A DNA stretch of 64,000 bases from a virus (lineage: Duplodnaviria; Caudoviricetes), in IMG/VR virus record IMGVR_UViG_3300005573_001331, positions 7,945 through 71,944 of that record. One strand, given 5' to 3'. The position numbers and the translations under genes are program-made. The notes under the pieces were generated by a model. The model did not search any database, was not told the DNA's origin, and saw only the letters and a list, made by a program, of their open reading frames with translations. Positions 1-64,000 of this stretch are shown piece by piece; position 1 is the first letter of the stretch, and each line of letters starts with the position of its first letter.

Positions 1-139
1 CTTTATCAAGCCGCTCAAACCATTGCTCTTTCTCTGCAACCTTCACAGTATCGAGCAAGTGGGTCAAAATTTCTTTAGTAACAGGTTTTTGCCCAATATA
101 ATACTGACCGTCTTCCCATTTTGTGACAAAAGTTCTCAT
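1..139 (-). CDS. Hypothetical protein, truncated by the window edge (MRTFVTKWEDGQYYIGQKPVTKEILTHLLDTVK...)
   Basis: Manually translated. The ATG at 139 overlaps the stop of the upstream gene and the frame stays open to base 1. Confidence 0.5.
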   Translation of the reverse strand, partial: MRTFVTKWEDGQYYIGQKPVTKEILTHLLDTVKVAEKEQWFERLDK

Positions 140-1164
140 CTGTAAAACCCCCTACTCTTGTAATAGTTACTATCAAAAAAGCTAATAAACTCCTGCTTAA
201 ATCTTGGAACAGTACCATCAGGACTAAGATGAAACTCTAGAATCCACCCGCCTAGTTGTGGTGCAAGATGTTTCTTTCTCAAATACACGTCCTGATCTTT
301 TGTTGTTGCGGTTAAGATCGTATGCACATTTCTTATATGCAAATACCCTGCTTGATGATAATGCCCACAAAGAAGAATGTGTGGTTTATCATTTGTATAG
401 CTTTCAACAATCTTCTGCACAGGGTAAGATATAGCATATGGCACTCCTCCACTCGGATGAAAGAGCCTCATTATCACAGCGCCGCGCGAGGTCTTAAATT
501 CTACATCTGCCTCAAGGTAGCCGAGATATTTTAAATCCTCCCTGCCTTGCCTCATCGCTTCATTCTCAATGTATCTCCCCACATCGATTTTCTCTCTCTG
601 CGTCCACCAGCCCTCATGATCGTCTCCTGTTATAAACTTCGTAACAATGCCTTTTCTTACGGGAAAGTTGTCAATCAGGTAATCAGTCTGCCTCGATAAT
701 CCAGTGACCTTTAAATCGTACATGTTAAACTCGGCTTCACCTTCAACTATATTCCCTGTTTGATAAACCTCAGTTACGCCTTCTTGAGCAAAGATATCAT
801 ATAGAGCATTGAGTATGTCCATGCGCTCATACTGCGAAGCAAGATGATTGTCTGATACTACGCCTATCTTGATGTGCCCTCCACTGGTCAATTTAGCCAC
901 ATCAATACGCTGTGGAGGAGCTTTCGGTAAAATTGTTCTAAGTTCAACTATATCATGATTCGAAAACTCAGTTACGTAGCCTTCTCGCTTTATATCGACA
1001 AGAATTTTCTTTACATCGGAAACCTTCAGATCAAGTGACTTGGCGATTTCGGAGATGTAGTTTATCTTTTGGTGCCTCAATAATTCAATTATTGTGTTCT
1101 TTAAAGCGAGACTTTTTATAGCGGTAACCGACTTGGGTTCTCGGACTTCTGAAATTTTAGGCAT
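136..1164 (-). CDS. N-terminal HTH fused to a calcineurin-like metallophosphoesterase
   Basis: HTH-like YISEIAKSLDLKVSDVKKIL; phosphoesterase motifs VSDNH, TGNIVEG, GDDHE, FHP, GHYH. Confidence 0.75.
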   Translation of the reverse strand: MPKISEVREPKSVTAIKSLALKNTIIELLRHQKINYISEIAKSLDLKVSDVKKILVDIKREGYVTEFSNHDIVELRTILPKAPPQRIDVAKLTSGGHIKIGVVSDNHLASQYERMDILNALYDIFAQEGVTEVYQTGNIVEGEAEFNMYDLKVTGLSRQTDYLIDNFPVRKGIVTKFITGDDHEGWWTQREKIDVGRYIENEAMRQGREDLKYLGYLEADVEFKTSRGAVIMRLFHPSGGVPYAISYPVQKIVESYTNDKPHILLCGHYHQAGYLHIRNVHTILTATTKDQDVYLRKKHLAPQLGGWILEFHLSPDGTVPRFKQEFISFFDSNYYKSRGFYR

Positions 1165-1167
1165 ACT

Positions 1168-1446
1168 CTACTTTCTCTTTAATTGTTCTATTGCAGCGCG
1201 ACAACCAAAATACGCCTTGTGATTTATAACTACCTTGTGGTACTTCTTTACGTACGGATGTTTCCCCGCCTCGTTCACTACATCGATACTCTTGTGAATC
1301 TTTGCAGCAGTATCGTATGGATTATAAACGGCATCAGCAGGAAACTTCTCTAATGCTTCAATAACTTTCTGTACTCTTGCGGGGATCTGTAGGCCTGTAC
1401 TTGTGTCACGTAGAGAGACAATTTTTATACCTTTTACGGTCTTCAT
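1168..1446 (-). CDS. Hypothetical protein
   Basis: 92 aa ORF tightly packed in the operon; no motif recognised. Confidence 0.55.
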   Translation of the reverse strand: MKTVKGIKIVSLRDTSTGLQIPARVQKVIEALEKFPADAVYNPYDTAAKIHKSIDVVNEAGKHPYVKKYHKVVINHKAYFGCRAAIEQLKRK

Positions 1447-1492
1447 CTTTCACCTTATAGATTGAATGTTATAATGCGTAATACAACAACAC

Positions 1493-2530
1493 TTAACTAA
1501 CTGCACATTGGGTTGAAATCAATCCTCTTTCCTGCAACAGTGAGTAAAGATCTAATAGGTCGTCATCACCGAGTTCGCTTGCAATCCTTTTTAAGTACTC
1601 TTTTCTGTCTTCCGTTTGCTTCCGCGCTAACTTCTCGAGCTGCCAAGCACGTGAGAAGGCAGGAAAAGCAACAACGGAGAGCTCAAAAAATTGCGGCCCA
1701 AAATTAAGTTCGACGGCTTTTGTAAGTACGATCTTGTTTGACTGGCCATTTATAAGATTATCTGCATCATACTTAGATGTTACAAGATGTGGGATCCACT
1801 CAGGTCGAAGTGTGCCGGCGGTAAGTAAATCTCTCAACTGGTTGCTAGGAGTCATTACATAGGTCCCACGCTTATGTGCTATGTGTTCACAGTACTCATT
1901 GGCAAATCTCGCTTTATTTCCACATACACTGCAAACAGAGTAATCAATGTTTGCTCCCATTGAACATGCAAGTTTCTGACCTGTATCAATCATTCTTATC
2001 AGTCTACTAAGAACTGCCTTGGTCTTCGAGTTTAGCTGTGAGCTAGACTGCGCACTTTCAACCAACCGAGTATCGATTCGCATGAGCACTTCAATGGATC
2101 CGTCCCTTTGATTGGGCATTGAAAGAATAGAGGACCTCACCGAGTTAAATTCGGGAGCTATAAGATCTGCCCACTTCTTCCCCTTGTATTCAGGAGGAAA
2201 AATAAACGCGTCCAAATAAGCATCAGGCAAATCGCCAATACTGCCCGCATATCCCTCGTGTGAATTGTGTTCTACATGTGCGCGTTTGTTTATAAAAGAG
2301 CGATAGCCGTAACCAGGCCTGTCGTCCTCAAAGCCTTCGTAGGGAAACCCATCAGCATTACCATTTGGTCCTGAAGTCGGCCACTCCATGCAGCCAATCG
2401 CTCTGAAGCGAAGGTATCGAAACTCGTCTGTATTAACAGGAATTACCCTCCGAACTCGTTCCTCCGATGAGGTTTTGTACAACCTTACAGGTTTTATAGT
2501 AGTTACCGTATTACATACTTTATACAGCAT
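1493..2530 (-). CDS. Putative prohead (capsid maturation) protease with Zn-ribbon insertion
   Basis: Directly after the portal. NGNADGF, HVEHN, CSMGA, CSVCG...CEHI and FELSVVAFPAF match the herpes/HK97-like protease pattern seen in large phages. Confidence 0.65.
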   Translation of the reverse strand: MLYKVCNTVTTIKPVRLYKTSSEERVRRVIPVNTDEFRYLRFRAIGCMEWPTSGPNGNADGFPYEGFEDDRPGYGYRSFINKRAHVEHNSHEGYAGSIGDLPDAYLDAFIFPPEYKGKKWADLIAPEFNSVRSSILSMPNQRDGSIEVLMRIDTRLVESAQSSSQLNSKTKAVLSRLIRMIDTGQKLACSMGANIDYSVCSVCGNKARFANEYCEHIAHKRGTYVMTPSNQLRDLLTAGTLRPEWIPHLVTSKYDADNLINGQSNKIVLTKAVELNFGPQFFELSVVAFPAFSRAWQLEKLARKQTEDRKEYLKRIASELGDDDLLDLYSLLQERGLISTQCAVS

Positions 2531-4456
2531 TTACTTGCTCCTCCGTTCTTTTAGCATCTTAAGATTTTCATGCTTTATAAAGCTATCATCAGCAAATATT
2601 TGTCTATGTAACTCGCGCTCCTCGGAAGACATCATTGGAGTTGAAGCAGGAGCTGAAGAGGTCTCGCCGCTTGCAGTCTCCGGCGGGCCTCCTGCACCGA
2701 TAGGAGCAGGACCACCACCAACACCAATTGGGCCCTCTGGGAGCCCTCCGAGATCGAGCTCTCCCATGTCCCCTCCTCCTGCAACACCTTTTGCCCCTAC
2801 AAAGGGCTGTAACCCCTCCCGAGCGATCTCAGTGTAAAGCTCTTTTTTCCTTACCAAATCTGCCTTATATGCCTTTATCTGTGTATCCCTATCAAGTTTG
2901 GCAAGACGTGCAAGGGTGCCGTCATCGACTAGGTGTGGAGCTATGTTCCTCAATTTAAGAATGTAGTTTTTCAGCCCTTCATCATAAGCCATTGAAAGGG
3001 CTCCCCAGTCTAGCTCGGGGAATACGTACTCTTTTCGCTGATCAATTTTTCGCTGCTCAGCAACCTTTACAGCTATAAATCGTTGAAACTCCTCGTTGTC
3101 CTTAAAATCGCGAAGCGACGTAAATTGCCTTAATGCGCTCTGTATTAAGCTCTTTTCTTCGACAGCGCCGTACGATTTCGAAGAGCTGTGCGCAGGTCCA
3201 GAAAGAGCCTTTGGTAATCGATAAAATCCGCAGAGATCAGCAACAGGCTTAAATAAGCCATTGTGAACAAAGTTCTCCAGCTTGAGCTGCAAATTGAGAT
3301 AACGTTGTCTTTGCACCTCAAGTGAGACATACGCTTGAGAATAAGCTCCGCCGCCTCCCTGAAGTAGTGTTTCGTGTACATTCAGCCCGATCATTTTTAA
3401 TTTCCAGATCCTGTCGAGTTCAGGGCCTACAGGAAATGTTTTTCCATTGGCTCCGTAAAACTCCACATCGATGCCCCAGTGATATATAATGGAAAAATTT
3501 GGATCTAACTCATAAGCACTAAAGAGATTTCTTACCTCTTCAAGTTCCTCTGCTTGTGGAAGCCACCCAGTAGAGGGATCTCCGACTTTTATCACGGTAA
3601 TCGGTACAGCGTGGCGCGTGGCAAGGGCGTAGTAGGCTTGGTTAAAACGGTCTTCCAGCATCAACCATTTCAGAATGCGCTTTATTAGCGATCTGCCTTT
3701 TGTTTCGTACGGCCTCTTCGCATGTGCAATAAGAAATACGTTATTCGGATCGAGAGGTATTTCTTGATTAAAGAGCACATACTTTACAAGCTCCGGCGGC
3801 AATTGCTCAAAAATAAACTTTGGCGAGTGTGTTGTTACAACTTTTTTTAGTGCCTCGTCAGGAATGAGTTTGATTAAAGGCGTCTGGTTAACCCACGTAC
3901 TCTCAACTTTAACGAAATCCGGATTGAGAATGGCCACCTGCTCCCACATATAAGCATCTGTATCAAAAGCAGCAAAGGGAAACACGTTACCAATCTCGTA
4001 ATACTCCCCAACTATATCTCCAAGAAGCTTCACGCCGCCTATCCGATCCCACATCTCCTCATAATGCTGCTGCACTCCCGCATCCTCACACTGACCGAGT
4101 TTAACCTCTGCCAGTGGGAGCTCTCGGTGTATTGAAAGTGCCGCGCCAACTATTGGGTCAGTTTCTGCGAAAAAGCGATATAGTCCATGTAAGGTGCGCT
4201 CATCAGTTGGTATCGCTAATGTCGAGGAAGTATAGCGTGGGTCATTAAAAGTAGGAGCATTTCTTGTTATGTCAAGAGCTCCGAACTTTTCTTGTGCTTT
4301 TGGGCCAAGCGTAGTCATATTGCCATAAACAGGCAACGGTCCAGGCATCTTTGGGCCCATCTGAACTGAAGAACTAGCCTCTAGCTGTTGCTTTGCTTGC
4401 TTAAAAGCCGCTTCAGTTCCAGGTATAATTGTTTTACCACCAATTAAATAAGACAT
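2531..4456 (-). CDS. Portal protein
   Basis: 641 aa between terminase and protease. DPIVGAALSIHRELP, GNVFPF, LNPDFVKV, PYETKGRSLIKR and P/G-rich C-terminal tail are typical of large-phage portals. Confidence 0.75.
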   Translation of the reverse strand: MSYLIGGKTIIPGTEAAFKQAKQQLEASSSVQMGPKMPGPLPVYGNMTTLGPKAQEKFGALDITRNAPTFNDPRYTSSTLAIPTDERTLHGLYRFFAETDPIVGAALSIHRELPLAEVKLGQCEDAGVQQHYEEMWDRIGGVKLLGDIVGEYYEIGNVFPFAAFDTDAYMWEQVAILNPDFVKVESTWVNQTPLIKLIPDEALKKVVTTHSPKFIFEQLPPELVKYVLFNQEIPLDPNNVFLIAHAKRPYETKGRSLIKRILKWLMLEDRFNQAYYALATRHAVPITVIKVGDPSTGWLPQAEELEEVRNLFSAYELDPNFSIIYHWGIDVEFYGANGKTFPVGPELDRIWKLKMIGLNVHETLLQGGGGAYSQAYVSLEVQRQRYLNLQLKLENFVHNGLFKPVADLCGFYRLPKALSGPAHSSSKSYGAVEEKSLIQSALRQFTSLRDFKDNEEFQRFIAVKVAEQRKIDQRKEYVFPELDWGALSMAYDEGLKNYILKLRNIAPHLVDDGTLARLAKLDRDTQIKAYKADLVRKKELYTEIAREGLQPFVGAKGVAGGGDMGELDLGGLPEGPIGVGGGPAPIGAGGPPETASGETSSAPASTPMMSSEERELHRQIFADDSFIKHENLKMLKERRSK

Positions 4457-4959
4457 TACCCAACACCTTTCTTAACCAAGACATTATACCAATCAAGACC
4501 TGCTGTCCATAGCTGTAAATTCCTCCTGTCTTCCTCATCCATATGTTCGAGATCTTCCCTTATATCATGCTCCCAGTTTTGTTCTCCGACATCAGGATTC
4601 TTATCACTATCATAGATTTGTCTATCTGTACTGTTATCTAGTGCAGGCGCAGTAGGTTCATATTCCCAAAGCCAATTGTTCCTTGTAGTATCATAATCAA
4701 AGCTAGGATCCTGTGAAGATACAAGTTTAAGCGAACTAACAAGTCGGATGTCATTGTCGTATCTATTACTAGGACTACTGTCTTCCAGCTGATCTTCATC
4801 TGCATAAGCATACCAGTCGGTATTAAACTGATATGGTTGTTTGTTAGGCCCGCCTCTGCGCAACTCTTCATCGTCATAAGGTTGCGCAAAGTCCATATCC
4901 TCTGGTTGTCTTCCAGTATCAGGTGTTGTATCTTGATATGTATTCGCTCGTCTACGCAT
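4456..4959 (-). CDS. Acidic hypothetical protein (likely start MRRRANTY at 4959)
   Basis: The ATG at 4959 lies 5 nt past the upstream stop, which avoids the 118-nt overlap of the longer ORF call. D/E/Y/W-rich. Confidence 0.55.
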   Translation of the reverse strand: MRRRANTYQDTTPDTGRQPEDMDFAQPYDDEELRRGGPNKQPYQFNTDWYAYADEDQLEDSSPSNRYDNDIRLVSSLKLVSSQDPSFDYDTTRNNWLWEYEPTAPALDNSTDRQIYDSDKNPDVGEQNWEHDIREDLEHMDEEDRRNLQLWTAGLDWYNVLVKKGVG

Positions 4960-4963
4960 TGTC

Positions 4964-5299
4964 TTACGAACCAGTTGCTGGTGTGGCGGCTGAGTCACTT
5001 TTCTCTGCTGGAGGCAAGGCATTGCTTTGCGTCGGAGTTTCATACTCGGTGCTTGCGATAACCTTTTCGACATACTCAGCAACGCAGGAACCTTTTTGAG
5101 AAGGAGCCGCTAAGTGAAGAAAGATGAGATTATCGTTCAACTCTATTTTATCGTTTTCATACTTTGTTAAGCAGAATATAACGACTTCCTCTCCTTCCGT
5201 AATTAACTGATGGCATTCCGCGCATCGTCTTTCTTTTCCCGTTAACTCGCCGAAGGAGATATTTTCTACCTCGAAGGTAGCTACCGCGTTTAGCTTCAT
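4964..5299 (-). CDS. Hypothetical protein, possible Zn binder
   Basis: CAECH...HL...SC; in-operon spacing. Confidence 0.5.
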   Translation of the reverse strand: MKLNAVATFEVENISFGELTGKERRCAECHQLITEGEEVVIFCLTKYENDKIELNDNLIFLHLAAPSQKGSCVAEYVEKVIASTEYETPTQSNALPPAEKSDSAATPATGS

Positions 5300-5631
5300 T
5301 TTAATGGCCTTCCTATAGCGTCTCTAAAGGCTCTGTCTATCCAGCCCTCTAAAAAGATCGCTTGTCTTGGATTGTTTTTAACAATTTTTGCATAACGCTT
5401 AATTTGCAGTTCTGTTATCTTACATGTCATAATTTGTCCGTTATATAGAACTTTTAGACTGTCGCAGAACTTGCTCAGGCTGTCAACAAGTGTACGTAGA
5501 CTGTCATTCTCGTGTTGAAGATCTTTGACATATTGCACAGCGGGTTTCTCATTTGCAACGCCCCCGCGATTACCATCAGAACCGCAAGAAAAGAAACAAA
5601 AAACAAAAAAGATAAATAAGTATCTCGTCAT
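5296..5631 (-). CDS. Lipoprotein with coiled coil, possible o-spanin-like lysis protein
   Basis: Hydrophobic signal ending FFSC (lipobox-like Cys); directly downstream of the endolysin. Confidence 0.45.
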   Translation of the reverse strand: MTRYLFIFFVFCFFSCGSDGNRGGVANEKPAVQYVKDLQHENDSLRTLVDSLSKFCDSLKVLYNGQIMTCKITELQIKRYAKIVKNNPRQAIFLEGWIDRAFRDAIGRPLK

Positions 5632-6026
5632 GCCTGCTTTGCCTCTTTATAGAAACTTCTCGCAGTGGCCAAACCCATATTTACCGCAACATCAAACAGC
5701 TTATTTGCAACTTGTTGGCTAACCTCATTGTCAAGATTAAGAGCATCCCAATAATTCTGTTTATAAAACTCTTGTACAAGGGTGGACAATTCTTCATCAG
5801 CTTTAAGTGCCAATTCGAGCTTTCGACGGGTATCGTTGTCACAGTCCAACGTATTCGTTATAGAAAGACGCTGCTTTATGGCATCAATGTGAGTCCAGCC
5901 TTTCCAGTCCGGATGCCATTTCCTAGCTATTCCTCTGTAGGTTTCCCCTCCAGAATCGCTTGAATTATTACTATAACCTCCTTCATTGCTACTTGTGTCT
6001 TTAAATGCTTGCTTAAAATCTGCCAT
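5628..6026 (-). CDS. Endolysin, glycoside hydrolase family 108
   Basis: EGGYSNNSSDSGGETYRGIA, YKQNYW and LFDVAVNMG are hallmark GH108 motifs. Confidence 0.85.
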   Translation of the reverse strand: MADFKQAFKDTSSNEGGYSNNSSDSGGETYRGIARKWHPDWKGWTHIDAIKQRLSITNTLDCDNDTRRKLELALKADEELSTLVQEFYKQNYWDALNLDNEVSQQVANKLFDVAVNMGLATARSFYKEAKQA

Positions 6027-6084
6027 ATGCTACCTAAGTTTTACAATTTGATTCTCTTATAATTAGCTATTATAGCGAAAAGAA

Positions 6085-6936
6085 TCAAAAGAGCTTTGAA
6101 GCTATTTTTGCTATGTCAAGATTGTAAAATACGCCAAGTGATACATACCTAGCAAAGGGGTAATAAGTGATGTTCATATACTTATAATACAACATGGCAC
6201 TTGCATCAAGGTTAAGATTGATGGTATGATTGCTACTGTTTACGTTGTCAAAACCTAAATTCGCTCTCAAAAGCACGCCAAGTGGAGGAAAAGCGCGTAC
6301 TGTCTGCACAGTTTTGTTTTCTACCACGGTCATGAGACCATTATACACGCTCGAATCGATGTAAACATGTACATTTTGTATCTTGATCCCAGGAACAAGA
6401 GAAGAGGTCTTTGATAGGAGCAATTTATTTGCATAGTCATAAAATAATGAGTCAGTAGTAAGAATAGGTGCAAATACACCCGTTAACTGATAGGAGGGAG
6501 CGAGAGTCGAAGGAGGCAAATAATACTCCGTGTAACCATGGTAAAAGAAAACTTTATTTACCTGTCCCTCAAAATTGACTCTGACGTACTTGTTTCCTGC
6601 GCTATCCTTGAGAGTATTAGCAAGCGCATTGCCATTATTTTTAAAACTATCCAACACAACCTGCATCTGCTGGATGTATATTAACATCTTCTTCTTGTCA
6701 TGCTCAAGATTTGTACTTAGCACAGCAAGAATTTGTATTGAATCCGCCTTTTGTTGCAGCTGTTGCTGGTAGGCTAACTCATTTTGATGCGATTGCTGTT
6801 TTATCAATGCAAGCTCTCTTGCTTGCCTTTGCATGGTACGTACAACAATTACGAGTGAAGTAGTTAGCCCGATGATAAGAACAACCAGCCATTTCCAAGG
6901 GGGATTGTTCATCCAATGTATTATACTTACAAGCAC
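6085..6936 (-). CDS. Membrane-anchored coiled-coil protein, possible i-spanin-like
   Basis: N-terminal TM helix (WLVVLIIGLTTSLVIVV), Q-rich coiled coil, beta-rich C-terminus; just upstream of the endolysin. Confidence 0.45.
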   Translation of the reverse strand: MLVSIIHWMNNPPWKWLVVLIIGLTTSLVIVVRTMQRQARELALIKQQSHQNELAYQQQLQQKADSIQILAVLSTNLEHDKKKMLIYIQQMQVVLDSFKNNGNALANTLKDSAGNKYVRVNFEGQVNKVFFYHGYTEYYLPPSTLAPSYQLTGVFAPILTTDSLFYDYANKLLLSKTSSLVPGIKIQNVHVYIDSSVYNGLMTVVENKTVQTVRAFPPLGVLLRANLGFDNVNSSNHTINLNLDASAMLYYKYMNITYYPFARYVSLGVFYNLDIAKIASKLF

Positions 6937-7266
6937 TCAGTCTTCCTTGTCAGTTGCAGGTCTTGATTTGATCTGTCGCATTGGCCATCGATTCGAAACA
7001 TACTGCAATCCAAACACACTGTTTCCTGGCAGATGCACAAGCTCTTGTTTGTCCTTATCTGACAATCGTATTTCCCAAATGCTCCACTTCTCTCTGTCAT
7101 CAAAACCCTTTATAGAGTCGTAATCAGCCCATACAACCACATACTTGCGATTGATGTGCTGGTCTTGTGGAAGGATACCGAATGCTACTGGATTGAATCC
7201 AGCTGGCACAACAGTAAAAACAGTGTTAAAGTATAAATCAGCTTGTTTAACGTGGTGTGAGCGCAT
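6937..7266 (-). CDS. Hypothetical protein
   Basis: 109 aa in-operon ORF. Confidence 0.5.
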   Translation of the reverse strand: MRSHHVKQADLYFNTVFTVVPAGFNPVAFGILPQDQHINRKYVVVWADYDSIKGFDDREKWSIWEIRLSDKDKQELVHLPGNSVFGLQYVSNRWPMRQIKSRPATDKED

Positions 7267-7924
7267 AGGCTGTTATCTTCTCTGTTACTTTAAAGGTTTC
7301 ACGATCTTTTTCATTAGGAGGAGCTGGCGTAAACTGGGGCATGTGTCCCTGCCACAACTTGGCTTCAGGATAAGCTTCTCTTAGCTTTATTAAGTAATTT
7401 GCTTCAAGATCTACCAATTCAGAAATTGCATTCTCTACACAGTTCTCTTCTTCAAACGCATGAGCATTTGTCGATAGAAATGTCTCTCCTACCATTCGCA
7501 TGCCCGAAACAGGAGTAGACATAAACTCAACTGCTTTGGTTGTTCGAAAGGCTTTTAATTTACTCTGATGCAAAGGGCTGAATATAAGATTTTGAAAACT
7601 GAAGGACTGAACAGGTGAACTCAGACTATCTACTTCGGTCGGAGACGCCACGCCGAGAGCAGGAATATTTTTCGCTTTTAACCTCTCATTACGTTGCTGT
7701 ACTGTCTCCTCGGATGCCGCGCCTTCCGCTTGCGACTCTGGCTCGGCAGCGGAACCTAGTGTAGCGAGTCTTTTCGCTACATCCTGTACCGCTTTCTCGA
7801 CCGCCTTGTCTTCGAGGGAGAAAGAGAAGGCTAAATCTGCCCCCTCTATCCCACCATACACGGCTTCAAGAGAGGAAGCCTCAAATGTAACTTGCTGCTC
7901 ATTAAAAAATAAAATGACTTTCAT
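7247..7924 (-). CDS. Hypothetical protein
   Basis: 225 aa ORF starting immediately after the upstream TGA. Confidence 0.6.
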   Translation of the reverse strand: MKVILFFNEQQVTFEASSLEAVYGGIEGADLAFSFSLEDKAVEKAVQDVAKRLATLGSAAEPESQAEGAASEETVQQRNERLKAKNIPALGVASPTEVDSLSSPVQSFSFQNLIFSPLHQSKLKAFRTTKAVEFMSTPVSGMRMVGETFLSTNAHAFEEENCVENAISELVDLEANYLIKLREAYPEAKLWQGHMPQFTPAPPNEKDRETFKVTEKITAYALTPR

Positions 7925-8221
7925 TCACACTCCTACAATTTCTCCGTTGATCTTTAGTGGCCACATTCCGTTTGTTTGAAACGGAATATTAAGAACTTGA
8001 AAATCGATAATATTGCTGACTAAGAACTGTCTTATGGTATCATTTCTCATAGTGTCCCATAGCCAAATCACAGTTTCACCAGATTTATTAGCCCCTATCT
8101 CGTAGATTCCTCCAGTATGTTGAACAATCTCGCCTGTGGTCTTCTTTTGATAGGAAAGTGATACCTGCAACTTATTTCTAATAGCGGTTGCTACTGCGTC
8201 GAAATTTGTTGTTAGATCCAT
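7925..8221 (-). CDS. Stand-alone WYL-domain protein
   Basis: AIRNKLQVSLSY...IWLWD...IRQFLVSNIIDFQVLNIPF follows the WYL pattern (AI...Y...R.F...I...F). Confidence 0.6.
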   Translation of the reverse strand: MDLTTNFDAVATAIRNKLQVSLSYQKKTTGEIVQHTGGIYEIGANKSGETVIWLWDTMRNDTIRQFLVSNIIDFQVLNIPFQTNGMWPLKINGEIVGV

Positions 8222-8257
8222 ATGCGTTTCTCATTTATTATAATACACTAACTTTCA

Positions 8258-10168
8258 TTACCTTCCTCTTTTCCGCAATCTATCAATCGGAGTTACACCT
8301 CCTGTACTAAATAACCTCGGCCCAGCAATAGGCACAAGATGTTGCGGAGAGTATACAGGTTTTGAGCCTTTTCGGGCAAGTTCCTGCGTCGTCTGTTTCG
8401 TTGGCTTTGCTCTTAATGAGAGGCGATATACAAGATTGGCCACTACACTGGCGAAGTCATCATGCTGTACTGGGCCTGTTGTAGGATGAGAATAAAAAAT
8501 ATAATTGCCAGAAATGACACGCTGTAAATACTTCATCTCTAATTTCCATCGAGCAACATAGCCTCCTGCATCGTCTCCGTACATATGCAAGTGTCCCGTC
8601 TCCATTTCTGAGAGGAGCGCGCCAAAAATGGCCATTTTGTACTTATTTGTAAATGTTGTTTCTATTGCAGGCAAGCCTACAGACTGTAATCTTGAAACTG
8701 GAGCAGTGCTTTCAAATTGGTCGAAAGCTATCTCGTCAATGAAGTTTGCTCCACCGAGATCCCTTACAAGATCTAATACGAAGTTAATTACTACATCGGG
8801 ATCGACTGTAATTTGTTCTATCGCGCCTCCTGGTAGCTGACGTAACTCCGCATCAAATCCATGCATTCCATCGACATAATAATGCACCTTGTTCTGGTCA
8901 TAATCTTCATACTCATAGTGTCCCCAAGCTATTGCATAGGTATCCGCTGCTTTTCTTTTTGCCTTCCCACCAGGATCGAGAGTAATACAGTAACGAATCG
9001 TTCCGTTGTTAAAGCGAGATATTGATCTTCCTGGAACAGGAACTAAATTAATAACCGCTTCGGGAACAAACTGAGCAGCAGGGTTGCCAAAATGAGCACC
9101 GTACTCCATCTCCGCGAATACCGGATCTTTTATAAATTCATCACGCAACTGTTCTTTTGATGTTATAATGGGCGACACTTCCCAAGTAGCAAATTGCACA
9201 CATTGATAGCCTTCCAGTGGTTTAATATCATCTGGGTGCATTCCTTCAGGTAAATCCTGTTCCTTACCGCCTGATAAGCAATAATACTTGTATGCTTCAC
9301 CGGCCTTTATTGATGGGCTGGTTTCAATTATAACAACTCCATCCTCGCCGAAGTCCTTCACAGAAGGCACAAGAGCTGTAACAATAGCGTGATCGGTTTG
9401 ATTGCTGCTTGAATACACTGAATCTAGATCGTCGGTTCTTGCAAATTGAAAGTGTGCCAGCTCACTAAGGATCAGCGTTTTTATTGCCTTTCCTCTATTG
9501 GTCGCACCAGAAGTTGTGACAGATTCAATCTTGAGACTACCAGGTAATAAATTCTTTCGCTGCACCCCTCTCGGCAGCATGAGATTTTCCCGTTTAATGC
9601 GTTCATTCATTAACAGGTCATATGGTGAGAAGAAACCGAGTTCCTGCGTATTGTCGTCTTTGAAATTTATGTAACGATCAAAAAACTTCGTTCCTTTTAT
9701 AATATTCTTTGTAATAGCAAACATATCCTGCGCTTGACTCTCTTTTGCTGCAACATGCAGAATATGGATCGGATAACGTTCTTGCATTCCGTAATACTGC
9801 TGCGGATTTCCAAGACAAATCAAATCCTTCATATCATTAGCTGCCATCATAGCAGAGATTGTCGATTTAGTCCCTCGTCTTCCAACTATAAGCGTTAGAT
9901 ACTTTATTCGCTGGGTTTGTGTAAGGGGGAGAGTAATTCCCCAAAGATCCTTCTCAAGTTTGATTAATCGCTGCTCTTCTTCATCAGGAGGATACTGCTC
10001 AAATAGATTGTAACGAAGCTTTATTATGAGTCTCTGAAAAGGAGTAGCATCGATATTAACATAATTACTATCAGCAACAAGAAATTGAAACGCATCGGGA
10101 ACTTCCCTCGGAAGGATTAGTTGAAGCTCATTAGCTCGCTTTTCAATGGTAGACGTAAGATCTATCAT
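8258..10168 (-). CDS. terL: Terminase large subunit
   Basis: Walker A-like VGRRGTKS, Walker B-like LILSELAHF, coupling motif ETSP, EYGAHF, nuclease motifs TLDPG, FDQF and HDD. Confidence 0.85.
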   Translation of the reverse strand: MIDLTSTIEKRANELQLILPREVPDAFQFLVADSNYVNIDATPFQRLIIKLRYNLFEQYPPDEEEQRLIKLEKDLWGITLPLTQTQRIKYLTLIVGRRGTKSTISAMMAANDMKDLICLGNPQQYYGMQERYPIHILHVAAKESQAQDMFAITKNIIKGTKFFDRYINFKDDNTQELGFFSPYDLLMNERIKRENLMLPRGVQRKNLLPGSLKIESVTTSGATNRGKAIKTLILSELAHFQFARTDDLDSVYSSSNQTDHAIVTALVPSVKDFGEDGVVIIETSPSIKAGEAYKYYCLSGGKEQDLPEGMHPDDIKPLEGYQCVQFATWEVSPIITSKEQLRDEFIKDPVFAEMEYGAHFGNPAAQFVPEAVINLVPVPGRSISRFNNGTIRYCITLDPGGKAKRKAADTYAIAWGHYEYEDYDQNKVHYYVDGMHGFDAELRQLPGGAIEQITVDPDVVINFVLDLVRDLGGANFIDEIAFDQFESTAPVSRLQSVGLPAIETTFTNKYKMAIFGALLSEMETGHLHMYGDDAGGYVARWKLEMKYLQRVISGNYIFYSHPTTGPVQHDDFASVVANLVYRLSLRAKPTKQTTQELARKGSKPVYSPQHLVPIAGPRLFSTGGVTPIDRLRKRGR

Positions 10169-10180
10169 ATGTCCCTAATG

Positions 10181-11035
10181 CTAATTGTTGTTTTTAATCT
10201 CGGAGGGTTGTTCAATCTGTGTAACCTCCTTATACTCGACCGGCTGTGCTACTTCCTGTGGTTTCGGCAACAACGGAGTGACAAGCTTCTGCAACATTTG
10301 CATAAGAGTAAGAGCTACTTGTTTCCCTTTATCGGGATCGTCCTTGAATACATCAAGTAGCAAGAAATCCGCGACCTCCTTTGCGTACGTTTGCAAAGTG
10401 GCCTCTACATTATTAATAAAGTTTTGATTGATCTGAATAAGAGTATTAGGTGTGCCCTTCTCTATCTCTTTGCTTCTTAATACTATCTTTTGTATTTCCC
10501 CATAAATGGCATCAGCCGTTACTATGAGACGATCGAGCTCTCTTAACTCTCTATCATCAATCGTTGACGATTTTAGCTTCTCTTTTAAGCCTTCTATTCG
10601 TGTCTGTATCGCCTCAACATTGCTTATTCTCTGTCTGAAAATCTCATTATGAATAAGCCTCTGATCGATTTCCTTTTTTAGCTTCTGTCGAAAAAGTTCT
10701 TTCAACAGCTCGGCTTCATTTACTGGCTGCCCCTTGCTATGTAAAAATGCCATAGCAACGAGTGCTGGATCAGTATGACGACGATGGGAATTTATATTTA
10801 TCTCTGTAATGGGAGGGACTCCAGGAGGAAGCTTTTGATTGTAGACCTGCATTATTTCCACCCAGGTCCTACGTTGCAGGACGATATCTAGAGTTATTTC
10901 TGCAAAGGTCTCTTCATCATCCTTAAAGACTTGACAAATCTTGCAGAGTCGCCTTCTAGGAATCTGCACGCTATCACTATGCTTGCGCAGATTTTCTATT
11001 ATCCAACGCTCTCCTCTCGACAAATCTTCGTTCAT
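10181..11035 (-). CDS. Putative terminase small subunit
   Basis: Immediately upstream of terL; CKIC...SHRRH Zn/HTH-like N-terminus followed by a coiled coil. Mostly a positional call. Confidence 0.45.
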   Translation of the reverse strand: MNEDLSRGERWIIENLRKHSDSVQIPRRRLCKICQVFKDDEETFAEITLDIVLQRRTWVEIMQVYNQKLPPGVPPITEININSHRRHTDPALVAMAFLHSKGQPVNEAELLKELFRQKLKKEIDQRLIHNEIFRQRISNVEAIQTRIEGLKEKLKSSTIDDRELRELDRLIVTADAIYGEIQKIVLRSKEIEKGTPNTLIQINQNFINNVEATLQTYAKEVADFLLLDVFKDDPDKGKQVALTLMQMLQKLVTPLLPKPQEVAQPVEYKEVTQIEQPSEIKNNN

Positions 11036-11156
11036 TTTCTGCCAACCGTACTTCTGTCTTACAGTTTGGGCAAATCCTTGTTTGCTCCGTGTAATCGAGT
11101 CTTAAAGGGCGCCCGCACTTAGGACAATCCTTAAAAAAGTTTGTTAACTTTATCAT
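10977..11156 (-). CDS. 59-aa Zn-ribbon protein (MIKLTNFFKDCPKCGRPLRLDYTEQTRICPNCKTEV...), below the ORF-track cutoff
   Basis: Manually translated; CPKC and CPNC pairs; fills the gap between two genes. Confidence 0.55.
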   Translation of the reverse strand: MIKLTNFFKDCPKCGRPLRLDYTEQTRICPNCKTEVRLAENERRFVERRALDNRKSAQA

Positions 11157-11199
11157 ATTTGACTCCGACTGTGTTGTAAAGCTCTATTGTGAGGAGCTC

Positions 11200-13200
11200 T
11201 CAAAAAGCGTCTTGTTCTTCCAATTCCTGATCTAACATCTCATTTATATCCAGGAAGTTCTTTATTACCCCTCTTAGCCAGGAAATAATAGAAAAAACAG
11301 GATCGGCAGAACTCAAAGAGGAGGTAATCTTCTTCTCATGAGATTTAGAAATTGGATACTTGTAAAGATATCGCTCAAGAACGGAAGACATGTTCTCTTC
11401 CTGCAATTTCTTCTTGATCTCGATAATCTGACTCTGCAGGTCCTTGCTTATTTGACCTGCTCTCTCAATCACCTCGTTTAACGTTGGAGTCTTCGTTGGG
11501 TTGGTCATACGCTCTACACGAGCGATTATAAAATCTTCGTAGTGAACAACTTTACTTTCTGTTTCGCTGATCTGCTCGTACAACATCTTCAGATAAGATG
11601 CTACACTGTCTTCTGCACTCTTTATTTTAGGATTATACTCTTTCGTTATTTCAAGTGACTGTTCTTGCAGAGGTCTTAATTTCTCTGCTAGCTCTGCTTT
11701 AATATCGGCCAGCTCCTTCTGAGCATTGTGCAACTTTGTTATCGCTTCCTTTACCTTATCTTTCGCTGGCCCTATAAGAGCAGGCTCCTCATATTCTTTT
11801 ATTGGCGGAGCCTTCTGCAGAACCTTAAACTGAATCGGGCCCTCCTTCACGCCTTCCTCTTCCTCTGCAGACTCTTCCTTGTCCGCCACTTTGGAAATAC
11901 CGATTATTTCCCTCAACTCAAGCTCTTCTGTACTGAACTTGTTCTTTTCTTGTTTTATAGCTTCTTCTTCATGCGGTTCCGTAGAATTTGCAATACCGTA
12001 ATTTCTCTCAGGATTGGAGTTCTTTAAATACTGACTTATTTCCTCTCTCTTCATATTGTAAAGCGGTAATTTATCTTGATTGGGAAAATGCTCTCTTTCT
12101 CTTACCTGCTTTTCATCCATCTCTCTAAACGGGATTCGATACCCCTTCTGCTTCGTCGGATCAGTCGGGAGTCCACTAGAATCTGCCTCTGATTCCCCAA
12201 TTGGGAAATTATCGAGCCTTATTCGTATGTCGCGGGTTTCTCGGACTGGAGCATTTGTTGCGGGATCGTGTCCATGAATATCCTTGATGTGTCTGGGGTC
12301 AGGAGCACTGTAAGCGGCTTCTTTCTTCAATTTCTCATCAACCCTGCGCTTGTTTGTATAACCGACAGTATAAGGATCTGCCGCCTGTTTTGCCAAAAGC
12401 TCTTTCTTTTTCTGCTCCCAAGAACTCTTTACTCCGAGAACATCCACTATTTTCGCAGCTGCGGGAGAAGTTTTCTTCTCTTTTTCCTGAGCATCTTCTT
12501 TAGCTTGTGATAAGTTTTTCAAGACCTCATCTCTCTCTTCTTGAACCTGTTCTGGTTTTGTATCAGGTAACTCATCTTTCAAATAATTAATATCACGTTT
12601 GCTCATATCAACAAGTTTGTTAATTTCCTGTTCTTCATGATCACTATCCCAAGGACCCTCAAGATCTTTTTCTGCCATATCCAATCTATCGGCTATTTCA
12701 TCTTGTTCTTCGTCAATAGTTGCCTCATCAGGACTTCTATGAATCTCCTCTAAGTCGTCGAGACTGGAATCAAAGTTTTGTTCCGCTTCTCGCAACTCTT
12801 GAGCAGGAATATTGCGCTCGGAATCAGGTAGTACCTCATCTAGTACTCCCTTAAGTACCTTGTCAAGATCGGAAGTTTTCGATGTGCCGTCCGTAGCCTG
12901 CTTAGCTAAAGCATCCACCAATGTTTGTTTTGTAACTACATTGACGAGATTGGGATTTGGCTGGTTCTCAGGAATTATTCCTTGTTGATTTGTCTGCGCG
13001 TTCTGGACTACTGTTCCCTTTCCTGGAACCTGACGAACGACATTATAAGTTTCTCCAGTCTGCATATTCATCATCTTTTGTCCAGGCTGCACAGTTTGTG
13101 ACGGCGTAGGAGCTGTCTGTGGTTGCTGTGGTTGAGTCAGATTTGGAGTCCAACTCCCATCGGCTTGTTTCTTAAAGAATCGTCTCTGAATAGCACCCAT
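11200..13200 (-). CDS. Large low-complexity protein with acidic and coiled-coil regions, probable head/scaffold or internal virion protein
   Basis: 666 aa; Q/P-rich N-terminus, acidic middle, coiled-coil C-terminus, several K-x-A motifs; in the terminase-portal operon. Confidence 0.5.
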   Translation of the reverse strand: MGAIQRRFFKKQADGSWTPNLTQPQQPQTAPTPSQTVQPGQKMMNMQTGETYNVVRQVPGKGTVVQNAQTNQQGIIPENQPNPNLVNVVTKQTLVDALAKQATDGTSKTSDLDKVLKGVLDEVLPDSERNIPAQELREAEQNFDSSLDDLEEIHRSPDEATIDEEQDEIADRLDMAEKDLEGPWDSDHEEQEINKLVDMSKRDINYLKDELPDTKPEQVQEERDEVLKNLSQAKEDAQEKEKKTSPAAAKIVDVLGVKSSWEQKKKELLAKQAADPYTVGYTNKRRVDEKLKKEAAYSAPDPRHIKDIHGHDPATNAPVRETRDIRIRLDNFPIGESEADSSGLPTDPTKQKGYRIPFREMDEKQVREREHFPNQDKLPLYNMKREEISQYLKNSNPERNYGIANSTEPHEEEAIKQEKNKFSTEELELREIIGISKVADKEESAEEEEGVKEGPIQFKVLQKAPPIKEYEEPALIGPAKDKVKEAITKLHNAQKELADIKAELAEKLRPLQEQSLEITKEYNPKIKSAEDSVASYLKMLYEQISETESKVVHYEDFIIARVERMTNPTKTPTLNEVIERAGQISKDLQSQIIEIKKKLQEENMSSVLERYLYKYPISKSHEKKITSSLSSADPVFSIISWLRGVIKNFLDINEMLDQELEEQDAF

Positions 13201-13201
13201 T

Positions 13202-14365
13202 CTACATCTGCCTTAAGTCTTTGTGTTCAATATAATCGCCAAAATCGGCTTTCTTCTCCTGAGTTGCACTTACCTTGCGAACAAACCTTCCATCAACCCA
13301 GTATTCCTTATCACCATTTGCATATACAACAGCAGGACCATTTGTATTATGCAGGGATCCATGTTTATACCAAGCCTGGAAGCCGTCACTCCCTTCTAAA
13401 GCAGGGCCATCCTCTCTATGCAACTGTCCCTCAAACCAGTATTCCTTGGAGCCGTCTTTATGTACAACCGCTGGTCCTTTTGTATTATGCAGCTGACCGT
13501 TTACTTCATGAACTTCCTCTTTAGCGGTACTAGATGCTTGCTTTATAAGCTTATTTCCTCGATGTTGTGCAGCCGCTCTAAATTGCCATATCTCTCTTTC
13601 GCGATAAGTAACAGGAACCTGTCCACCACGCTGATCAAATCTCATTCCCACATTCGGTTCTCGTTGCATACCTTGCTGTGCTTCTAAATTCTGCTTATCA
13701 AACGGGAACTGTACACCTTGTGCATTCGTAAATACGGTAGGAAGATTGATATGGCCAGCCTCATCAAAAGAAACAGAGGCATATACTTTTGCGGTTGCAA
13801 AAGATATCGCATTCGACTTTTTAGCATATTCCCATTGAATCGCACATTTAATCGTGTTAAGGGTCGGATAAGCTTGACCAGCTTGTTTTGTGTGCTCGCT
13901 TGAGATATAGCGTACCCTCGCTTGAGGAAATCCCATACGAGCCACGTGGCTCTGAAGAGCATCAATGGCTTTCCAGTAATACACCTGATCGACATATGTA
14001 TTATAGGTTTGTCCTTTAGCATCACCTAGAGCGGCTTTCTTTACTATCTGTCTCTCGGCGGGCTGCGCATGCTCAATCTTTCGAACCTGCCTGTAAATGC
14101 GTAGCTCTTTTCCACACCGTGGACAAGTTAATGAAGCATTCTTTGAAGCGTTCTTCTGAAAAACCAGTCTCTTATCGTCTGCTTGATAAACCTTCCGACA
14201 ATCTGAACAGAAATACTGTGCAGTAATAGGCTCACTGCCCCTTGAAGAAGCTGACTTTCTTATTTGAGCCTTTAGAATCGGTTTAGCAGCTTCTCTTATT
14301 TCCTGTTCATTAAACCAGTCGGGTTTGTGTTCTTTCATTGGGCCGTCAATTGGTGGTATAATCAT
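13202..14365 (-). CDS. Modular protein: Zn ribbon, unknown domain and LHREDGPA-type beta repeats
   Basis: CSDC...CPRC; QLHNTKGPAV, QLHREDGPAL, SLHNTNGPAV repeats. Confidence 0.6.
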   Translation of the reverse strand: MIIPPIDGPMKEHKPDWFNEQEIREAAKPILKAQIRKSASSRGSEPITAQYFCSDCRKVYQADDKRLVFQKNASKNASLTCPRCGKELRIYRQVRKIEHAQPAERQIVKKAALGDAKGQTYNTYVDQVYYWKAIDALQSHVARMGFPQARVRYISSEHTKQAGQAYPTLNTIKCAIQWEYAKKSNAISFATAKVYASVSFDEAGHINLPTVFTNAQGVQFPFDKQNLEAQQGMQREPNVGMRFDQRGGQVPVTYREREIWQFRAAAQHRGNKLIKQASSTAKEEVHEVNGQLHNTKGPAVVHKDGSKEYWFEGQLHREDGPALEGSDGFQAWYKHGSLHNTNGPAVVYANGDKEYWVDGRFVRKVSATQEKKADFGDYIEHKDLRQM

Positions 14366-16510
14366 TTAAAACTCCACGTTTGAATTGGGAACGCCTGCAT
14401 TGTTCGTCTCAGGCTGGTTAACGATCGGCATTGGCGGTGTTGACGGAGGTGGAGGAGGTGATTGTTCTAAAGCTTTATGTAGATTCTCTTCCTCTGGATT
14501 CTCTTCAAACTTGACAGTCACACTTTTATCATCCGGATGCACTTTTACTAGATACTCCGGCCCCTCCTCTTCTGCTTCCTCGCTATCGTACAAAACCTTC
14601 TCATCTTCTTGCTGATCTTTCTTCAGCTCTGGCTGCTGGGGCAATGGTGCTCCGGCTCCAGCGGGTCTACCAACATCGTTACCATTTCCTGTTGTCCAGG
14701 CCATTGGCGGTACTGTATCGGAAACATCTTCTGCTAACTTTGCTATCAGATCCTCTTTTGGCAGAAACTTACGATCGATAAAGCCAGCTACTCGCATCAT
14801 TCCATGTCTATCTGGCCTCTGTATAAGGCTTCCTATTTTTCGCTCTATTTTTGGCATCGGAACAAATTGTTCATCACCATACTCATCTACATAACTGTAT
14901 CTTACTATGCCGTTAATATAGTCGCGATAAAGCATTACCTCCGGAATCCCCGTTCTCGAAGTGAGAATCGTTGATTGTTGTTTCTGTGGCTGCGGCTGCG
15001 GTGGTGGAGGAGGTGTCTGAGCTTGCGCTAGCTGCTGGCTAACCATTGGTGGCACTTCTGCTGGCTTCGGAGCCTCTGCTATATTGTTTAAATAGAAATC
15101 CAGCCCCTTTTCTGCATCGTTAAAAGTTACAGAGACTGTAGCATTTTGCTGACCGCCACTCTCTCGCATCTCTATCTCTTTCTCTTTTATTCCAGGAGCA
15201 AGAGGTATGTCACTCGGCTTTACTTGAGAAGCCGCCATCTTAGCAGAAGAAGATCTACCGAAGTGTGCTTTCTTCCACTGTTCAAAATCTGCGTCCGTAA
15301 AGCCTTTTATAGAAGCGCCAACAAAGTTGCCGTCTACCCACCACTCTTTGCTTCCATCAGTATGTATAATCGCAGGTCCATCAAGACGACTTACCTCTCC
15401 ATCGGTAAACCATGTCTTCGTTCCTTCAACATCGATAACCTCGGTAGAAGCTTGTTTAATGAGCAAATCAACCAACTCCTCGCGCGCGCTCTTCTTTTCT
15501 TTCTTTCTGTGATGTTTCTTGTAGTATTCAGTATGATGTTTTGGTTCGCCATACTGATTATACTGTTTCCAGGAGATGGCAAAAGCCTCTCCCTCTGGTA
15601 TATTTAGTCTCTTCAACTCTTCCACCTCGTGCTTTCTTCCTGGAGGATGAACAGCTTCTTTCTCCAAACTTGCTTTACGATGTTTAAAATACTCTATCTG
15701 TTGTAATCTCTTAACGGCATCCTTTCGATCCTTATACCCCTTGCTCAGCCTCTTCGACTTATCCTTGTTGTAAACATACCACTTTCCATCCTCTCTTACA
15801 ATGTGCGCTAAACGCTGAAATGCCTTTGGTCTGGGCGCTTCTTCTGGATGTATGTGAGGAAATCTGAACGGACTCGGACGTTCATTTGGTTCCTCATTTG
15901 GTTCTATATCGGGTTCAATGTCAGGCTCAACTTCTGGTTCTATGTCAGGTTCAACCTCTGGTTCAACCTCAGGTTCAACTTCTACCTCAACTTCTTCTTC
16001 AACGACACCTGCAGCCCTCTGAAGTGAAGCTCGCTTGCTTCTTGTATATCCACATTCCGGACACTCTAAATCTTCTCCATCGGGAGTCTCGACCATTTCA
16101 ACCTCGCAGTAGGGGCACCTTTTGCGTATATCATCATCGTAACCCGCTTGCTTACGCAATCCCCTCCATTGCTCGCTTGCAAGCTGGCGGATTATGTCAT
16201 CCTTATCGTCAGAGTACACAACAAGCCACTCTTCCTTGCTGCCCGTCTTTGGATCCTCGAATACTTTTTTGACCCAAATTCGCCCGTAGTCGTCAGCCGT
16301 ATCCGCTTCTTTATACAAACCATAGCCGATACTGCTGAACCGTTTGCTTGCTAAAGCTTCCTTCAGCAATATCTCTCTCACTGCGGTTTTTGAGGCGGTC
16401 TTACGAATAGGGGCGTTTCCCTTCTTGAGCATACTGTTTACAGCATCAATTTTCTGCTGCATACTCTTCGTAATACTGTAAAAACTGCGTATACTTTGAT
16501 TGAGGCTCAT
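14366..16510 (-). CDS. Modular protein: Zn ribbon, Glu-Pro tract, two short basic modules and a DGPA repeat; first gene of the head operon
   Basis: CPYC...CPEC; EPEV/EPDI repeats; HIVREDGKW...RLQQIEYFKH; HPPG...AISWKQYN; RLDGPAIIHTDGSKEWWVDG. Confidence 0.6.
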   Translation of the reverse strand: MSLNQSIRSFYSITKSMQQKIDAVNSMLKKGNAPIRKTASKTAVREILLKEALASKRFSSIGYGLYKEADTADDYGRIWVKKVFEDPKTGSKEEWLVVYSDDKDDIIRQLASEQWRGLRKQAGYDDDIRKRCPYCEVEMVETPDGEDLECPECGYTRSKRASLQRAAGVVEEEVEVEVEPEVEPEVEPDIEPEVEPDIEPDIEPNEEPNERPSPFRFPHIHPEEAPRPKAFQRLAHIVREDGKWYVYNKDKSKRLSKGYKDRKDAVKRLQQIEYFKHRKASLEKEAVHPPGRKHEVEELKRLNIPEGEAFAISWKQYNQYGEPKHHTEYYKKHHRKKEKKSAREELVDLLIKQASTEVIDVEGTKTWFTDGEVSRLDGPAIIHTDGSKEWWVDGNFVGASIKGFTDADFEQWKKAHFGRSSSAKMAASQVKPSDIPLAPGIKEKEIEMRESGGQQNATVSVTFNDAEKGLDFYLNNIAEAPKPAEVPPMVSQQLAQAQTPPPPPQPQPQKQQSTILTSRTGIPEVMLYRDYINGIVRYSYVDEYGDEQFVPMPKIERKIGSLIQRPDRHGMMRVAGFIDRKFLPKEDLIAKLAEDVSDTVPPMAWTTGNGNDVGRPAGAGAPLPQQPELKKDQQEDEKVLYDSEEAEEEGPEYLVKVHPDDKSVTVKFEENPEEENLHKALEQSPPPPPSTPPMPIVNQPETNNAGVPNSNVEF
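15880..16005 (-). repeat. Degenerate 12-bp coding tandem repeat (EPEV/EPDI/EPNE)
   Basis: Recurrent ggttcaacctc/ggttctatgtc units on the + strand. Confidence 0.8.
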
Positions 16511-16589
16511 GTTCTTTCTCTCTTATCTTATTACTTCTATGATAGTTAGATGGAAACTGGCAAAGATTCAAAATGTAGGAGTGGAAATC

Positions 16590-17399
16590 TTATCGAAGAG
16601 TAGCATATATTTGCGCAATCGGCTGCGCGCCAAACTTGCGCAACGCCTCGTCAATATCCTTTACAGCAAGGGGGGAAATATCAATAGAAATGTGTTCTAA
16701 GGCATAACTTCGGCAAAGATTAGCGGTTACAGTGGTTGCTTTTCTTCCGGCGGCATCATTATCAAAGATTGTAATAACCTTATTAGTAAGTAACTTCAAT
16801 AAAAGAACTTGATATTCTGTCAAGCCGGCTGTACCAACAGCGAGCACATTTGCAAAAGCAGCATTTGCCATCGATAGAGCGTCAATACTTCCTTCTACAA
16901 GAATAGCACAGCATTCTTGTTTAATGGCGTCTAAGGCTTGAGATAGTCCGTAAAAAGTTGCACCCTTAAAAAAGGTTAAGCTGTTGCGACTATTTATATA
17001 CTTAATCTGGGGGTGTTCTTCTAAACTCCGAGCAAAAAAGGCTGTGATTCTCCCTTCAAAATCAGTATAAGGAAAAACAACTCTGCCACTTTGTCTCATT
17101 CTGTATGTTCCGTCTTCCAAAAGGTGTAATTCGCCTGTTGACACAAGATCTGCAATACCAATATTGTTATCTTGTGCAAATTTCAGCACTAAATCCGTTG
17201 AGGGACAGTAACCAACGCGATATTTTTTAAGAATTTCATGACTTAAACCGCGTACAGAAGTGAGATAATTCAACGCACGCGCATTTTCTTGCAAAGATTG
17301 CTCAAAAAACTGTGCGAGTTTAGCTAAAATATCAGTCCGATAATAATAGGCTACAACTATTTTATCGAGATTTTCAGTAATTTCTTGTAAATTATTCAA
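16590..17399 (-). CDS. dnaG: DnaG-type primase catalytic core (TOPRIM) lacking the Zn-binding domain
   Basis: YLTSVRGLS, RVVFP, KYINS, ILVEGSIDAL and IFDNDAAG; no CHC2 motif in the ORF. Confidence 0.85.
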   Translation of the reverse strand: MNNLQEITENLDKIVVAYYYRTDILAKLAQFFEQSLQENARALNYLTSVRGLSHEILKKYRVGYCPSTDLVLKFAQDNNIGIADLVSTGELHLLEDGTYRMRQSGRVVFPYTDFEGRITAFFARSLEEHPQIKYINSRNSLTFFKGATFYGLSQALDAIKQECCAILVEGSIDALSMANAAFANVLAVGTAGLTEYQVLLLKLLTNKVITIFDNDAAGRKATTVTANLCRSYALEHISIDISPLAVKDIDEALRKFGAQPIAQIYATLR

Positions 17400-17402
17400 A
17401 TT

Positions 17403-19055
17403 TTAGTGTAATTTTGGATCTTGAATCAGCTCTTTCTTGTCTTTTTCAGTCATTGCAACTGCGCCTTCCGTAATGAGCAGCAACTTTACAACAGAAGCTG
17501 CGTTTTCTATAACAGACTTAACAACTTCGTAAGGATCAATCACACCAAGTTTGTGCAAATCTCCATATTGTAAGGTTTTTACATTTATTCCATAGGAAAA
17601 TTTTTCTGTATCTGCCAAGTCTGTACTATTAAGCTTTTCAACAACTGTCTCATAATTCAATCCAGCATTATTTAAAATCGTCTTTAGAGGCGATTTTAAG
17701 GCGCGTGCAACAATACCCATTCCATTAAGTACGTCCGTGCCATACTTATCAGGATTTCTCTCCATAAGCCTGTATACTGCTTCGGAGGCTCGGTAATAAG
17801 AAATACCGCCGCCAGGAAGCACGCCGCTGCGAATGGCTACTCGCGTTGCATGCAAAGCATCTTCAACACGATCTTTTTTCTCTTTCTGCTCAGCCTCAGT
17901 AGCACCTCCGACTCGTATAACTGCAATACCACCGGTCAATCTCGCAAGTCTTTCCTGTATTCTTTGCTTGTCATACTGAGTAGGAGCATTTTCAATCTGC
18001 TCCTTTATCTCCTGAGCGCGTGTTGTTATTCTTTCCGCATTATCGGAATAACCAACTATCACAGTTTCGTTCTTTGTTGCGGTAACTTTAGCAACCCTTC
18101 CTAAACAATGCGCATTTTCATAGGTAAATGACCTGAAAGCGTTCTCTGAGAAGGGAATAGCTTTTGCAACTGCTGCGATATCATTCATAACTTCATCTTG
18201 ATACTCACCAAAGCCTGGAGTCTGCACTGCGAGTATTCTAACTGTACCCTTCACATTATTCGCGGCCAGCACCTGCAAAACGAATGTATCAAATTCATCC
18301 GCAATGAGTAATACAGGTACACCAGGATATTGTTGCATCATTGGATTGAAGAAATCTAACAAACGCCTCTGATCGCTTAGCTTTCCGTCATATAAAATAA
18401 CGAGAGCATCCTTCAACTCCGCTTTCATTGACGTTGGTGTATCGGCAAAGTGAATAGAAGCCATGCCTCTATCGAGCTGCATTCCCGAATTAATCTCAAC
18501 TGTAGTCTCGGAAGTACGCGAGTTATCTAAGCTTACCACTCCATCGTTGCCCACCTCATTGTAAGCTTTCGCGATCAAATTTCCTATCTCTGCATCGTTG
18601 TTACTACTAATAGTAGCGATCTGGGAAATCTGATCTAATGTTTCAATAGGAACTCGCTTTTGCCCAAGAAAACGTATCGCTTCATCTACAGCGCGTTGTA
18701 TCCCCTCTGCAAGCTTTACCACATTAACTTCATTATTGAGCATTAACAACCCCTCATTCAGCATCATCTGAGTGAGAAGTGTGGCTGTTGTTGTTCCATC
18801 ACCAGCATCTTCAGCGGTCTTTTGTGCTACTTGCTGAACAAGCTTTACTCCTAAACGTTCAACTGGATCACCAACGTCAACATCTTTTGCAACAGTAACT
18901 CCATCTTTTGTTACCGCAGGATAGCCAAATACTCGATCGAGTACAACAACGTGTCCTCCTGGACCGAGCGTTACTTTTACCATATTAGCAACTTTATCAA
19001 CACCTTGCTTTAATCTTTCTCTTGCTTCCTTACTATAGATTAAAATTTTGTCCAC
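17403..19055 (-). CDS. groEL: GroEL-like chaperonin
   Basis: KVTLGP, VTKDGVTVAK, AGDGTTTAT, GGIAVIRVGGATEAE, LPGGG, GVIDP; no GGM tail. Confidence 0.97.
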   Translation of the reverse strand: MDKILIYSKEARERLKQGVDKVANMVKVTLGPGGHVVVLDRVFGYPAVTKDGVTVAKDVDVGDPVERLGVKLVQQVAQKTAEDAGDGTTTATLLTQMMLNEGLLMLNNEVNVVKLAEGIQRAVDEAIRFLGQKRVPIETLDQISQIATISSNNDAEIGNLIAKAYNEVGNDGVVSLDNSRTSETTVEINSGMQLDRGMASIHFADTPTSMKAELKDALVILYDGKLSDQRRLLDFFNPMMQQYPGVPVLLIADEFDTFVLQVLAANNVKGTVRILAVQTPGFGEYQDEVMNDIAAVAKAIPFSENAFRSFTYENAHCLGRVAKVTATKNETVIVGYSDNAERITTRAQEIKEQIENAPTQYDKQRIQERLARLTGGIAVIRVGGATEAEQKEKKDRVEDALHATRVAIRSGVLPGGGISYYRASEAVYRLMERNPDKYGTDVLNGMGIVARALKSPLKTILNNAGLNYETVVEKLNSTDLADTEKFSYGINVKTLQYGDLHKLGVIDPYEVVKSVIENAASVVKLLLITEGAVAMTEKDKKELIQDPKLH

Positions 19056-19094
19056 TGTAACTCCTTTCTAATTTCCTGTTTCTCTTGAACTATA

Positions 19095-19355
19095 TTACAA
19101 ATCTTCTGTATTTCGACGCTTGTAACCGATTGATTTATAAATTCCCCGCTTTACTCTTCGTACAACTGCTGGCTGTTTACCATCCTTTGATAAACGCTCT
19201 AGCGCTTTAAATAAATGTTTCTCCGGCTTGTATAATACTGGTTCGCCGAGTTTCAAATGAACGTGTTTCAACCACCAGCTCATTTGATGAGGATGCTGGG
19301 AGCAGGGTTCGGTTTTTGCAACCTCTCTCACTGCCCAAGTAAGTCCCTTTTTCAT
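19095..19355 (-). CDS. Basic hypothetical protein
   Basis: 86 aa overlapping the polymerase stop; GGAGG RBS present. Confidence 0.55.
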   Translation of the reverse strand: MKKGLTWAVREVAKTEPCSQHPHQMSWWLKHVHLKLGEPVLYKPEKHLFKALERLSKDGKQPAVVRRVKRGIYKSIGYKRRNTEDL

Positions 19356-22021
19356 ACTGACCTCCCTTTTTGTATGAATTCATAATATAGCTCACGCCAA
19401 TTAAGTGTTGGCTTAGGAAACTCTAATGTTTCACCCCAACGCTTTCCGATTTTTATCGATGCATCTAACTTAACGGTAATTTTCTCTGTTTGTCGCGTCA
19501 TCTCTTCATATATTATCTCAATTCCCCTATCTGCGCTTTTGTCTTGGAGAGTATAGCACAGCGAGTCGTAAACCGTTAGAATTAAACGATTTTCAGGGAA
19601 TGTAAGAAGGCCCTCTGTACGCGCCACTTCTGCAAATCTCCTGTAAATACGTATACCAGCCCCGAGAACTATATCAGAAGCTCCGCCTTGGATAGGACTA
19701 TTAACCGCTTGTCTCAGTGCCTCCTCCCGCTCAGCGGGTATCTTCGAATTAATCTTCAACAGCCGGCGTCTCCGCCCGAACAGATTAACAACATACCCAT
19801 TAACGCGTGCAAACCCCTGCGTCTTCAATATCCACGTTCTTGCTACAGGATAGCGCCCAAAAAACTTATCTACTACTTTTTGAGCCGCAGCTTCACTGAT
19901 GCCGAGTTGTGCCGCCACACTTCTTGAACTGCGCCCATACATGACTCCAAAAACAATTGCTTTTGCTTCTTGACGCTGTGCTTTTGTAACATCTTTTACA
20001 ATCTCTTTATAAACCTGATCTGACAAATCCCCCTTCGGAATATTTACACCCTTACCTGCAGCAGCCATAAGCTTATGTATATCTACACCTTGTTCAAGAT
20101 CGTGTAACATTTGAGGATCTTGGCTGTAATTACACCAGGTACGAAATTCCATTTGTGATCCGTCAACTTCAACAATCCAGTCATCGGGACTGTCTGGTAT
20201 GAACTGATTCTTTATCTCAGCTGAGGTAGATGTCGTTGGTATGTTATTAAGATTTGGATTGCGGCTTGACGGACGCCCCGTTACTGTACCAAAGAGTAAG
20301 TACTCCGTGTGAGCCTTGCCATCAATAGCGCTTGCCTCAAGCATCCCGTCGACAAACTTAGCCTTCAAACCTGCTAAGCTCCGGTGTTCAGCTAATAATG
20401 AGCAAAACTTGTTTGTCTTTGCGTACTCCTCTAAGACGGATTTGTCAAGACTGGGATTTTCTCCCTTTGAGCTAGTTTTCGATTTCAATACAGGTAAGTG
20501 CATTCGATCGATGAGCAGTTCTCTTAGCTGAGTAGGAGACTGAGGATTAAAAACGAACGTCTTCTTGTGTTCTGGTAATGAATCAAAATAACTTTGAAAG
20601 GTCGGGAAATCGCGCTGAAACTTTGCTGATTTAACAAAACGTTGCGCATACGTTCGTTCAAGCTCTCTTCTTATAGCAATCTCCTTGCTGTTCTTGTAGT
20701 TCATAACTTCGGGAACGCGCATAATAAGATCCATCTTGTGCTTCAAATCCTTTTCGTAGCGCTGCTGCAACTGAGTTAAATACTCTCTGTCAATGGTTAC
20801 CCCATAATACTCAACCTGCATCAATAATTTCTGTGCGGGCATCACACGAGTAAAGAGCAACTCATCTAGATGCTCTTCGTAAATCAACGGGAGCATTGCG
20901 TTGTAAGAAGCGAGTGTCACAATTGCATCAAGAACAGCATAGGGATGAAGCAATTCAATCGGTATCTGCGAGTAGTCAAAGTCGTCGTCATGTTTATGCT
21001 GTGTCACATACTGATCCAATGGAATGGAGTACCCAGCATAATTTGTATACTCCATAGCAAGAATATCCAGTCCGTGATTGCTATTTTCTTGCAAGAGATG
21101 GTGCATTAATAATGTATCACAATAGTAATTACGCACCTTAATGCCGTAGCGCATAAAGACCTTAATATCGAAACTCCCATTTTGAAAAATTTTCTTCGCT
21201 GGATTTCCCAATATTAGTTTCAGTTTCTCCCATAATACCGACTCAGGGAAATTAATATAGCGCGTATCAATAAACGCACCGACTGCATCCGCCCAAGAGA
21301 AGGAAATGATAAAAATTTTGGCGAGGAGGTGGTTAAGACTCGTCGTCTCTGTATCACAGGAGAAAACATCAACGTTATTCAAAACATCAACAAGCCAATC
21401 TAATTGTCTCTCCGTCTTTATCTGGTACTGTGTAAACTCTGGCCGCGCATTTACTGTTATCTTACCATCTAAATAGTCTTTTACTTTCTTTAGATCCCCG
21501 ATCAATAACGATTTTGCTTCGGGATGGCGCATGGGGAGAACATAAGCTGGGTGGTAAGTGGGGAGAATTAAACAATTATATCTCTCACTCTCAAACCATC
21601 GACCGCGCATCTGCGTAATGCCTCTTGCGCCAGGAATCAAACTTGCTAATGCGGTTGTACCCAGTGTAACGATAACCTTTGGCTTCAGTTCTTGTATTTC
21701 TTTATCAAGAAACTCAAAGCAGGCCTTCGCCTCCTCTCGCGTAGGCGCGCGATTTGCCGGCGGGCGACAACTACAAACATTCACTACAGCAACTGCGTCT
21801 CTTGTGAACCCCGCAGACAGTAAAGCGGAGGTTAGTTCATCGCCTGCAGGACCAACAAACGGCCTTCCTTGTTTATCTTCTTGCTCGCCTGGAGCTTCTC
21901 CTATAAGAAGAACCTCTGCATCTTTCGGTAATACGGAATGCACAACCTGTGTTCTCCCAAGCTGTGCTAAAGGACAAGCTTGACAGTTGTCCTGGTGATG
22001 AGAAGGTAGATATTCTTTCAC
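19352..22021 (-). CDS. polA: Family A DNA polymerase with N-terminal family-4 uracil-DNA glycosylase domain and 3'-5' exonuclease
   Basis: UDG: CQAC, IGEAPG, GRPFVG, CRPP, YHPAY. Exo: DTET, QNGSFD. Pol: TGRPSS, DGSQME, AKAIVFGVMYG, NSPIQG, VYDS. Confidence 0.95.
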   Translation of the reverse strand: MKEYLPSHHQDNCQACPLAQLGRTQVVHSVLPKDAEVLLIGEAPGEQEDKQGRPFVGPAGDELTSALLSAGFTRDAVAVVNVCSCRPPANRAPTREEAKACFEFLDKEIQELKPKVIVTLGTTALASLIPGARGITQMRGRWFESERYNCLILPTYHPAYVLPMRHPEAKSLLIGDLKKVKDYLDGKITVNARPEFTQYQIKTERQLDWLVDVLNNVDVFSCDTETTSLNHLLAKIFIISFSWADAVGAFIDTRYINFPESVLWEKLKLILGNPAKKIFQNGSFDIKVFMRYGIKVRNYYCDTLLMHHLLQENSNHGLDILAMEYTNYAGYSIPLDQYVTQHKHDDDFDYSQIPIELLHPYAVLDAIVTLASYNAMLPLIYEEHLDELLFTRVMPAQKLLMQVEYYGVTIDREYLTQLQQRYEKDLKHKMDLIMRVPEVMNYKNSKEIAIRRELERTYAQRFVKSAKFQRDFPTFQSYFDSLPEHKKTFVFNPQSPTQLRELLIDRMHLPVLKSKTSSKGENPSLDKSVLEEYAKTNKFCSLLAEHRSLAGLKAKFVDGMLEASAIDGKAHTEYLLFGTVTGRPSSRNPNLNNIPTTSTSAEIKNQFIPDSPDDWIVEVDGSQMEFRTWCNYSQDPQMLHDLEQGVDIHKLMAAAGKGVNIPKGDLSDQVYKEIVKDVTKAQRQEAKAIVFGVMYGRSSRSVAAQLGISEAAAQKVVDKFFGRYPVARTWILKTQGFARVNGYVVNLFGRRRRLLKINSKIPAEREEALRQAVNSPIQGGASDIVLGAGIRIYRRFAEVARTEGLLTFPENRLILTVYDSLCYTLQDKSADRGIEIIYEEMTRQTEKITVKLDASIKIGKRWGETLEFPKPTLNWRELYYEFIQKGRSV

Positions 22022-22028
22022 TTATGCT

Positions 22029-22721
22029 CTATATGGTATACTTGTGAAGCCGATTGGCTTCTATTTTGTGAAATTCTATTCCGGCTGAAAAGACTTTTCT
22101 TCCTATTCTTTCAGTTGAGAAGAAATATCGGTTACGATTTACGACAACAGTAAAGAGGGGCTTATAGCGTCGGTATGCGTAAATTGCTGACTCATGTTGT
22201 TCATTATCAGCAAGTGCTAAAATAGCCATGTCGCCATCAAGAGCATTGAGATAATCCTCAGCTAGTTCAATCCCAAATATCTCGATAATACGAAGAATTA
22301 ACTCAGAATCCACTTGCAGTTTTCGAGGCAGTTTCCAGTACTTAAACCTCTCTTCATACGCTATTAGGTTGCCGTTATGCACAATAGCAACATTAGCTTT
22401 ATCGTTTACGAGAGGTTGATCATTCTCATGCCCCAATCCAAAGATTGCAAGTCTATTCTGAGCAATGGCCATCGAAGCATGCCCAATATACTTAAGGTAA
22501 GTATCAAGATCAGCTTGTGAGGCTTTTAGAGGAGATCGAAAAGTTACAAGTTGATTACGATCAACTTGAACTTGCGTTTTGAGTTCATCGTAATCAACTT
22601 GACCGATCGTAATTCCGGTGCCATCTTGTCCACGTATTTCTGAAGCAATCAGTAGTTGCTTAAAGATGGCTCTCGCTTCTGCACCGTCACCTCCGACCAG
22701 TATACCTGTTATACCGCACAT
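22029..22721 (-). CDS. Class II (Ntn) glutamine amidotransferase, stand-alone Gat
   Basis: N-terminal MCG nucleophile, RGQDGTG, NDQP, HNG, DSE; start overlaps the queC stop. Confidence 0.85.
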   Translation of the reverse strand: MCGITGILVGGDGAEARAIFKQLLIASEIRGQDGTGITIGQVDYDELKTQVQVDRNQLVTFRSPLKASQADLDTYLKYIGHASMAIAQNRLAIFGLGHENDQPLVNDKANVAIVHNGNLIAYEERFKYWKLPRKLQVDSELILRIIEIFGIELAEDYLNALDGDMAILALADNEQHESAIYAYRRYKPLFTVVVNRNRYFFSTERIGRKVFSAGIEFHKIEANRLHKYTI

Positions 22722-23437
22722 TAGACCAACCTATACCTATTATCGATCTTTTGCAACCGATCCCAGGTTATTTCATCAACTAGCGGGTCTCGTTGTCCTG
22801 CTTCTTTGAAACCTTTAATACGCAGCTGGCAACTATCACACTCGAGACAAGGCTTGCTCCCCCCAGCATAGCATGACCACGTTTTTTCATAGGGAACTCC
22901 TAATTCGAGACCCCATTCGACAATTTCTGCTTTATACAGATGTAGTAACGGCGCCTTGAGTTCAATTGTCCCACCACTTACCGTCTTCTTTGTAGCAAGA
23001 TTTATCAGCTTCTGCCAAGCCTCTATGTATTCAGGCCTATCATCAGGGTAGCCACTAAAATCCTGCGCTGTAGCCCCGATGAAAATGGCATCAGCGTCTA
23101 CCTCCTCTGCGAACTGAAGAGCATAGGCTATAAAAAGTGTATTCCGAGCAGGTACGTATGTGGTAGGAATCTCCACTGACATCTCTTCAAGAGTTCTGTC
23201 GGTGGGGAGTACTGCTTTACCAGTCAACGAGGTGCCAGTTGGAGTTGGTAATGTGACAACCCTGTGCATCTTCGCACCGACAATAAGAGAGAGCTCTTCC
23301 GCGCAGGAAAGCTCTCTCTTATGCTTCTGACCATATAGAAAGGACAAGGTATAGAGATCGTAACCTTCTGATTTAGCAACAAAAAGTGTGGTACTTGAAT
23401 CCAATCCACCGCTTAATAAACAAATGCTCTTTTTCAT
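22721..23437 (-). CDS. queC: 7-cyano-7-deazaguanine synthase
   Basis: LSGGLDS, YGQKH, YVPARN, GYPD(D)R, TWSCY and the C-x8-C-x2-C-x2-C Zn site. Confidence 0.95.
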   Translation of the reverse strand: MKKSICLLSGGLDSSTTLFVAKSEGYDLYTLSFLYGQKHKRELSCAEELSLIVGAKMHRVVTLPTPTGTSLTGKAVLPTDRTLEEMSVEIPTTYVPARNTLFIAYALQFAEEVDADAIFIGATAQDFSGYPDDRPEYIEAWQKLINLATKKTVSGGTIELKAPLLHLYKAEIVEWGLELGVPYEKTWSCYAGGSKPCLECDSCQLRIKGFKEAGQRDPLVDEITWDRLQKIDNRYRLV

Positions 23438-23457
23438 AATGTTTCTTGCATTCCTTT

Positions 23458-24165
23458 CTACGCAATGTTGGCTATTACAGACTTTAACTGACTTCTCAGC
23501 TCCACGACGGGAATCCGTAACTCATCGGCGGCTTCCTTCAGTGTCAAACTTCCTGTCACAATTAATCTAACTGCGGGAATTAGCTGCTCAGGAAGGGAGC
23601 ACCAAAACTCAGGGTATTCATTTTCTTCCACTGGGATTGTGTTGAGGAGAGGATTTCCATCTTCATCAGTAGTGCGATCAAGTGAAATGGGATTGTGCAC
23701 TTCCTGCTTCCTCTTATTCTTATTTGACCTCCCATCGCGATTGGCACTGTTTCGTAAGATCTCAATAACCAGTCGTTTGAAGAACTGTGAAAACTTCTGG
23801 TTATTAGGTGTCGGTCCGTACTTCTGTAGAATGCTGAAGACCGAGTAGCGAATCTCTGCAATGTCGTCCTCTATATCGGCTGCACTGTCTGGTCTGCCGT
23901 AGTGACTGTGATAAGCAGACTTTGCCGCGTAGGGTTGCAACAATTCCCATAACTGATTGAAGATGACACCATCAACCTTGTAAAGTTCCCGAGGTTGTCC
24001 CTTTCGCGGGCCTTTGTAATAAGTTCGCAGCAATCGTACTTTAAACCGGAACCGGCTCTGTTCGATGCTGCGAAAGAATTCTTCCTTTTCATCCTCTTGC
24101 ATAAGTGTACAGGCTTTTTCAGCGAGAGAATCAATCTTTGACAGTAATGCTTGTTGATTAGCCAA
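23458..24165 (-). CDS. Divergent sigma70-family (ECF-like) transcription factor
   Basis: Region 2-like DIEDDIAEIR...FSQFFKRLV, ISLD linker, and region 4 HTH TLKEAADELRIP. Confidence 0.6.
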   Translation of the reverse strand: MANQQALLSKIDSLAEKACTLMQEDEKEEFFRSIEQSRFRFKVRLLRTYYKGPRKGQPRELYKVDGVIFNQLWELLQPYAAKSAYHSHYGRPDSAADIEDDIAEIRYSVFSILQKYGPTPNNQKFSQFFKRLVIEILRNSANRDGRSNKNKRKQEVHNPISLDRTTDEDGNPLLNTIPVEENEYPEFWCSLPEQLIPAVRLIVTGSLTLKEAADELRIPVVELRSQLKSVIANIA

Positions 24166-24216
24166 TATATACCTCCGCTTGTTTTGGATTTAAAGAAAAT
24201 AATATTATACTATTAA

Positions 24217-24546
24217 TTACTGTGCATCTGGTTTGCCAACGCGGTGTTTATATGCGTATAAATAAGACCTAAGTGTTACGGGATTCGCGGACGGAAAAGC
24301 AGCACGAACCTCTTCTTCAGTTGCTCCACCGTCAAGCATGCGGTATACCTGAGCCCGCATTCCTTGACGTGCTTTTACGATGCCGTGAGAGTGATTGTAC
24401 GCATACAAGTAAGACCTGAGAGTTACAGGATTCGCAGATGGAAAAGCTGATCGAATCGTTTCTTCAGTGGCTCCGCTATCGAGCATACGATATACCTCGG
24501 CGCGCATTCCACGCTTGGCCGTATTGACTGACTGCTGTTCTTGCAT
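24217..24546 (-). CDS. Protein made of two copies of a ~45-aa HTH-like repeat
   Basis: RAEVYRMLDSGATEETIRSAFPSANPVTLRSYLYAY occurs twice. Confidence 0.75.
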   Translation of the reverse strand: MQEQQSVNTAKRGMRAEVYRMLDSGATEETIRSAFPSANPVTLRSYLYAYNHSHGIVKARQGMRAQVYRMLDGGATEEEVRAAFPSANPVTLRSYLYAYKHRVGKPDAQ

Positions 24547-24559
24547 AATAGACCTCCTT

Positions 24560-25447
24560 TTAATTTAGTTTATTGTTGTGTGAGTGTTTATAGGCATATA
24601 AATAAGACCTAAGTGTTGCTGGCTGGATCGCCGGAAAAGCTGATCGAATCATCTCTTCAGTAGCACCTTCATCAAGCATACGATATATCTCTGTCCTTGC
24701 GCCTCTCTTAGCCTTTGTTGACGTAATACCATGAGCGCGGTTATAAGCATATATATAGGACTTGATCGTTCCTGGATGTGCCTTTGGAAAAGCTGATCGA
24801 ATCATCTCTTCAGTAGCTCCCTCATCGAGCATACGATATATTTCGGTTCTCATTCCAGGCTGTGGCTTTCCAAACTCCCGACCGCTCGCTCCCTCTGATC
24901 TGTTGTGGGCACGATTGTAAACATATAAGTAGGTTCTAAGTGTAGCGGGTTGAATTGAGGGAAAAGCTGATCGAATCATCTCTTCAGTGGCTCCCTCATC
25001 AAGCATACGATATATCTCTGTCCTTGCGCCTCTCTTAACCTTCGCAGGTGCAATATCCTGCTCCTCTTCCCCGACCCCGCGGACAGGCTTTTGTGCAGGC
25101 ATCCATGCTTTCTTCCTTTGTTCGACTATCTCGTCAGTGACGGGATCTTTGTCGAACTGAGTATAGGGGGAAATAGATACTGTTTGCCAGCTCGCATCTT
25201 GGAGCCTCCGAGCTATGACAGATAATACCTCATCATCTACAATGTCTTTTTTCACAATGAGATACAAGCTAGAATAGTCGTTACTCTGGTAGAGTGAATA
25301 GATACGTCCTTCTTCTGCCTTCTTAGCTGGAATAAAAGACGCTGGTTCTTGCGAAGGTTCAAGAATTGGCATCGTAAAATGACTAGCATTAACAGGGCAA
25401 ACCTCTCCTGTAAAACTCGTCCCACATTCAGTACAGTACGATCTCAT
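24560..25447 (-). CDS. Zn-ribbon protein with three copies of the same HTH-like repeat
   Basis: CTEC...CPVNASH N-terminus; RTEIYRMLDEGATEEMIRSAFP...YLYAY x3. Confidence 0.75.
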   Translation of the reverse strand: MRSYCTECGTSFTGEVCPVNASHFTMPILEPSQEPASFIPAKKAEEGRIYSLYQSNDYSSLYLIVKKDIVDDEVLSVIARRLQDASWQTVSISPYTQFDKDPVTDEIVEQRKKAWMPAQKPVRGVGEEEQDIAPAKVKRGARTEIYRMLDEGATEEMIRSAFPSIQPATLRTYLYVYNRAHNRSEGASGREFGKPQPGMRTEIYRMLDEGATEEMIRSAFPKAHPGTIKSYIYAYNRAHGITSTKAKRGARTEIYRMLDEGATEEMIRSAFPAIQPATLRSYLYAYKHSHNNKLN

Positions 25448-25527
25448 ATCACGCCTCCATTATGTTTTATGTATAACATACAATAAATAAAATACAAAAG
25501 CTTTTGGCTCAAAATTACCTCTTTTCT

Positions 25528-25575
25528 TCTTATTACATATATAATATAATAAATCTATTCAAAAAAATCAACCAC
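25528..25575 (-). promoter_or_regulatory. Strong sigma70-type promoter driving the leftward operon
   Basis: TTGATT-17 bp-TATATT on the minus strand; contains a 24-mer that is the exact reverse complement of 26444-26467. Confidence 0.65.
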
Positions 25576-25614
25576 TTATTTTTGCCTGAGTTTTAAATTC
25601 AGAGCGAAATCCAT

Positions 25615-25856
25615 TACTTCTAATACATATTCTGGATTTGATAATCTGTGTTCTCTTTGGTCTCGAAGAGCTGCTGTAATACCTTGTTGATAGGCTGAAA
25701 TTGCATACTTATAATTTCCAGTCTTTTGCAAACAATACTTCTAATACATATTCTGGATTTGATAATCTGTGTTCTCTTTGGTCTCGAAGAGCTGCTGTAA
25801 TACCTTGTTGATAGGCTGAAATTGCATACTTATAATTTCCAGTCTTTTGCAAACAA
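25615..25856. repeat. Perfect 121-bp tandem duplication (25615-25735 / 25736-25856)
   Basis: Both copies are identical, from tacttctaatacatat to ttttgcaaacaa. Confidence 0.95.
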
Positions 25857-26380
25857 GCTTTTAAAATAGCAGCGCTAGCCTGCGCTCCTATTATAGGATC
25901 AAGGAGTTGCTGCTCAGTTACGGTCGGATTGTAATATAATCGCGCTGTTGAGAGATGAGCTTGTCCGGCTCCGAAGGCTCTAAATACGCCCTTGGATCCG
26001 TCTCCCTTTGCATGTGGGTAAAGAGCACTCTCTTTCCACCAAATAGCATAAAGAATACTCCAGTCGAGGGAGTCCTGTTTTGCGAGTTGCTTCGCAAAAG
26101 ACATATATGCGTCAGTGAAAGGGGCTGTATTCAAGCTATCGATGCGATATGTTACGACAGAATCAAGAGTACGTAATAACGTTTCGTAATGCAACAATGA
26201 ATATATATCTTTATTACTTTCATATAACGTCTTCACGGCCTGAATACTATCAGTAAGAGTATGTAAATCTCCTTTTTGTTCAGAATATGCAGGCAATGAT
26301 ATAGGCGGGTGTGTAGCTATCCAGCCTACAAAAACAAGAAAAATTACAATAAATAACAATGGGTTCATAGAATCATTCAT
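25709..26380 (-). CDS. Membrane-anchored lytic transglycosylase (SLT fold); C-terminus altered by the duplication
   Basis: N-terminal TM; WKES catalytic Glu, GAGQ, AYQQG motifs. Confidence 0.75.
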   Translation of the reverse strand: MNDSMNPLLFIVIFLVFVGWIATHPPISLPAYSEQKGDLHTLTDSIQAVKTLYESNKDIYSLLHYETLLRTLDSVVTYRIDSLNTAPFTDAYMSFAKQLAKQDSLDWSILYAIWWKESALYPHAKGDGSKGVFRAFGAGQAHLSTARLYYNPTVTEQQLLDPIIGAQASAAILKACLQKTGNYKYAISAYQQGITAALRDQREHRLSNPEYVLEVLFAKDWKL

Positions 26381-26423
26381 AATATAGTATTATACAAAAG
26401 AATCCACAACCCACAAATAGGGG

Positions 26424-26467
26424 TTGCCTTTTGAAGATAAATGTATTATATTATATATGTAATAAGA
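26424..26467 (+). promoter_or_regulatory. Strong sigma70-type promoter driving the rightward operon
   Basis: TTGCCT-17 bp-TATATT, followed by the AAGGAGG RBS of the 26487 gene. Confidence 0.7.
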
Positions 26468-26486
26468 TAAAATAAAGGAGGTAAAA

Positions 26487-26930
26487 ATGGAAGTAGACAA
26501 CAACCGAATCGTTACTGTAAGAGAGACCCGTATCATCACAAGGCACTTTAATGAAAACGGAGAGCTGCACCAAGAAGACGGACCAGCAATTGAGATTATC
26601 CATAATACAGCTGTATGGTATAAAGCGGATAATCTATACGGAATCGATGGACCAGAATATTTTGATGTGCTCGATCGCCGGGAGTGGTGGGTAAACGACA
26701 AAAGGCATCGTCTCAATGGACCAGCCGTTGAATACGCAAACGGCACTAAAGAATGGTGGGTAGAAGGTAAATTGCATAGATTGGACGGCCCCGCAGTTGA
26801 GAGTTGGAATGGTAATCTAGAGTGGTATGTAAGCGGGGAATATGTCGGCCGTAGCGCCGTCGGATTCACAGACGAAAAGTTCGAGCAGTGGAAAAAAGAA
26901 AACTTAACAAAAAAGGAGGTAATAAAATGA
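26487..26930 (+). CDS. LHREDGPA-type beta-repeat protein
   Basis: LHQEDGPA, RHRLNGPA, LHRLDGPA repeats with W-rich spacers. Confidence 0.75.
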   Translation: MEVDNNRIVTVRETRIITRHFNENGELHQEDGPAIEIIHNTAVWYKADNLYGIDGPEYFDVLDRREWWVNDKRHRLNGPAVEYANGTKEWWVEGKLHRLDGPAVESWNGNLEWYVSGEYVGRSAVGFTDEKFEQWKKENLTKKEVIK

Positions 26931-27700
26931 TTAAAATTCATCAAATCACGTCGGATGGTGAGAAAGAAGTCTTTATTCCACCGATCCCTGGATTTTTCAA
27001 GTTGGACAGAGCTAGACTGTTTGGGAGGCTCGAGTCAACAAGAGCCGGCAATAATTATAGCTGGCTCGCCTCGCGGCCTCTTCGAGAGCTGATGAATGCA
27101 GCTCCTTTCCAGCCTTACCTTGACGTCCTCCTAGAGGACGTGGAAATTTATACTCTTGGCTACCACGAAAAGCCGAATCATCCCAACATACGTTTCGTTG
27201 AGGACCCCCAATCGTGGTCGGGTGAGCGATTGGGAGCAGTTAATGAAGACATCCGCCCATATTGGGTGATATGGGGAGGAACACTCGTGGATAGCCCGGC
27301 TTTTGTCATGGCCGCAAGAGCGGAGGACTGTACGTTTCGTGAGGATAGGAGGGTCTTGTTTGACAGTCTTTACATGGAGTCTGATGCCAAACCTCTCTAT
27401 CAGGGTCATTTGGAGGTTAAACATATCTCCAAATTTAAAGAAGAGGAGGACTATTGGAGCTGGAGGCTACCAGAAAAATTTGAACATCTTGTCCGTCGCC
27501 CTAATAGGCCCGTCACTTTGTACAACCACGCAGTCTTTGCGGAGAAGGTAGTCGCGCTTGATAATCAGCGCTTGGTCTATATCAAAGATCCACATTACCA
27601 AGGGCTGATCACAAGTCCTGATCATCCACTCGAGCCGGTGCAGCTCGATGAGGGATGGTGGCTCTTACAGCACCCTGTTCCGGAAGGAGGTGTAGATTAA
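26927..27700 (+). CDS. Hypothetical protein (start MIKIHQ, ATGA overlap)
   Basis: GGAGG RBS; C-terminal ITSPDH...L..G.W...H motif. Confidence 0.65.
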   Translation: MIKIHQITSDGEKEVFIPPIPGFFKLDRARLFGRLESTRAGNNYSWLASRPLRELMNAAPFQPYLDVLLEDVEIYTLGYHEKPNHPNIRFVEDPQSWSGERLGAVNEDIRPYWVIWGGTLVDSPAFVMAARAEDCTFREDRRVLFDSLYMESDAKPLYQGHLEVKHISKFKEEEDYWSWRLPEKFEHLVRRPNRPVTLYNHAVFAEKVVALDNQRLVYIKDPHYQGLITSPDHPLEPVQLDEGWWLLQHPVPEGGVD

Positions 27701-27988
27701 ATGAAATTTACCCATCATTTTGTTATAGACCGAGCAGAGCTAATAAGGCTCTACGAGGACTCGGTAGCAAGTAATGATACTTTATCTTCCGTTCGCAACC
27801 TTGAACGGTACGAAGCTCCCTGGCTCGAAGACTGGTTGGGCGTTGATCGAGTCTCTATAGAAATCAAGAAATACTACATGCTGACTCCGAAAGGAGAAGA
27901 ATATGAGGAAAGAGTATTCCTTGTAGTTGAGGATGATCCTGTCCTGGCCTGGATAACCGAATTTAATCGAGAAAAAGGCAGAGGTTAA
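27701..27988 (+). CDS. Acidic hypothetical protein
   Basis: 95 aa, coupled to its neighbours. Confidence 0.55.
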   Translation: MKFTHHFVIDRAELIRLYEDSVASNDTLSSVRNLERYEAPWLEDWLGVDRVSIEIKKYYMLTPKGEEYEERVFLVVEDDPVLAWITEFNREKGRG

Positions 27989-27989
27989 A

Positions 27990-28358
27990 ATGTCAGAGCA
28001 AGAGATTAAACTAACGCGTAAACAAGCAAAGCGAGTTCTTGAGCTTACATTTCCAGATTACACAGGAAGAAGAATAAGATTGATTGAAACCGATCATGTC
28101 ATTCTTCATAATCTCAACTGGGCGGGAGGTTCGAAGAGTGAGTATGTGGCGGTTAGATGTGACGGAAAAACACAGCCTCTCGTTGTCCCTGCGCCGTGGT
28201 TACATAATTGGGAGTCACAAAGAGTAAATATTCCAATAGACTTCGCTGTTGTAGAACGTAAATTCTACTGCGGGAAAGACATGGGTATTTACATCTACCT
28301 GCGATATAAGGAACAACTACAATTTAACACATGGCATGAAAACCTTCTTCCTCAGTGA
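27990..28358 (+). CDS. Hypothetical protein
   Basis: 122 aa; W.GGS..Y and CGKD.G..IY motifs. Confidence 0.6.
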   Translation: MSEQEIKLTRKQAKRVLELTFPDYTGRRIRLIETDHVILHNLNWAGGSKSEYVAVRCDGKTQPLVVPAPWLHNWESQRVNIPIDFAVVERKFYCGKDMGIYIYLRYKEQLQFNTWHENLLPQ

Positions 28359-28845
28359 TACACACTTTGGACATAAAAATATCATCCGATATGAACACCG
28401 TCCATTTGCCAGTCTTGAGCAAATGGACGAGTATTTAATACAAAGGTGGAATTCGGTCGTCTCATCAGACGATGTAGTAATACACGGAGGAGATTTTGCG
28501 CTTTGCAAAAAGGATATCGCCACTAGCATCTGCCATCGGCTTAACGGATATAAAATTCTTGTTCATGGAAATCATGACAGATCGAAAAAGAGTATGCTGG
28601 AGATTGGCTTCAACGAAGTAGTCGACTACTACTACGACGGAAAAGTGTTGGTATTTCATTACCCTTATATAGAACGAAACGAAACAGTAAAAACCCTCTA
28701 TAGTGAATGTGAAGTTTTTCTGTTTGGTCACGTACATACAAGAGATAGTGAAGTGCTCACTGTGCTGCCAAAAGCTATCAATATCTGTTGTGAAAAACTT
28801 GATTATACGCCAAAAACTCTCGTGCAATTGCTGAAACAAAAATAA
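28336..28845 (+). CDS. Calcineurin-like metallophosphoesterase
   Basis: SDTHFGH, GGDF, GNHD, HYP, GHVH. Confidence 0.9.
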   Translation: MKTFFLSDTHFGHKNIIRYEHRPFASLEQMDEYLIQRWNSVVSSDDVVIHGGDFALCKKDIATSICHRLNGYKILVHGNHDRSKKSMLEIGFNEVVDYYYDGKVLVFHYPYIERNETVKTLYSECEVFLFGHVHTRDSEVLTVLPKAINICCEKLDYTPKTLVQLLKQK

Positions 28846-28847
28846 TA

Positions 28848-28879
28848 CCGTGCAGCGGCCCTTGGCGACTGCTGCACGG
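28848..28879. terminator. Hairpin between convergent operons
   Basis: ccgtgcagc ... gctgcacgg 9-bp GC-rich stem just after the stop at 28845. Confidence 0.65.
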
Positions 28880-28915
28880 CTTGGAGGCGAGCTATGCTAT
28901 GTTAAGCTATTAGGG

Positions 28916-29287
28916 CTAACTTGCTTTTGGTAAATAATTTATGACGGTAGCAAGTAGATTTTTAAACTTATCAGCGCAACTCTCTATAGAAAGTGTTGCT
29001 TGAATAATATAAGGAACGGTATCTGAGTTACTGCTACTCTGAGCTGCAGCCTTTACAGAGATTTTCTTTTTGCTAACAGTGATCTTCACAATCATCAATG
29101 TCACGCTCGGAGCTATATCACAGCGAGGGCCAAGAATGGCCATGAATTGCTGCATGGCTTCAAAAGGCGATACATTTTCGACGCAATCTTCATCAGTAGT
29201 TAGCGATTTCTTTTTTCCCGCATCGTCAACATACCGTATAGAAATTTCATTTGTCTTTACATTATAAGCTATTGCATTTAGTTGCAT
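28916..29287 (-). CDS. Hypothetical protein (likely start MQLNAI)
   Basis: AGGGG RBS before the ATG at 29287. Confidence 0.5.
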   Translation of the reverse strand: MQLNAIAYNVKTNEISIRYVDDAGKKKSLTTDEDCVENVSPFEAMQQFMAILGPRCDIAPSVTLMIVKITVSKKKISVKAAAQSSSNSDTVPYIIQATLSIESCADKFKNLLATVINYLPKAS

Positions 29288-29297
29288 ATCTTCCCCT

Positions 29298-29564
29298 TTA
29301 TTCTTGCTTATTTGGAAATTTATAGTCAGATGTATAACCAACCACTAAAGGTGAACTACTTTCCCAAGTCGTTCCTATAAAAATAGACGACTTAAAGGTA
29401 CCATGGTCAACTTCCATATGGTTTTCTAAGTGTATACCTCTCCATACAGTGTGTTGCCCACCACCAGCTTGTGTAAACGTTTCAGCTTCTTGTGTAATTA
29501 AGCCGAGATAACCATTTTCATCGAAGGCTATCGCTCCTATTCTTGGCTGTCGCTTTCTACTCAT
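29298..29564 (-). CDS. Hypothetical protein
   Basis: 88 aa in-operon ORF. Confidence 0.55.
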   Translation of the reverse strand: MSRKRQPRIGAIAFDENGYLGLITQEAETFTQAGGGQHTVWRGIHLENHMEVDHGTFKSSIFIGTTWESSSPLVVGYTSDYKFPNKQE

Positions 29565-30276
29565 TGTCTATCTCCTGTATTTTTGAAACACCGTCTACTA
29601 ACGAGACGTTATATTGCTTCTCACTCGCGCTTGCAAGTGCAGAAGAGTGTGTTATGATTATATACTGGCGATTAAATCTTTCGCTAAGTGACGAGATCAA
29701 TTTACCGAGCTTACTGTTATACGTTTCATGAACAAACCCTGAAGGCTCATCTAGTACTATTGGTCCCTTTATGTGCAGCAATTCAACAATTACAAGCCGC
29801 AGTATCAAACTCAATACTTGATTAATCGCGCCTCCATAGTTATAGTTTAAATTCTTTGTCGACCTTACAAGATCTTCGAACTGGTCCTTGTAATCGTTCG
29901 GGTGCAGAATAAACTCCTGATACTGTTGCTCTTCTTCATCGTTACGCAACACGAGAAATTCCACTTCTATTTGATTTCGTTTCTCTGCAATCACGAGATG
30001 GAAATAGAGGGGTTGTTCGAAAACGAATTGCAAGGCTTCGGTTACAACTGGTTCGATATAAGAACGTAAACTCGCCTCGTTTCCTCTTATCAACAGCTTC
30101 AGAAGCTCGGAAGTGCGATCGAGCAATTCAATCCTCGCTTGCGCCTCGTTAATGCTGTCCTCCAGTCGTTCTTGGCGCAGCTCGAGAGATTGCTGAATGC
30201 CGCTATGCCGAGCTAACCGAATCGTTAGATCGTCTAGGCGAGCATTTAGGTCAGAAAGCGCTTGCCTGATGTTCAA
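29557..30276 (-). CDS. sbcC: SbcC/Rad50-like ATPase, C-terminal half
   Basis: Coiled coil, signature-like YGGA, Walker B VLDEP, H-loop IITHS. Confidence 0.8.
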   Translation of the reverse strand: MNIRQALSDLNARLDDLTIRLARHSGIQQSLELRQERLEDSINEAQARIELLDRTSELLKLLIRGNEASLRSYIEPVVTEALQFVFEQPLYFHLVIAEKRNQIEVEFLVLRNDEEEQQYQEFILHPNDYKDQFEDLVRSTKNLNYNYGGAINQVLSLILRLVIVELLHIKGPIVLDEPSGFVHETYNSKLGKLISSLSERFNRQYIIITHSSALASASEKQYNVSLVDGVSKIQEIDNE

Positions 30277-30538
30277 GTCTCGTTACCTCTTGTTCCAATT
30301 CTTGCAATTCCTGCTCAATCTGCAGCTCCAGCTGTTGAATCTTCTCCTCTATATTGGTTTCGTCAACTCCGTATTTCTTGATCTCTTCAAGTTCGGCTTG
30401 GTATTGCTGTTTAAGAAGCGCTCTTTCTTTCTGAATACCAATCAGCTTCTCTTTCAGCATATCAACACGTTGGTGCAACGAAGCAAGCCTCGCCGCCTTG
30501 TCTGAATTGACATCTACTGATACCGTCTTCTGTATCAT
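30251..30538 (-). CDS. Pure coiled-coil protein
   Basis: 95 aa heptad-rich E/Q/L sequence. Confidence 0.6.
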   Translation of the reverse strand: MIQKTVSVDVNSDKAARLASLHQRVDMLKEKLIGIQKERALLKQQYQAELEEIKKYGVDETNIEEKIQQLELQIEQELQELEQEVTRLEHQASAF

Positions 30539-31140
30539 TTCTCCTCCTTTTCATTTGTTAAATAATTAAATGGCCGAAGCACTTTTGGGACTGCAATGTA
30601 ATTAGCCTGCGACTTCGCCGTTTCGAACAACTGTACGCCCTGTACTGTTACTCCCAATTTTGACATCTTACTGTCGACAATCTCAAAGAACCATTTGGTT
30701 AAATTCTCGGAGGTTGGACAAAAAGGTAGAACGGCAAAACTATTCAAAACCTCTGCAGCAAAAAGAGAGGGCAATTGTGGAGAAGTATACACAACGGTTC
30801 TTATCGAACTTAGGGGATCAGGCTCACTGAGCTTAATATCGGTTTGCATCCATGATAACAGCAGTGGCAGTGCTGGATCATGTTCATCAATTAAAAATTT
30901 GTGGTCGAGGTTATCATCGAGGAACTTCTTAAACCAGTTCAAATGCTTGAAGTCAGTAACCATGTTATTTTGCAACGTATCAGAGTATAGGCTTACTATA
31001 ACCCGACCGCTGTGCCCATGCAGCCCCCTGCACGTACAGGCGCCGTCACAGCTATACTCTTCATTAAGAGTTTGTGTCCAAACCCTGTGACCGTACTCAA
31101 AATCGAATTGCTTTGATATAATCCACATTGTTAGTGCCAC
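30535..31140 (-). CDS. queD: 6-carboxy-5,6,7,8-tetrahydropterin synthase
   Basis: FEYGHR, CRGLHGHS, DFKHL, LDHKFL, PTSENL, ET. Confidence 0.92.
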   Translation of the reverse strand: MALTMWIISKQFDFEYGHRVWTQTLNEEYSCDGACTCRGLHGHSGRVIVSLYSDTLQNNMVTDFKHLNWFKKFLDDNLDHKFLIDEHDPALPLLLSWMQTDIKLSEPDPLSSIRTVVYTSPQLPSLFAAEVLNSFAVLPFCPTSENLTKWFFEIVDSKMSKLGVTVQGVQLFETAKSQANYIAVPKVLRPFNYLTNEKEEK

Positions 31141-31388
31141 CTTTCTTTACTATGTCTAAAATTCCGCTTATCATGATTGTTGTTTTGCTTCGGGGATTCC
31201 CGTCTCTCAGAAACGACATCGAGTCGTGTGTACTCTCCAGGCGGTATGTAGATAATGTGTGTCGTCTGTGCTTGTTCAACCCAGATTTCCGCTACGCCTG
31301 CATTGAGTGTAAAATAAGTAGCATCGATCTCCTCCGAGAAACTTGGCTGGTTCACGCTGCTCTTGTATGTGACCTTTACCTTTACCAT
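31131..31388 (-). CDS. Hypothetical protein
   Basis: 85 aa in-operon ORF. Confidence 0.5.
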   Translation of the reverse strand: MVKVKVTYKSSVNQPSFSEEIDATYFTLNAGVAEIWVEQAQTTHIIYIPPGEYTRLDVVSERRESPKQNNNHDKRNFRHSKERWH

Positions 31389-31391
31389 CTA

Positions 31392-32366
31392 TTAGCTCCT
31401 TTGTTTTTCTATGTATGAAAAAGCTGTCTCAACAACTTCTCTCGAATACTTAAACTCGTCAGCGAGTCGATTGAGCTGTTCTTTTATATCTACAGCTTTT
31501 ACGTCTGTACTAATGAATAAGTTCATCAACTTCTCCAGATCCTGAACTTGTTCAACTTCCTTCTCTTGTTTCGGTTTAAATGGATGTTTTTCACAATGGG
31601 TTAACTCTACAAATTCCACTTTGCTCACTATTTCTGAACCTGAGTTATCTAATGATATTATACACACACGAGGAATGCGGTATACGCTAGTATTTTCAAC
31701 ACGACCAAGAGATCCAGGATTGATATAAAGTGTATTGAGCTGTTTGATAATATTTTGCCAACCTGGATGATAATGCCCTATTAAAACCAGGTCGCTCGCC
31801 GTGTTAACATCTTCTATTTTCGTAAAAGGGAATGGCATACTCTCAAACGGTAAAAGATTTCCATGCACGAGCTGAATTTGATAACTTATCGAAGAATCTT
31901 TTAATGCGTAATAGTTTGCAGGGGACTTGTCCAGCCAATAAGTATGGTTTGTCCCGACAATTCTTACCTTGCCCAACGAAGACTCCAAATCAACGTAAGG
32001 TGGTAAAATATCTTTGGATCCGCCTGTACCTACTAACTGGACAACATCCGCCTTATACAACACCCCCACCGCAGTTCTTTTTAAGGAGCGTATTTGGTAG
32101 CCGTAGTAATCGTGACTTCCTATAGTACCAATCACAGGTTTATTCCAGCGCTTAAGAATATCAATCACATCACATTTTATGCTGTTGGGGGGATCAGGAG
32201 TATGAAACCAATCGCCACCACATAAAACATAATCAACTGAGTTTCTTTGCCAAATATCAGTACACTCCTCCAACTTCTGGAGAATCGCAACTCGAAAGTC
32301 GTCAGTGCGGCCTTCTGGTGTATCAGCTCTTACGTGTGGGTCTGTAAAAAATCCAAACTTTATCAC
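31392..32366 (-). CDS. sbcD: SbcD/Mre11-like nuclease
   Basis: TDPH, GGDWFH, GSHD, LVHG, GHYH, NPGSLGR. Confidence 0.9.
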   Translation of the reverse strand: MIKFGFFTDPHVRADTPEGRTDDFRVAILQKLEECTDIWQRNSVDYVLCGGDWFHTPDPPNSIKCDVIDILKRWNKPVIGTIGSHDYYGYQIRSLKRTAVGVLYKADVVQLVGTGGSKDILPPYVDLESSLGKVRIVGTNHTYWLDKSPANYYALKDSSISYQIQLVHGNLLPFESMPFPFTKIEDVNTASDLVLIGHYHPGWQNIIKQLNTLYINPGSLGRVENTSVYRIPRVCIISLDNSGSEIVSKVEFVELTHCEKHPFKPKQEKEVEQVQDLEKLMNLFISTDVKAVDIKEQLNRLADEFKYSREVVETAFSYIEKQRS

Positions 32367-32379
32367 TTTAATACCTCAG

Positions 32380-33627
32380 CTAAAATGCCCTTCTGCATAC
32401 AGGACATACACCTAATTGTTTTTCAAACATTTCGAGTTCTTGCTGCGAGCCTGACAATTCCTTTTGTGCAATTTCAATACTCGTTTCCATCATCTGCTGC
32501 TTGTTGCTCAAATCTTTTATTGTTTCAGAAAGATTCTTTAACTGCACGAGGAGGTTAACAGAGTCATCGATTGTAATTACAGGAAGATTGAACTCTGCTT
32601 GCTGTAACTCTTGCAATCTGGCTCGATCTCTTTGATAAATCTCGTTTAACTGCTCGAGCTGGAGCAAAGCATCTACCTCCTTATCGAGATCTTCCAGAGA
32701 AGGCAGCGAGAACTCGACGTTTTCCAACTCTTCAAGCCGCTTCTGCATGCGAAATAGTGGTAATAGGTGTTCCTGCAGCAATTGTACATCACTCTCTACC
32801 TGTTCGATCCTTCTCTCAAGGGGATCGACATCACGGAGTTGCCTATATGCCTCGTTTAATTTTGTTGCCTTTTCAACCAGCGCAGTAATCTTTGGCAAAT
32901 GAGACGAGATCGCCTCGTATAACTCAACCTCGTCCCCTAATTGAGCTACAAAACCTGAAATAACACTGTGAACACGAGTAATCTCGGCGAAGTGCTCGTA
33001 TTTCTTGAGTTCAGGAGCAAGCTCATCCAACTGCTGTTGGTAGCTCTTACAGCTCGAGCTCAGCCTCTTTTGCTCCAACGAAATTTCCTGTATCGCGTTA
33101 TTAACAACATCAATCTCGGTAATCTTGCTTATTACCTTCCCACGAAATGATGGTAAGCCTGTACCTTGAACTAAAAATAGCTCGTCTAGCTGCATCTGTA
33201 TATTGAGATCAATCATTTCCCCAGCAATTTCTACAGGTACATCGAAACCCATCTTACTTATCACCTCTGCGGGAATGCCAGAACGAGAAAATTTGACAAA
33301 TTCTTGAACATCTTGTTGGGGATCGATAATTATATACTTATTTTCTTCTTTACTTGTACTGCTTGGCACCTCTCTTATTATCTCAAATCGTTCAGAGGAT
33401 GCACCATCAACAAAAACAGCGGTTATTCGAGCTAAATCGGCACCATCTCTCACAAAAGTGCTACCATCTGGTGTATCTCTTATAACTTTCTTAAGAGCGC
33501 GCACTACGGCGGATTTCCCATTGTTATTATGTCCAGTTATTGCAGTTACTCTTGGACTGAATTCTATGCGGCTGTTTGAGTGTGACTGGAAATTTTGTAG
33601 GTGAAGACTCGCTAAAATCTGAGCCAT
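32380..33627 (-). CDS. sbcC: SbcC/Rad50-like ATPase, N-terminal half ending at the Zn hook
   Basis: LQNFQSH, Walker A GHNNNGKS, Q-loop IQMQ, coiled coil, terminal CPVC. Confidence 0.85.
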   Translation of the reverse strand: MAQILASLHLQNFQSHSNSRIEFSPRVTAITGHNNNGKSAVVRALKKVIRDTPDGSTFVRDGADLARITAVFVDGASSERFEIIREVPSSTSKEENKYIIIDPQQDVQEFVKFSRSGIPAEVISKMGFDVPVEIAGEMIDLNIQMQLDELFLVQGTGLPSFRGKVISKITEIDVVNNAIQEISLEQKRLSSSCKSYQQQLDELAPELKKYEHFAEITRVHSVISGFVAQLGDEVELYEAISSHLPKITALVEKATKLNEAYRQLRDVDPLERRIEQVESDVQLLQEHLLPLFRMQKRLEELENVEFSLPSLEDLDKEVDALLQLEQLNEIYQRDRARLQELQQAEFNLPVITIDDSVNLLVQLKNLSETIKDLSNKQQMMETSIEIAQKELSGSQQELEMFEKQLGVCPVCRRAF

Positions 33628-33630
33628 GAG

Positions 33631-34152
33631 CTACTCTCCCGAACTCCCAAATCCGTTTGTACCTCTTTGGCTACGACTTAACTTCTTTGTCTCAAATAAA
33701 CTTACGGGAGCAACACGATAAAATTTAATCTGTGCTACTTTCTTTCCTGCAGGAATAGTAATAGCGTGGTCGGTGCGATGATTGTGCATGATTACCGTTA
33801 TTTCTCCTCGATAATCATTATCAATTTCACCGAGATGGGCACGTAAACCCTTTAACGCAAAGCTCGATCGTGTTAAAATCTCCGAAGCGACATTGCCGAA
33901 CGGAGTAAACGTGAGCCCAAAAATATGAATATGTGGCCAAGCTGCATAGGCTACTCCTGTCCTTATCTCTCGCCACTGTCCAGCAGGTATGACGACAGGT
34001 TCGATGCTATAAAAATCATAGCAAGCGGCGCGATGATAAGCTCTTGTCGGTTTTTTCGCTTTCGGTGAAAGAAGCTGAAAAGTGACTATGATGCGCACAT
34101 AACGAAAATACAACCATAGTACTAATAGAAATATTAAAAAATACTTGAGCAT
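33631..34152 (-). CDS. dut: Trimeric dUTPase with N-terminal hydrophobic extension
   Basis: ACYD, RTGVA, RSS, GEIDNDYRGE, AQI, RGTNGFGSSG. Confidence 0.93.
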   Translation of the reverse strand: MLKYFLIFLLVLWLYFRYVRIIVTFQLLSPKAKKPTRAYHRAACYDFYSIEPVVIPAGQWREIRTGVAYAAWPHIHIFGLTFTPFGNVASEILTRSSFALKGLRAHLGEIDNDYRGEITVIMHNHRTDHAITIPAGKKVAQIKFYRVAPVSLFETKKLSRSQRGTNGFGSSGE

Positions 34153-34174
34153 CGATATAAATACTCCTCTGTGA

Positions 34175-34738
34175 TTAATGGTCTTCTTTGAAGACTTCGA
34201 GAATTTTCTCCTTCGGATACCAAAGGAGAAAACTGGAAAGTCGAAAAATAATTACATCAACAGGAAAAATTTCTGACGTGGAGCTCCTCTTTGCAGCTTT
34301 CTTTACAATCGCATTTGAAGATGGAGCATGGACTATGATGCATGATTTACGATTGTCTTCAAGAAGTGACTTGAACTGATCAACATAGGGTAACACTACA
34401 AAATCGCTTTTGTAGTTCAGGCGGAAAAAGAGAATAGGAACCTTCTTTACCTTACTAGCTGCTCGATAGGCTTGTTCCCACCAGCGCATAAACAAGGCCT
34501 GACCTCGTGCATAGAGCAGTTCGAGCAGATCCATATCTTTGTAATGCTTACATTCTGTTACAAATGGAAAATCCTCTGCTCCGGCTTTTCGTGCAGTATT
34601 ATCTCCTGCATCCCAAACACCACCAGAGTTTACACTGCGCCAAAAGGTTTTTGGTTCTACTTCCCACCATGTATCAAGAACGGAGGAAATAAAACGCTCG
34701 TAAGAAGACCCTTTCTCTTTTCCTCTGCCCGCTTTCAT
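34175..34738 (-). CDS. PD-(D/E)xK Holliday-junction resolvase-like nuclease
   Basis: KGSSYER, GD, ECKHY. Confidence 0.75.
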   Translation of the reverse strand: MKAGRGKEKGSSYERFISSVLDTWWEVEPKTFWRSVNSGGVWDAGDNTARKAGAEDFPFVTECKHYKDMDLLELLYARGQALFMRWWEQAYRAASKVKKVPILFFRLNYKSDFVVLPYVDQFKSLLEDNRKSCIIVHAPSSNAIVKKAAKRSSTSEIFPVDVIIFRLSSFLLWYPKEKILEVFKEDH

Positions 34739-34740
34739 TC

Positions 34741-35388
34741 TTACACCAATACTTTTGACATGGTTAAATAGACTGCTTTAATCGTAGCTAACCTCGCAAG
34801 AGCGTACTCTTGCAGCTCCTGGTCTGGTATCTCCCAATACTCTTTATTAATCCAGGGTGTGAGCCGGTTCTGATTAAAGACCGCATCGAGAATCTCCAGC
34901 GAAGGCATGTATCGTCCCCAATCACCGTACATCTGAAATATGTCATAATGAGGTACAGATCTGTAACGAGCAGTGAGAAGGGGAAACGTAGGATTTAAAG
35001 GTCGTATCGAGTGAAGAGCAAGTCGCACCCTTAAAAATGGGATGTCAAAGTTAAACCCGTTAAATGTAACAAATTGTCGCGCACTTTGCGTGAGCTCATT
35101 AAACTGGTTTAAACCTAACGCTTCGTCTTCATCACACGCATCTAAATAGAATGTATCCCCTTCCTGATCGTCAACAAACAAATTAACCGCAATTGCTCGT
35201 ATGCTCGCAAATGAGGGATTGAAAAACGCGGTGTTACGCTCAATGTCAAGAATATTGGCGGCTTTCCCTTCTTCCCGCATCGAAGAAGCGATCTTGTTGT
35301 TCAGTTTGTTAAAAAGAGACTCCAAATTTTGTGGGTAGTTGAAAAGTCGCTTCGGGAGAACGCTAAGTACCGCGGTTAATCGACTCAT
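34741..35388 (-). CDS. Stand-alone DEDD 3'-5' exonuclease (PolB-exo-like)
   Basis: LDIE, TFNGFNFDIPFL, HYDIF, SLE. Confidence 0.75.
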   Translation of the reverse strand: MSRLTAVLSVLPKRLFNYPQNLESLFNKLNNKIASSMREEGKAANILDIERNTAFFNPSFASIRAIAVNLFVDDQEGDTFYLDACDEDEALGLNQFNELTQSARQFVTFNGFNFDIPFLRVRLALHSIRPLNPTFPLLTARYRSVPHYDIFQMYGDWGRYMPSLEILDAVFNQNRLTPWINKEYWEIPDQELQEYALARLATIKAVYLTMSKVLV

Positions 35389-36026
35389 AGCTCTTCATCC
35401 GGAAATAATGTTTGCGCCTGGGGCTGTATCTTTGCAGCTGAGGACTGCGCAGCAGGCTGTGCCTTCGCGGGCGCCTGTGACTGTTGAGACTGCGCTTGTG
35501 ATACAGCAGCCGCTGTCTTCTTTGGTATAGGCGGCGGCACAACTGTAGGCCTTGCTGTCGGCTGATTAACAGGTCGCGACGGTTGAGCAGCTGGCTGAGC
35601 CGTGTTTGTAGCGCGGGGCTTTACTATGCTCTGCGCAAGTTGATGCGCTCGTTCAACTGACATAAATCCTGTCATCTCAGCATCATTGTTTTGTCCACCA
35701 TTTTGATTATCTTTTACAAAAACGGTAACATAAAGCTGAGAACCAATGAAATCATCTGTGTCGATCGAAGTATTGACGGATAAATTAGGAAGTTTACCCG
35801 TCGCGGACAAAAGGGCATAACTCTTACTTTTCGGGGAAAAGACTGTGCTAGTTGGGATTGAAAAATGCTCACCGGCATGCTCACCTTCTAGTACTTCGAA
35901 TTCCCAAGAAAGAAAGATAGTTCCGTCCTTCTTGTTTGCGAGCTCTTTGCAGCCCACTAATTGTACAAAATAAGTACCCGCAGGTATCACTGTATTCTGG
36001 GGTTCTGTGAATGTTACTATAGGCAT
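35385..36026 (-). CDS. Putative single-stranded DNA-binding protein (DUF669-like OB fold) with Q/P/A tail
   Basis: PAGTY, WEFEV, FIG; acidic end LFPDEEL. Confidence 0.7.
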   Translation of the reverse strand: MPIVTFTEPQNTVIPAGTYFVQLVGCKELANKKDGTIFLSWEFEVLEGEHAGEHFSIPTSTVFSPKSKSYALLSATGKLPNLSVNTSIDTDDFIGSQLYVTVFVKDNQNGGQNNDAEMTGFMSVERAHQLAQSIVKPRATNTAQPAAQPSRPVNQPTARPTVVPPPIPKKTAAAVSQAQSQQSQAPAKAQPAAQSSAAKIQPQAQTLFPDEEL

Positions 36027-36080
36027 TGTTTACCTCCTTTATTTTTAGTTTGCATCGCCTTATGTTCTATTATACACTTA

Positions 36081-36644
36081 CTAACCGCGCTGTTGCGCAA
36101 AGGATTTTATTGCTCCCTCAATTAACTCTACTCTCTCCTTATGATCTTTGGGAAGTTGGATCACCTTTGTCTTGGAGCGAGCGAGTTTCGAAAACTCGTC
36201 AAACTTCTGCGCGATTGCCTGTTGAAAGCGCTTGCTCGTCGAGCGCACGCCATCATCTTCTAATACATCAAGAGGCGTCGTAACAAAAATAATGTCGTAC
36301 TCTGAAATAAAATGGGTAAACGCTGTATAACAGAAACGATAAACACTGTCACTAACCTTGTGACGATCGTGTAAATAACTCGTATAAACCATGCCATCGA
36401 GCAGGCAGCGATCATACAGAATAATCGGCGCCTTGTCCAGAGTTAAATTCATAAAATGACGAGCCAAGATCATCAATTGTGTGATGTTATTTCCCTTTTC
36501 ATTAATCGGAGCAAATGCTCGTACTGCACGAGCAACTTCCGGCGCGAGCTCAGCATAAAGAACACGCTTTCTTAACTCTTGTATAAGGGTTGTTTTCCCT
36601 GTTGATTGCGGCCCTGAAATTGCTATTCTCATCAGCACCTCCAA
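36081..36644 (-). CDS. P-loop nucleoside/nucleotide kinase (NadR/AAA_28-like)
   Basis: ISGPQSTGKTT, EVAR, YDRCLLD, DDGVR. Confidence 0.8.
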   Translation of the reverse strand: MEVLMRIAISGPQSTGKTTLIQELRKRVLYAELAPEVARAVRAFAPINEKGNNITQLMILARHFMNLTLDKAPIILYDRCLLDGMVYTSYLHDRHKVSDSVYRFCYTAFTHFISEYDIIFVTTPLDVLEDDGVRSTSKRFQQAIAQKFDEFSKLARSKTKVIQLPKDHKERVELIEGAIKSFAQQRG

Positions 36645-36652
36645 AATTAATA

Positions 36653-36871
36653 TTACAAATACTTTTTGAGATATTTAAAGAAATCTTTGGATTCGGTGAA
36701 TCTCATGGAGTCTTTAACTTTTACATAAGTAATAACAGTTCCGTCTCGATGAAGATCGATCGTAGCAATAAGTTCATCCCCCTTATAAAGAGTAACAGAA
36801 GCTAAATCCTCGACCATGCCTATCGCCCCAAATCTAACTTCGGGCCTATTTTTCCGTCTCTTCTTAAACAT
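36653..36871 (-). CDS. Hypothetical protein (likely start MFKKRR)
   Basis: GGAG RBS upstream of the ATG at 36871. Confidence 0.45.
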   Translation of the reverse strand: MFKKRRKNRPEVRFGAIGMVEDLASVTLYKGDELIATIDLHRDGTVITYVKVKDSMRFTESKDFFKYLKKYL

Positions 36872-37583
36872 GGACAACATCTCCATATCTGTGATCGTAC
36901 AAATATAGAATATCCTCATACATCCTCTCTATCGTTTCTCTGATCTTGTTGCGTTCTCGCTCGTTCGCATCCCAAGCAAAGAGATTAAGAAACAAGTATT
37001 GTGGATCAGGAAGCCGAAGGGTTCCTCCAAGGCGATGTACCCAAGTAAGATTAACAGAACCGCGCTTACTGAATACAATGCGCCCTTCAACAGTTCCAGT
37101 GTTTCTGGTTATGGTTAAAATCAATCCTTCTTCGCCTTTCGAGACTGTTACCTCTAATTCTCGCACAATTTCAGGAGATACATCCACCGCCATCTTTATA
37201 TTTAATTTCTTCCGATCTTCCAGAGCTTTTCGTACCGCTTCTCCAACACCGTTCCAAGTTTTCACATTCGGATTTGCGAGATCAGAAAATGTGTAAACTT
37301 GGTAATTGTCGTCAAGCGTTGGCGATGAAACTTCTCCTGTAATGAGCTGATTTCGTCTTGAATCATACAGCGCCTCCTCAACCCACTTTATGACATCCTT
37401 GGCAAGCTCCTCTGGAGAAGCATACCGATGCTGATAATGGCGGGTCTCGCCGTCGAAGATCTGCAGCGTGGAGTATCCAGCCTTACTAACAATGACGGAT
37501 ACCATACGTTGTCGCTCGCTAAATGTTAAACTTTCAAAAGTTGTCAATTCTTCTCCCGCGGGGGTATCTTCAACTAAGCTCAT
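36864..37583 (-). CDS. Hypothetical protein (likely start MSLVED)
   Basis: AGGAGAGG RBS before the ATG at 37583. Confidence 0.6.
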   Translation of the reverse strand: MSLVEDTPAGEELTTFESLTFSERQRMVSVIVSKAGYSTLQIFDGETRHYQHRYASPEELAKDVIKWVEEALYDSRRNQLITGEVSSPTLDDNYQVYTFSDLANPNVKTWNGVGEAVRKALEDRKKLNIKMAVDVSPEIVRELEVTVSKGEEGLILTITRNTGTVEGRIVFSKRGSVNLTWVHRLGGTLRLPDPQYLFLNLFAWDANERERNKIRETIERMYEDILYLYDHRYGDVVHV

Positions 37584-37644
37584 TGTACCTCTCCTTCGTT
37601 TAGATATTTTCAAGATATTCGTGAACATCCCCATATTCATCATT

Positions 37645-38193
37645 CTATTTACTAAGTTTGTCCTCTAAATGAGTAATAAAATCACACCAAAGCTCGATGC
37701 CGGTCTCTTGTAACTTATTCTTGTTACTTATTTGTTCAAGACCTGATAACGGAGGCGCTTCAATTTCCTTCACCAAGATAATCTCACTAATAACATCCTT
37801 TGTCGTAACACGATATATTATACACTTATTTTGGTTTTCTGCGTGACTACTAAAGATGTGGGGAAATTGCTTAATTACGCTTGGAGGCAGAGTTCTGTCG
37901 TAATTGTGCAGAGTTATTAGAAAATTCGTCGGTGTTAGATTGTAACTCAAAAGTTGATCAAAGAGAGCTTTGTAGTCCTTTGCACTGGGCTTCAATGGAA
38001 AGGTTTTTATCAGGGAAAGTGCAAAAAGTTCTTGTTTAACATTTGGATACTGATGGATCGGCTTTTCTCGGTTTGTAACGATCAGGTCAGGACGAAAACC
38101 TGTCCGCTTATAAATCTCTAATATTTCGTCTCCAGTCTGTGAGAAAAAGCTAATCCAATACTTTATTTGTCTATACGGCAACATATGTAGCAA
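37645..38193 (-). CDS. Degenerate PurN-fold formyltransferase-like protein (DpdN-like)
   Basis: WISFFSQTGDEI, PDLIVTN, ITLHNYDR and CIIYRVT are collinear with PurN-like formyltransferases; the catalytic N-x-H-P...G-P segment is mutated or deleted. Confidence 0.6.
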   Translation of the reverse strand: MLHMLPYRQIKYWISFFSQTGDEILEIYKRTGFRPDLIVTNREKPIHQYPNVKQELFALSLIKTFPLKPSAKDYKALFDQLLSYNLTPTNFLITLHNYDRTLPPSVIKQFPHIFSSHAENQNKCIIYRVTTKDVISEIILVKEIEAPPLSGLEQISNKNKLQETGIELWCDFITHLEDKLSK

Positions 38194-38974
38194 ACCTCCT
38201 AAATGTGGTTATATTGTGTAAAACATCGTGAAATTGATCGATACTCAATTCAAGCGTCAACAGCTCGGCCAGTTTGGTGGTATTCTTTTTATGAATCTCT
38301 CCCCTCTCATCATACCTAATTCCAAAAATACCTTGTACAACTGGATTTGACGTATCTACAGAATAAATGCTATCAAACGTACGATACTGGTACACTTCCT
38401 GAGGCAAAGCACATCCGAGAAGATGGTGAGGAGTTTTCGGTGAAAAAATTCCCTCTTGAATCCAGCGTAAAATCAATGCATATCTGCCTCGCGCGTATCT
38501 CTCCGCCCTCGTACTGACTATATCCCAGCTATCGTTTGCAAGATAATAAGAATACCCAAAGCTAATCCCTACGATGTCGGCGTGCGTCTTCATATAGTTG
38601 TAACAGGTGGTCAGCTCTTCATATGTTTTACCTTGAACAACACCCATTACAGCCGTATTTGCTGGTAAACTCTGCTTGCTAAAACGCTCAAAAAGTGAGA
38701 TTGTCTTGTCACAATCCTCTAAAGCATCGGGAGCTATTGCAACAGTCGGCTGTAAATCTCTTACCGCGGCTACGAAAAGAGAAAAATCAAACGCGGTTCC
38801 GAGCTCAAAGACGGAGTTATCGAGGTAAAGCTTTCTAGAGTTTGCACGGCAGGAGCTGTAATATTCCCGATACTCAGGATATTTGTCAAGTAGATGTACA
38901 AGACAGTAATCGTAATCGTTAAACATGCGAGAAACAGGTAATAACTGAAGGGGTACCTCGTGACTGATCAGCAT
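38171..38974 (-). CDS. dpdA: TGT-fold 7-deazaguanine transglycosylase-like protein (DpdA-like)
   Basis: LDNS, APD, VVQG, HHLLG and SVDTS align with the TGT/DpdA DSG, D, QG, HLLG and nucleophile-Asp motifs. Confidence 0.7.
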   Translation of the reverse strand: MLISHEVPLQLLPVSRMFNDYDYCLVHLLDKYPEYREYYSSCRANSRKLYLDNSVFELGTAFDFSLFVAAVRDLQPTVAIAPDALEDCDKTISLFERFSKQSLPANTAVMGVVQGKTYEELTTCYNYMKTHADIVGISFGYSYYLANDSWDIVSTRAERYARGRYALILRWIQEGIFSPKTPHHLLGCALPQEVYQYRTFDSIYSVDTSNPVVQGIFGIRYDERGEIHKKNTTKLAELLTLELSIDQFHDVLHNITTFRRFATYVAV

Positions 38975-38977
38975 ATC

Positions 38978-39481
38978 TTAACCTCTATTTGCTTTTACTT
39001 GATGACCAATTCCAATTAGCGTTTCAACAACCTTTTGCTGTCGCGATAAATTAGTGTTTAACTTATCCAAGTCATCCATCTTTTGCTGTGTGATCTTTAT
39101 CAACAGCTCAAGATCGTCAACATCTCTTTCAGCTTGCTCCTTTTGCTCAAATAAAGAGCGCAACTGCGTCATAACGGCAGCTTCCTGCAAACTTTGATTC
39201 TTTAACTGCTGTATTTCTATGCTCGTTGAAAGTAGTTTTGCTCGTTCAAGCGCGTAAGCAGTCTTGTAACCGCTTGCGGCTTTTCTTGCTTCCCTCAAAG
39301 CTTCGTGCATCTCTATCAGTATTTCCGCAACTCTACTGAGATAACCTTGAACTTTTGCATAAAGTGCATTGAGATTTCCAATATTCTGATCTGGATCGGA
39401 ATCCAGCTCTACTATCATCTGTTTTAGCTCCTGAATTTCAGCAACAAAATCAGGAAGGCTTTGAAATTCCAACATCGACAT
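38978..39481 (-). CDS. Coiled-coil protein, possible UvsY-like recombination mediator
   Basis: All-helical 167 aa directly downstream of recA; positional inference. Confidence 0.4.
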   Translation of the reverse strand: MSMLEFQSLPDFVAEIQELKQMIVELDSDPDQNIGNLNALYAKVQGYLSRVAEILIEMHEALREARKAASGYKTAYALERAKLLSTSIEIQQLKNQSLQEAAVMTQLRSLFEQKEQAERDVDDLELLIKITQQKMDDLDKLNTNLSRQQKVVETLIGIGHQVKANRG

Positions 39482-40588
39482 TTACTCAGCCTCTTCAGTC
39501 ACGTCTTCTATTTGTTCTTCCTGCTCAGTAATGGGAGAAACAACGTTTTCTCGGCGCGCATATTCGGCGAGACAGGCTTGATACAAATTATTGTACAACT
39601 GTGGTTGTTGTTTTGCTAATACTCTAAGTGCGTTAACTGCCTCAGCTTTACTCCCACCTAGCAGTGTTTCTCCTTTATTTTCGAGATTGTGGTAATAAGA
39701 GTTACCTCGACGGGTTATAAAGCCTAAATTATTCGCAAATTCGAGCAAATCCTTCTCTTTATCTATGCCGAGACCGAATATTATATCTACCTCTGTCTCC
39801 CTAAACGGTGGAGCAACCTTATTTTTTACAACTTTTATCTTCACTCGATTTCCCGTAGCATTGCCCTTGCTAGACTTTATCATTGTTATGCGTCTAACAT
39901 CGAGTCGTACACTCGAATAGAATTTAAGTGCTTTACCACCCGAGGTTGTTTCTTTAGGCCCATATCCACTTACTGCCATATTTGTGCGAATTTGATTAAT
40001 AAAGATTACACAAGTTTTTGTTTTTGCAATAATACTAACGAGTTTTCTCATTGCTTGTGACATAAGACGAGCCTGTGCACCCATTTGAGCATCTCCCATC
40101 TCTCCTTCTATCTCAGCTCGTGGTGTTAGAGCAGCTACACTGTCAACGACTACAACATCGACTGCTCCACTGGCAACGAGCATTTCCAGTATCGTGAGCG
40201 CTTGTTCGCCATATTCGGGTTGAGAAAGAGCAAGATTTGCAATATCCACGCCAATTCCCTTTGCATATGTGAGACTAAGGGCGTTCTCACTATCGATATA
40301 AGCAGCTGTACCACCATTACGTTGTACAGCTGCAACAATAAACATAGCAAGTGTGCTCTTTCCTGAAGATTCCGGACCAAAAATCTCAATAATTCTTCCT
40401 TTTGGTACACCGCCAATTCCAAGTATGGAGTCAATCGAAGCCGCTCCTGTTGGCCAATATTCAATTCCTGGTGGGGGTTCTTCTCCTAGTTTCATTATTG
40501 CTCCGCGTCCAAACTCTTTATTCACTGCTTCAAGAGCAGCTGCAAATGTTGCTTTCTTTCTGTCAATCAATGGTTCTTGCTTAGCCAC
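39482..40588 (-). CDS. recA: RecA recombinase
   Basis: GPESSGKST, VDSVAAL, ARLMSQAMRKL, FINQIR, GGKALKFYSSVRLD, KNKVAPPF. Confidence 0.98.
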   Translation of the reverse strand: MAKQEPLIDRKKATFAAALEAVNKEFGRGAIMKLGEEPPPGIEYWPTGAASIDSILGIGGVPKGRIIEIFGPESSGKSTLAMFIVAAVQRNGGTAAYIDSENALSLTYAKGIGVDIANLALSQPEYGEQALTILEMLVASGAVDVVVVDSVAALTPRAEIEGEMGDAQMGAQARLMSQAMRKLVSIIAKTKTCVIFINQIRTNMAVSGYGPKETTSGGKALKFYSSVRLDVRRITMIKSSKGNATGNRVKIKVVKNKVAPPFRETEVDIIFGLGIDKEKDLLEFANNLGFITRRGNSYYHNLENKGETLLGGSKAEAVNALRVLAKQQPQLYNNLYQACLAEYARRENVVSPITEQEEQIEDVTEEAE

Positions 40589-40660
40589 GAAAAATCACCT
40601 TTCTTTTAGTTATCTTAAATAAAATACAAAACAAAATTGTAGCTATTATGTATGTGATGC

Positions 40661-40682
40661 GGCAAAATTTGCAAATTTTGCC
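40661..40682. promoter_or_regulatory. Perfect 22-bp palindrome in the divergent intergenic region
   Basis: ggcaaaatttgcaaattttgcc is its own reverse complement. Confidence 0.6.
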
Positions 40683-40973
40683 ATCGAGCACATAAGAACA
40701 TAATCTCTCTTTTAAGTTTTTATCACACACATAGGGTAGATGAAAATAATAATTATGAAATAATTATTTATATACCCCGATGTTTGATTAAACTTTTAGA
40801 GATTATGGACTTGTGTGGACAGATGCTTTTCCAGATTTCGCCTCTTTTAGGGATATAATACAACCTTTCGAGAGGAACAACTAAAAAAAAATATTTTGGT
40901 GGCGACAAAAGATTCTCCCGAGTTTCTGTGTATATTATACTGCAGTGACAACCTCAACAATATGGATTGACAA

Positions 40974-42236
40974 ATGAGCAAAATTAAACTTCTCGTTGTA
41001 TCAGATTCGATCGAGATTCCTACAGGCGTCGGAGGGCAGGCTAAAAAGCTATTATACGGCCTACAAAAGACCGGCGACTACGAGATAGTAGAGATAGCCG
41101 GCTCGCTCATGAAAATAGATCCTCCAGTCTATTTTCACAGTGTAGAGATCGATAAGCATAATTACGGAGCGATTAAACTATACAACACCCCTGACGGCTA
41201 CGGGAATGTAGGATTATTTAGACAAGTTTTTAACATTGAAAAGCCTGATATAGTACTTGCTTTTTCGGATCCTAGATTCTTTACGTATTTGTTCATGATA
41301 GATAATGAATTCAGGAATAAAGCGAAATTCGTTTTCTATCATACTTGGGACAACGACCCATTTCCCTCTTTTAACAGGAAGTGGTATGCGGCTTGCGATG
41401 CAGTTGTTATGATATCAAAATTCTCCTACAATCTGATGAAAAGTGGCGGTATTGATTGCCACTACATCCCACATGGCTTTGATGCCAAAGAGTTCCATAA
41501 ACTGCCAGAAGCGAGGATAAGACAGGTACAAAAGGAGCTTTTTAAGAATATTATAAACGTCGACAACCTGCAAAGAGAGCCTTTTACTATTCTCTGGTCT
41601 AACAGAAATATAGGAAGAAAGCGCCCAGGAGATATTATCAGGATTTTCAAGCTTTTCAATGATATGCACAAAGATAGCGTACTTTTATTGAATACTGCGC
41701 CTGTGGAGCCTGAAGGTACAAATTTACTCGATGTTATTCAGTATTATGCTGCTAACAAGGTATTGCCAATTGCGATGATACCAAATCGCATCAGCATCGA
41801 GAAATTAAATGAGTTATATAACGCAGCAGAAGTAACCGTCAATATCTCCTCGAATGAGGGGTTTGGTCTTTGTGTCGGCGAGTCTTTGATGACGGAAACT
41901 CCAGTAATTGTAACAAAAACAGGTGGCATGACTGAGCAGGCAATGAATGAAAAAACACAGTTTGGCAGGGTAATCGAACCAGCCGTTCGCGAGCTTATTG
42001 GCACACCATCTGTGCCATACATCTTTCGCGATTTTGTATCAGACAATGATGTGCTCGATGCGCTTGAGGATGCATACGTCCACCCGCTTAGCTGGAAATC
42101 CGCCGCTGCTCAGGGCAGAGTACATATTAGTGAAAACTACTCCATCAAGCGCACTGTTCAACAATGGGACAGTTTGTTAAAGCAAGTCCAAGGTAGTTCA
42201 TCAAAATTTGAACGAATAAAGTTCAGGGAGATTTAA
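40974..42236 (+). CDS. GT-B glycosyltransferase (GT4-like)
   Basis: YIPHGFD, NRNIGRK, NEGFGLCVGE, KTGG. Confidence 0.9.
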   Translation: MSKIKLLVVSDSIEIPTGVGGQAKKLLYGLQKTGDYEIVEIAGSLMKIDPPVYFHSVEIDKHNYGAIKLYNTPDGYGNVGLFRQVFNIEKPDIVLAFSDPRFFTYLFMIDNEFRNKAKFVFYHTWDNDPFPSFNRKWYAACDAVVMISKFSYNLMKSGGIDCHYIPHGFDAKEFHKLPEARIRQVQKELFKNIINVDNLQREPFTILWSNRNIGRKRPGDIIRIFKLFNDMHKDSVLLLNTAPVEPEGTNLLDVIQYYAANKVLPIAMIPNRISIEKLNELYNAAEVTVNISSNEGFGLCVGESLMTETPVIVTKTGGMTEQAMNEKTQFGRVIEPAVRELIGTPSVPYIFRDFVSDNDVLDALEDAYVHPLSWKSAAAQGRVHISENYSIKRTVQQWDSLLKQVQGSSSKFERIKFREI

Positions 42237-43403
42237 GTGAAAACCAATCTTGTTTTTCTAGCCCCCGTCTTTAGTAGAAGCGGTTACGGTGAACATGCAA
42301 GAGAAATTCTCTTTTCTCTTTATAACAACCCAAGCCTCAACATCGGCGTCTTGCCGACAAGTTGGGGCGCAACTAGTGATGTAAGTGAGCTTACACAGAG
42401 AGAAAGCTCGATTCTGAATTTCACGGTTAACAATCATATAAGTCCTAATGCACCCTTCATTTGGTTGCAGCTCGGCATTCCACCCGAATTTCAATCGCGT
42501 GGTAACTACAACATCGGAGTGACTGCAGGCCTTGAAGTTGATACTCTTCCCTCCAAGTGGTTGGAATACTTAAACCGAATGCAAATCATAGTTGTTCCCA
42601 CAACAACAACAAAGCAACGAATGGAAGACCTCGGTGTTTCCAGCGAAGTTGTAGTGATTCCTGAAGGTGTCGATAAAAACTACTTCAATCCGGAAATTAA
42701 GTATGAACTACCTTATCAATTTACAACAAAGTACAATTTCTTAACTGCAGGACAGTGGATACAACAAGGCGATAGAAAGAGAATCGGAGATATTATACGT
42801 GTATTTTGTAAGAAGTTCAAAAATAATCCAGAGGTTGGCTTAATTGTAAAAACCTTCCTCACAAATACAAGCTCACCTGATGCAGTTGTTGCCGAAGATC
42901 AAATTAGATATATTAAGCAAGCGATGGGATGCGAAAAAGCAAAGATTTATCTCTTTCATGGGGATATGACAACACTAGAATTGGGAATGCTGTTTAATCA
43001 CCCATCCATTGTAGGATTTATCACTGCAAGCTCCGGTGAGGGTTGGGGAAGATATATTGCAGAGGCCATAGCTTCGGGAAAGCCCATCGCAGTTCCGGAC
43101 TGGAATACTGGATATATCGACTTTATACCAAAACAATCCTCCATCATGATGCCTGCCAAACTAGAAGATATACCTCCAATGATTTATCAGGACGGCCTAT
43201 TTGAGCGAGGGATGAAATGGGCAAGGGTTGCTGATGAAGATATTGAAAAGGCATTTGATACCTTGCTTGAAAAGCAGCAAGAATTAGCAGAAAAAGCCAA
43301 AGCATACGTCCCCAGTTTTCTTGAGAAGTATAGCAAAGAAGTGGTGCAAAAAATGTGGAATGACTTTATGAACTCTACCTTAAAAGAACTAGCGGGACAT
43401 TAA
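42237..43403 (+). CDS. GT-B glycosyltransferase (GT4-like)
   Basis: SGYGEHAR, IPEGVD, DRK, GEGWGRYIAEA. Confidence 0.85.
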   Translation: MKTNLVFLAPVFSRSGYGEHAREILFSLYNNPSLNIGVLPTSWGATSDVSELTQRESSILNFTVNNHISPNAPFIWLQLGIPPEFQSRGNYNIGVTAGLEVDTLPSKWLEYLNRMQIIVVPTTTTKQRMEDLGVSSEVVVIPEGVDKNYFNPEIKYELPYQFTTKYNFLTAGQWIQQGDRKRIGDIIRVFCKKFKNNPEVGLIVKTFLTNTSSPDAVVAEDQIRYIKQAMGCEKAKIYLFHGDMTTLELGMLFNHPSIVGFITASSGEGWGRYIAEAIASGKPIAVPDWNTGYIDFIPKQSSIMMPAKLEDIPPMIYQDGLFERGMKWARVADEDIEKAFDTLLEKQQELAEKAKAYVPSFLEKYSKEVVQKMWNDFMNSTLKELAGH

Positions 43404-43406
43404 TCC

Positions 43407-45302
43407 ATGCAAAACTCTGTAGTGATAATCATTCTTGTGCATAACAATGCCTTCCTTACTGAAAAACTACTGGCCACTATTCCAGATAATGAACAAATCT
43501 ACACGTTAGTTTATGATAATGGCTCGACAGATCATACCGCCGGACTACTGAGCAGGTGGTCGGAGGAGAAAAGTTCTCATAGAATAGTGCTCAGCAACAG
43601 CGAAAATATCGGAGTTGTAAGAGGACTGAATAAAGCTCTTCACTACGTACATGATCACTTTCCAAATTATGACGTGCTTTGGCTGAATAATGACATGGAG
43701 CTAGAGCCGGATACGATAGAAAAGCTCTCCGAGGTCGCCTATAGCGATAAGAGCTTTGGTATTGTTGGCGGGTTACTTTATAAACCAGATGGCATGGTCG
43801 AGCACGCGGGAGCATATCTAGGGCCAATGGGCTGGGGGATTCACAAAGATACGTTATACAGGCTGGAAGATCTTGAACCGATAAGCACCATGCAGGAAGT
43901 GGAGTATGTTGAGGGTGCAATAATGTTTATAAAGAACTCGCTACTTAACGAAGTACCTTACTTCGACGATAGATATAAAGATGGATTTTTCGAGGAGGTC
44001 GACTATTGCTATCAGGCGAGAGCACACGGATACAAAGTAATCTATACTCCGAAGGCCAAGGCGCTCCACTATGCAAATGCTACCATGCGTAATGTGTCAA
44101 CTCAACAAGAGATAAGGCAGCGAAGTGGGAAGGGTGAAGTTGAATTCTATAAAAAGTGGGTTCCTATCTGGAATAGTGCCACAAGTAGCACAGAGCATAA
44201 AATACTTATTACAGGCAAAGTCTATGATGATTGGTCATTTTCGATAGCAACAAGAAACCTGGCGAAGGGTTTATCTAGAAACGGGGTCGATGTAGCGATC
44301 GCCCCTGAAGAGTATCATGACATTGGCATGGGGATGCCTGATTGGGAAATAAAACAAATGATAGATAAGCCACACGATTACTGGAACAGAGTTGTCCTTC
44401 GTAATAGTGAAGGGGATCATCAATACTTAATGCCTCCCGGAAAGAAAAGAATTGCCTATACAGTAGGGGAGAGTACAGTTCTTTCTCCAATATGGATCGA
44501 CCAACTGAATCACGTGGATCTTGTCCTTACTCCTTCACGGTTTTTTGCCGATGTACTCAAATTAAATGAGCTGCGTACAGAGGTAGACGTTCTTCCGATC
44601 GCAGTTGATAGTTCAGTCTTTAATCCGGACATTCCTATTATGAAAGACTTGGAAGAAAAGATCAAAGGTAGGTTTGTATTTTTTACATCCTTCTATCTCG
44701 GTCCTAGAAAAGCGGCCGATATCATGTTTAGAGCCTTCGCAGAGGAATTTACAAAAGATGAGCCAGTTGTACTCGTAGCTCACGTTCCTGGCTTTTCTTA
44801 TGCGACAAGGCTATACTATGGTAAAACCGACAAGGAGTTTATGAGGGAGGCCTTGATAAACACAGGCAGCCCCACTATTATTATTGATGAAAATCGTATC
44901 GATCAAAGAAGGCTGGCTCAATTATACAATATGGCGGATGTGCTTTTATTCACTACATGTGCAGAAGGGTTTGGCATTCCTGTAATCGAAGCAGCTGCAT
45001 GCAAGAAACCCGCAATTGTTACAAATTACAGCGCGGTTGCAGAACTTGTCACAGACGATTGCGGATGGAAGTGCAGCTACGATCTGGTCGATATTCCTTT
45101 TGTTCCAACACCATATTTTAAAAATACAATTGGTGGTAAATGGGCAAAACCCAACAAAGCCGATATAAAGAGATTGATGCGCTATGTCTTTGAACATCGT
45201 GATAAGGTGAAGCAAAAAGGAGAAAATGCATACCAGCGTTATTTGCAATTCTACACAATAGAAAATGTTGGTAAATTAGCAAAGCGTTTAATTTTCTCAT
45301 AA
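43407..45302 (+). CDS. Bifunctional GT2 (GT-A) plus GT4 (GT-B) glycosyltransferase
   Basis: GT2: YDNGSTD, LNNDM, FEEVDYC. GT4: RKA, AEGFGIPVIEA, TNYS. Confidence 0.9.
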   Translation: MQNSVVIIILVHNNAFLTEKLLATIPDNEQIYTLVYDNGSTDHTAGLLSRWSEEKSSHRIVLSNSENIGVVRGLNKALHYVHDHFPNYDVLWLNNDMELEPDTIEKLSEVAYSDKSFGIVGGLLYKPDGMVEHAGAYLGPMGWGIHKDTLYRLEDLEPISTMQEVEYVEGAIMFIKNSLLNEVPYFDDRYKDGFFEEVDYCYQARAHGYKVIYTPKAKALHYANATMRNVSTQQEIRQRSGKGEVEFYKKWVPIWNSATSSTEHKILITGKVYDDWSFSIATRNLAKGLSRNGVDVAIAPEEYHDIGMGMPDWEIKQMIDKPHDYWNRVVLRNSEGDHQYLMPPGKKRIAYTVGESTVLSPIWIDQLNHVDLVLTPSRFFADVLKLNELRTEVDVLPIAVDSSVFNPDIPIMKDLEEKIKGRFVFFTSFYLGPRKAADIMFRAFAEEFTKDEPVVLVAHVPGFSYATRLYYGKTDKEFMREALINTGSPTIIIDENRIDQRRLAQLYNMADVLLFTTCAEGFGIPVIEAAACKKPAIVTNYSAVAELVTDDCGWKCSYDLVDIPFVPTPYFKNTIGGKWAKPNKADIKRLMRYVFEHRDKVKQKGENAYQRYLQFYTIENVGKLAKRLIFS

Positions 45303-45307
45303 ATCCC

Positions 45308-45604
45308 ATGCCTCTCATTACACTTCGTTGCAAGAATTGTAATCTACAGCAGGAGATATATGTAGTCTCTCAAAATCTTAACGATGAGCATAGATGTAGC
45401 CATTGTAACCAACCAATGGTGCGAGTTTTTATTCCTCCGCACAGCAACATCGATAGTATGATCGATACTAACGATGTTGGCAAAGTTATTCAAGAAAAAA
45501 ATGAACGCCTAAAAAAACAATACCAAGCAACCTCAAAAGAGCAGCAGAGCTTAAGAGAAAAAGTCAACGAGCTCTACAGAAAGCGCATGGAGAAACTTGG
45601 ATAA
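45308..45604 (+). CDS. FmdB-like Zn-ribbon protein
   Basis: MP...CKNC...CSHC...RVF. Confidence 0.7.
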   Translation: MPLITLRCKNCNLQQEIYVVSQNLNDEHRCSHCNQPMVRVFIPPHSNIDSMIDTNDVGKVIQEKNERLKKQYQATSKEQQSLREKVNELYRKRMEKLG

Positions 45605-46292
45605 ACAACAAACTCACCATTATGCGGAAGCCTACGAGGCTTACAAGGCGGAGCTTTCGAAGCCGAAGTTCGCGCCTCTTAAACCTGAGGAAGAGCGAGC
45701 GCTCATTCAGGAATATTCTCAAACCCATAGCAGAAACATCTTTGAGAGATTAGTTGAGGCTCACCTTCGTTTTGTAATTTACTTATTAAGTAAGTATTCA
45801 GTACCTCCTGAGATCCCGATAATGGATGTAATACAAGAAGGAAACATTGGCCTCATGATTGGAATTCAGAAGTATGACCCGCAGAGCTACAGTTGCAGAG
45901 TTGGTACTTATTGTGCTTACTGGATTCGCTTTTATATGAGTCAATTCTTGAATGACGCAATTAAAAGAAGAATGGAGCCTCTTATTGACGACGACAGTGG
46001 AGAGGAGGTGGGAAGTCTCGAACTTACTATACCAGATGACGACGACGAAGTTGCGCAAAAAGTAGCAAAAGAAATTCTCGGGTATGCTCACAAGCTCCTA
46101 ACAAAACGTGAGTATGCCTGTCTCACCCTATCATTAGGTTTATTGCCTCCATACCAACCGAAAACGTTGCAGGAGATTGGTTCAATGCTGCATCTCAACC
46201 TTGAGAGAGTTCGGCAACTACGGGAGGCAGCGATTCAAAAAATAAAATACATACTACAAAATCCCGACCACAAGTTCTACGGCCGAGAATAA
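45597..46292 (+). CDS. RpoD/RpoH-like sigma factor (regions 1.2, 2 and 4)
   Basis: LVEAHLRFV, DVIQEGNIGL, KYDP, YWIR, TLQEIG, ERVRQL. Confidence 0.92.
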   Translation: MDKQQTHHYAEAYEAYKAELSKPKFAPLKPEEERALIQEYSQTHSRNIFERLVEAHLRFVIYLLSKYSVPPEIPIMDVIQEGNIGLMIGIQKYDPQSYSCRVGTYCAYWIRFYMSQFLNDAIKRRMEPLIDDDSGEEVGSLELTIPDDDDEVAQKVAKEILGYAHKLLTKREYACLTLSLGLLPPYQPKTLQEIGSMLHLNLERVRQLREAAIQKIKYILQNPDHKFYGRE

Positions 46293-46307
46293 AAAAGAGA
46301 GGATTCA

Positions 46308-48431
46308 GTGGAAAAGGTAAATTTTCAGCATGAACTTGCTAACTTCATTTTTGTATCAAAATACTCGAGATATAACAAAGAAAAGAAGAGAAGAGAGACA
46401 TGGGAAGAAGCAGTAACACGCCTGGAGAAAATGCACCTTAAAAAGTTTTCTTATTTATCAGAGGAAGATAAGGCAAAGATAGTTTGGGCGATGGATTTAG
46501 TCCGTCAAAAGAGGGTTGCGCCATCAATGCGATCGTTGCAATTTGGAGGAAGAGCAATAGAGGTTAACAATGCGCGTATGTACAATTGTGCTGCGCGACA
46601 CATAGATTCTATTCGCTCATTTGCAGAAATGTTCTTTTTGTTGCTTTCTGGGTGTGGAACAACCTTTGGCTTAACAAATTTCTTTCTCAATCGACTTCCT
46701 GATTTGGTCGAACCATCCGATATGGCGCGAAATGTTATTACCTATACAATTGAAGATACTATTGAAGGATGGGCCGATAGTGTTGAAGTTTTACTAATGT
46801 CGTTTTTCAAAAACACCCCTCTTTCTGGTCGTGAAATCAAATTTGATTATAGCCGGATTCGGCCAGAAGGAGCTCCGTTGAAGACAAGCGGCGGAAAGGC
46901 TCCAGGCTTTCAGGGATTAAAGAATGCGCATAAAAAGATAAAAGCGCTGCTTAATTATGTTATAACTGTGCAAAAGCAAACTCGATTGAAGACCATTAAT
47001 GCCTACGACATACTTATGCACTGTGCTGATGCTGTACTATCAGGCGGTGTAAGGAGAAGCGCATGCGCAGTTATATTTGACAAAGAGGATAAGGATCTCT
47101 TAAATGCAAAAACCTATTTCGATGTCGAGAGTTATGAATTAAATCAAAACAAAGATGGTAGTTATTCTGGTTCTGTAACCTTCCAAGATCCTGGTTATGG
47201 CGTAAGGAAGATGCAAGTAAAGTTGACTAAATTTGCTTATGAATATCTTGTCAATTCTCGTAAGATAAGCTGGTTCGATGTGCATAAACATCGTGCAAGA
47301 AGCAACAACAGCGTCTTGCTCCTAAGAGACGAAGTTACGCTCGAACAATTTAAAGAAGTTTTTCAGCGTACAAGACAATTCGGTGAGCCAGGATTCGTCT
47401 TTGCTAATCATCCTTGGGTTCTATACAACCCTTGTTTTGAGGTATCATTTATTCCTGTAACAAAAGACGGGGTTACTGGCGTTCAATTTTGTAATCTTAC
47501 CACAGCAAATGGCAAGAAAATAACGAGTGAGAAAGACTTTCTCGAGGTAGCGGAGGCGGAGGCTATTTTAGGCACTCTTCAAGCATCTTATACTGAATTC
47601 CCATACCTGAGCCCAAGTGCAAAACAATTGACCGAGGAAGAAGCTTTGTTGGGTGTATCTATAACAGGAATAATGGAAAATCCATCCATTACGTTAAACC
47701 CCGAGCTACAAAGAAAAGCAGCTAAGTTGGTAGTCAAAACAAACAAAATCTGGGCAGAGAAAATTGGCATTAAACAAGCTGCAAGAACGACTCTCGTCAA
47801 GCCTGAGGGAACGGGTAGTCTTGTACTTGAAACATCTTCCGGCATAACTCCTTATTATAGCCGAAGGTTTTTTAGACGAGTGCAAGTCAACAGGATTGAA
47901 ACTCCCTATATGTATTTCAAATCTATCAATCCTCATATGACGGAGAAATCAATCTGGGATGCAAACAATACGGATGATGTCATAACTTTTCCCATAGAGG
48001 TAAGTGAGAAGGCCCTCACTAAAGATGATCTCACTGCTTTGCAACACCTTGAATTGATCAAAAGTACCCAATTAAACTGGGTGAATACAGGAACAACAGA
48101 GGCGAATAAGAAGCCCATCACTCATAATGTCTCTTGTACCGTTATTGTAAAAGAGGATGAATGGGAGGATGTATTAAAATACTTATACGAAAATCGCAAC
48201 TACTTTGCAGCGGTTGCATTGCTACCAAGTATGGGAGACAAAATATACCAGCAAGCTCCTCTTCAAGCAGTAACAACAAAGGAAGATGAGGAAAAGTGGG
48301 AGCAGATAATTAAAAACTATACAGTGGTAGACTACAGACACTTAAAAGAAGAGGATGATAATACCGCCGTACAGCAGGAGGTTGTCTGTGGCGGTGGGGC
48401 TTGTGAAATTCCTATTTTAACAGGAGATTAA
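46308..48431 (+). CDS. nrdJ: Class II (B12-dependent) ribonucleotide reductase
   Basis: YNC, GGVRRSA, NPCFE, FCNLT, VKPEGT, C-terminal CGGGAC. Confidence 0.93.
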   Translation: MEKVNFQHELANFIFVSKYSRYNKEKKRRETWEEAVTRLEKMHLKKFSYLSEEDKAKIVWAMDLVRQKRVAPSMRSLQFGGRAIEVNNARMYNCAARHIDSIRSFAEMFFLLLSGCGTTFGLTNFFLNRLPDLVEPSDMARNVITYTIEDTIEGWADSVEVLLMSFFKNTPLSGREIKFDYSRIRPEGAPLKTSGGKAPGFQGLKNAHKKIKALLNYVITVQKQTRLKTINAYDILMHCADAVLSGGVRRSACAVIFDKEDKDLLNAKTYFDVESYELNQNKDGSYSGSVTFQDPGYGVRKMQVKLTKFAYEYLVNSRKISWFDVHKHRARSNNSVLLLRDEVTLEQFKEVFQRTRQFGEPGFVFANHPWVLYNPCFEVSFIPVTKDGVTGVQFCNLTTANGKKITSEKDFLEVAEAEAILGTLQASYTEFPYLSPSAKQLTEEEALLGVSITGIMENPSITLNPELQRKAAKLVVKTNKIWAEKIGIKQAARTTLVKPEGTGSLVLETSSGITPYYSRRFFRRVQVNRIETPYMYFKSINPHMTEKSIWDANNTDDVITFPIEVSEKALTKDDLTALQHLELIKSTQLNWVNTGTTEANKKPITHNVSCTVIVKEDEWEDVLKYLYENRNYFAAVALLPSMGDKIYQQAPLQAVTTKEDEEKWEQIIKNYTVVDYRHLKEEDDNTAVQQEVVCGGGACEIPILTGD

Positions 48432-49109
48432 GTGATTACAATAGCAGAGAATATAACCGTACCGATGCTCTTACCACGACGTGGTAAGGGACATTCAGAA
48501 ATCACAGCAACCTTTAAAGTATTAACAACTACTGATGTACAGCCCTTAGATTTGTTGCAGCCTTTATCCACATTCTATCGCACGACACTTCTAAAAGACA
48601 CTCTTTCTGAATTGGCTCGTAAAATTGTACAGCAAAATCGCCTGGACAGCGTAGTAGTCGATGCTAGCTTCGGCTATGTTCTGGATCGCGTTTCCGCCTC
48701 TTTTATACCAACTGTCTATTCATATCCCTGCAATTATCGACTCTCTTCCGATGCGAAGGCTACTGAACACTTTGATATGTCAATAAAACTGCCTTTTCTT
48801 ATATTTGACGAACAAAAGCAACTAATGGCGAATGAATTAGAGGTAACTCTTATCAATCCTGCAAACAAAGTATTTTTAGAGGACATTATTGATAGAGTGC
48901 AACAGCTTTGCAAGGTAAAATTCTACCCCGCATCGTCAACTCAAGATGAGAAGGAAAATATAAGACGCGTACGTAGTGAAAAGGCACTACCAGAAGTATT
49001 GTATAAGTTCACATCTAGTGTAACAGATAGCAAGTGGGCAAAGTCTGTTACAGTCGTCGTTAGCTATCGTGATATATACAATAATTTCATTTTACGAACG
49101 GTTTTCTAG
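48432..49109 (+). CDS. Degenerate FolE2-like double T-fold protein lacking catalytic residues
   Basis: Collinear with the FolE2 at 54683 (e.g. FLEDIIDRVQ/WIEDLVAAVE, FYPASSTQDE/VYPLLKRPDE) but has no CPC, HNQRS or ESIH. Confidence 0.6.
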   Translation: MITIAENITVPMLLPRRGKGHSEITATFKVLTTTDVQPLDLLQPLSTFYRTTLLKDTLSELARKIVQQNRLDSVVVDASFGYVLDRVSASFIPTVYSYPCNYRLSSDAKATEHFDMSIKLPFLIFDEQKQLMANELEVTLINPANKVFLEDIIDRVQQLCKVKFYPASSTQDEKENIRRVRSEKALPEVLYKFTSSVTDSKWAKSVTVVVSYRDIYNNFILRTVF

Positions 49110-49131
49110 TGTATTTTAATAAGAGAAGAGT

Positions 49132-49890
49132 ATGACACATCCGAAGTTACATAAAGAGAAGTTATTACTGAGTGGTGACGGTGTATTTGAGACTATTCAA
49201 GGGGAAGGTCCTTCAATACAAACACCATCAGTTTTTATTCGGCTTCACAGCTGCAATTTGCACTGCGTTTTTGAAGGTGGGCAGATTTGTGACAGTTGGT
49301 ATACATGGAAGACAGATACAAAGGAGTATCTAACCGAATGGAGTCTCATTTCCGTCGAAGAATTACTTAAGGAAGTATTGCAATATAAATCCAGAAATAT
49401 AGTCTTTACAGGGGGCGAGCCGCTTCTGCAACAGAAGCAAATACTACAGTTTATGCAGTTATTTAGGACAAAAGTGCCTTCTAACGAGCGTGTAAGTTTT
49501 GAGATAGAGACCAATGCAACGATTAAGCCGTTGGAACAGTTTGAGGTATATACACAGGCTCATGTATTAAGATTCAATTGCTCCCCTAAACTCTCGAGTT
49601 CCGGCAACGATACAAAGCTAAGTATAAAAAGGGACGTATTGCAGTATTTTAATACTCTAAATTCGGTATTCAAGTTTGTGGTTACAAAAGATAGCGATAT
49701 AGAAGAGATTGAGCATTTACAAAACCAAATACCCCTGTCAAAAGAAAAGATCTGGATAATGCCGGAAGGCACAGACTCAGCTGACATTATCGACAAAACA
49801 CGTAATTTAGTAAAAATTGCAATCAAGAAGCAGTGGCATGTAACTACGCGATTGCAGGTAATACTTTGGGGAAATAAAAGAAGGGTGTGA
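49132..49890 (+). CDS. queE: 7-carboxy-7-deazaguanine synthase (radical SAM)
   Basis: FETIQGEG, FIRL, CNLHC-x7-CDS, TGGEP, IETN, SPKL, KFVV, MPEG, RLQ. Confidence 0.93.
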   Translation: MTHPKLHKEKLLLSGDGVFETIQGEGPSIQTPSVFIRLHSCNLHCVFEGGQICDSWYTWKTDTKEYLTEWSLISVEELLKEVLQYKSRNIVFTGGEPLLQQKQILQFMQLFRTKVPSNERVSFEIETNATIKPLEQFEVYTQAHVLRFNCSPKLSSSGNDTKLSIKRDVLQYFNTLNSVFKFVVTKDSDIEEIEHLQNQIPLSKEKIWIMPEGTDSADIIDKTRNLVKIAIKKQWHVTTRLQVILWGNKRRV

Positions 49891-49894
49891 TGAT

Positions 49895-50194
49895 ATGAGA
49901 GAAGAGCTTGTGGAAAAGGTAGTAGATGATCTTACAGCGTCAACCTATGGCCACCCCCTGCAATTCCACGATGCGAGAGAAATGTTTCTCTTTCTGATAA
50001 GTCAATTACAAGCGCTTAACTATGTAATAATACCAAAACATGTTTCGGTGGATTCTTATTCATCCGACGTTTTAAAAACAGTCGTTGCTCAATCAATCGG
50101 AGGCGCAAATACTATTGATAAAGATGATGTAAATGCGGAAGAGATTCTTCGGCAATTACAATACTACGGCTGGGTAATTATACCAGCACAATAA
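49895..50194 (+). CDS. Hypothetical protein with weak internal duplication
   Basis: LQALNYVIIP / LQYYGWVIIP. Confidence 0.55.
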   Translation: MREELVEKVVDDLTASTYGHPLQFHDAREMFLFLISQLQALNYVIIPKHVSVDSYSSDVLKTVVAQSIGGANTIDKDDVNAEEILRQLQYYGWVIIPAQ

Positions 50195-50217
50195 TTAATT
50201 ACGCCAACGATAATAAA

Positions 50218-51675
50218 ATGCCTTTCATTCCTATACAATTTACGCCGGTATACTGTAAAATACTCAGTATACCTCCTAACCTTGACCAGATATTATACGA
50301 TAAACTCTCCTACCGTCCCGAAGGATTCATGTTCAGTCCGCGCTATCTAAAAAATCAATGGGATGGCTATACACATCTGTACTCAATGAAGACAAAAAAA
50401 TTCGGTAGCGGTCTTCTTGATAGAGTTAAGGAGATATTAGGAGAGTATGGCTATACAGTCTCGGTAAGTGGATTTCCCAAACCGAAACCATTTGTTCAGA
50501 GAAGTGATACTTATACATTGAGGCCGCATCAACTAAGAGTAGCAAAAGATATCTGTGAAAAGAGATTCGGTATTGTGAATATACCTATTCGAGGAGGTAA
50601 AACATTAATCGCCATCGCTGTATTCGACAGTGAGCGGGAATTTCCTGCGGTTATGCTTGTTAGAAGCAAAGAGCTTTTATACCAGACTCAGAAAAGAATG
50701 CAGCAATTTTTGCCCAGTGTTAGTTGTGGAATCGTTGGCGACGGCCATTGTGATATAAAAGACGTAACTATTGTTACAGTACAAACTGCCTTTTCTGCGT
50801 ACAATGAAAAGCCGGAGGAAAGATTTGGTAGTGAAGCACCAATTGAATCTGAGCAGGATAAGCAAGCAATAAGGAATCTACTGGAAACCTGTAAAATTCT
50901 CTTTCAAGACGAAACACATCACGCGCATGCGAGGACAAATGCTTGGATTACCAGTCGCGCGAGAAGCGTTACGATGAGGATCGGATTAAGCGGTACCCCC
51001 TTCTCAGGTGATGAAGCTGCTGATATGAAAAGAGAGAGATCGATGGGCTCGATTATATCAGAGGTTAGCTGGCAGGAATTAATCGATGCTGGTTACTTAC
51101 TGGCTCCATCTGTCTTCCTCTACAAGCTCCCCAAAACGCCTTCAGTTACAAAAAGAGATACGTATAGTCAAGTTTATAAAAAGGCAATAAGTGAGAATGA
51201 ATACTTACTCAAAGTACTGAGGCATCTCGTGAATAAAATAACAAGCAAACAAAAGTCTGTTGTTGTTCATGTAGATAAAATTAAGCACGCAGAACTAATA
51301 TCAAAATACCTCAATATACCAAAGCTAATTGGTGAGGATACAACAGAAAGACGAAAAGAGATACTTTCCAAATTGGAGCAGAAGGAAATACTAGCCGTTG
51401 TCTCTGATCTGTTTAAGGAGGGGGTTGATATAGCTTCGCTTGACTATGTTATAAATGCTGCAGGGGGAAAGAGTCTTATTCTCGCAACACAGAGAATGCG
51501 TTCCTTGACGGCACATGAAGGAAAACAAGTCGGCGGGGTTATAGATTTTATTTTTCAAGACGAATACCTGCGTCGCCATAGTAAGGCGAGAAAGCGCGTG
51601 TATAATAGTATTCCAGGAGCAAAGATAAGGGAGTATGATTTGAGCAATCTGTCAATTGAAGATATTCCGGAGTAA
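50218..51675 (+). CDS. Superfamily 2 helicase (UvsW-like)
   Basis: LRPHQ, RGGKT, DETH, GLSGTP, EGVD. Confidence 0.88.
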   Translation: MPFIPIQFTPVYCKILSIPPNLDQILYDKLSYRPEGFMFSPRYLKNQWDGYTHLYSMKTKKFGSGLLDRVKEILGEYGYTVSVSGFPKPKPFVQRSDTYTLRPHQLRVAKDICEKRFGIVNIPIRGGKTLIAIAVFDSEREFPAVMLVRSKELLYQTQKRMQQFLPSVSCGIVGDGHCDIKDVTIVTVQTAFSAYNEKPEERFGSEAPIESEQDKQAIRNLLETCKILFQDETHHAHARTNAWITSRARSVTMRIGLSGTPFSGDEAADMKRERSMGSIISEVSWQELIDAGYLLAPSVFLYKLPKTPSVTKRDTYSQVYKKAISENEYLLKVLRHLVNKITSKQKSVVVHVDKIKHAELISKYLNIPKLIGEDTTERRKEILSKLEQKEILAVVSDLFKEGVDIASLDYVINAAGGKSLILATQRMRSLTAHEGKQVGGVIDFIFQDEYLRRHSKARKRVYNSIPGAKIREYDLSNLSIEDIPE

Positions 51676-52078
51676 TGCTATGCCTCAACTTACTTTTAGA
51701 GGAGAAAAACCAGTTGAAAAGTGGAGTAGTCGTGATATACTTATCTACTTCTCAGACAAGATAGCAGAAGTAACAGGAACCAGAATGCAAATCGAGCCTG
51801 TTGCATGGGTTGCTTATCTTAGTCGTATAAAAGGGTTTCAGATGAAGCTAAATCTCAGCCCGCAAATGTACAAAGACTTTATTGATATCGTCTGTGATAA
51901 GTTCCTCAGGATTGACGGCTACGTACCAGCATTTGGAGCCATTGTTAGTGAGAAAGTATATCATATAGCACGCAAATACATCAATCCGACGTTCTCATCA
52001 GAATTTGAGAAACTCGCGCAAGAGCTATATTCTGATAACGGTCTGTTTTCCAAATTGATTAAGAAGGAAGGCCAATAA
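51656..52078 (+). CDS. Hypothetical protein, possible replication initiator partner
   Basis: 140 aa coupled to the DnaC-like gene; positional inference. Confidence 0.5.
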   Translation: MKIFRSNAMPQLTFRGEKPVEKWSSRDILIYFSDKIAEVTGTRMQIEPVAWVAYLSRIKGFQMKLNLSPQMYKDFIDIVCDKFLRIDGYVPAFGAIVSEKVYHIARKYINPTFSSEFEKLAQELYSDNGLFSKLIKKEGQ

Positions 52079-52833
52079 TGCAGTTCCTTACATTATCAAA
52101 AGAGGACATAGCCAAGGTTAGGGCTGAATTGATCGGTAAAGTATGTGGAAATAAGTGTAACGCTACAGGAGTTCTCTTTGATGGTAAGGAATTTATCGAT
52201 TGTGAGTGTGTAACAGAGTTCAAAAGAAGAGTGCTTTTTCTTAATGCGGGCATTCCAAAGCGTTATCATGATTTTACTCTTGACAACCTAACTGAGGAGT
52301 TTAGGCGTACAAATAAAAAGGCTCTTGATTTCGTCGTCCACTATTACAACAATTTGCAAGAAATGCTGCAGAATGGTATCGGGCTTTTTATTCAAGGAAA
52401 GTCAGGTCTTGCAAAAAGCGCATTGGGCTATTATATCCTGAAGGGGGCGCTTCAACAGAACTATGTTGCGTATGCAATTAAGATGAGTTCACTGACGAAG
52501 CTTATTTATGAGGCTTTGGAGAAACAAGAAGCTTATGATATGCTGGCTTTTCTTCGACAAGATGTACAGTTTTTGATGATAGATGAGATTGAAAAAGATT
52601 ATAAAACTTCAGACACATCTACATATGGAGGCACACAGGTAAACGAATTTTTCTCAAGCATTTACGACATGGAAAAGCCACTCATCGTAACTTCGAATGT
52701 TACGAAGAATGGTTTACGCGGCATACAAGCAGAAAATCTAGTAGACCGCTTTTCCGAGTTGGTCGATATTGTATTAACTGGTGAAAGTTATAGAAAACCA
52801 GAGAACGCAATAAAGCGTCTATTAAGTGAATAA
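52078..52833 (+). CDS. DnaC/IstB-like helicase loader ATPase
   Basis: CECV, GIPKRY, GKSGLAKS, IDEI, TSN, DRF. Confidence 0.85.
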   Translation: MQFLTLSKEDIAKVRAELIGKVCGNKCNATGVLFDGKEFIDCECVTEFKRRVLFLNAGIPKRYHDFTLDNLTEEFRRTNKKALDFVVHYYNNLQEMLQNGIGLFIQGKSGLAKSALGYYILKGALQQNYVAYAIKMSSLTKLIYEALEKQEAYDMLAFLRQDVQFLMIDEIEKDYKTSDTSTYGGTQVNEFFSSIYDMEKPLIVTSNVTKNGLRGIQAENLVDRFSELVDIVLTGESYRKPENAIKRLLSE

Positions 52834-52836
52834 ACA

Positions 52837-54168
52837 ATGCCACAATCACCCGAGTCTCCTGTAATTTATCTGTCTAACAAGGAAACAGAGTTAAAAGTAT
52901 TGGCTAGTTTCCTTCGTTATCCAAAGTACTGGAAAAGTATACCCCTCTCTTTCTTTACGGATGAGGTAAACCGAAAATGCTACCAAGAATTGGAGAGATT
53001 TCAAAAGCCTCCATATAACACCTTCGCTAGTTATGAAACTGCTATTGAAAAGGTTGCCGATGCAGAAGTAAAGCTACGCCTTACAGAGCTCTCAGTAATG
53101 GATGTAAATCCAGTCGATACTCCTGTTCACTTACACACGTTATTTGAGATGTATGCAAGAAGGCAGGCGCAAAGTGTAGCATCTTCTCTTGCTAACGCGA
53201 TTGAGAAGCCGGACATTTTTAAGAGTATCCGTGAAGTACTCGTTAACCTTACAGAAATAAACGACCCCCTTGAACAAGGGTTAGTGGAGCGCGAGTTCGT
53301 TTATGAATCCGTGAAGGAACGATGGGAAAGATATAAGTTAATAGAGAGTGATCCACTCGCTCTTGGTAGAATTCCTACAAAAATAAAAGAACTAGATCAG
53401 TATCTAAACGGCGGGCCAAGACCTTCTGAGATTCTGCTCTTTTATGGAAGTACTGGCGCTGGAAAGACACGTGTAAAGGCAAATATTGCCTACAACATGG
53501 CTGTACTTGACAATAAAGATGTTATGGTAATAACTCTCGAAGTGCCGAGAATTGATTATGAGACAATCTTCGATAGTCGGCACGGCCTGCTAAACTTTAG
53601 TGATATAACAGGCGGAAAGTTAGCGGAAAGACGGCAGGATTATCTTGATGTATTGAGAAATATAAGAGATTCAAAGCCTTCTCTCTACATAGTTGACATT
53701 CCTGGACGGGCCACTTCGGCCGATATCATAAGAGAACTGCAAGTATACTACATGAAAACGGGCAAATATCCTGAGGTGCTTGTAATTGATTATGTAAACG
53801 AGCTCGAACCTGTAACATCATGGAGTAACACTTCTGAAAAATTTAAAAATCTCGGGGTAGAGCTAAGAAGGATCGCGCGTTCCTTTAAGTTACTTATCGT
53901 GACTAGTATGCAGGAGAACAGAGAAGGCATGCAAATGAAGAACAAAGAGAAGTCGGATCTCTCAAATATCAGTGAATCTCATTACTTTTCCAATGTCTGC
54001 TCTGTAATAATTCACCTCTATCAGGATGAGGTTGACATGGTTAGCAATCAGATGCACTTTAGTATAAAGAAAAATCGCCATGGAAGAGCAGATGTTAGCT
54101 TTCCCGTATTTTTCAATCCAGTATTTAATTATGTAGGTGACAGAACCTTGACAACCGGAGAAAAATAA
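52837..54168 (+). CDS. dnaB: DnaB-like replicative helicase
   Basis: GSTGAGKT, TLE, VIDY, SMQ, KNRHG. Confidence 0.9.
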   Translation: MPQSPESPVIYLSNKETELKVLASFLRYPKYWKSIPLSFFTDEVNRKCYQELERFQKPPYNTFASYETAIEKVADAEVKLRLTELSVMDVNPVDTPVHLHTLFEMYARRQAQSVASSLANAIEKPDIFKSIREVLVNLTEINDPLEQGLVEREFVYESVKERWERYKLIESDPLALGRIPTKIKELDQYLNGGPRPSEILLFYGSTGAGKTRVKANIAYNMAVLDNKDVMVITLEVPRIDYETIFDSRHGLLNFSDITGGKLAERRQDYLDVLRNIRDSKPSLYIVDIPGRATSADIIRELQVYYMKTGKYPEVLVIDYVNELEPVTSWSNTSEKFKNLGVELRRIARSFKLLIVTSMQENREGMQMKNKEKSDLSNISESHYFSNVCSVIIHLYQDEVDMVSNQMHFSIKKNRHGRADVSFPVFFNPVFNYVGDRTLTTGEK

Positions 54169-54178
54169 CAGTTTAGTA

Positions 54179-54679
54179 ATGAGTCGCGTTATAGAAATCC
54201 TTGAACGTTATAACATTGAGCACAAGTTAGAGGGAAACTCAGAAGTACTTTTCCTTTGTCCCTTTCATGATGACCACTCGCTCGGAAGTGCAAAGTTTAA
54301 CTTGGTTGAAGAAATCTACCACTGTTTTAGCTGTGGTGCAAAGGGTAATATATACACCTTTGTCGCTAATATTGAAAATTGCTCATTAGCACAAGCAGAG
54401 CAGATAATCAACGGCAGTACTATCACAGCCGAGCAGATCAAGAATAAAAAGTTTGGTGTGCAGGGCTATCAATACCAAAAGATGGTCGCCTATCTTACAA
54501 AAAGTATACTCACAAAATTATCTGAGCTAAAAGAAAAGATAAACGCGTCTTTTCTGGTAAAATGGATAAGTATTATAAATAGCTTACAGTCCATACCTCT
54601 CGATGATCTTGACAACGAGTATAAAAAGTTGATTTTAATTTATAAAATCTTTCTTACAGAACTAAAAACAATGGAGTGA
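54179..54679 (+). CDS. Stand-alone CHC2 primase Zn-binding domain plus helical C-terminus
   Basis: LCPFHDD...YHCFSCGAKGN; no TOPRIM domain. Confidence 0.85.
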   Translation: MSRVIEILERYNIEHKLEGNSEVLFLCPFHDDHSLGSAKFNLVEEIYHCFSCGAKGNIYTFVANIENCSLAQAEQIINGSTITAEQIKNKKFGVQGYQYQKMVAYLTKSILTKLSELKEKINASFLVKWISIINSLQSIPLDDLDNEYKKLILIYKIFLTELKTME

Positions 54680-54682
54680 AAA

Positions 54683-55567
54683 ATGCAAGAACTACCCGAT
54701 GTACAAAACCAAAATGATACAAGAGGAGTCGATATTCAAAGAGTCGGTATAGTCGGACTACACTATCCGCTTATGGTAGAGCGAAAAGGAACGGGAGCGA
54801 GAGAAAAGGTATCTGCTACCGTGAAGCTCTTTGTTGGGCTGCCGAAAGAATACAAAGGTATAAACATGTCAAGACTGACCCAAAGCGTTATCGAAGCTTC
54901 AGACTCTGTTCTCTCACCAGAAACACTTCCAACTCTGCTTAAATTATTGCAAACGAAATTAAATAGTACAGATGCTTATGCCAGATTTGATTTTGATTAC
55001 TTTATCCCCAAAGAAACTCCAGCTACAAAATTAATAGCGCCACAGCGTTACAGGTGCTCATTTACTGGTATTCTAAAAGGAGATGAATACACATTTGTTC
55101 TTGGAGTTGAAGTAATCGGGGCCAGTGTTTGTCCATGCAGTCGAGAGATGTCCCTTCTCGAAAATCAGCCCGACTTATTACCAGAAAAATATAAAGACAC
55201 GATTCTTGAGAGCGGTGTCGCTAATAAGGTAGGTATGGGCGCTCATAACCAGCGTAGTAAGGTCTGTTTACAGATCGTGTCCACTGAAAAAATATGGATA
55301 GAGGATTTAGTTGCTGCAGTTGAAGAACGATTCTCAGCTCCCGTCTATCCTTTATTGAAGCGCCCCGATGAGCGTGCTGTAACAGAGATGGGCTATAATA
55401 ATGCTAAATTTGTAGAAGACATCGCGCGGGATCTTACATTATATCTTAATGGAGAACCAAAAATAACTGCTTGGGCCGTATCTGTTGAAAACTATGAAAG
55501 TATACATCCCTTTAATGTAAAAGCCTATCAAAAGAGTGACAATTGGAAATACAGCTACTCCGTGTAA
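54683..55567 (+). CDS. folE2: GTP cyclohydrolase IB
   Basis: PDVQ, RVGI, KGINMSR, CPCS, AHNQRS, LKRPDE, FVED, ESIH. Confidence 0.95.
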   Translation: MQELPDVQNQNDTRGVDIQRVGIVGLHYPLMVERKGTGAREKVSATVKLFVGLPKEYKGINMSRLTQSVIEASDSVLSPETLPTLLKLLQTKLNSTDAYARFDFDYFIPKETPATKLIAPQRYRCSFTGILKGDEYTFVLGVEVIGASVCPCSREMSLLENQPDLLPEKYKDTILESGVANKVGMGAHNQRSKVCLQIVSTEKIWIEDLVAAVEERFSAPVYPLLKRPDERAVTEMGYNNAKFVEDIARDLTLYLNGEPKITAWAVSVENYESIHPFNVKAYQKSDNWKYSYSV

Positions 55568-55603
55568 GAGTAGCTGTTGGCTTAACTGAGAAGGTTGGTA
55601 GAA

Positions 55604-57841
55604 TTAATAGTATATCTCCGCCGTCATATTGGCGCCTGTCAGTGAACCTCCTGAAAGGGACATTATAACTACCTTAAAAGTGCTGTTCGGCGGAAGAATT
55701 TGTGAAAAATTAAAGTAGGTTACACCACCACCAGGGGGGGTAACCAAATCTTGCTCATCAAATATACTACTAAGACCGCCGTTATAAGTAATTGCAAGTT
55801 CCAATGTTCCTGCACTAACAACGGAAGAGACTCCTCTTATGTGCAAAAAGGCTGGGGTTGATCCGGTATAAATATAGGTATTGGTTGCATTCGAAGTTTG
55901 CCATGACATCGATGTTAACTGAACCCTTGAAAGTGGGGGGAACGCATGTGTGTGCAACGCATCCGCATTACTTGACGAACCTGCTGTAAGAGTACTTAAA
56001 TTACCAACGTTAATGCTACCCGTACCTTTTACATTTATCAGATCTTCCAAGTTGTGAGAATGCAAGTCTTTTGCATTACTTGTTGGTCCAGCTGTAAGGG
56101 TGTTTAAACTAGTTGCATTAACAGAACCGGCTACCCCCAGCAGCGCTTCCGGTTTGTGCGAGTGTAGACTGGTCGCATCGCTTAAAGAACCAGCTGTAAG
56201 AGTGTTTAAATTTGTGTAGGTTACATTAGTTGAGGCTGAAGCTAGAGCCCGATTAGTATTTGCTAACAGATTATCTGTTAGAGGAAGAATGTTTGTGCCT
56301 ACGTAAAGTGACTGCACCCACAACGGACTAAGGACTGGAGAAGCACCAACCGATGAAGGTGACACAGAATAAAGAGCGAAGCGTTGATTTGTTGGATCCC
56401 AATACAAACTTGCGTATTCTCCCAGATACGAGGACGTACCTCGTTGTATTCTAAACTCGCCTGCGAAGTCCGAAGAGCTGTTCTGTATGAGAGTGAAGGT
56501 ACTTCCAAAAGACTGGGTATGTGTATGATACTGATCAGCATTTGAGCTTGAGCCTGCTGTTAACGGGGGAGTTGAAGAACTCCAGCTCGTGGGAATTCCA
56601 TTTATAGCCTTACCAAGCTGATTACGAATATGCTTCAGGTTGTCAAGTAAGCTACCTGTTACAGAAACGGAAGTCGCAGTATCTTCCGCTAGATCGGCTC
56701 GTATTATCTCTGGAGATATTGTGAAGAATCTTCGATAATCAGCAAGCGATCCTGAAACTATATCTGCACCACTAAACGATGCAGAAGCTAAAAGATACAA
56801 ATTCGGATACAGAAACGGGGCGGTTTGAATGTTTGGATAATTGGATGCGAGATCCAGTATAGTAGTAATATTCGGGCCTGAGGCACACGCTAGCGCATAC
56901 ACAGTGCCAGAATAGGATCCAGAAATTGGAGGGTTTAATGAAACCGGCGGTAATGAGGATGTGTAAACATTCCCGCCAACAACTAATACAGCCCCTGTTG
57001 GAGGAGCAAATGATATAGAAGCACTTGTAGTTCCTGATCGGGGAGTAACAGATGCGGAATAACTATTAAATGTTGCGGAGGAGAGAGTGAGCGGGACTAT
57101 ACCAGGAACATGTGACTCCTCTATGTGCTTTACTACATCGCCAGGAGTATAGCCGAGATCCGCAAGAGTTAATCCGTGCGGATTGTTAGAAGCAGGGGTC
57201 CCTGAGCCTGTTGCGTTTACATGCGCTTGTACAGTCTTTTCAAATCCAGTAAGAGAAGTTGGAGTAAGAGAAGGATCGAGCACAACAGCATCGGCTGTTG
57301 TACGTACTTTCGCATACACTCTCGCATCCCATACATTCGTAATCTCCGTACCATTGAAAGAGCCTGAAGCCAACAGTATTTGAGAGGAGGAGGTTGCTGA
57401 ATTGGTATCAACAGAAATAAAGTAACTTTCATAATAACGCGTCGGGTGAAAAGATCCGGTTATATCTGTTTTTATAGCGCCGGAGGTTTCTTGGTAAGAT
57501 AATTTTACGTAGAAAGTTCCTGGTTGTGGATTAAGCCACGACCACGTCGAGTCGGAACCAGAACCTCCCACTGTCATCGTAACCATACTCGGTACGGTTA
57601 TGAAATTACCGCTCGCGTCTTGTGCTATTCCTGGAGCGACGGTTATCTGTGTGAGCGATAATAGGGAAACATAGCAGTTTTTTGTTGGATCGTTAGCTCG
57701 GCTCGGATCTCCGAATATTCCGCCGTTATTAGCAAGAATTGCAACCGATCTCTGTTGAAATTCTTGATTGGATGCGGAGGCGAGATTATTTAGATCGTCG
57801 CTTACAACATCTTGAGTATCAAAAAACGCACTTCTGTTCAT
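55604..57841 (-). CDS. Tail fibre or baseplate-attached fibre protein with HxH repeats
   Basis: S/T/G-rich; NPHGLT motif; four LTAG...A..HxH repeats. Confidence 0.7.
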   Translation of the reverse strand: MNRSAFFDTQDVVSDDLNNLASASNQEFQQRSVAILANNGGIFGDPSRANDPTKNCYVSLLSLTQITVAPGIAQDASGNFITVPSMVTMTVGGSGSDSTWSWLNPQPGTFYVKLSYQETSGAIKTDITGSFHPTRYYESYFISVDTNSATSSSQILLASGSFNGTEITNVWDARVYAKVRTTADAVVLDPSLTPTSLTGFEKTVQAHVNATGSGTPASNNPHGLTLADLGYTPGDVVKHIEESHVPGIVPLTLSSATFNSYSASVTPRSGTTSASISFAPPTGAVLVVGGNVYTSSLPPVSLNPPISGSYSGTVYALACASGPNITTILDLASNYPNIQTAPFLYPNLYLLASASFSGADIVSGSLADYRRFFTISPEIIRADLAEDTATSVSVTGSLLDNLKHIRNQLGKAINGIPTSWSSSTPPLTAGSSSNADQYHTHTQSFGSTFTLIQNSSSDFAGEFRIQRGTSSYLGEYASLYWDPTNQRFALYSVSPSSVGASPVLSPLWVQSLYVGTNILPLTDNLLANTNRALASASTNVTYTNLNTLTAGSLSDATSLHSHKPEALLGVAGSVNATSLNTLTAGPTSNAKDLHSHNLEDLINVKGTGSINVGNLSTLTAGSSSNADALHTHAFPPLSRVQLTSMSWQTSNATNTYIYTGSTPAFLHIRGVSSVVSAGTLELAITYNGGLSSIFDEQDLVTPPGGGVTYFNFSQILPPNSTFKVVIMSLSGGSLTGANMTAEIYY

Positions 57842-57844
57842 TCT

Positions 57845-58288
57845 TTACACCTCTAATAGATTAAAATATATTTTAGAGTCGTTTACATAGACTACTTTTA
57901 CTGGAATTCCATAAAGTTCTTTACGCTTCTCGACAGTAGAATCAAACAATGTATTTGTATCAGGACTGTATACATCGTATGTATCTCCTGGTTTTCCAAA
58001 GATTTCAAAGAAGAGAGCGAGTTTGTCCTCTTTTGGTACTGTATCAGTATCATCGTTCTCAAACGCTAAGGATGGGACGCCTTCATTATCGTCGTTAAGT
58101 CTACCTTTTGCAGCATCACTTGATAAAAACGTATTAAACTCCGAATCATCGTCAGCAAACTCAGACTTCAAGGCTGATGCAAGTGCCTGCATAATCTTCT
58201 TATCAAACGACATAAACAATGAACGGTCAAATTTGACTGTGTAAGCTGGTCTTAATAATTCTTCAACTGTTAATTTTTCATTAGTCAT
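57845..58288 (-). CDS. Acidic hypothetical protein in the tail module
   Basis: 147 aa in-operon ORF. Confidence 0.55.
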   Translation of the reverse strand: MTNEKLTVEELLRPAYTVKFDRSLFMSFDKKIMQALASALKSEFADDDSEFNTFLSSDAAKGRLNDDNEGVPSLAFENDDTDTVPKEDKLALFFEIFGKPGDTYDVYSPDTNTLFDSTVEKRKELYGIPVKVVYVNDSKIYFNLLEV

Positions 58289-58291
58289 CTA

Positions 58292-60247
58292 TTATCTCGG
58301 AAATACTGGTAGTCTTTGTGTATTATACACACCATTTACGCCGAACTGATACAGCATCTGGTCTGATAATCCTATCATTGAAAACTGATGAAACTCCAGT
58401 TCCGCACTAGCTGATATATTTCCTAATAAGCGATACTGCCAATACTGCTCAACACTAGAAGATGGAATGCAAAGACTCGTAAGCCTTGGTTTGTATTGTT
58501 GGAAATCCTGTTGCGCCTGTAAAGGAGTTAAGAAGTAGTTGGCAACAAGTGCCTCGTCCATTGTAATCGCGCTACCTGTTATCGCCATAATCGCTGTAGT
58601 TGAAGTTAAACTCGGTAACGTAACCCCGCTTCCTGAAGCAACAATTGCCCCATCGATATATAAATAACTTTCATTTGCGGTTACAGTAAATGCGATTTGA
58701 TGATATCGGCTTGGGAGTTCGTCGAATATTGAAGGAGGACCTCCAGCAGGCGTACTGAGATAAAGTAACTGAGTCGTACCCGAGTTTACTGTTAAACTAA
58801 ACTGCTTCTGCGAGGCATCAATAAGAAGCATCAATCCTGACGACGACAGAGAAAAGGTATTATCTGCCACAGCGCACATCTTATACATCCATTTCGTAGT
58901 GGTTGGCAAACCTGAATCAACTCCGTATAACCAGAATTGGCCTCCTATATAAGGCATAAGACCAAAATTAACTGAAGCGGAATATACGGAAGAGCTATTA
59001 AATGTCGCTGCAAAGTCTCTAGCCCTTCGCGCGTGACCGTAAGCAGCTTTTCCACCGCTTATATAACTCAAAGTATTTTTGTTTGGAGTGACATCAAAAA
59101 TACTTCCCGAATTAGTAAATAACCAGTGCGCGCCTGATGTAGTAGAGGCCGGCATTGTTATATAAGGGATCTCCTGTGGATTGTAATCCATATAATATAC
59201 AGTTGATGGTATCGAAGCGTTAGCATAGCTTCTGAGCTGCATCGTATACGAACTGCTATTTCGAGTGAGAACAAGCCAATCCAAGTACCAGTCTAGCGAT
59301 TTGTAATTACTTGGTAATTGTAATGTTTGTGCAGGATCATAAAGATATTGGCCTGGACCATAATTTGTAGTATCCGTTGTTATGTAGCCGCCACTTGCAA
59401 ATACGTAGACAGAAGATGAACTACTTGGTCTTGAAAAGACATAATCTTGTATAAAAAAGATATTTGTGTAAATATCTCCTCGCAACACTTTGTTAATCGA
59501 GCTAGCATAAAGCGGTTGCAATGAGCCGGTGATGGTACTTATGGCTGGTTGGAAAATAGTAATTGCACTATACTTGTGTTTGTTGCTTATAACCTCAGTA
59601 TCAACGCTGAGTCTCGAATAAGAAATAACAAATCGAGTCGCGGTTGTAAAATTAGTTACATCACAAGGAATCTTATAACCAAAATTCGGGATATATGTAT
59701 CGGAGACAAGATAGTCAGGGCCGAGCGCAACAATATTACCACTCAATACTGTTAAGTTCCAGTAATTTCGGTCTAATTCAGGTTGTATTATTATGGGACT
59801 CATACCAGTATAGGCTTGGCCTACTCTCTGGATTGCTTGCTTTACAGTTCCTGCAAAATCAGCTTCATAGAGCAACCTCAACTGCTGCCTGTAGCTATTT
59901 AAAGTAGCCCCACTATTGTATTGATCATAATACTGCACCGGAATCTTTTGCAGTTGAAAATACCAAGCGAAATTGTCATACAGCTTTGAGGTTGAACGAT
60001 TGGCAACAGGAGTTGTTTCGACGCTTTGTAAAGCTATATCGAGCCAAGCCTGCCGAGTAAGCGTCGAAGCAGTGGCGAGCTGTTGCGCATACATCTCAAA
60101 GATATCAAAAACAGTGGAGCTAACAATCTGTGTAGGATAATAACTCGCATCCAATGCGTCGAGCATCTGTGCGACAATCAGGTCATCTGGAGGTAAAGAA
60201 TAAATCTGTCCGCCAGTAGGAAGAAACGCACTTGAAGACGTCAGCAT
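58292..60247 (-). CDS. Baseplate wedge-type protein with C-terminal LamG/ConA-like domain
   Basis: N-terminal LYDNF...YRQQLRLL; C-terminal YHQIAFT...LYIDG...MDE. Confidence 0.65.
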   Translation of the reverse strand: MLTSSSAFLPTGGQIYSLPPDDLIVAQMLDALDASYYPTQIVSSTVFDIFEMYAQQLATASTLTRQAWLDIALQSVETTPVANRSTSKLYDNFAWYFQLQKIPVQYYDQYNSGATLNSYRQQLRLLYEADFAGTVKQAIQRVGQAYTGMSPIIIQPELDRNYWNLTVLSGNIVALGPDYLVSDTYIPNFGYKIPCDVTNFTTATRFVISYSRLSVDTEVISNKHKYSAITIFQPAISTITGSLQPLYASSINKVLRGDIYTNIFFIQDYVFSRPSSSSSVYVFASGGYITTDTTNYGPGQYLYDPAQTLQLPSNYKSLDWYLDWLVLTRNSSSYTMQLRSYANASIPSTVYYMDYNPQEIPYITMPASTTSGAHWLFTNSGSIFDVTPNKNTLSYISGGKAAYGHARRARDFAATFNSSSVYSASVNFGLMPYIGGQFWLYGVDSGLPTTTKWMYKMCAVADNTFSLSSSGLMLLIDASQKQFSLTVNSGTTQLLYLSTPAGGPPSIFDELPSRYHQIAFTVTANESYLYIDGAIVASGSGVTLPSLTSTTAIMAITGSAITMDEALVANYFLTPLQAQQDFQQYKPRLTSLCIPSSSVEQYWQYRLLGNISASAELEFHQFSMIGLSDQMLYQFGVNGVYNTQRLPVFPR

Positions 60248-60252
60248 TATAC

Positions 60253-61548
60253 TTACACCACTACATTAACAGTTATTGTATTTGCAACAGGATAAGCCAT
60301 CGGCGGGAGGTTCAGATTATTGAAACTATCAGGTGGAATTGTACCGTCATCACTCACGAGCGTAAGCGGTGTTTTGCAGTCTGTAACTCCCGCCGTATTG
60401 AGGATGATTTCCTCAAGAGCCGATTGCTTAACAACAGTTCCGATTGTTAATGAAGATATATAGTTGCTAAGAGCCGTTCGCACATTCGAAGCTACTGTGT
60501 CTTGAGTAAAGCCAGAGGCAATTCTTATGCTCACAGTAATATCTATTAATACCTCTACCGCAGCATGCACTAAAACTGAGCAGTTTTGCAACTGTAACTG
60601 GTTTAAATTGTTTTGAAGATCTGATATTAAGCTGTTGTATTGGTAGGTAATGAAAAGGGATCCGAGGTTGCCTGTCGAAAACGTAATTGAATCCAGCCCC
60701 ATAACCGAGCCTGCATAAGCTGCTTGATCGCGATTGAGCTGGTATGAACTGTTTGGTAACGTACCACTTACACTTGAAATAACAGAAACAATATCTACAA
60801 CGGGCTGAGATTTAAAATAATAAGGATTTGTAAAGACGGGTACAACATCGGTAACTGTTGTTAACGTACTGCCTTGTACATAAATATCGATCGCGCCATA
60901 GTAGTCTCTTGGTGACTGCCCATTGCCAACAATGTATGTACTTATCACACGATCATCAGTTGAAACAAATGTTGTTAAGCCATCAAGAGTATCTAACGCA
61001 GTCCCTAACCTCTTCGCTGCTATTCTTGCCTGTAACTGTTGTGTACTCTCCGCTTCCGCACCTCCCACTGTAGGGGCACTATTATAGACTCGCTTTAGCG
61101 CTGATTGTGTCATAACACCAACAGATATATTTACTCTACGCGGATCGGTGCTATCTGCTCCAACTTGTAAGTAATAAATCCCTGCTATTCGCGCATCAGT
61201 GGGTGTATAATAACCACGCCGCGCACTATCTTGCTGCAACTGCTGAAGATAAGAAATACACCTTTGCACCTCCGCCTTTATAGCGGCGAGAGCTGCCGGC
61301 GATACTTTTGTTAACAAACTGTAGTCAAATCCGTAGCCACTAGGCCTCCGCCTTGTAAGAAATATCTTTTGTAGCTGTTGCATCAACTCATTAACTCCTG
61401 TGACAGTCTCTACATCTCCGCTGCTGCCGTCAACCGCAACACCGTAATAAATCCCTGTTCCCTTACATCGAGGGCACTTGTCTTGCGTATATGCAGTAGG
61501 AGGTACTCCTAATATGTGCGTGCATACAACGGTCGAAGCTATATCCAA
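60253..61548 (-). CDS. gp25-like wedge domain fused to the C-terminal part of a baseplate J-like protein
   Basis: CPRC.G and gp25-like region, then GGAEAES..L.ARI, GAIDIYV and J-like C-terminus. Confidence 0.65.
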   Translation of the reverse strand: MDIASTVVCTHILGVPPTAYTQDKCPRCKGTGIYYGVAVDGSSGDVETVTGVNELMQQLQKIFLTRRRPSGYGFDYSLLTKVSPAALAAIKAEVQRCISYLQQLQQDSARRGYYTPTDARIAGIYYLQVGADSTDPRRVNISVGVMTQSALKRVYNSAPTVGGAEAESTQQLQARIAAKRLGTALDTLDGLTTFVSTDDRVISTYIVGNGQSPRDYYGAIDIYVQGSTLTTVTDVVPVFTNPYYFKSQPVVDIVSVISSVSGTLPNSSYQLNRDQAAYAGSVMGLDSITFSTGNLGSLFITYQYNSLISDLQNNLNQLQLQNCSVLVHAAVEVLIDITVSIRIASGFTQDTVASNVRTALSNYISSLTIGTVVKQSALEEIILNTAGVTDCKTPLTLVSDDGTIPPDSFNNLNLPPMAYPVANTITVNVVV

Positions 61549-61564
61549 ATGATCAACTCCTCTG

Positions 61565-62206
61565 TTATGAAGGTAGCTCTAATGTTTTAATCGCTTCTAT
61601 ATAAGCAGAAATTGTAGCAATCTTATCGTCAACCCAACTATTCTGGTTTTTTATTAGATTGTTTACTGAAGTTAACTTTTGTACCTTGAAAACAATATCT
61701 TCCAATTGCGTCTTAAACTCACGATAGCTTGTAACGCCAGAAAAATCGAATTCCTGTTCAAGCCCAAGCTTCTGTAGCGTCTCTGCAACCCAGGGTGGCA
61801 TTTGTATTGAGATCGAATCGAATAAACTGTTTAAGAAGAAGCTTTTGCATTCCATCGACCTGAGATCACCAGCAATTCCATCGATTGGCACAATCTGCAT
61901 TAATTGTTCAATGGGAGCAAGAATTTCGTTAATTGCTCCTATTACTGTGTTATACTTAAGAATTTTTGACTCTTGCAACTGCGCTTGTGCTAAGATGGCC
62001 TGTTTAATAATCTGGAGTTGTACTAAGTACGCATGTAATACATTTGACAACGCATTTCGCGTACTCTGTGTTAACGTCATTAACACACTGACAACGCAGG
62101 GCAATTGTGCCGCAAAAGAATCTGATACTTTTATCCCCTGCGATTTGAGTGTGGATACAACACCATTTGCTATGGCATCTGCTGCCGGTTTACTTGTAAT
62201 ACTCAT
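61565..62206 (-). CDS. Helical hypothetical protein in the baseplate module
   Basis: 213 aa in-operon ORF. Confidence 0.55.
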   Translation of the reverse strand: MSITSKPAADAIANGVVSTLKSQGIKVSDSFAAQLPCVVSVLMTLTQSTRNALSNVLHAYLVQLQIIKQAILAQAQLQESKILKYNTVIGAINEILAPIEQLMQIVPIDGIAGDLRSMECKSFFLNSLFDSISIQMPPWVAETLQKLGLEQEFDFSGVTSYREFKTQLEDIVFKVQKLTSVNNLIKNQNSWVDDKIATISAYIEAIKTLELPS

Positions 62207-62293
62207 ACGTGTATATTAATAGATTGCACGTTGTGAAGATCTCTTCAAACTATTCTATGTAATTTAAGAGTGTTTAACAAAAGGAGAGGTGTT

Positions 62294-62635
62294 ATGGTTT
62301 CAAAGCCGATATTTAAGAAAACGCGCAAATTTATCATTGAATTTCTACGCAAAGCCGAAGGTAAGCCTACTATGCTGGCCAATAATTGCCTATACTATTT
62401 AAGAGCCGAAAAGGGTAATAGGGATGTCGCTGACGAGGACTTTGCAAATACTGTACAATATCTGGAAAAACAAGGTGAAATTGTAAAGCATCCCCAATTC
62501 GGCTACGTACTCAAAGGTATCGAACCTGTTATAATCGATGAGCCGAATAAAACAGCTGATGACAAGCAGAGCGAGTCAAGAGATGTCAAAGAGACCCTAA
62601 AAGAAATAAAAATGATGCACAGACGTCGCCGTTAA
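62294..62635 (+). CDS. Lone plus-strand gene, winged-helix-like
   Basis: AGGAGAGG RBS; IIEFLRK...VQYLEKQGEIVKHPQFGY. Confidence 0.55.
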   Translation: MVSKPIFKKTRKFIIEFLRKAEGKPTMLANNCLYYLRAEKGNRDVADEDFANTVQYLEKQGEIVKHPQFGYVLKGIEPVIIDEPNKTADDKQSESRDVKETLKEIKMMHRRRR

Positions 62636-62640
62636 ATAGA

Positions 62641-62675
62641 ATACCACTGTAGCTATTTTGTAACTACAGTGGTAT
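62641..62675. terminator. Hairpin between convergent genes
   Basis: ataccactgtag / ctacagtggtat 12-bp stem. Confidence 0.7.
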
Positions 62676-62690
62676 GAAGAGGGTGTTGAC

Positions 62691-63131
62691 TCACTGCTTC
62701 GAAGGTTCGGGGGCAATGACGCCCTGAGAATTCGTGAAGAAGTTCTTAAGAAGGTATGCGGCGCCGTTGAGTACCGCAGCAACTGATATCGTTTTCAGTT
62801 CTGCCGATGTAGGAAATCTTCCACTCTTAAGAATAGGCACAAGTGACATTAGCACACCGCTTACTATCGTCTGGAATAGCATAAATAAAAGATCTGATAA
62901 TCCAAGACTAAACAATGGCGTACCATTTGGAGCACCCTGTGTTGCCAAGACTTTTAAGAAATACGTTGCTGCCGCTGCTAATCCCACAGCGAGCATCATT
63001 TGTAACTGAGAAAATCCAGGAAATGTACCCGCTTGCAGTATAGGCAATAGAAGTGATGCCATTGCTCCAAGTACTGCAAGTAACAGGCCGTGACCCCAGA
63101 CTTTCCAACTGGCGAATAGCTGCTTAAACAC
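62691..63131 (-). CDS. Internally duplicated multi-TM membrane protein, holin candidate
   Basis: Two repeats: LPILQAGTFP...ATYFLK and VPILKSGRFP...AAYLLK. Confidence 0.55.
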   Translation of the reverse strand: MFKQLFASWKVWGHGLLLAVLGAMASLLLPILQAGTFPGFSQLQMMLAVGLAAAATYFLKVLATQGAPNGTPLFSLGLSDLLFMLFQTIVSGVLMSLVPILKSGRFPTSAELKTISVAAVLNGAAYLLKNFFTNSQGVIAPEPSKQ

Positions 63132-63156
63132 TACCGTTTACTCCTCTCTTTTGTTG

Positions 63157-63444
63157 TTATTTCTTTTCTTTTGTTGAATCGACCGCACTGGGCACTGCAC
63201 TCAGTGTCTGTATATCCTGAATTGCTTGGAAATAGCCCGCTATTTGCTGGTTCTGGTTCTCAAGCTTTGTAATCTCTGCCTTATAAGCGGTTATCAGCGA
63301 ATCATTCTTTTGGTACTGCATTCGTAAAGCCTGTATCTTCTCCTGAATTGGGGATACGTTACGCTCTGGCTTCGTCTGTGCGAATGCACTTGTGCTGAGG
63401 CTCATCAAAAGTACTGATGCAGCTATGAATATTGCACGTTTCAT
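63157..63444 (-). CDS. Secreted coiled-coil protein
   Basis: Signal peptide MKRAIFIAASVLLMSLSTSAFA. Confidence 0.55.
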   Translation of the reverse strand: MKRAIFIAASVLLMSLSTSAFAQTKPERNVSPIQEKIQALRMQYQKNDSLITAYKAEITKLENQNQQIAGYFQAIQDIQTLSAVPSAVDSTKEKK

Positions 63445-63502
63445 TTAATTTACTCCTATTTTTTTGTTTAACATTATATCTCTATATAAATTACACATAC
63501 TT

Positions 63503-64000
63503 TTAGTTGGTTACAACAACGTTTACAGTAACACCATTTATTGTTAATGGTCGATAATATAATGGGACTCCGGTAGAAGTTTTTCCAATTTCTTGGCTTC
63601 TTGGTCCCCAGCCACTCGTTGGGAAAACAGGCTCATTATTAACTTTTAGCGTATCAAAGCTTGCGGTTTTTGCTGTTACTGTTCCCTCTGTCTTTATATC
63701 ACCTGAGACCGATATTCCCTTATTCTTTCCCAAAGATACAATGTTGTCAATTTGCAGCTGTTGTTCTTTTACTGCATTTATCAGCAGTGCCGTTAGTTTG
63801 GAGTAATCAAGCGCTTTGTAACCACTATCATCGGTTGTTACAACCTCCGGCACGATTGGTTCAACCCATTGCGCGATGAGCCCGATTTGACGCCCTTTAG
63901 CAAAGTGTCGATTAGGGTATTTAGCACGGTTCCATTCAAAAGTTACACCGGTAAGTTGCATAACCTTTTCCAGCGCATTGGTTATTGGTTTAATATCAGT
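63503..64000 (-). CDS. C-terminal part of a tail fibre with peptidase S74 intramolecular chaperone; start lies beyond the window
   Basis: Frame is open to 64000: TDIKPITNALEKVMQLTGVTFEW...IGLIAQ.VE..VPEVV...LDYSKLTALLINAVKEQ. Confidence 0.85.
   Translation of the reverse strand, partial: TDIKPITNALEKVMQLTGVTFEWNRAKYPNRHFAKGRQIGLIAQWVEPIVPEVVTTDDSGYKALDYSKLTALLINAVKEQQLQIDNIVSLGKNKGISVSGDIKTEGTVTAKTASFDTLKVNNEPVFPTSGWGPRSQEIGKTSTGVPLYYRPLTINGVTVNVVVTN

Follow-up and report, generated by a model that had tools for sequence, protein, structure and literature searches.

A putative DpdN relic under purifying selection in a predicted DpdA3-type DNA-modification cluster of an uncultured large phage

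We have analyzed a gene cluster in a 64,000-nt stretch of phage DNA (the window) in which a guanine transglycosylase gene is followed by an apparently dead copy of the preQ1 formyltransferase DpdN that is still under purifying selection. A dead yet selected DpdN is new, and it implies a role for DpdN other than formylation. The cluster probably forms the central part of a 7-deazaguanine DNA-modification operon of DpdA3 type in an uncultured large phage, and guanine in the phage DNA is predicted to be modified to a 7-deazaguanine. The parent contig of the window is 72 kb long and was estimated to be ~41% complete (CheckV).

Gene order and the transglycosylase

The initial annotation had named three genes here, a TGT-fold gene, an eroded formyltransferase and a nucleotide kinase; all three, and every motif quoted for them, are present in the sequence. 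They lie on the minus strand in the order DpdA3, PurN/DpdN-derived ORF and, two ORFs on, a P-loop kinase (36081-36644, minus strand). The features discussed below are as follows.

38978..39481, minus strand: helical ORF of 167 aa, between recA and dpdA3 and abutting both
38171..38974, minus strand: predicted DpdA3-type guanine transglycosylase, 267 aa
38195..38200, minus strand: AGGAGG Shine-Dalgarno site of the relic, lying 10 nt 5' of its ATG (38184) and within the 3'-terminal part of the dpdA3 reading frame, read from the sequence
37645..38184, minus strand: putative DpdN relic; 179 aa with the ATG as start, 182 aa with a TTG at 38193
36864..37583, minus strand: ORFan of 239 aa, inserted in a strain-specific manner between relic and 72-aa ORF
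36653..36871, minus strand: ORF of 72 aa, function not assigned, between the relic and the kinase
36081..36632, minus strand: P-loop kinase, 183 aa when started at the ATG (the open frame reaches 36644), AAA_28 / NadR-RNK / deoxynucleoside-kinase-like
30535..31140, minus strand: QueD (Pfam PTPS 8e-25; phrog_2389)
22721..23437, minus strand: QueC, predicted preQ0 synthase (Pfam QueC 3e-65)
22029..22721, minus strand: stand-alone class-II glutamine amidotransferase, Gat (Pfam GATase_6 6e-14), directly after queC
49132..49890, plus strand: QueE, radical SAM (Pfam Radical_SAM and Fer4_12; tblastn match to the QueE of immuto)
54683..55567, plus strand: FolE2, GTP cyclohydrolase IB (Pfam GCHY-1 9e-75)

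The start of the relic overlaps the DpdA3 stop by 14 nt if the ATG at 38184 is used and by 23 nt with the TTG at 38193 as start; this start/stop overlap was counted toward coupling of the two genes. The kinase had been placed two genes after the PurN-like ORF, and the 239-aa ORF that accounts for part of this spacing is absent in three sister strains (L109, L110 and L111), in which DpdA3, the relic and an ORF of 72-80 aa are followed directly by the kinase. The 239-aa ORF has no Pfam or PHROG match, and among 5.8 billion proteins only the ORF itself was recovered. The small ORF is kept, as gene calls, in L006 and L109-L111; in the window (72 aa) it has no family match in Pfam or PHROG. For the 167-aa ORF dN is 0 in all six strain comparisons (dS 0.16-0.19 in five, 0.02 in one), and it has no family match apart from a weak one to the SMC coiled-coil.

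Judged by their sequence scores, the matches of DpdA3, the PurN-like ORF and the kinase are not due to chance. The window transglycosylase can be assigned to the DpdA3 subfamily: it is 38.5% identical to the DpdA3 of the Flavobacterium phage immuto (E 5e-49, tblastn) and 43% identical to that of the Campylobacter CP220 group (E 5e-51, tblastn), and it matches phrog_19058 at 1e-57. An AlphaFold2 model (pLDDT 93.5) has tRNA-guanine transglycosylases as its best Foldseek matches (E 2e-8, TM 0.6-0.67), and the DpdA3 HMM detects neither 9g DpdA1 nor E. coli TGT. D52 (YLDNS), D83 and D207 (SVDTSNP) are invariant among 43 DpdA3 sequences and correspond to D89, D143 and D264 of E. coli TGT, as placed by motif and spacing only. 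Both Asp positions by which the gene was first recognised (LDNS and SVDTS) are thus present, as D52 and D207, and its family can be narrowed within DpdA to DpdA3. The protein keeps all family-invariant residues and its dN/dS between strains is 0.00-0.04. The same contig carries the 7-deazaguanine synthesis genes FolE2, QueD, QueE and QueC.

Erosion and retention of the DpdN-derived protein

The PurN-like ORF had been described as keeping an N-terminal substrate loop (FFSQTGDEI) while having HNYDR and a short FSSHAENQNKC in place of the expected motifs, and all of these, the second within TLHNYDR, are found in the sequence. The ORF descends from DpdN. It matches the DpdN of immuto with an E value of 1e-18 (BLASTP), with the alignment gap lying exactly over the NGHP loop; it is recovered by an iterated DpdN HMM, and its offset from the dpdA3 start is +781, against ~+790 in the relatives. 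It has no Pfam match at all, and an exhaustive phmmer search of 1.84 billion representative proteins returned no relative above 58 bits but the protein itself. PurN chains in the PDB are found with the DpdN profile at an E value of 1e-13, and their phosphate loop (SxxGSx), NxHP and Asp are aligned with it; presumably these positions are the catalytic N/H/D of PurN (equivalents of N106/H108/D144).

Among 62 distinct DpdA3-linked DpdN sequences, the relic alone is without N-x-H-P, the YPELKGKDPQ block, the GxVxH His and the vDxG Asp. The folate loop, TLHG(Y/W)LRI in the family, reads TLHNYDRT, with replacement of the Gly and Leu found in at least 95% of the family, and ~23 residues have been lost besides. 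Since the relic has neither any catalytic residue nor the folate loop, it is predicted to be unable to formylate. The N-half, which appears to correspond to the phosphate/substrate-binding subdomain of PurN, keeps 9 of 10 conserved positions, while the C-half keeps 7 of 25 (Fisher p 0.002).

In six pairwise comparisons among four strains the dN/dS of the relic is 0.06-0.11, with dS up to 0.29. The window and L109 differ by 38 nucleotides and 11 amino acids in this gene, for which a rough binomial check with an assumed nonsynonymous share of 0.77 gives ~4e-10. The deletion is identical, and the frame of 179 codons intact, in all four strains, and a perfect AGGAGG stands 10 nt 5' of the ATG. Most of the positions that vary between strains (10 of 14) are in the C-half. 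Given its strong Shine-Dalgarno site and ATG the relic is evidently translated, and purifying selection acts on it mainly in the N-half.

These observations bear on the reading of the ORF as a decaying, functionless pseudogene, left behind after formylation became useless. A protein without its catalytic residues, its folate loop and ~23 residues, and with no close relative in the protein search, is what decay would leave. However, this reading is largely refuted by the strain dN/dS of ~0.1 and the intact frame; the perfect Shine-Dalgarno site, the asymmetric retention of the two halves and the keeping of an eroded full-length ORF in a second lineage also speak against it, and we regard it as very improbable. 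The dead copy is still under purifying selection and therefore probably has a second, non-enzymatic job, which fits the 'non-catalytic partner' of the initial annotation. That the relic has a function follows from purifying selection; which function it has does not. One candidate would be a new enzymatic activity on the PurN scaffold, for example group transfer or hydrolysis on a 7-deazaguanine nucleotide. Such an enzyme would be under purifying selection, and W12, S17, G20, E22, P34, T93, H95, P110 and W168 are kept; but the rebuilt, faster-changing C-half has no recognisable motif and the four eroded proteins converge on no new one, and we consider a new activity unlikely.

The second lineage is L089, whose independently eroded DpdN (P0022) is a full-length ORF in an immuto-like operon with the usual QueF slot empty. 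As judged from its sequence, it fits a second role for DpdN. The eroded proteins (that of the window, P0022, P0114 and P0008) have lost differing sets of residues and share no new motif; independence of the erosions is shown only for the window against P0022. Two natural fusions, DpdA3::DpdN in P0036 (306 + 181 bits) and kinase::DpdN in P0025 (hhalign 89.6%), point to DpdA3 and the kinase as the partners of DpdN. We suggest that DpdN may have been retained in the window as a non-catalytic binding or scaffold partner in a DpdA3-DpdN-kinase unit, a proposal to which we give slightly less than an even chance. A 'formyltransferase' annotated beside DpdA3 is not by itself predictive of fdPreQ1.

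Precursor pathway and the companion kinase

QueF, which would supply preQ1 to DpdN, follows DpdA3 in 41 of 48 relatives, and in the window that slot is empty. A search of the 72-kb contig with PF14489 gave no match at E<=1, and the genes called in the next 10 kb past it include no QueF. QueC passes the NCBIfam equivalog model for preQ0 synthase (TIGR00364, 201 bits, cut-off 150) and scores 108 bits to the QueC domain of the Gat-QueC protein of phage 9g; its scores to the QueC of L004, a relative with DpdA3, and to the QueC homologue of CP220 are 38 and 82 bits. Gat starts MCGITG, including the catalytic Cys2, and is predicted to be active; it is 25% identical to residues 1-214 of 9g Gat-QueC (E 3e-6), with matches of similar strength to GlmS, AsnB and PurF models. 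QueC and Gat are two ORFs whose stop and start overlap at 22721, not a Gat-QueC fusion.

It had been proposed that this lineage moved from formyl-preQ1 to Gat-made G+. The first half of this agrees with the empty QueF slots of the window and L089 and with the lack of QueF in the contig and the next 10 kb, although the contig is ~41% complete. The lineage may thus have given up preQ1 production, with QueF gone from its slot and a 9g-type QueC/Gat pair in use. A QueF in the unsampled part of the genome, with plain dPreQ1 still made and only formylation lost, would be compatible with that completeness and with pathway genes dispersed over more than 30 kb; its absence from the 72 kb + 10 kb covered, the empty slot here and in the independent L089 and a QueC/Gat pair of 9g type, unlike the QueC of QueF-bearing relatives, argue against it and make it improbable. 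QueF loss need not cause erosion, since three loci (L034, L070 and L093) have an intact DpdN and no phage QueF within the stretch examined. As to the second half, G+ is a possible product because the two domains of 9g Gat-QueC resemble the window Gat and QueC more than the proteins of the relatives do, and Gat-made G+ is plausible from these alignments. However, in 24 relatives a Gat follows QueC while both QueF and an intact DpdN are present, so Gat alone does not imply G+. The base now inserted may be preQ0, G+ or ADG.

The kinase matches Pfam AAA_28 with 60.9 bits (cut-off 27; 2e-16), the immuto kinase with E 7e-25 and the CP220 kinase with E 3e-16. It has a P-loop, a DR motif and a LID Arg, and retains all invariant residues of 45 family members, including G10, G15, K16, R38, Q55, D77, R78, R133 and R170; its dN/dS is 0.04-0.08. 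The best Foldseek matches of its AlphaFold2 model (pLDDT 91) are the deoxyadenosine kinases of M. mycoides and Giardia, with further matches to NadR RNK, dNK, dCK and TMPK, and the fold also matches dAK/dGK. Its structural neighbours include nucleoside kinases as well as NMP kinases, and the modelled fold is that of a small-molecule deoxynucleoside/nucleotide kinase. In 39 of 48 non-redundant viral loci, some of them without DpdN and QueF, a kinase gene is found downstream of DpdA3 at a distance of at most 4 kb; by gene content it is a regular companion of DpdA3. Seven of the 48 loci (six of them with QueF) have DpdN and no adjacent kinase, so that the kinase need not be encoded in cis. In a set of 50,697 phage records, kinase homologues were recovered from two groups only, Flavobacterium immuto and Campylobacter CP220-type, and close DpdA3 homologues from no others.

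Other genes of nucleotide metabolism are found nearby. A MazG/PRA-PH-like hydrolase is encoded directly upstream of DpdA3 in 15 of 49 loci and a PRTase-like gene is present in 24 of 49; CP220 has an HD + AAA_33 protein at the upstream position, and L093 has MazG and a YhhQ-type transporter. In the window no recognisable dGTP-cleaving enzyme lies beside DpdA3. The nucleotide-metabolism and replication setting of these clusters inflates such neighbourhood signals.

To our knowledge, only DpdA3 phages replace every G among the 7-deazaguanine phages, and every characterised TGT-family or DpdA enzyme works on a polynucleotide. Replacement of 100% is otherwise typical of pre-replicative routes, as for the hmC of T4 and in dZ phages. 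How DpdA3 phages achieve it is unsettled: a modified dGTP has been proposed for Campylobacter phages (as cited in a 2019 paper, PMC6884629), whereas insertion by all DpdA was proposed to be post-replicative by the authors of PMC10516641 (2023). In the latter work DpdA3 accompanies 100% G replacement, reconstitution with DpdA3 alone in E. coli failed, and the word 'kinase' is absent throughout.

If DpdA3 exchanges guanine in finished DNA, then the kinase, the MazG-like protein and the PRTase would be ordinary nucleotide-pool or NAD-salvage genes of the operon. Besides the published proposal and the substrates of all characterised relatives, this is favoured by the TGT catalytic Asp pair retained in DpdA3, by the NadR RNK domains that are the nearest curated families of the kinase and by the seven DpdN loci with no kinase adjacent. 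It is harder to reconcile with a kinase subfamily found only in the two phage groups with close DpdA3 homologues, with its persistence beside DpdA3 where DpdN and QueF are absent, with its fusion to DpdN in one lineage, with complete replacement and with the inactivity of DpdA3 alone in E. coli. We judge the post-replicative explanation to stand at even chances.

The kinase had been taken as a hint of a pre-replicative route. Neighbourhood, distribution and fusion now lend strong support to this, although we still infer the route and it contradicts the post-replicative proposal (PMC10516641). By analogy with T4 (dNTP cleavage, dNMP modification, dNMP kinase), the DpdA3-DpdN-kinase unit might work on free deoxynucleosides or deoxynucleotides before replication; we put this forward tentatively, as the less likely course. 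More doubtful still is the fuller proposal of one nucleotide-level assembly, in which base exchange on a deoxynucleoside or dNMP, tailoring and phosphorylation for the phage polymerase would be combined and DpdN would have an indispensable role in structure or substrate handover. If this were true, the window would hold a natural separation-of-function allele, with catalysis gone and the scaffold kept under selection, and the assembly would explain the failure of DpdA3 alone in E. coli.

Comparison with known systems

The closest layout is that of immuto, which has the same gene order (38.5% identity for DpdA3, 28% for DpdN and 34% for the kinase) within a wider synteny with PolA and GroEL common to both. 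In contrast to immuto, the DpdN of the window is predicted to be catalytically dead, QueF is missing from its slot, FolE2 takes the place of FolE, QueC and Gat belong to another type, the pathway genes lie scattered and the expected base is not fdPreQ1. In the dADG system of CP220 (Firehammervirus), DpdA3 (43% identity) is followed directly by a homologous kinase, and the two are companions in the window as well. CP220 and the window are alike in having no QueF, as far as the contig and the next 10 kb go, and, as predicted, no DpdN activity. CP220, unlike the window, has no DpdN remnant and has the HD + AAA_33 protein upstream of DpdA3; since the window QueC fits the curated model for preQ0 synthase, its pathway could continue past ADG.

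The dG+ system of Enterobacteria phage 9g consists of Gat-QueC and DpdA1 (PMC6884629), and the window Gat and QueC match its two domains with E values of 3e-6 and 8e-32. In the window these are separate genes in reversed order and the transglycosylase is DpdA3, not DpdA1. No kinase is annotated near dpdA in 9g, in which only ~25% of G is replaced.

PurN (GAR transformylase) is the parent fold of DpdN, and the DpdN family shares its phosphate loop, NxHP and Asp; in the window protein the N-terminal loop region is all that is left, with the formyl-transfer and folate-binding residues gone. T4 makes hm-dCTP with the dCTPase gp56, the dCMP hydroxymethylase gp42 and the dNMP kinase gp1. A set of MazG/PRA-PH or HD protein, DpdA3 with or without DpdN, and kinase resembles this pre-replicative pathway and serves as a working analogy, although the enzymes of the DpdA3 set have no homology to those of T4 and the use of mononucleotides by DpdA3 is hypothetical.

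The operon and its transglycosylase

The source sequence is an IMG/VR viral contig of 71,944 bp with an estimated completeness of ~41% (CheckV), and 12 kb megablasted against phages gave no matches. The genes considered here lie mainly in a long minus-strand operon. FolE2, QueE and QueC are pathway genes located elsewhere on the contig, as is a class-II Gat that stands as a gene of its own. The motifs quoted for this cluster in the initial annotation were all found in the sequence, which confirms that observation. The right end of the window is a break point shared by three independent assemblies (L102-L104), as would be expected if the genome ends, or a repeat lies, at window position 64000.

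Table. Genes of the operon and further pathway ORFs (window coordinates)
39482-40588, minus strand: recA, first gene listed of the operon
38978-39481, minus strand: 167-aa ORF, between recA and the TGT-like gene
38171-38974, minus strand: TGT-like gene (DpdA3)
37645-38184/38193, minus strand: PurN-like ORF, after the TGT-like gene
36864-37583, minus strand: 239-aa ORF, after the PurN-like ORF
Minus strand: 72-aa ORF, between the 239-aa ORF and the kinase gene
36081-36632/36644, minus strand: P-loop kinase
Minus strand, rest of the operon after the kinase: DUF669 SSB-like gene, exonuclease, PDDEXK resolvase, dUTPase, sbcCD, queD
22029-23437, minus strand: QueC and class-II Gat, separate genes with a stop/start overlap
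48432-49109, plus strand: 225-aa ORF beside queE, a FolE2-like paralogue by protein atlas

In a search of 50,697 phage records the TGT-like protein matched three groups only: the Flavobacterium immuto phages (annotated DpdA), the Campylobacter CP220-type phages and, weakly, one Chryseobacterium phage. The immuto transglycosylase has been called DpdA3 (PMC10516641), and the window protein is a DpdA3. An IMG/VR scan seeded with the alignment confirmed at least 564 DpdA3 relatives, from which 80 loci were kept. The AF2 model (pLDDT 93.5) has tRNA-guanine transglycosylases as its structural matches. Both Asp positions of the TGT-fold gene singled out initially, D52 (LDNS) and D207 (S-x-DTSNP), are present and invariant, as is D83 (PDAL). 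By motif and spacing these three residues correspond to D89, D143 and D264 of E. coli TGT, and the D207 motif to SIDSTTP of bDpdA 7ui4. The CxCxxC zinc motif is absent from the window protein. The DpdA3 HMM detected neither DpdA1 of Enterobacteria phage 9g nor E. coli TGT; hhalign of the DpdA3 profile with the latter gave a probability of only 6.9%, with the VVQG and HLLG blocks alone aligned. The acidity of DpdA3 (median pI 5.2) was considered as a case against DNA binding and dropped, because 9g DpdA1 (pI 5.6) and E. coli TGT (pI 6.0) are equally acidic. One viral contig carries a tandem of two DpdA3-like ORFs (L014:6572-8228).

The 167-aa ORF, predicted to be helical, received no family assignment. 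Every one of the six strain comparisons gives it a dN of 0, and five of the six give a dS of 0.16-0.19, which makes it the gene under tightest constraint in the stretch. It sits in the slot used by a MazG-like or HD hydrolase in relatives. The 239-aa ORFan, with no homologues among 5.8 billion proteins, is a strain-specific insertion: in sister strains L109, L110 and L111 the PurN-like ORF is followed by an ORF of 72-80 aa and then the kinase.

A DpdN-derived ORF under purifying selection

DpdA3, DpdN, kinase, QueF and QueC is the canonical order across 85 DpdA3 loci, DpdN being the proposed preQ1/dPreQ1 formyltransferase. Searched with the DpdN family profile, PurN chains reach E 1e-13, and the alignment brings NxHP and the Asp into register; the DpdN N-terminal loop falls on the SGxGSN loop of PurN, which binds the phosphate of GAR. 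An alignment of 62 distinct DpdN sequences has four conserved blocks, FSQTGSE, TLHG(Y/W)LRI, YNGHPG..YPELKGKDPQ and GxVxHxV..vDxGxI. The PurN-like ORF of the window matches immuto DpdN with E 1e-18, and the alignment gap falls exactly on the NGHP loop. It retains the FSQTGSE block alone; the other three are present in all other aligned sequences. Over the 35 columns that show conservation in 85% or more of family members, it keeps 9 of 10 in the N-terminal half versus 7 of 25 in the C-terminal half (Fisher p 0.002). Exhaustive phmmer on 1.84 billion representatives found only the ORF itself above 58 bits, the remaining matches mostly covering residues 11-118 alone, and it was also its own sole match in a word-index search. 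The match to immuto DpdN and the three missing blocks bear out the initial description of an eroded formyltransferase, and the ORF is, to judge from its sequence, a catalytically dead DpdN.

Selection on this relic was assessed on the contigs of three variant sequences from other samples that belong to its 90% cluster; contigs L006-L008 do not differ from the window and are thus uninformative. One deletion and a 179-codon frame are common to all variants. Pairwise dN/dS is 0.06-0.11 among the window and the three variants; the window and L109 differ at 38 nucleotides, 11 of them amino-acid changes (dN 0.027, dS 0.29). Similar values hold for the SSB-like gene (0.10) and for the kinase (0.04-0.08), and lower ones for DpdA3 (0.00-0.04) and RecA (0.02-0.03 against the window). 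Ten of 14 variable positions are in the C-terminal half. The ATG at 38184 has a perfect AGGAGG 10 nt upstream, within the 3' end of dpdA3. The intact frame, the low dN/dS and the AGGAGG make a pseudogene very unlikely. Because of the low dN/dS, the AGGAGG, and the frame and deletion common to the variants, the relic appears to be translated and kept under selection, mostly on account of its N-terminal subdomain.

The dS of the relic against L109 and L111 is 0.26-0.29, versus 0.13-0.19 for its neighbours in the same strain pairs; recombination or local mutation bias could have raised it. Terminal branches measure 1.23 for DpdA3, 1.74 for DpdN and 1.33 for the kinase, lengths that say nothing on acceleration specific to the relic since the whole lineage of the window is an outlier.

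QueF, QueC and the modified base

Of the 48 non-redundant DpdA3 loci that extend 3 kb or more downstream, 43 have DpdN following DpdA3, 41 have QueF and 39 have the kinase. The QueF slot is empty in the window, and no QueF domain was found at E<=1 on the ~41% complete contig. The 225-aa ORF was rejected as a hidden QueF, having no match to the QueF HMM. Pfam and NCBIfam gave no match for it either. Its placement in the protein atlas, among short proteins with a FolE2 domain, scores 0.90 and serves only as a lead; the ORF may encode a T-fold protein that has taken on a new function.

Three other proteins among 97 full-length matches are without N.HP (P0008, P0022 and P0114). The operon of P0022 is immuto-like (QueD, QueE, PRT, FolE, DpdA3, relic, kinase, then PolA, GroES and GroEL) and is without QueF precisely at immuto's QueF position. 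P0022 is an independent erosion, since trees do not place it sister to the window protein. Intact DpdN without phage QueF in the stretch examined occurs at three loci (L034, L070 and L093), where host or imported preQ1 is presumably used; L093 encodes a YhhQ-type transporter. That transporter (Vut_1) and a MazG pyrophosphohydrolase (L093:8398-9455) directly follow a kinase::DpdN fusion, and no synthesis genes accompany this DpdA3 locus within its 16-kb contig. Among other DpdN homologues, P0005 carries a degenerate DpdN-like half, from which NxHP is missing, in tandem with an intact DpdN, and P0115 is DpdN fused to an amidohydrolase-like domain.

The lineage was initially proposed to have moved from formyl-preQ1 to Gat-made G+, the base of phage 9g. 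Gat-QueC is a single fusion in 9g, whereas the window has separate genes in reversed order. The window QueC scores 201 bits on the curated NCBIfam preQ0-synthase (QueC equivalog) model (cut-off 150), and the Gat begins MCGITG, with the putative catalytic Cys2 present. The QueC (108 bits) and the Gat (E 3e-6) each align with one domain of 9g Gat-QueC; the window QueC matches that of DpdA3 relative L004 with 38 bits only. This likeness to 9g fits a late-pathway swap towards G+. Against such a swap, 24 relatives that encode QueF and intact DpdN also have a Gat, of another kind, after QueC. These represent a second stand-alone GATase_6 family (L021:13358-13987 and 23 other DpdA3 loci), with QueF and intact DpdN in 24 of 24, and are probably glutamine-splitting partners of QueC, not G+ synthases. 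An HMM built from them misses both the window Gat and the 9g Gat, and the window Gat matches GlmS, AsnB and PurF about as well as it does 9g Gat. Comparison with the QueC homologue of CP220, a dADG phage, favours neither a nitrile nor an amide product. Candidate bases in the phage DNA are dPreQ0, dG+ and dADG.

The kinase, the route and the role of DpdN

The window kinase retains every invariant residue of its family. Its model (pLDDT 91) comes nearest to deoxyadenosine kinases from bacteria and Giardia, followed by NadR RNK, dNK, dCK and TMPK, enzymes whose substrates are all free nucleosides or nucleotides. Within the phage collection, homologues of the window kinase are confined to the immuto and Campylobacter groups, which are also the pair with close DpdA3 homologues, and the kinase remains beside DpdA3 without DpdN and QueF in CP220/CP21 and at loci L010/L011. 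A second paralogue in Campylobacter phages adjoins topoisomerase II and dUTPase (L101, at 6545-7081 of Campylobacter phage CC_R7, and second sites in CP220-type records). A MazG/PRA-PH-like hydrolase is the immediate upstream neighbour of DpdA3 in 15 of 49 loci, and a PRTase-like gene occurs in 24 of 49; upstream of DpdA3, CP220 has an HD + AAA_33 protein and the Chryseobacterium phage another P-loop protein. DpdN is naturally fused to DpdA3 in P0036 and to the kinase in P0025 (hhalign 89.6%).

The kinase had been taken as a hint of a pre-replicative route. Gene neighbourhood, distribution and fusions are consistent with it, yet no TGT-family enzyme is known to act on mononucleotides, and we hold a nucleotide-level route to be somewhat the less probable course. 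A modified dGTP was allowed for in Campylobacter phages in 2019 (PMC6884629), and post-replicative insertion was proposed in 2023 (PMC10516641), where DpdA3 was inactive in E. coli; neither paper mentions a kinase.

The predicted complex of DpdA3 with the relic scored 0.31 against a mark of 0.32, which weighs neither for nor against contact. Purifying selection on a pseudo-enzyme whose catalytic blocks are gone agrees with the retained non-catalytic partner envisaged initially, and suggests that DpdN serves the DpdA3 machinery in some way other than catalysis. Taken as a whole, the initial interpretation is borne out in part. The DpdA3 system itself is already known; what is distinctive here is a pseudo-enzyme DpdN, as predicted from its lost motifs, under purifying selection.
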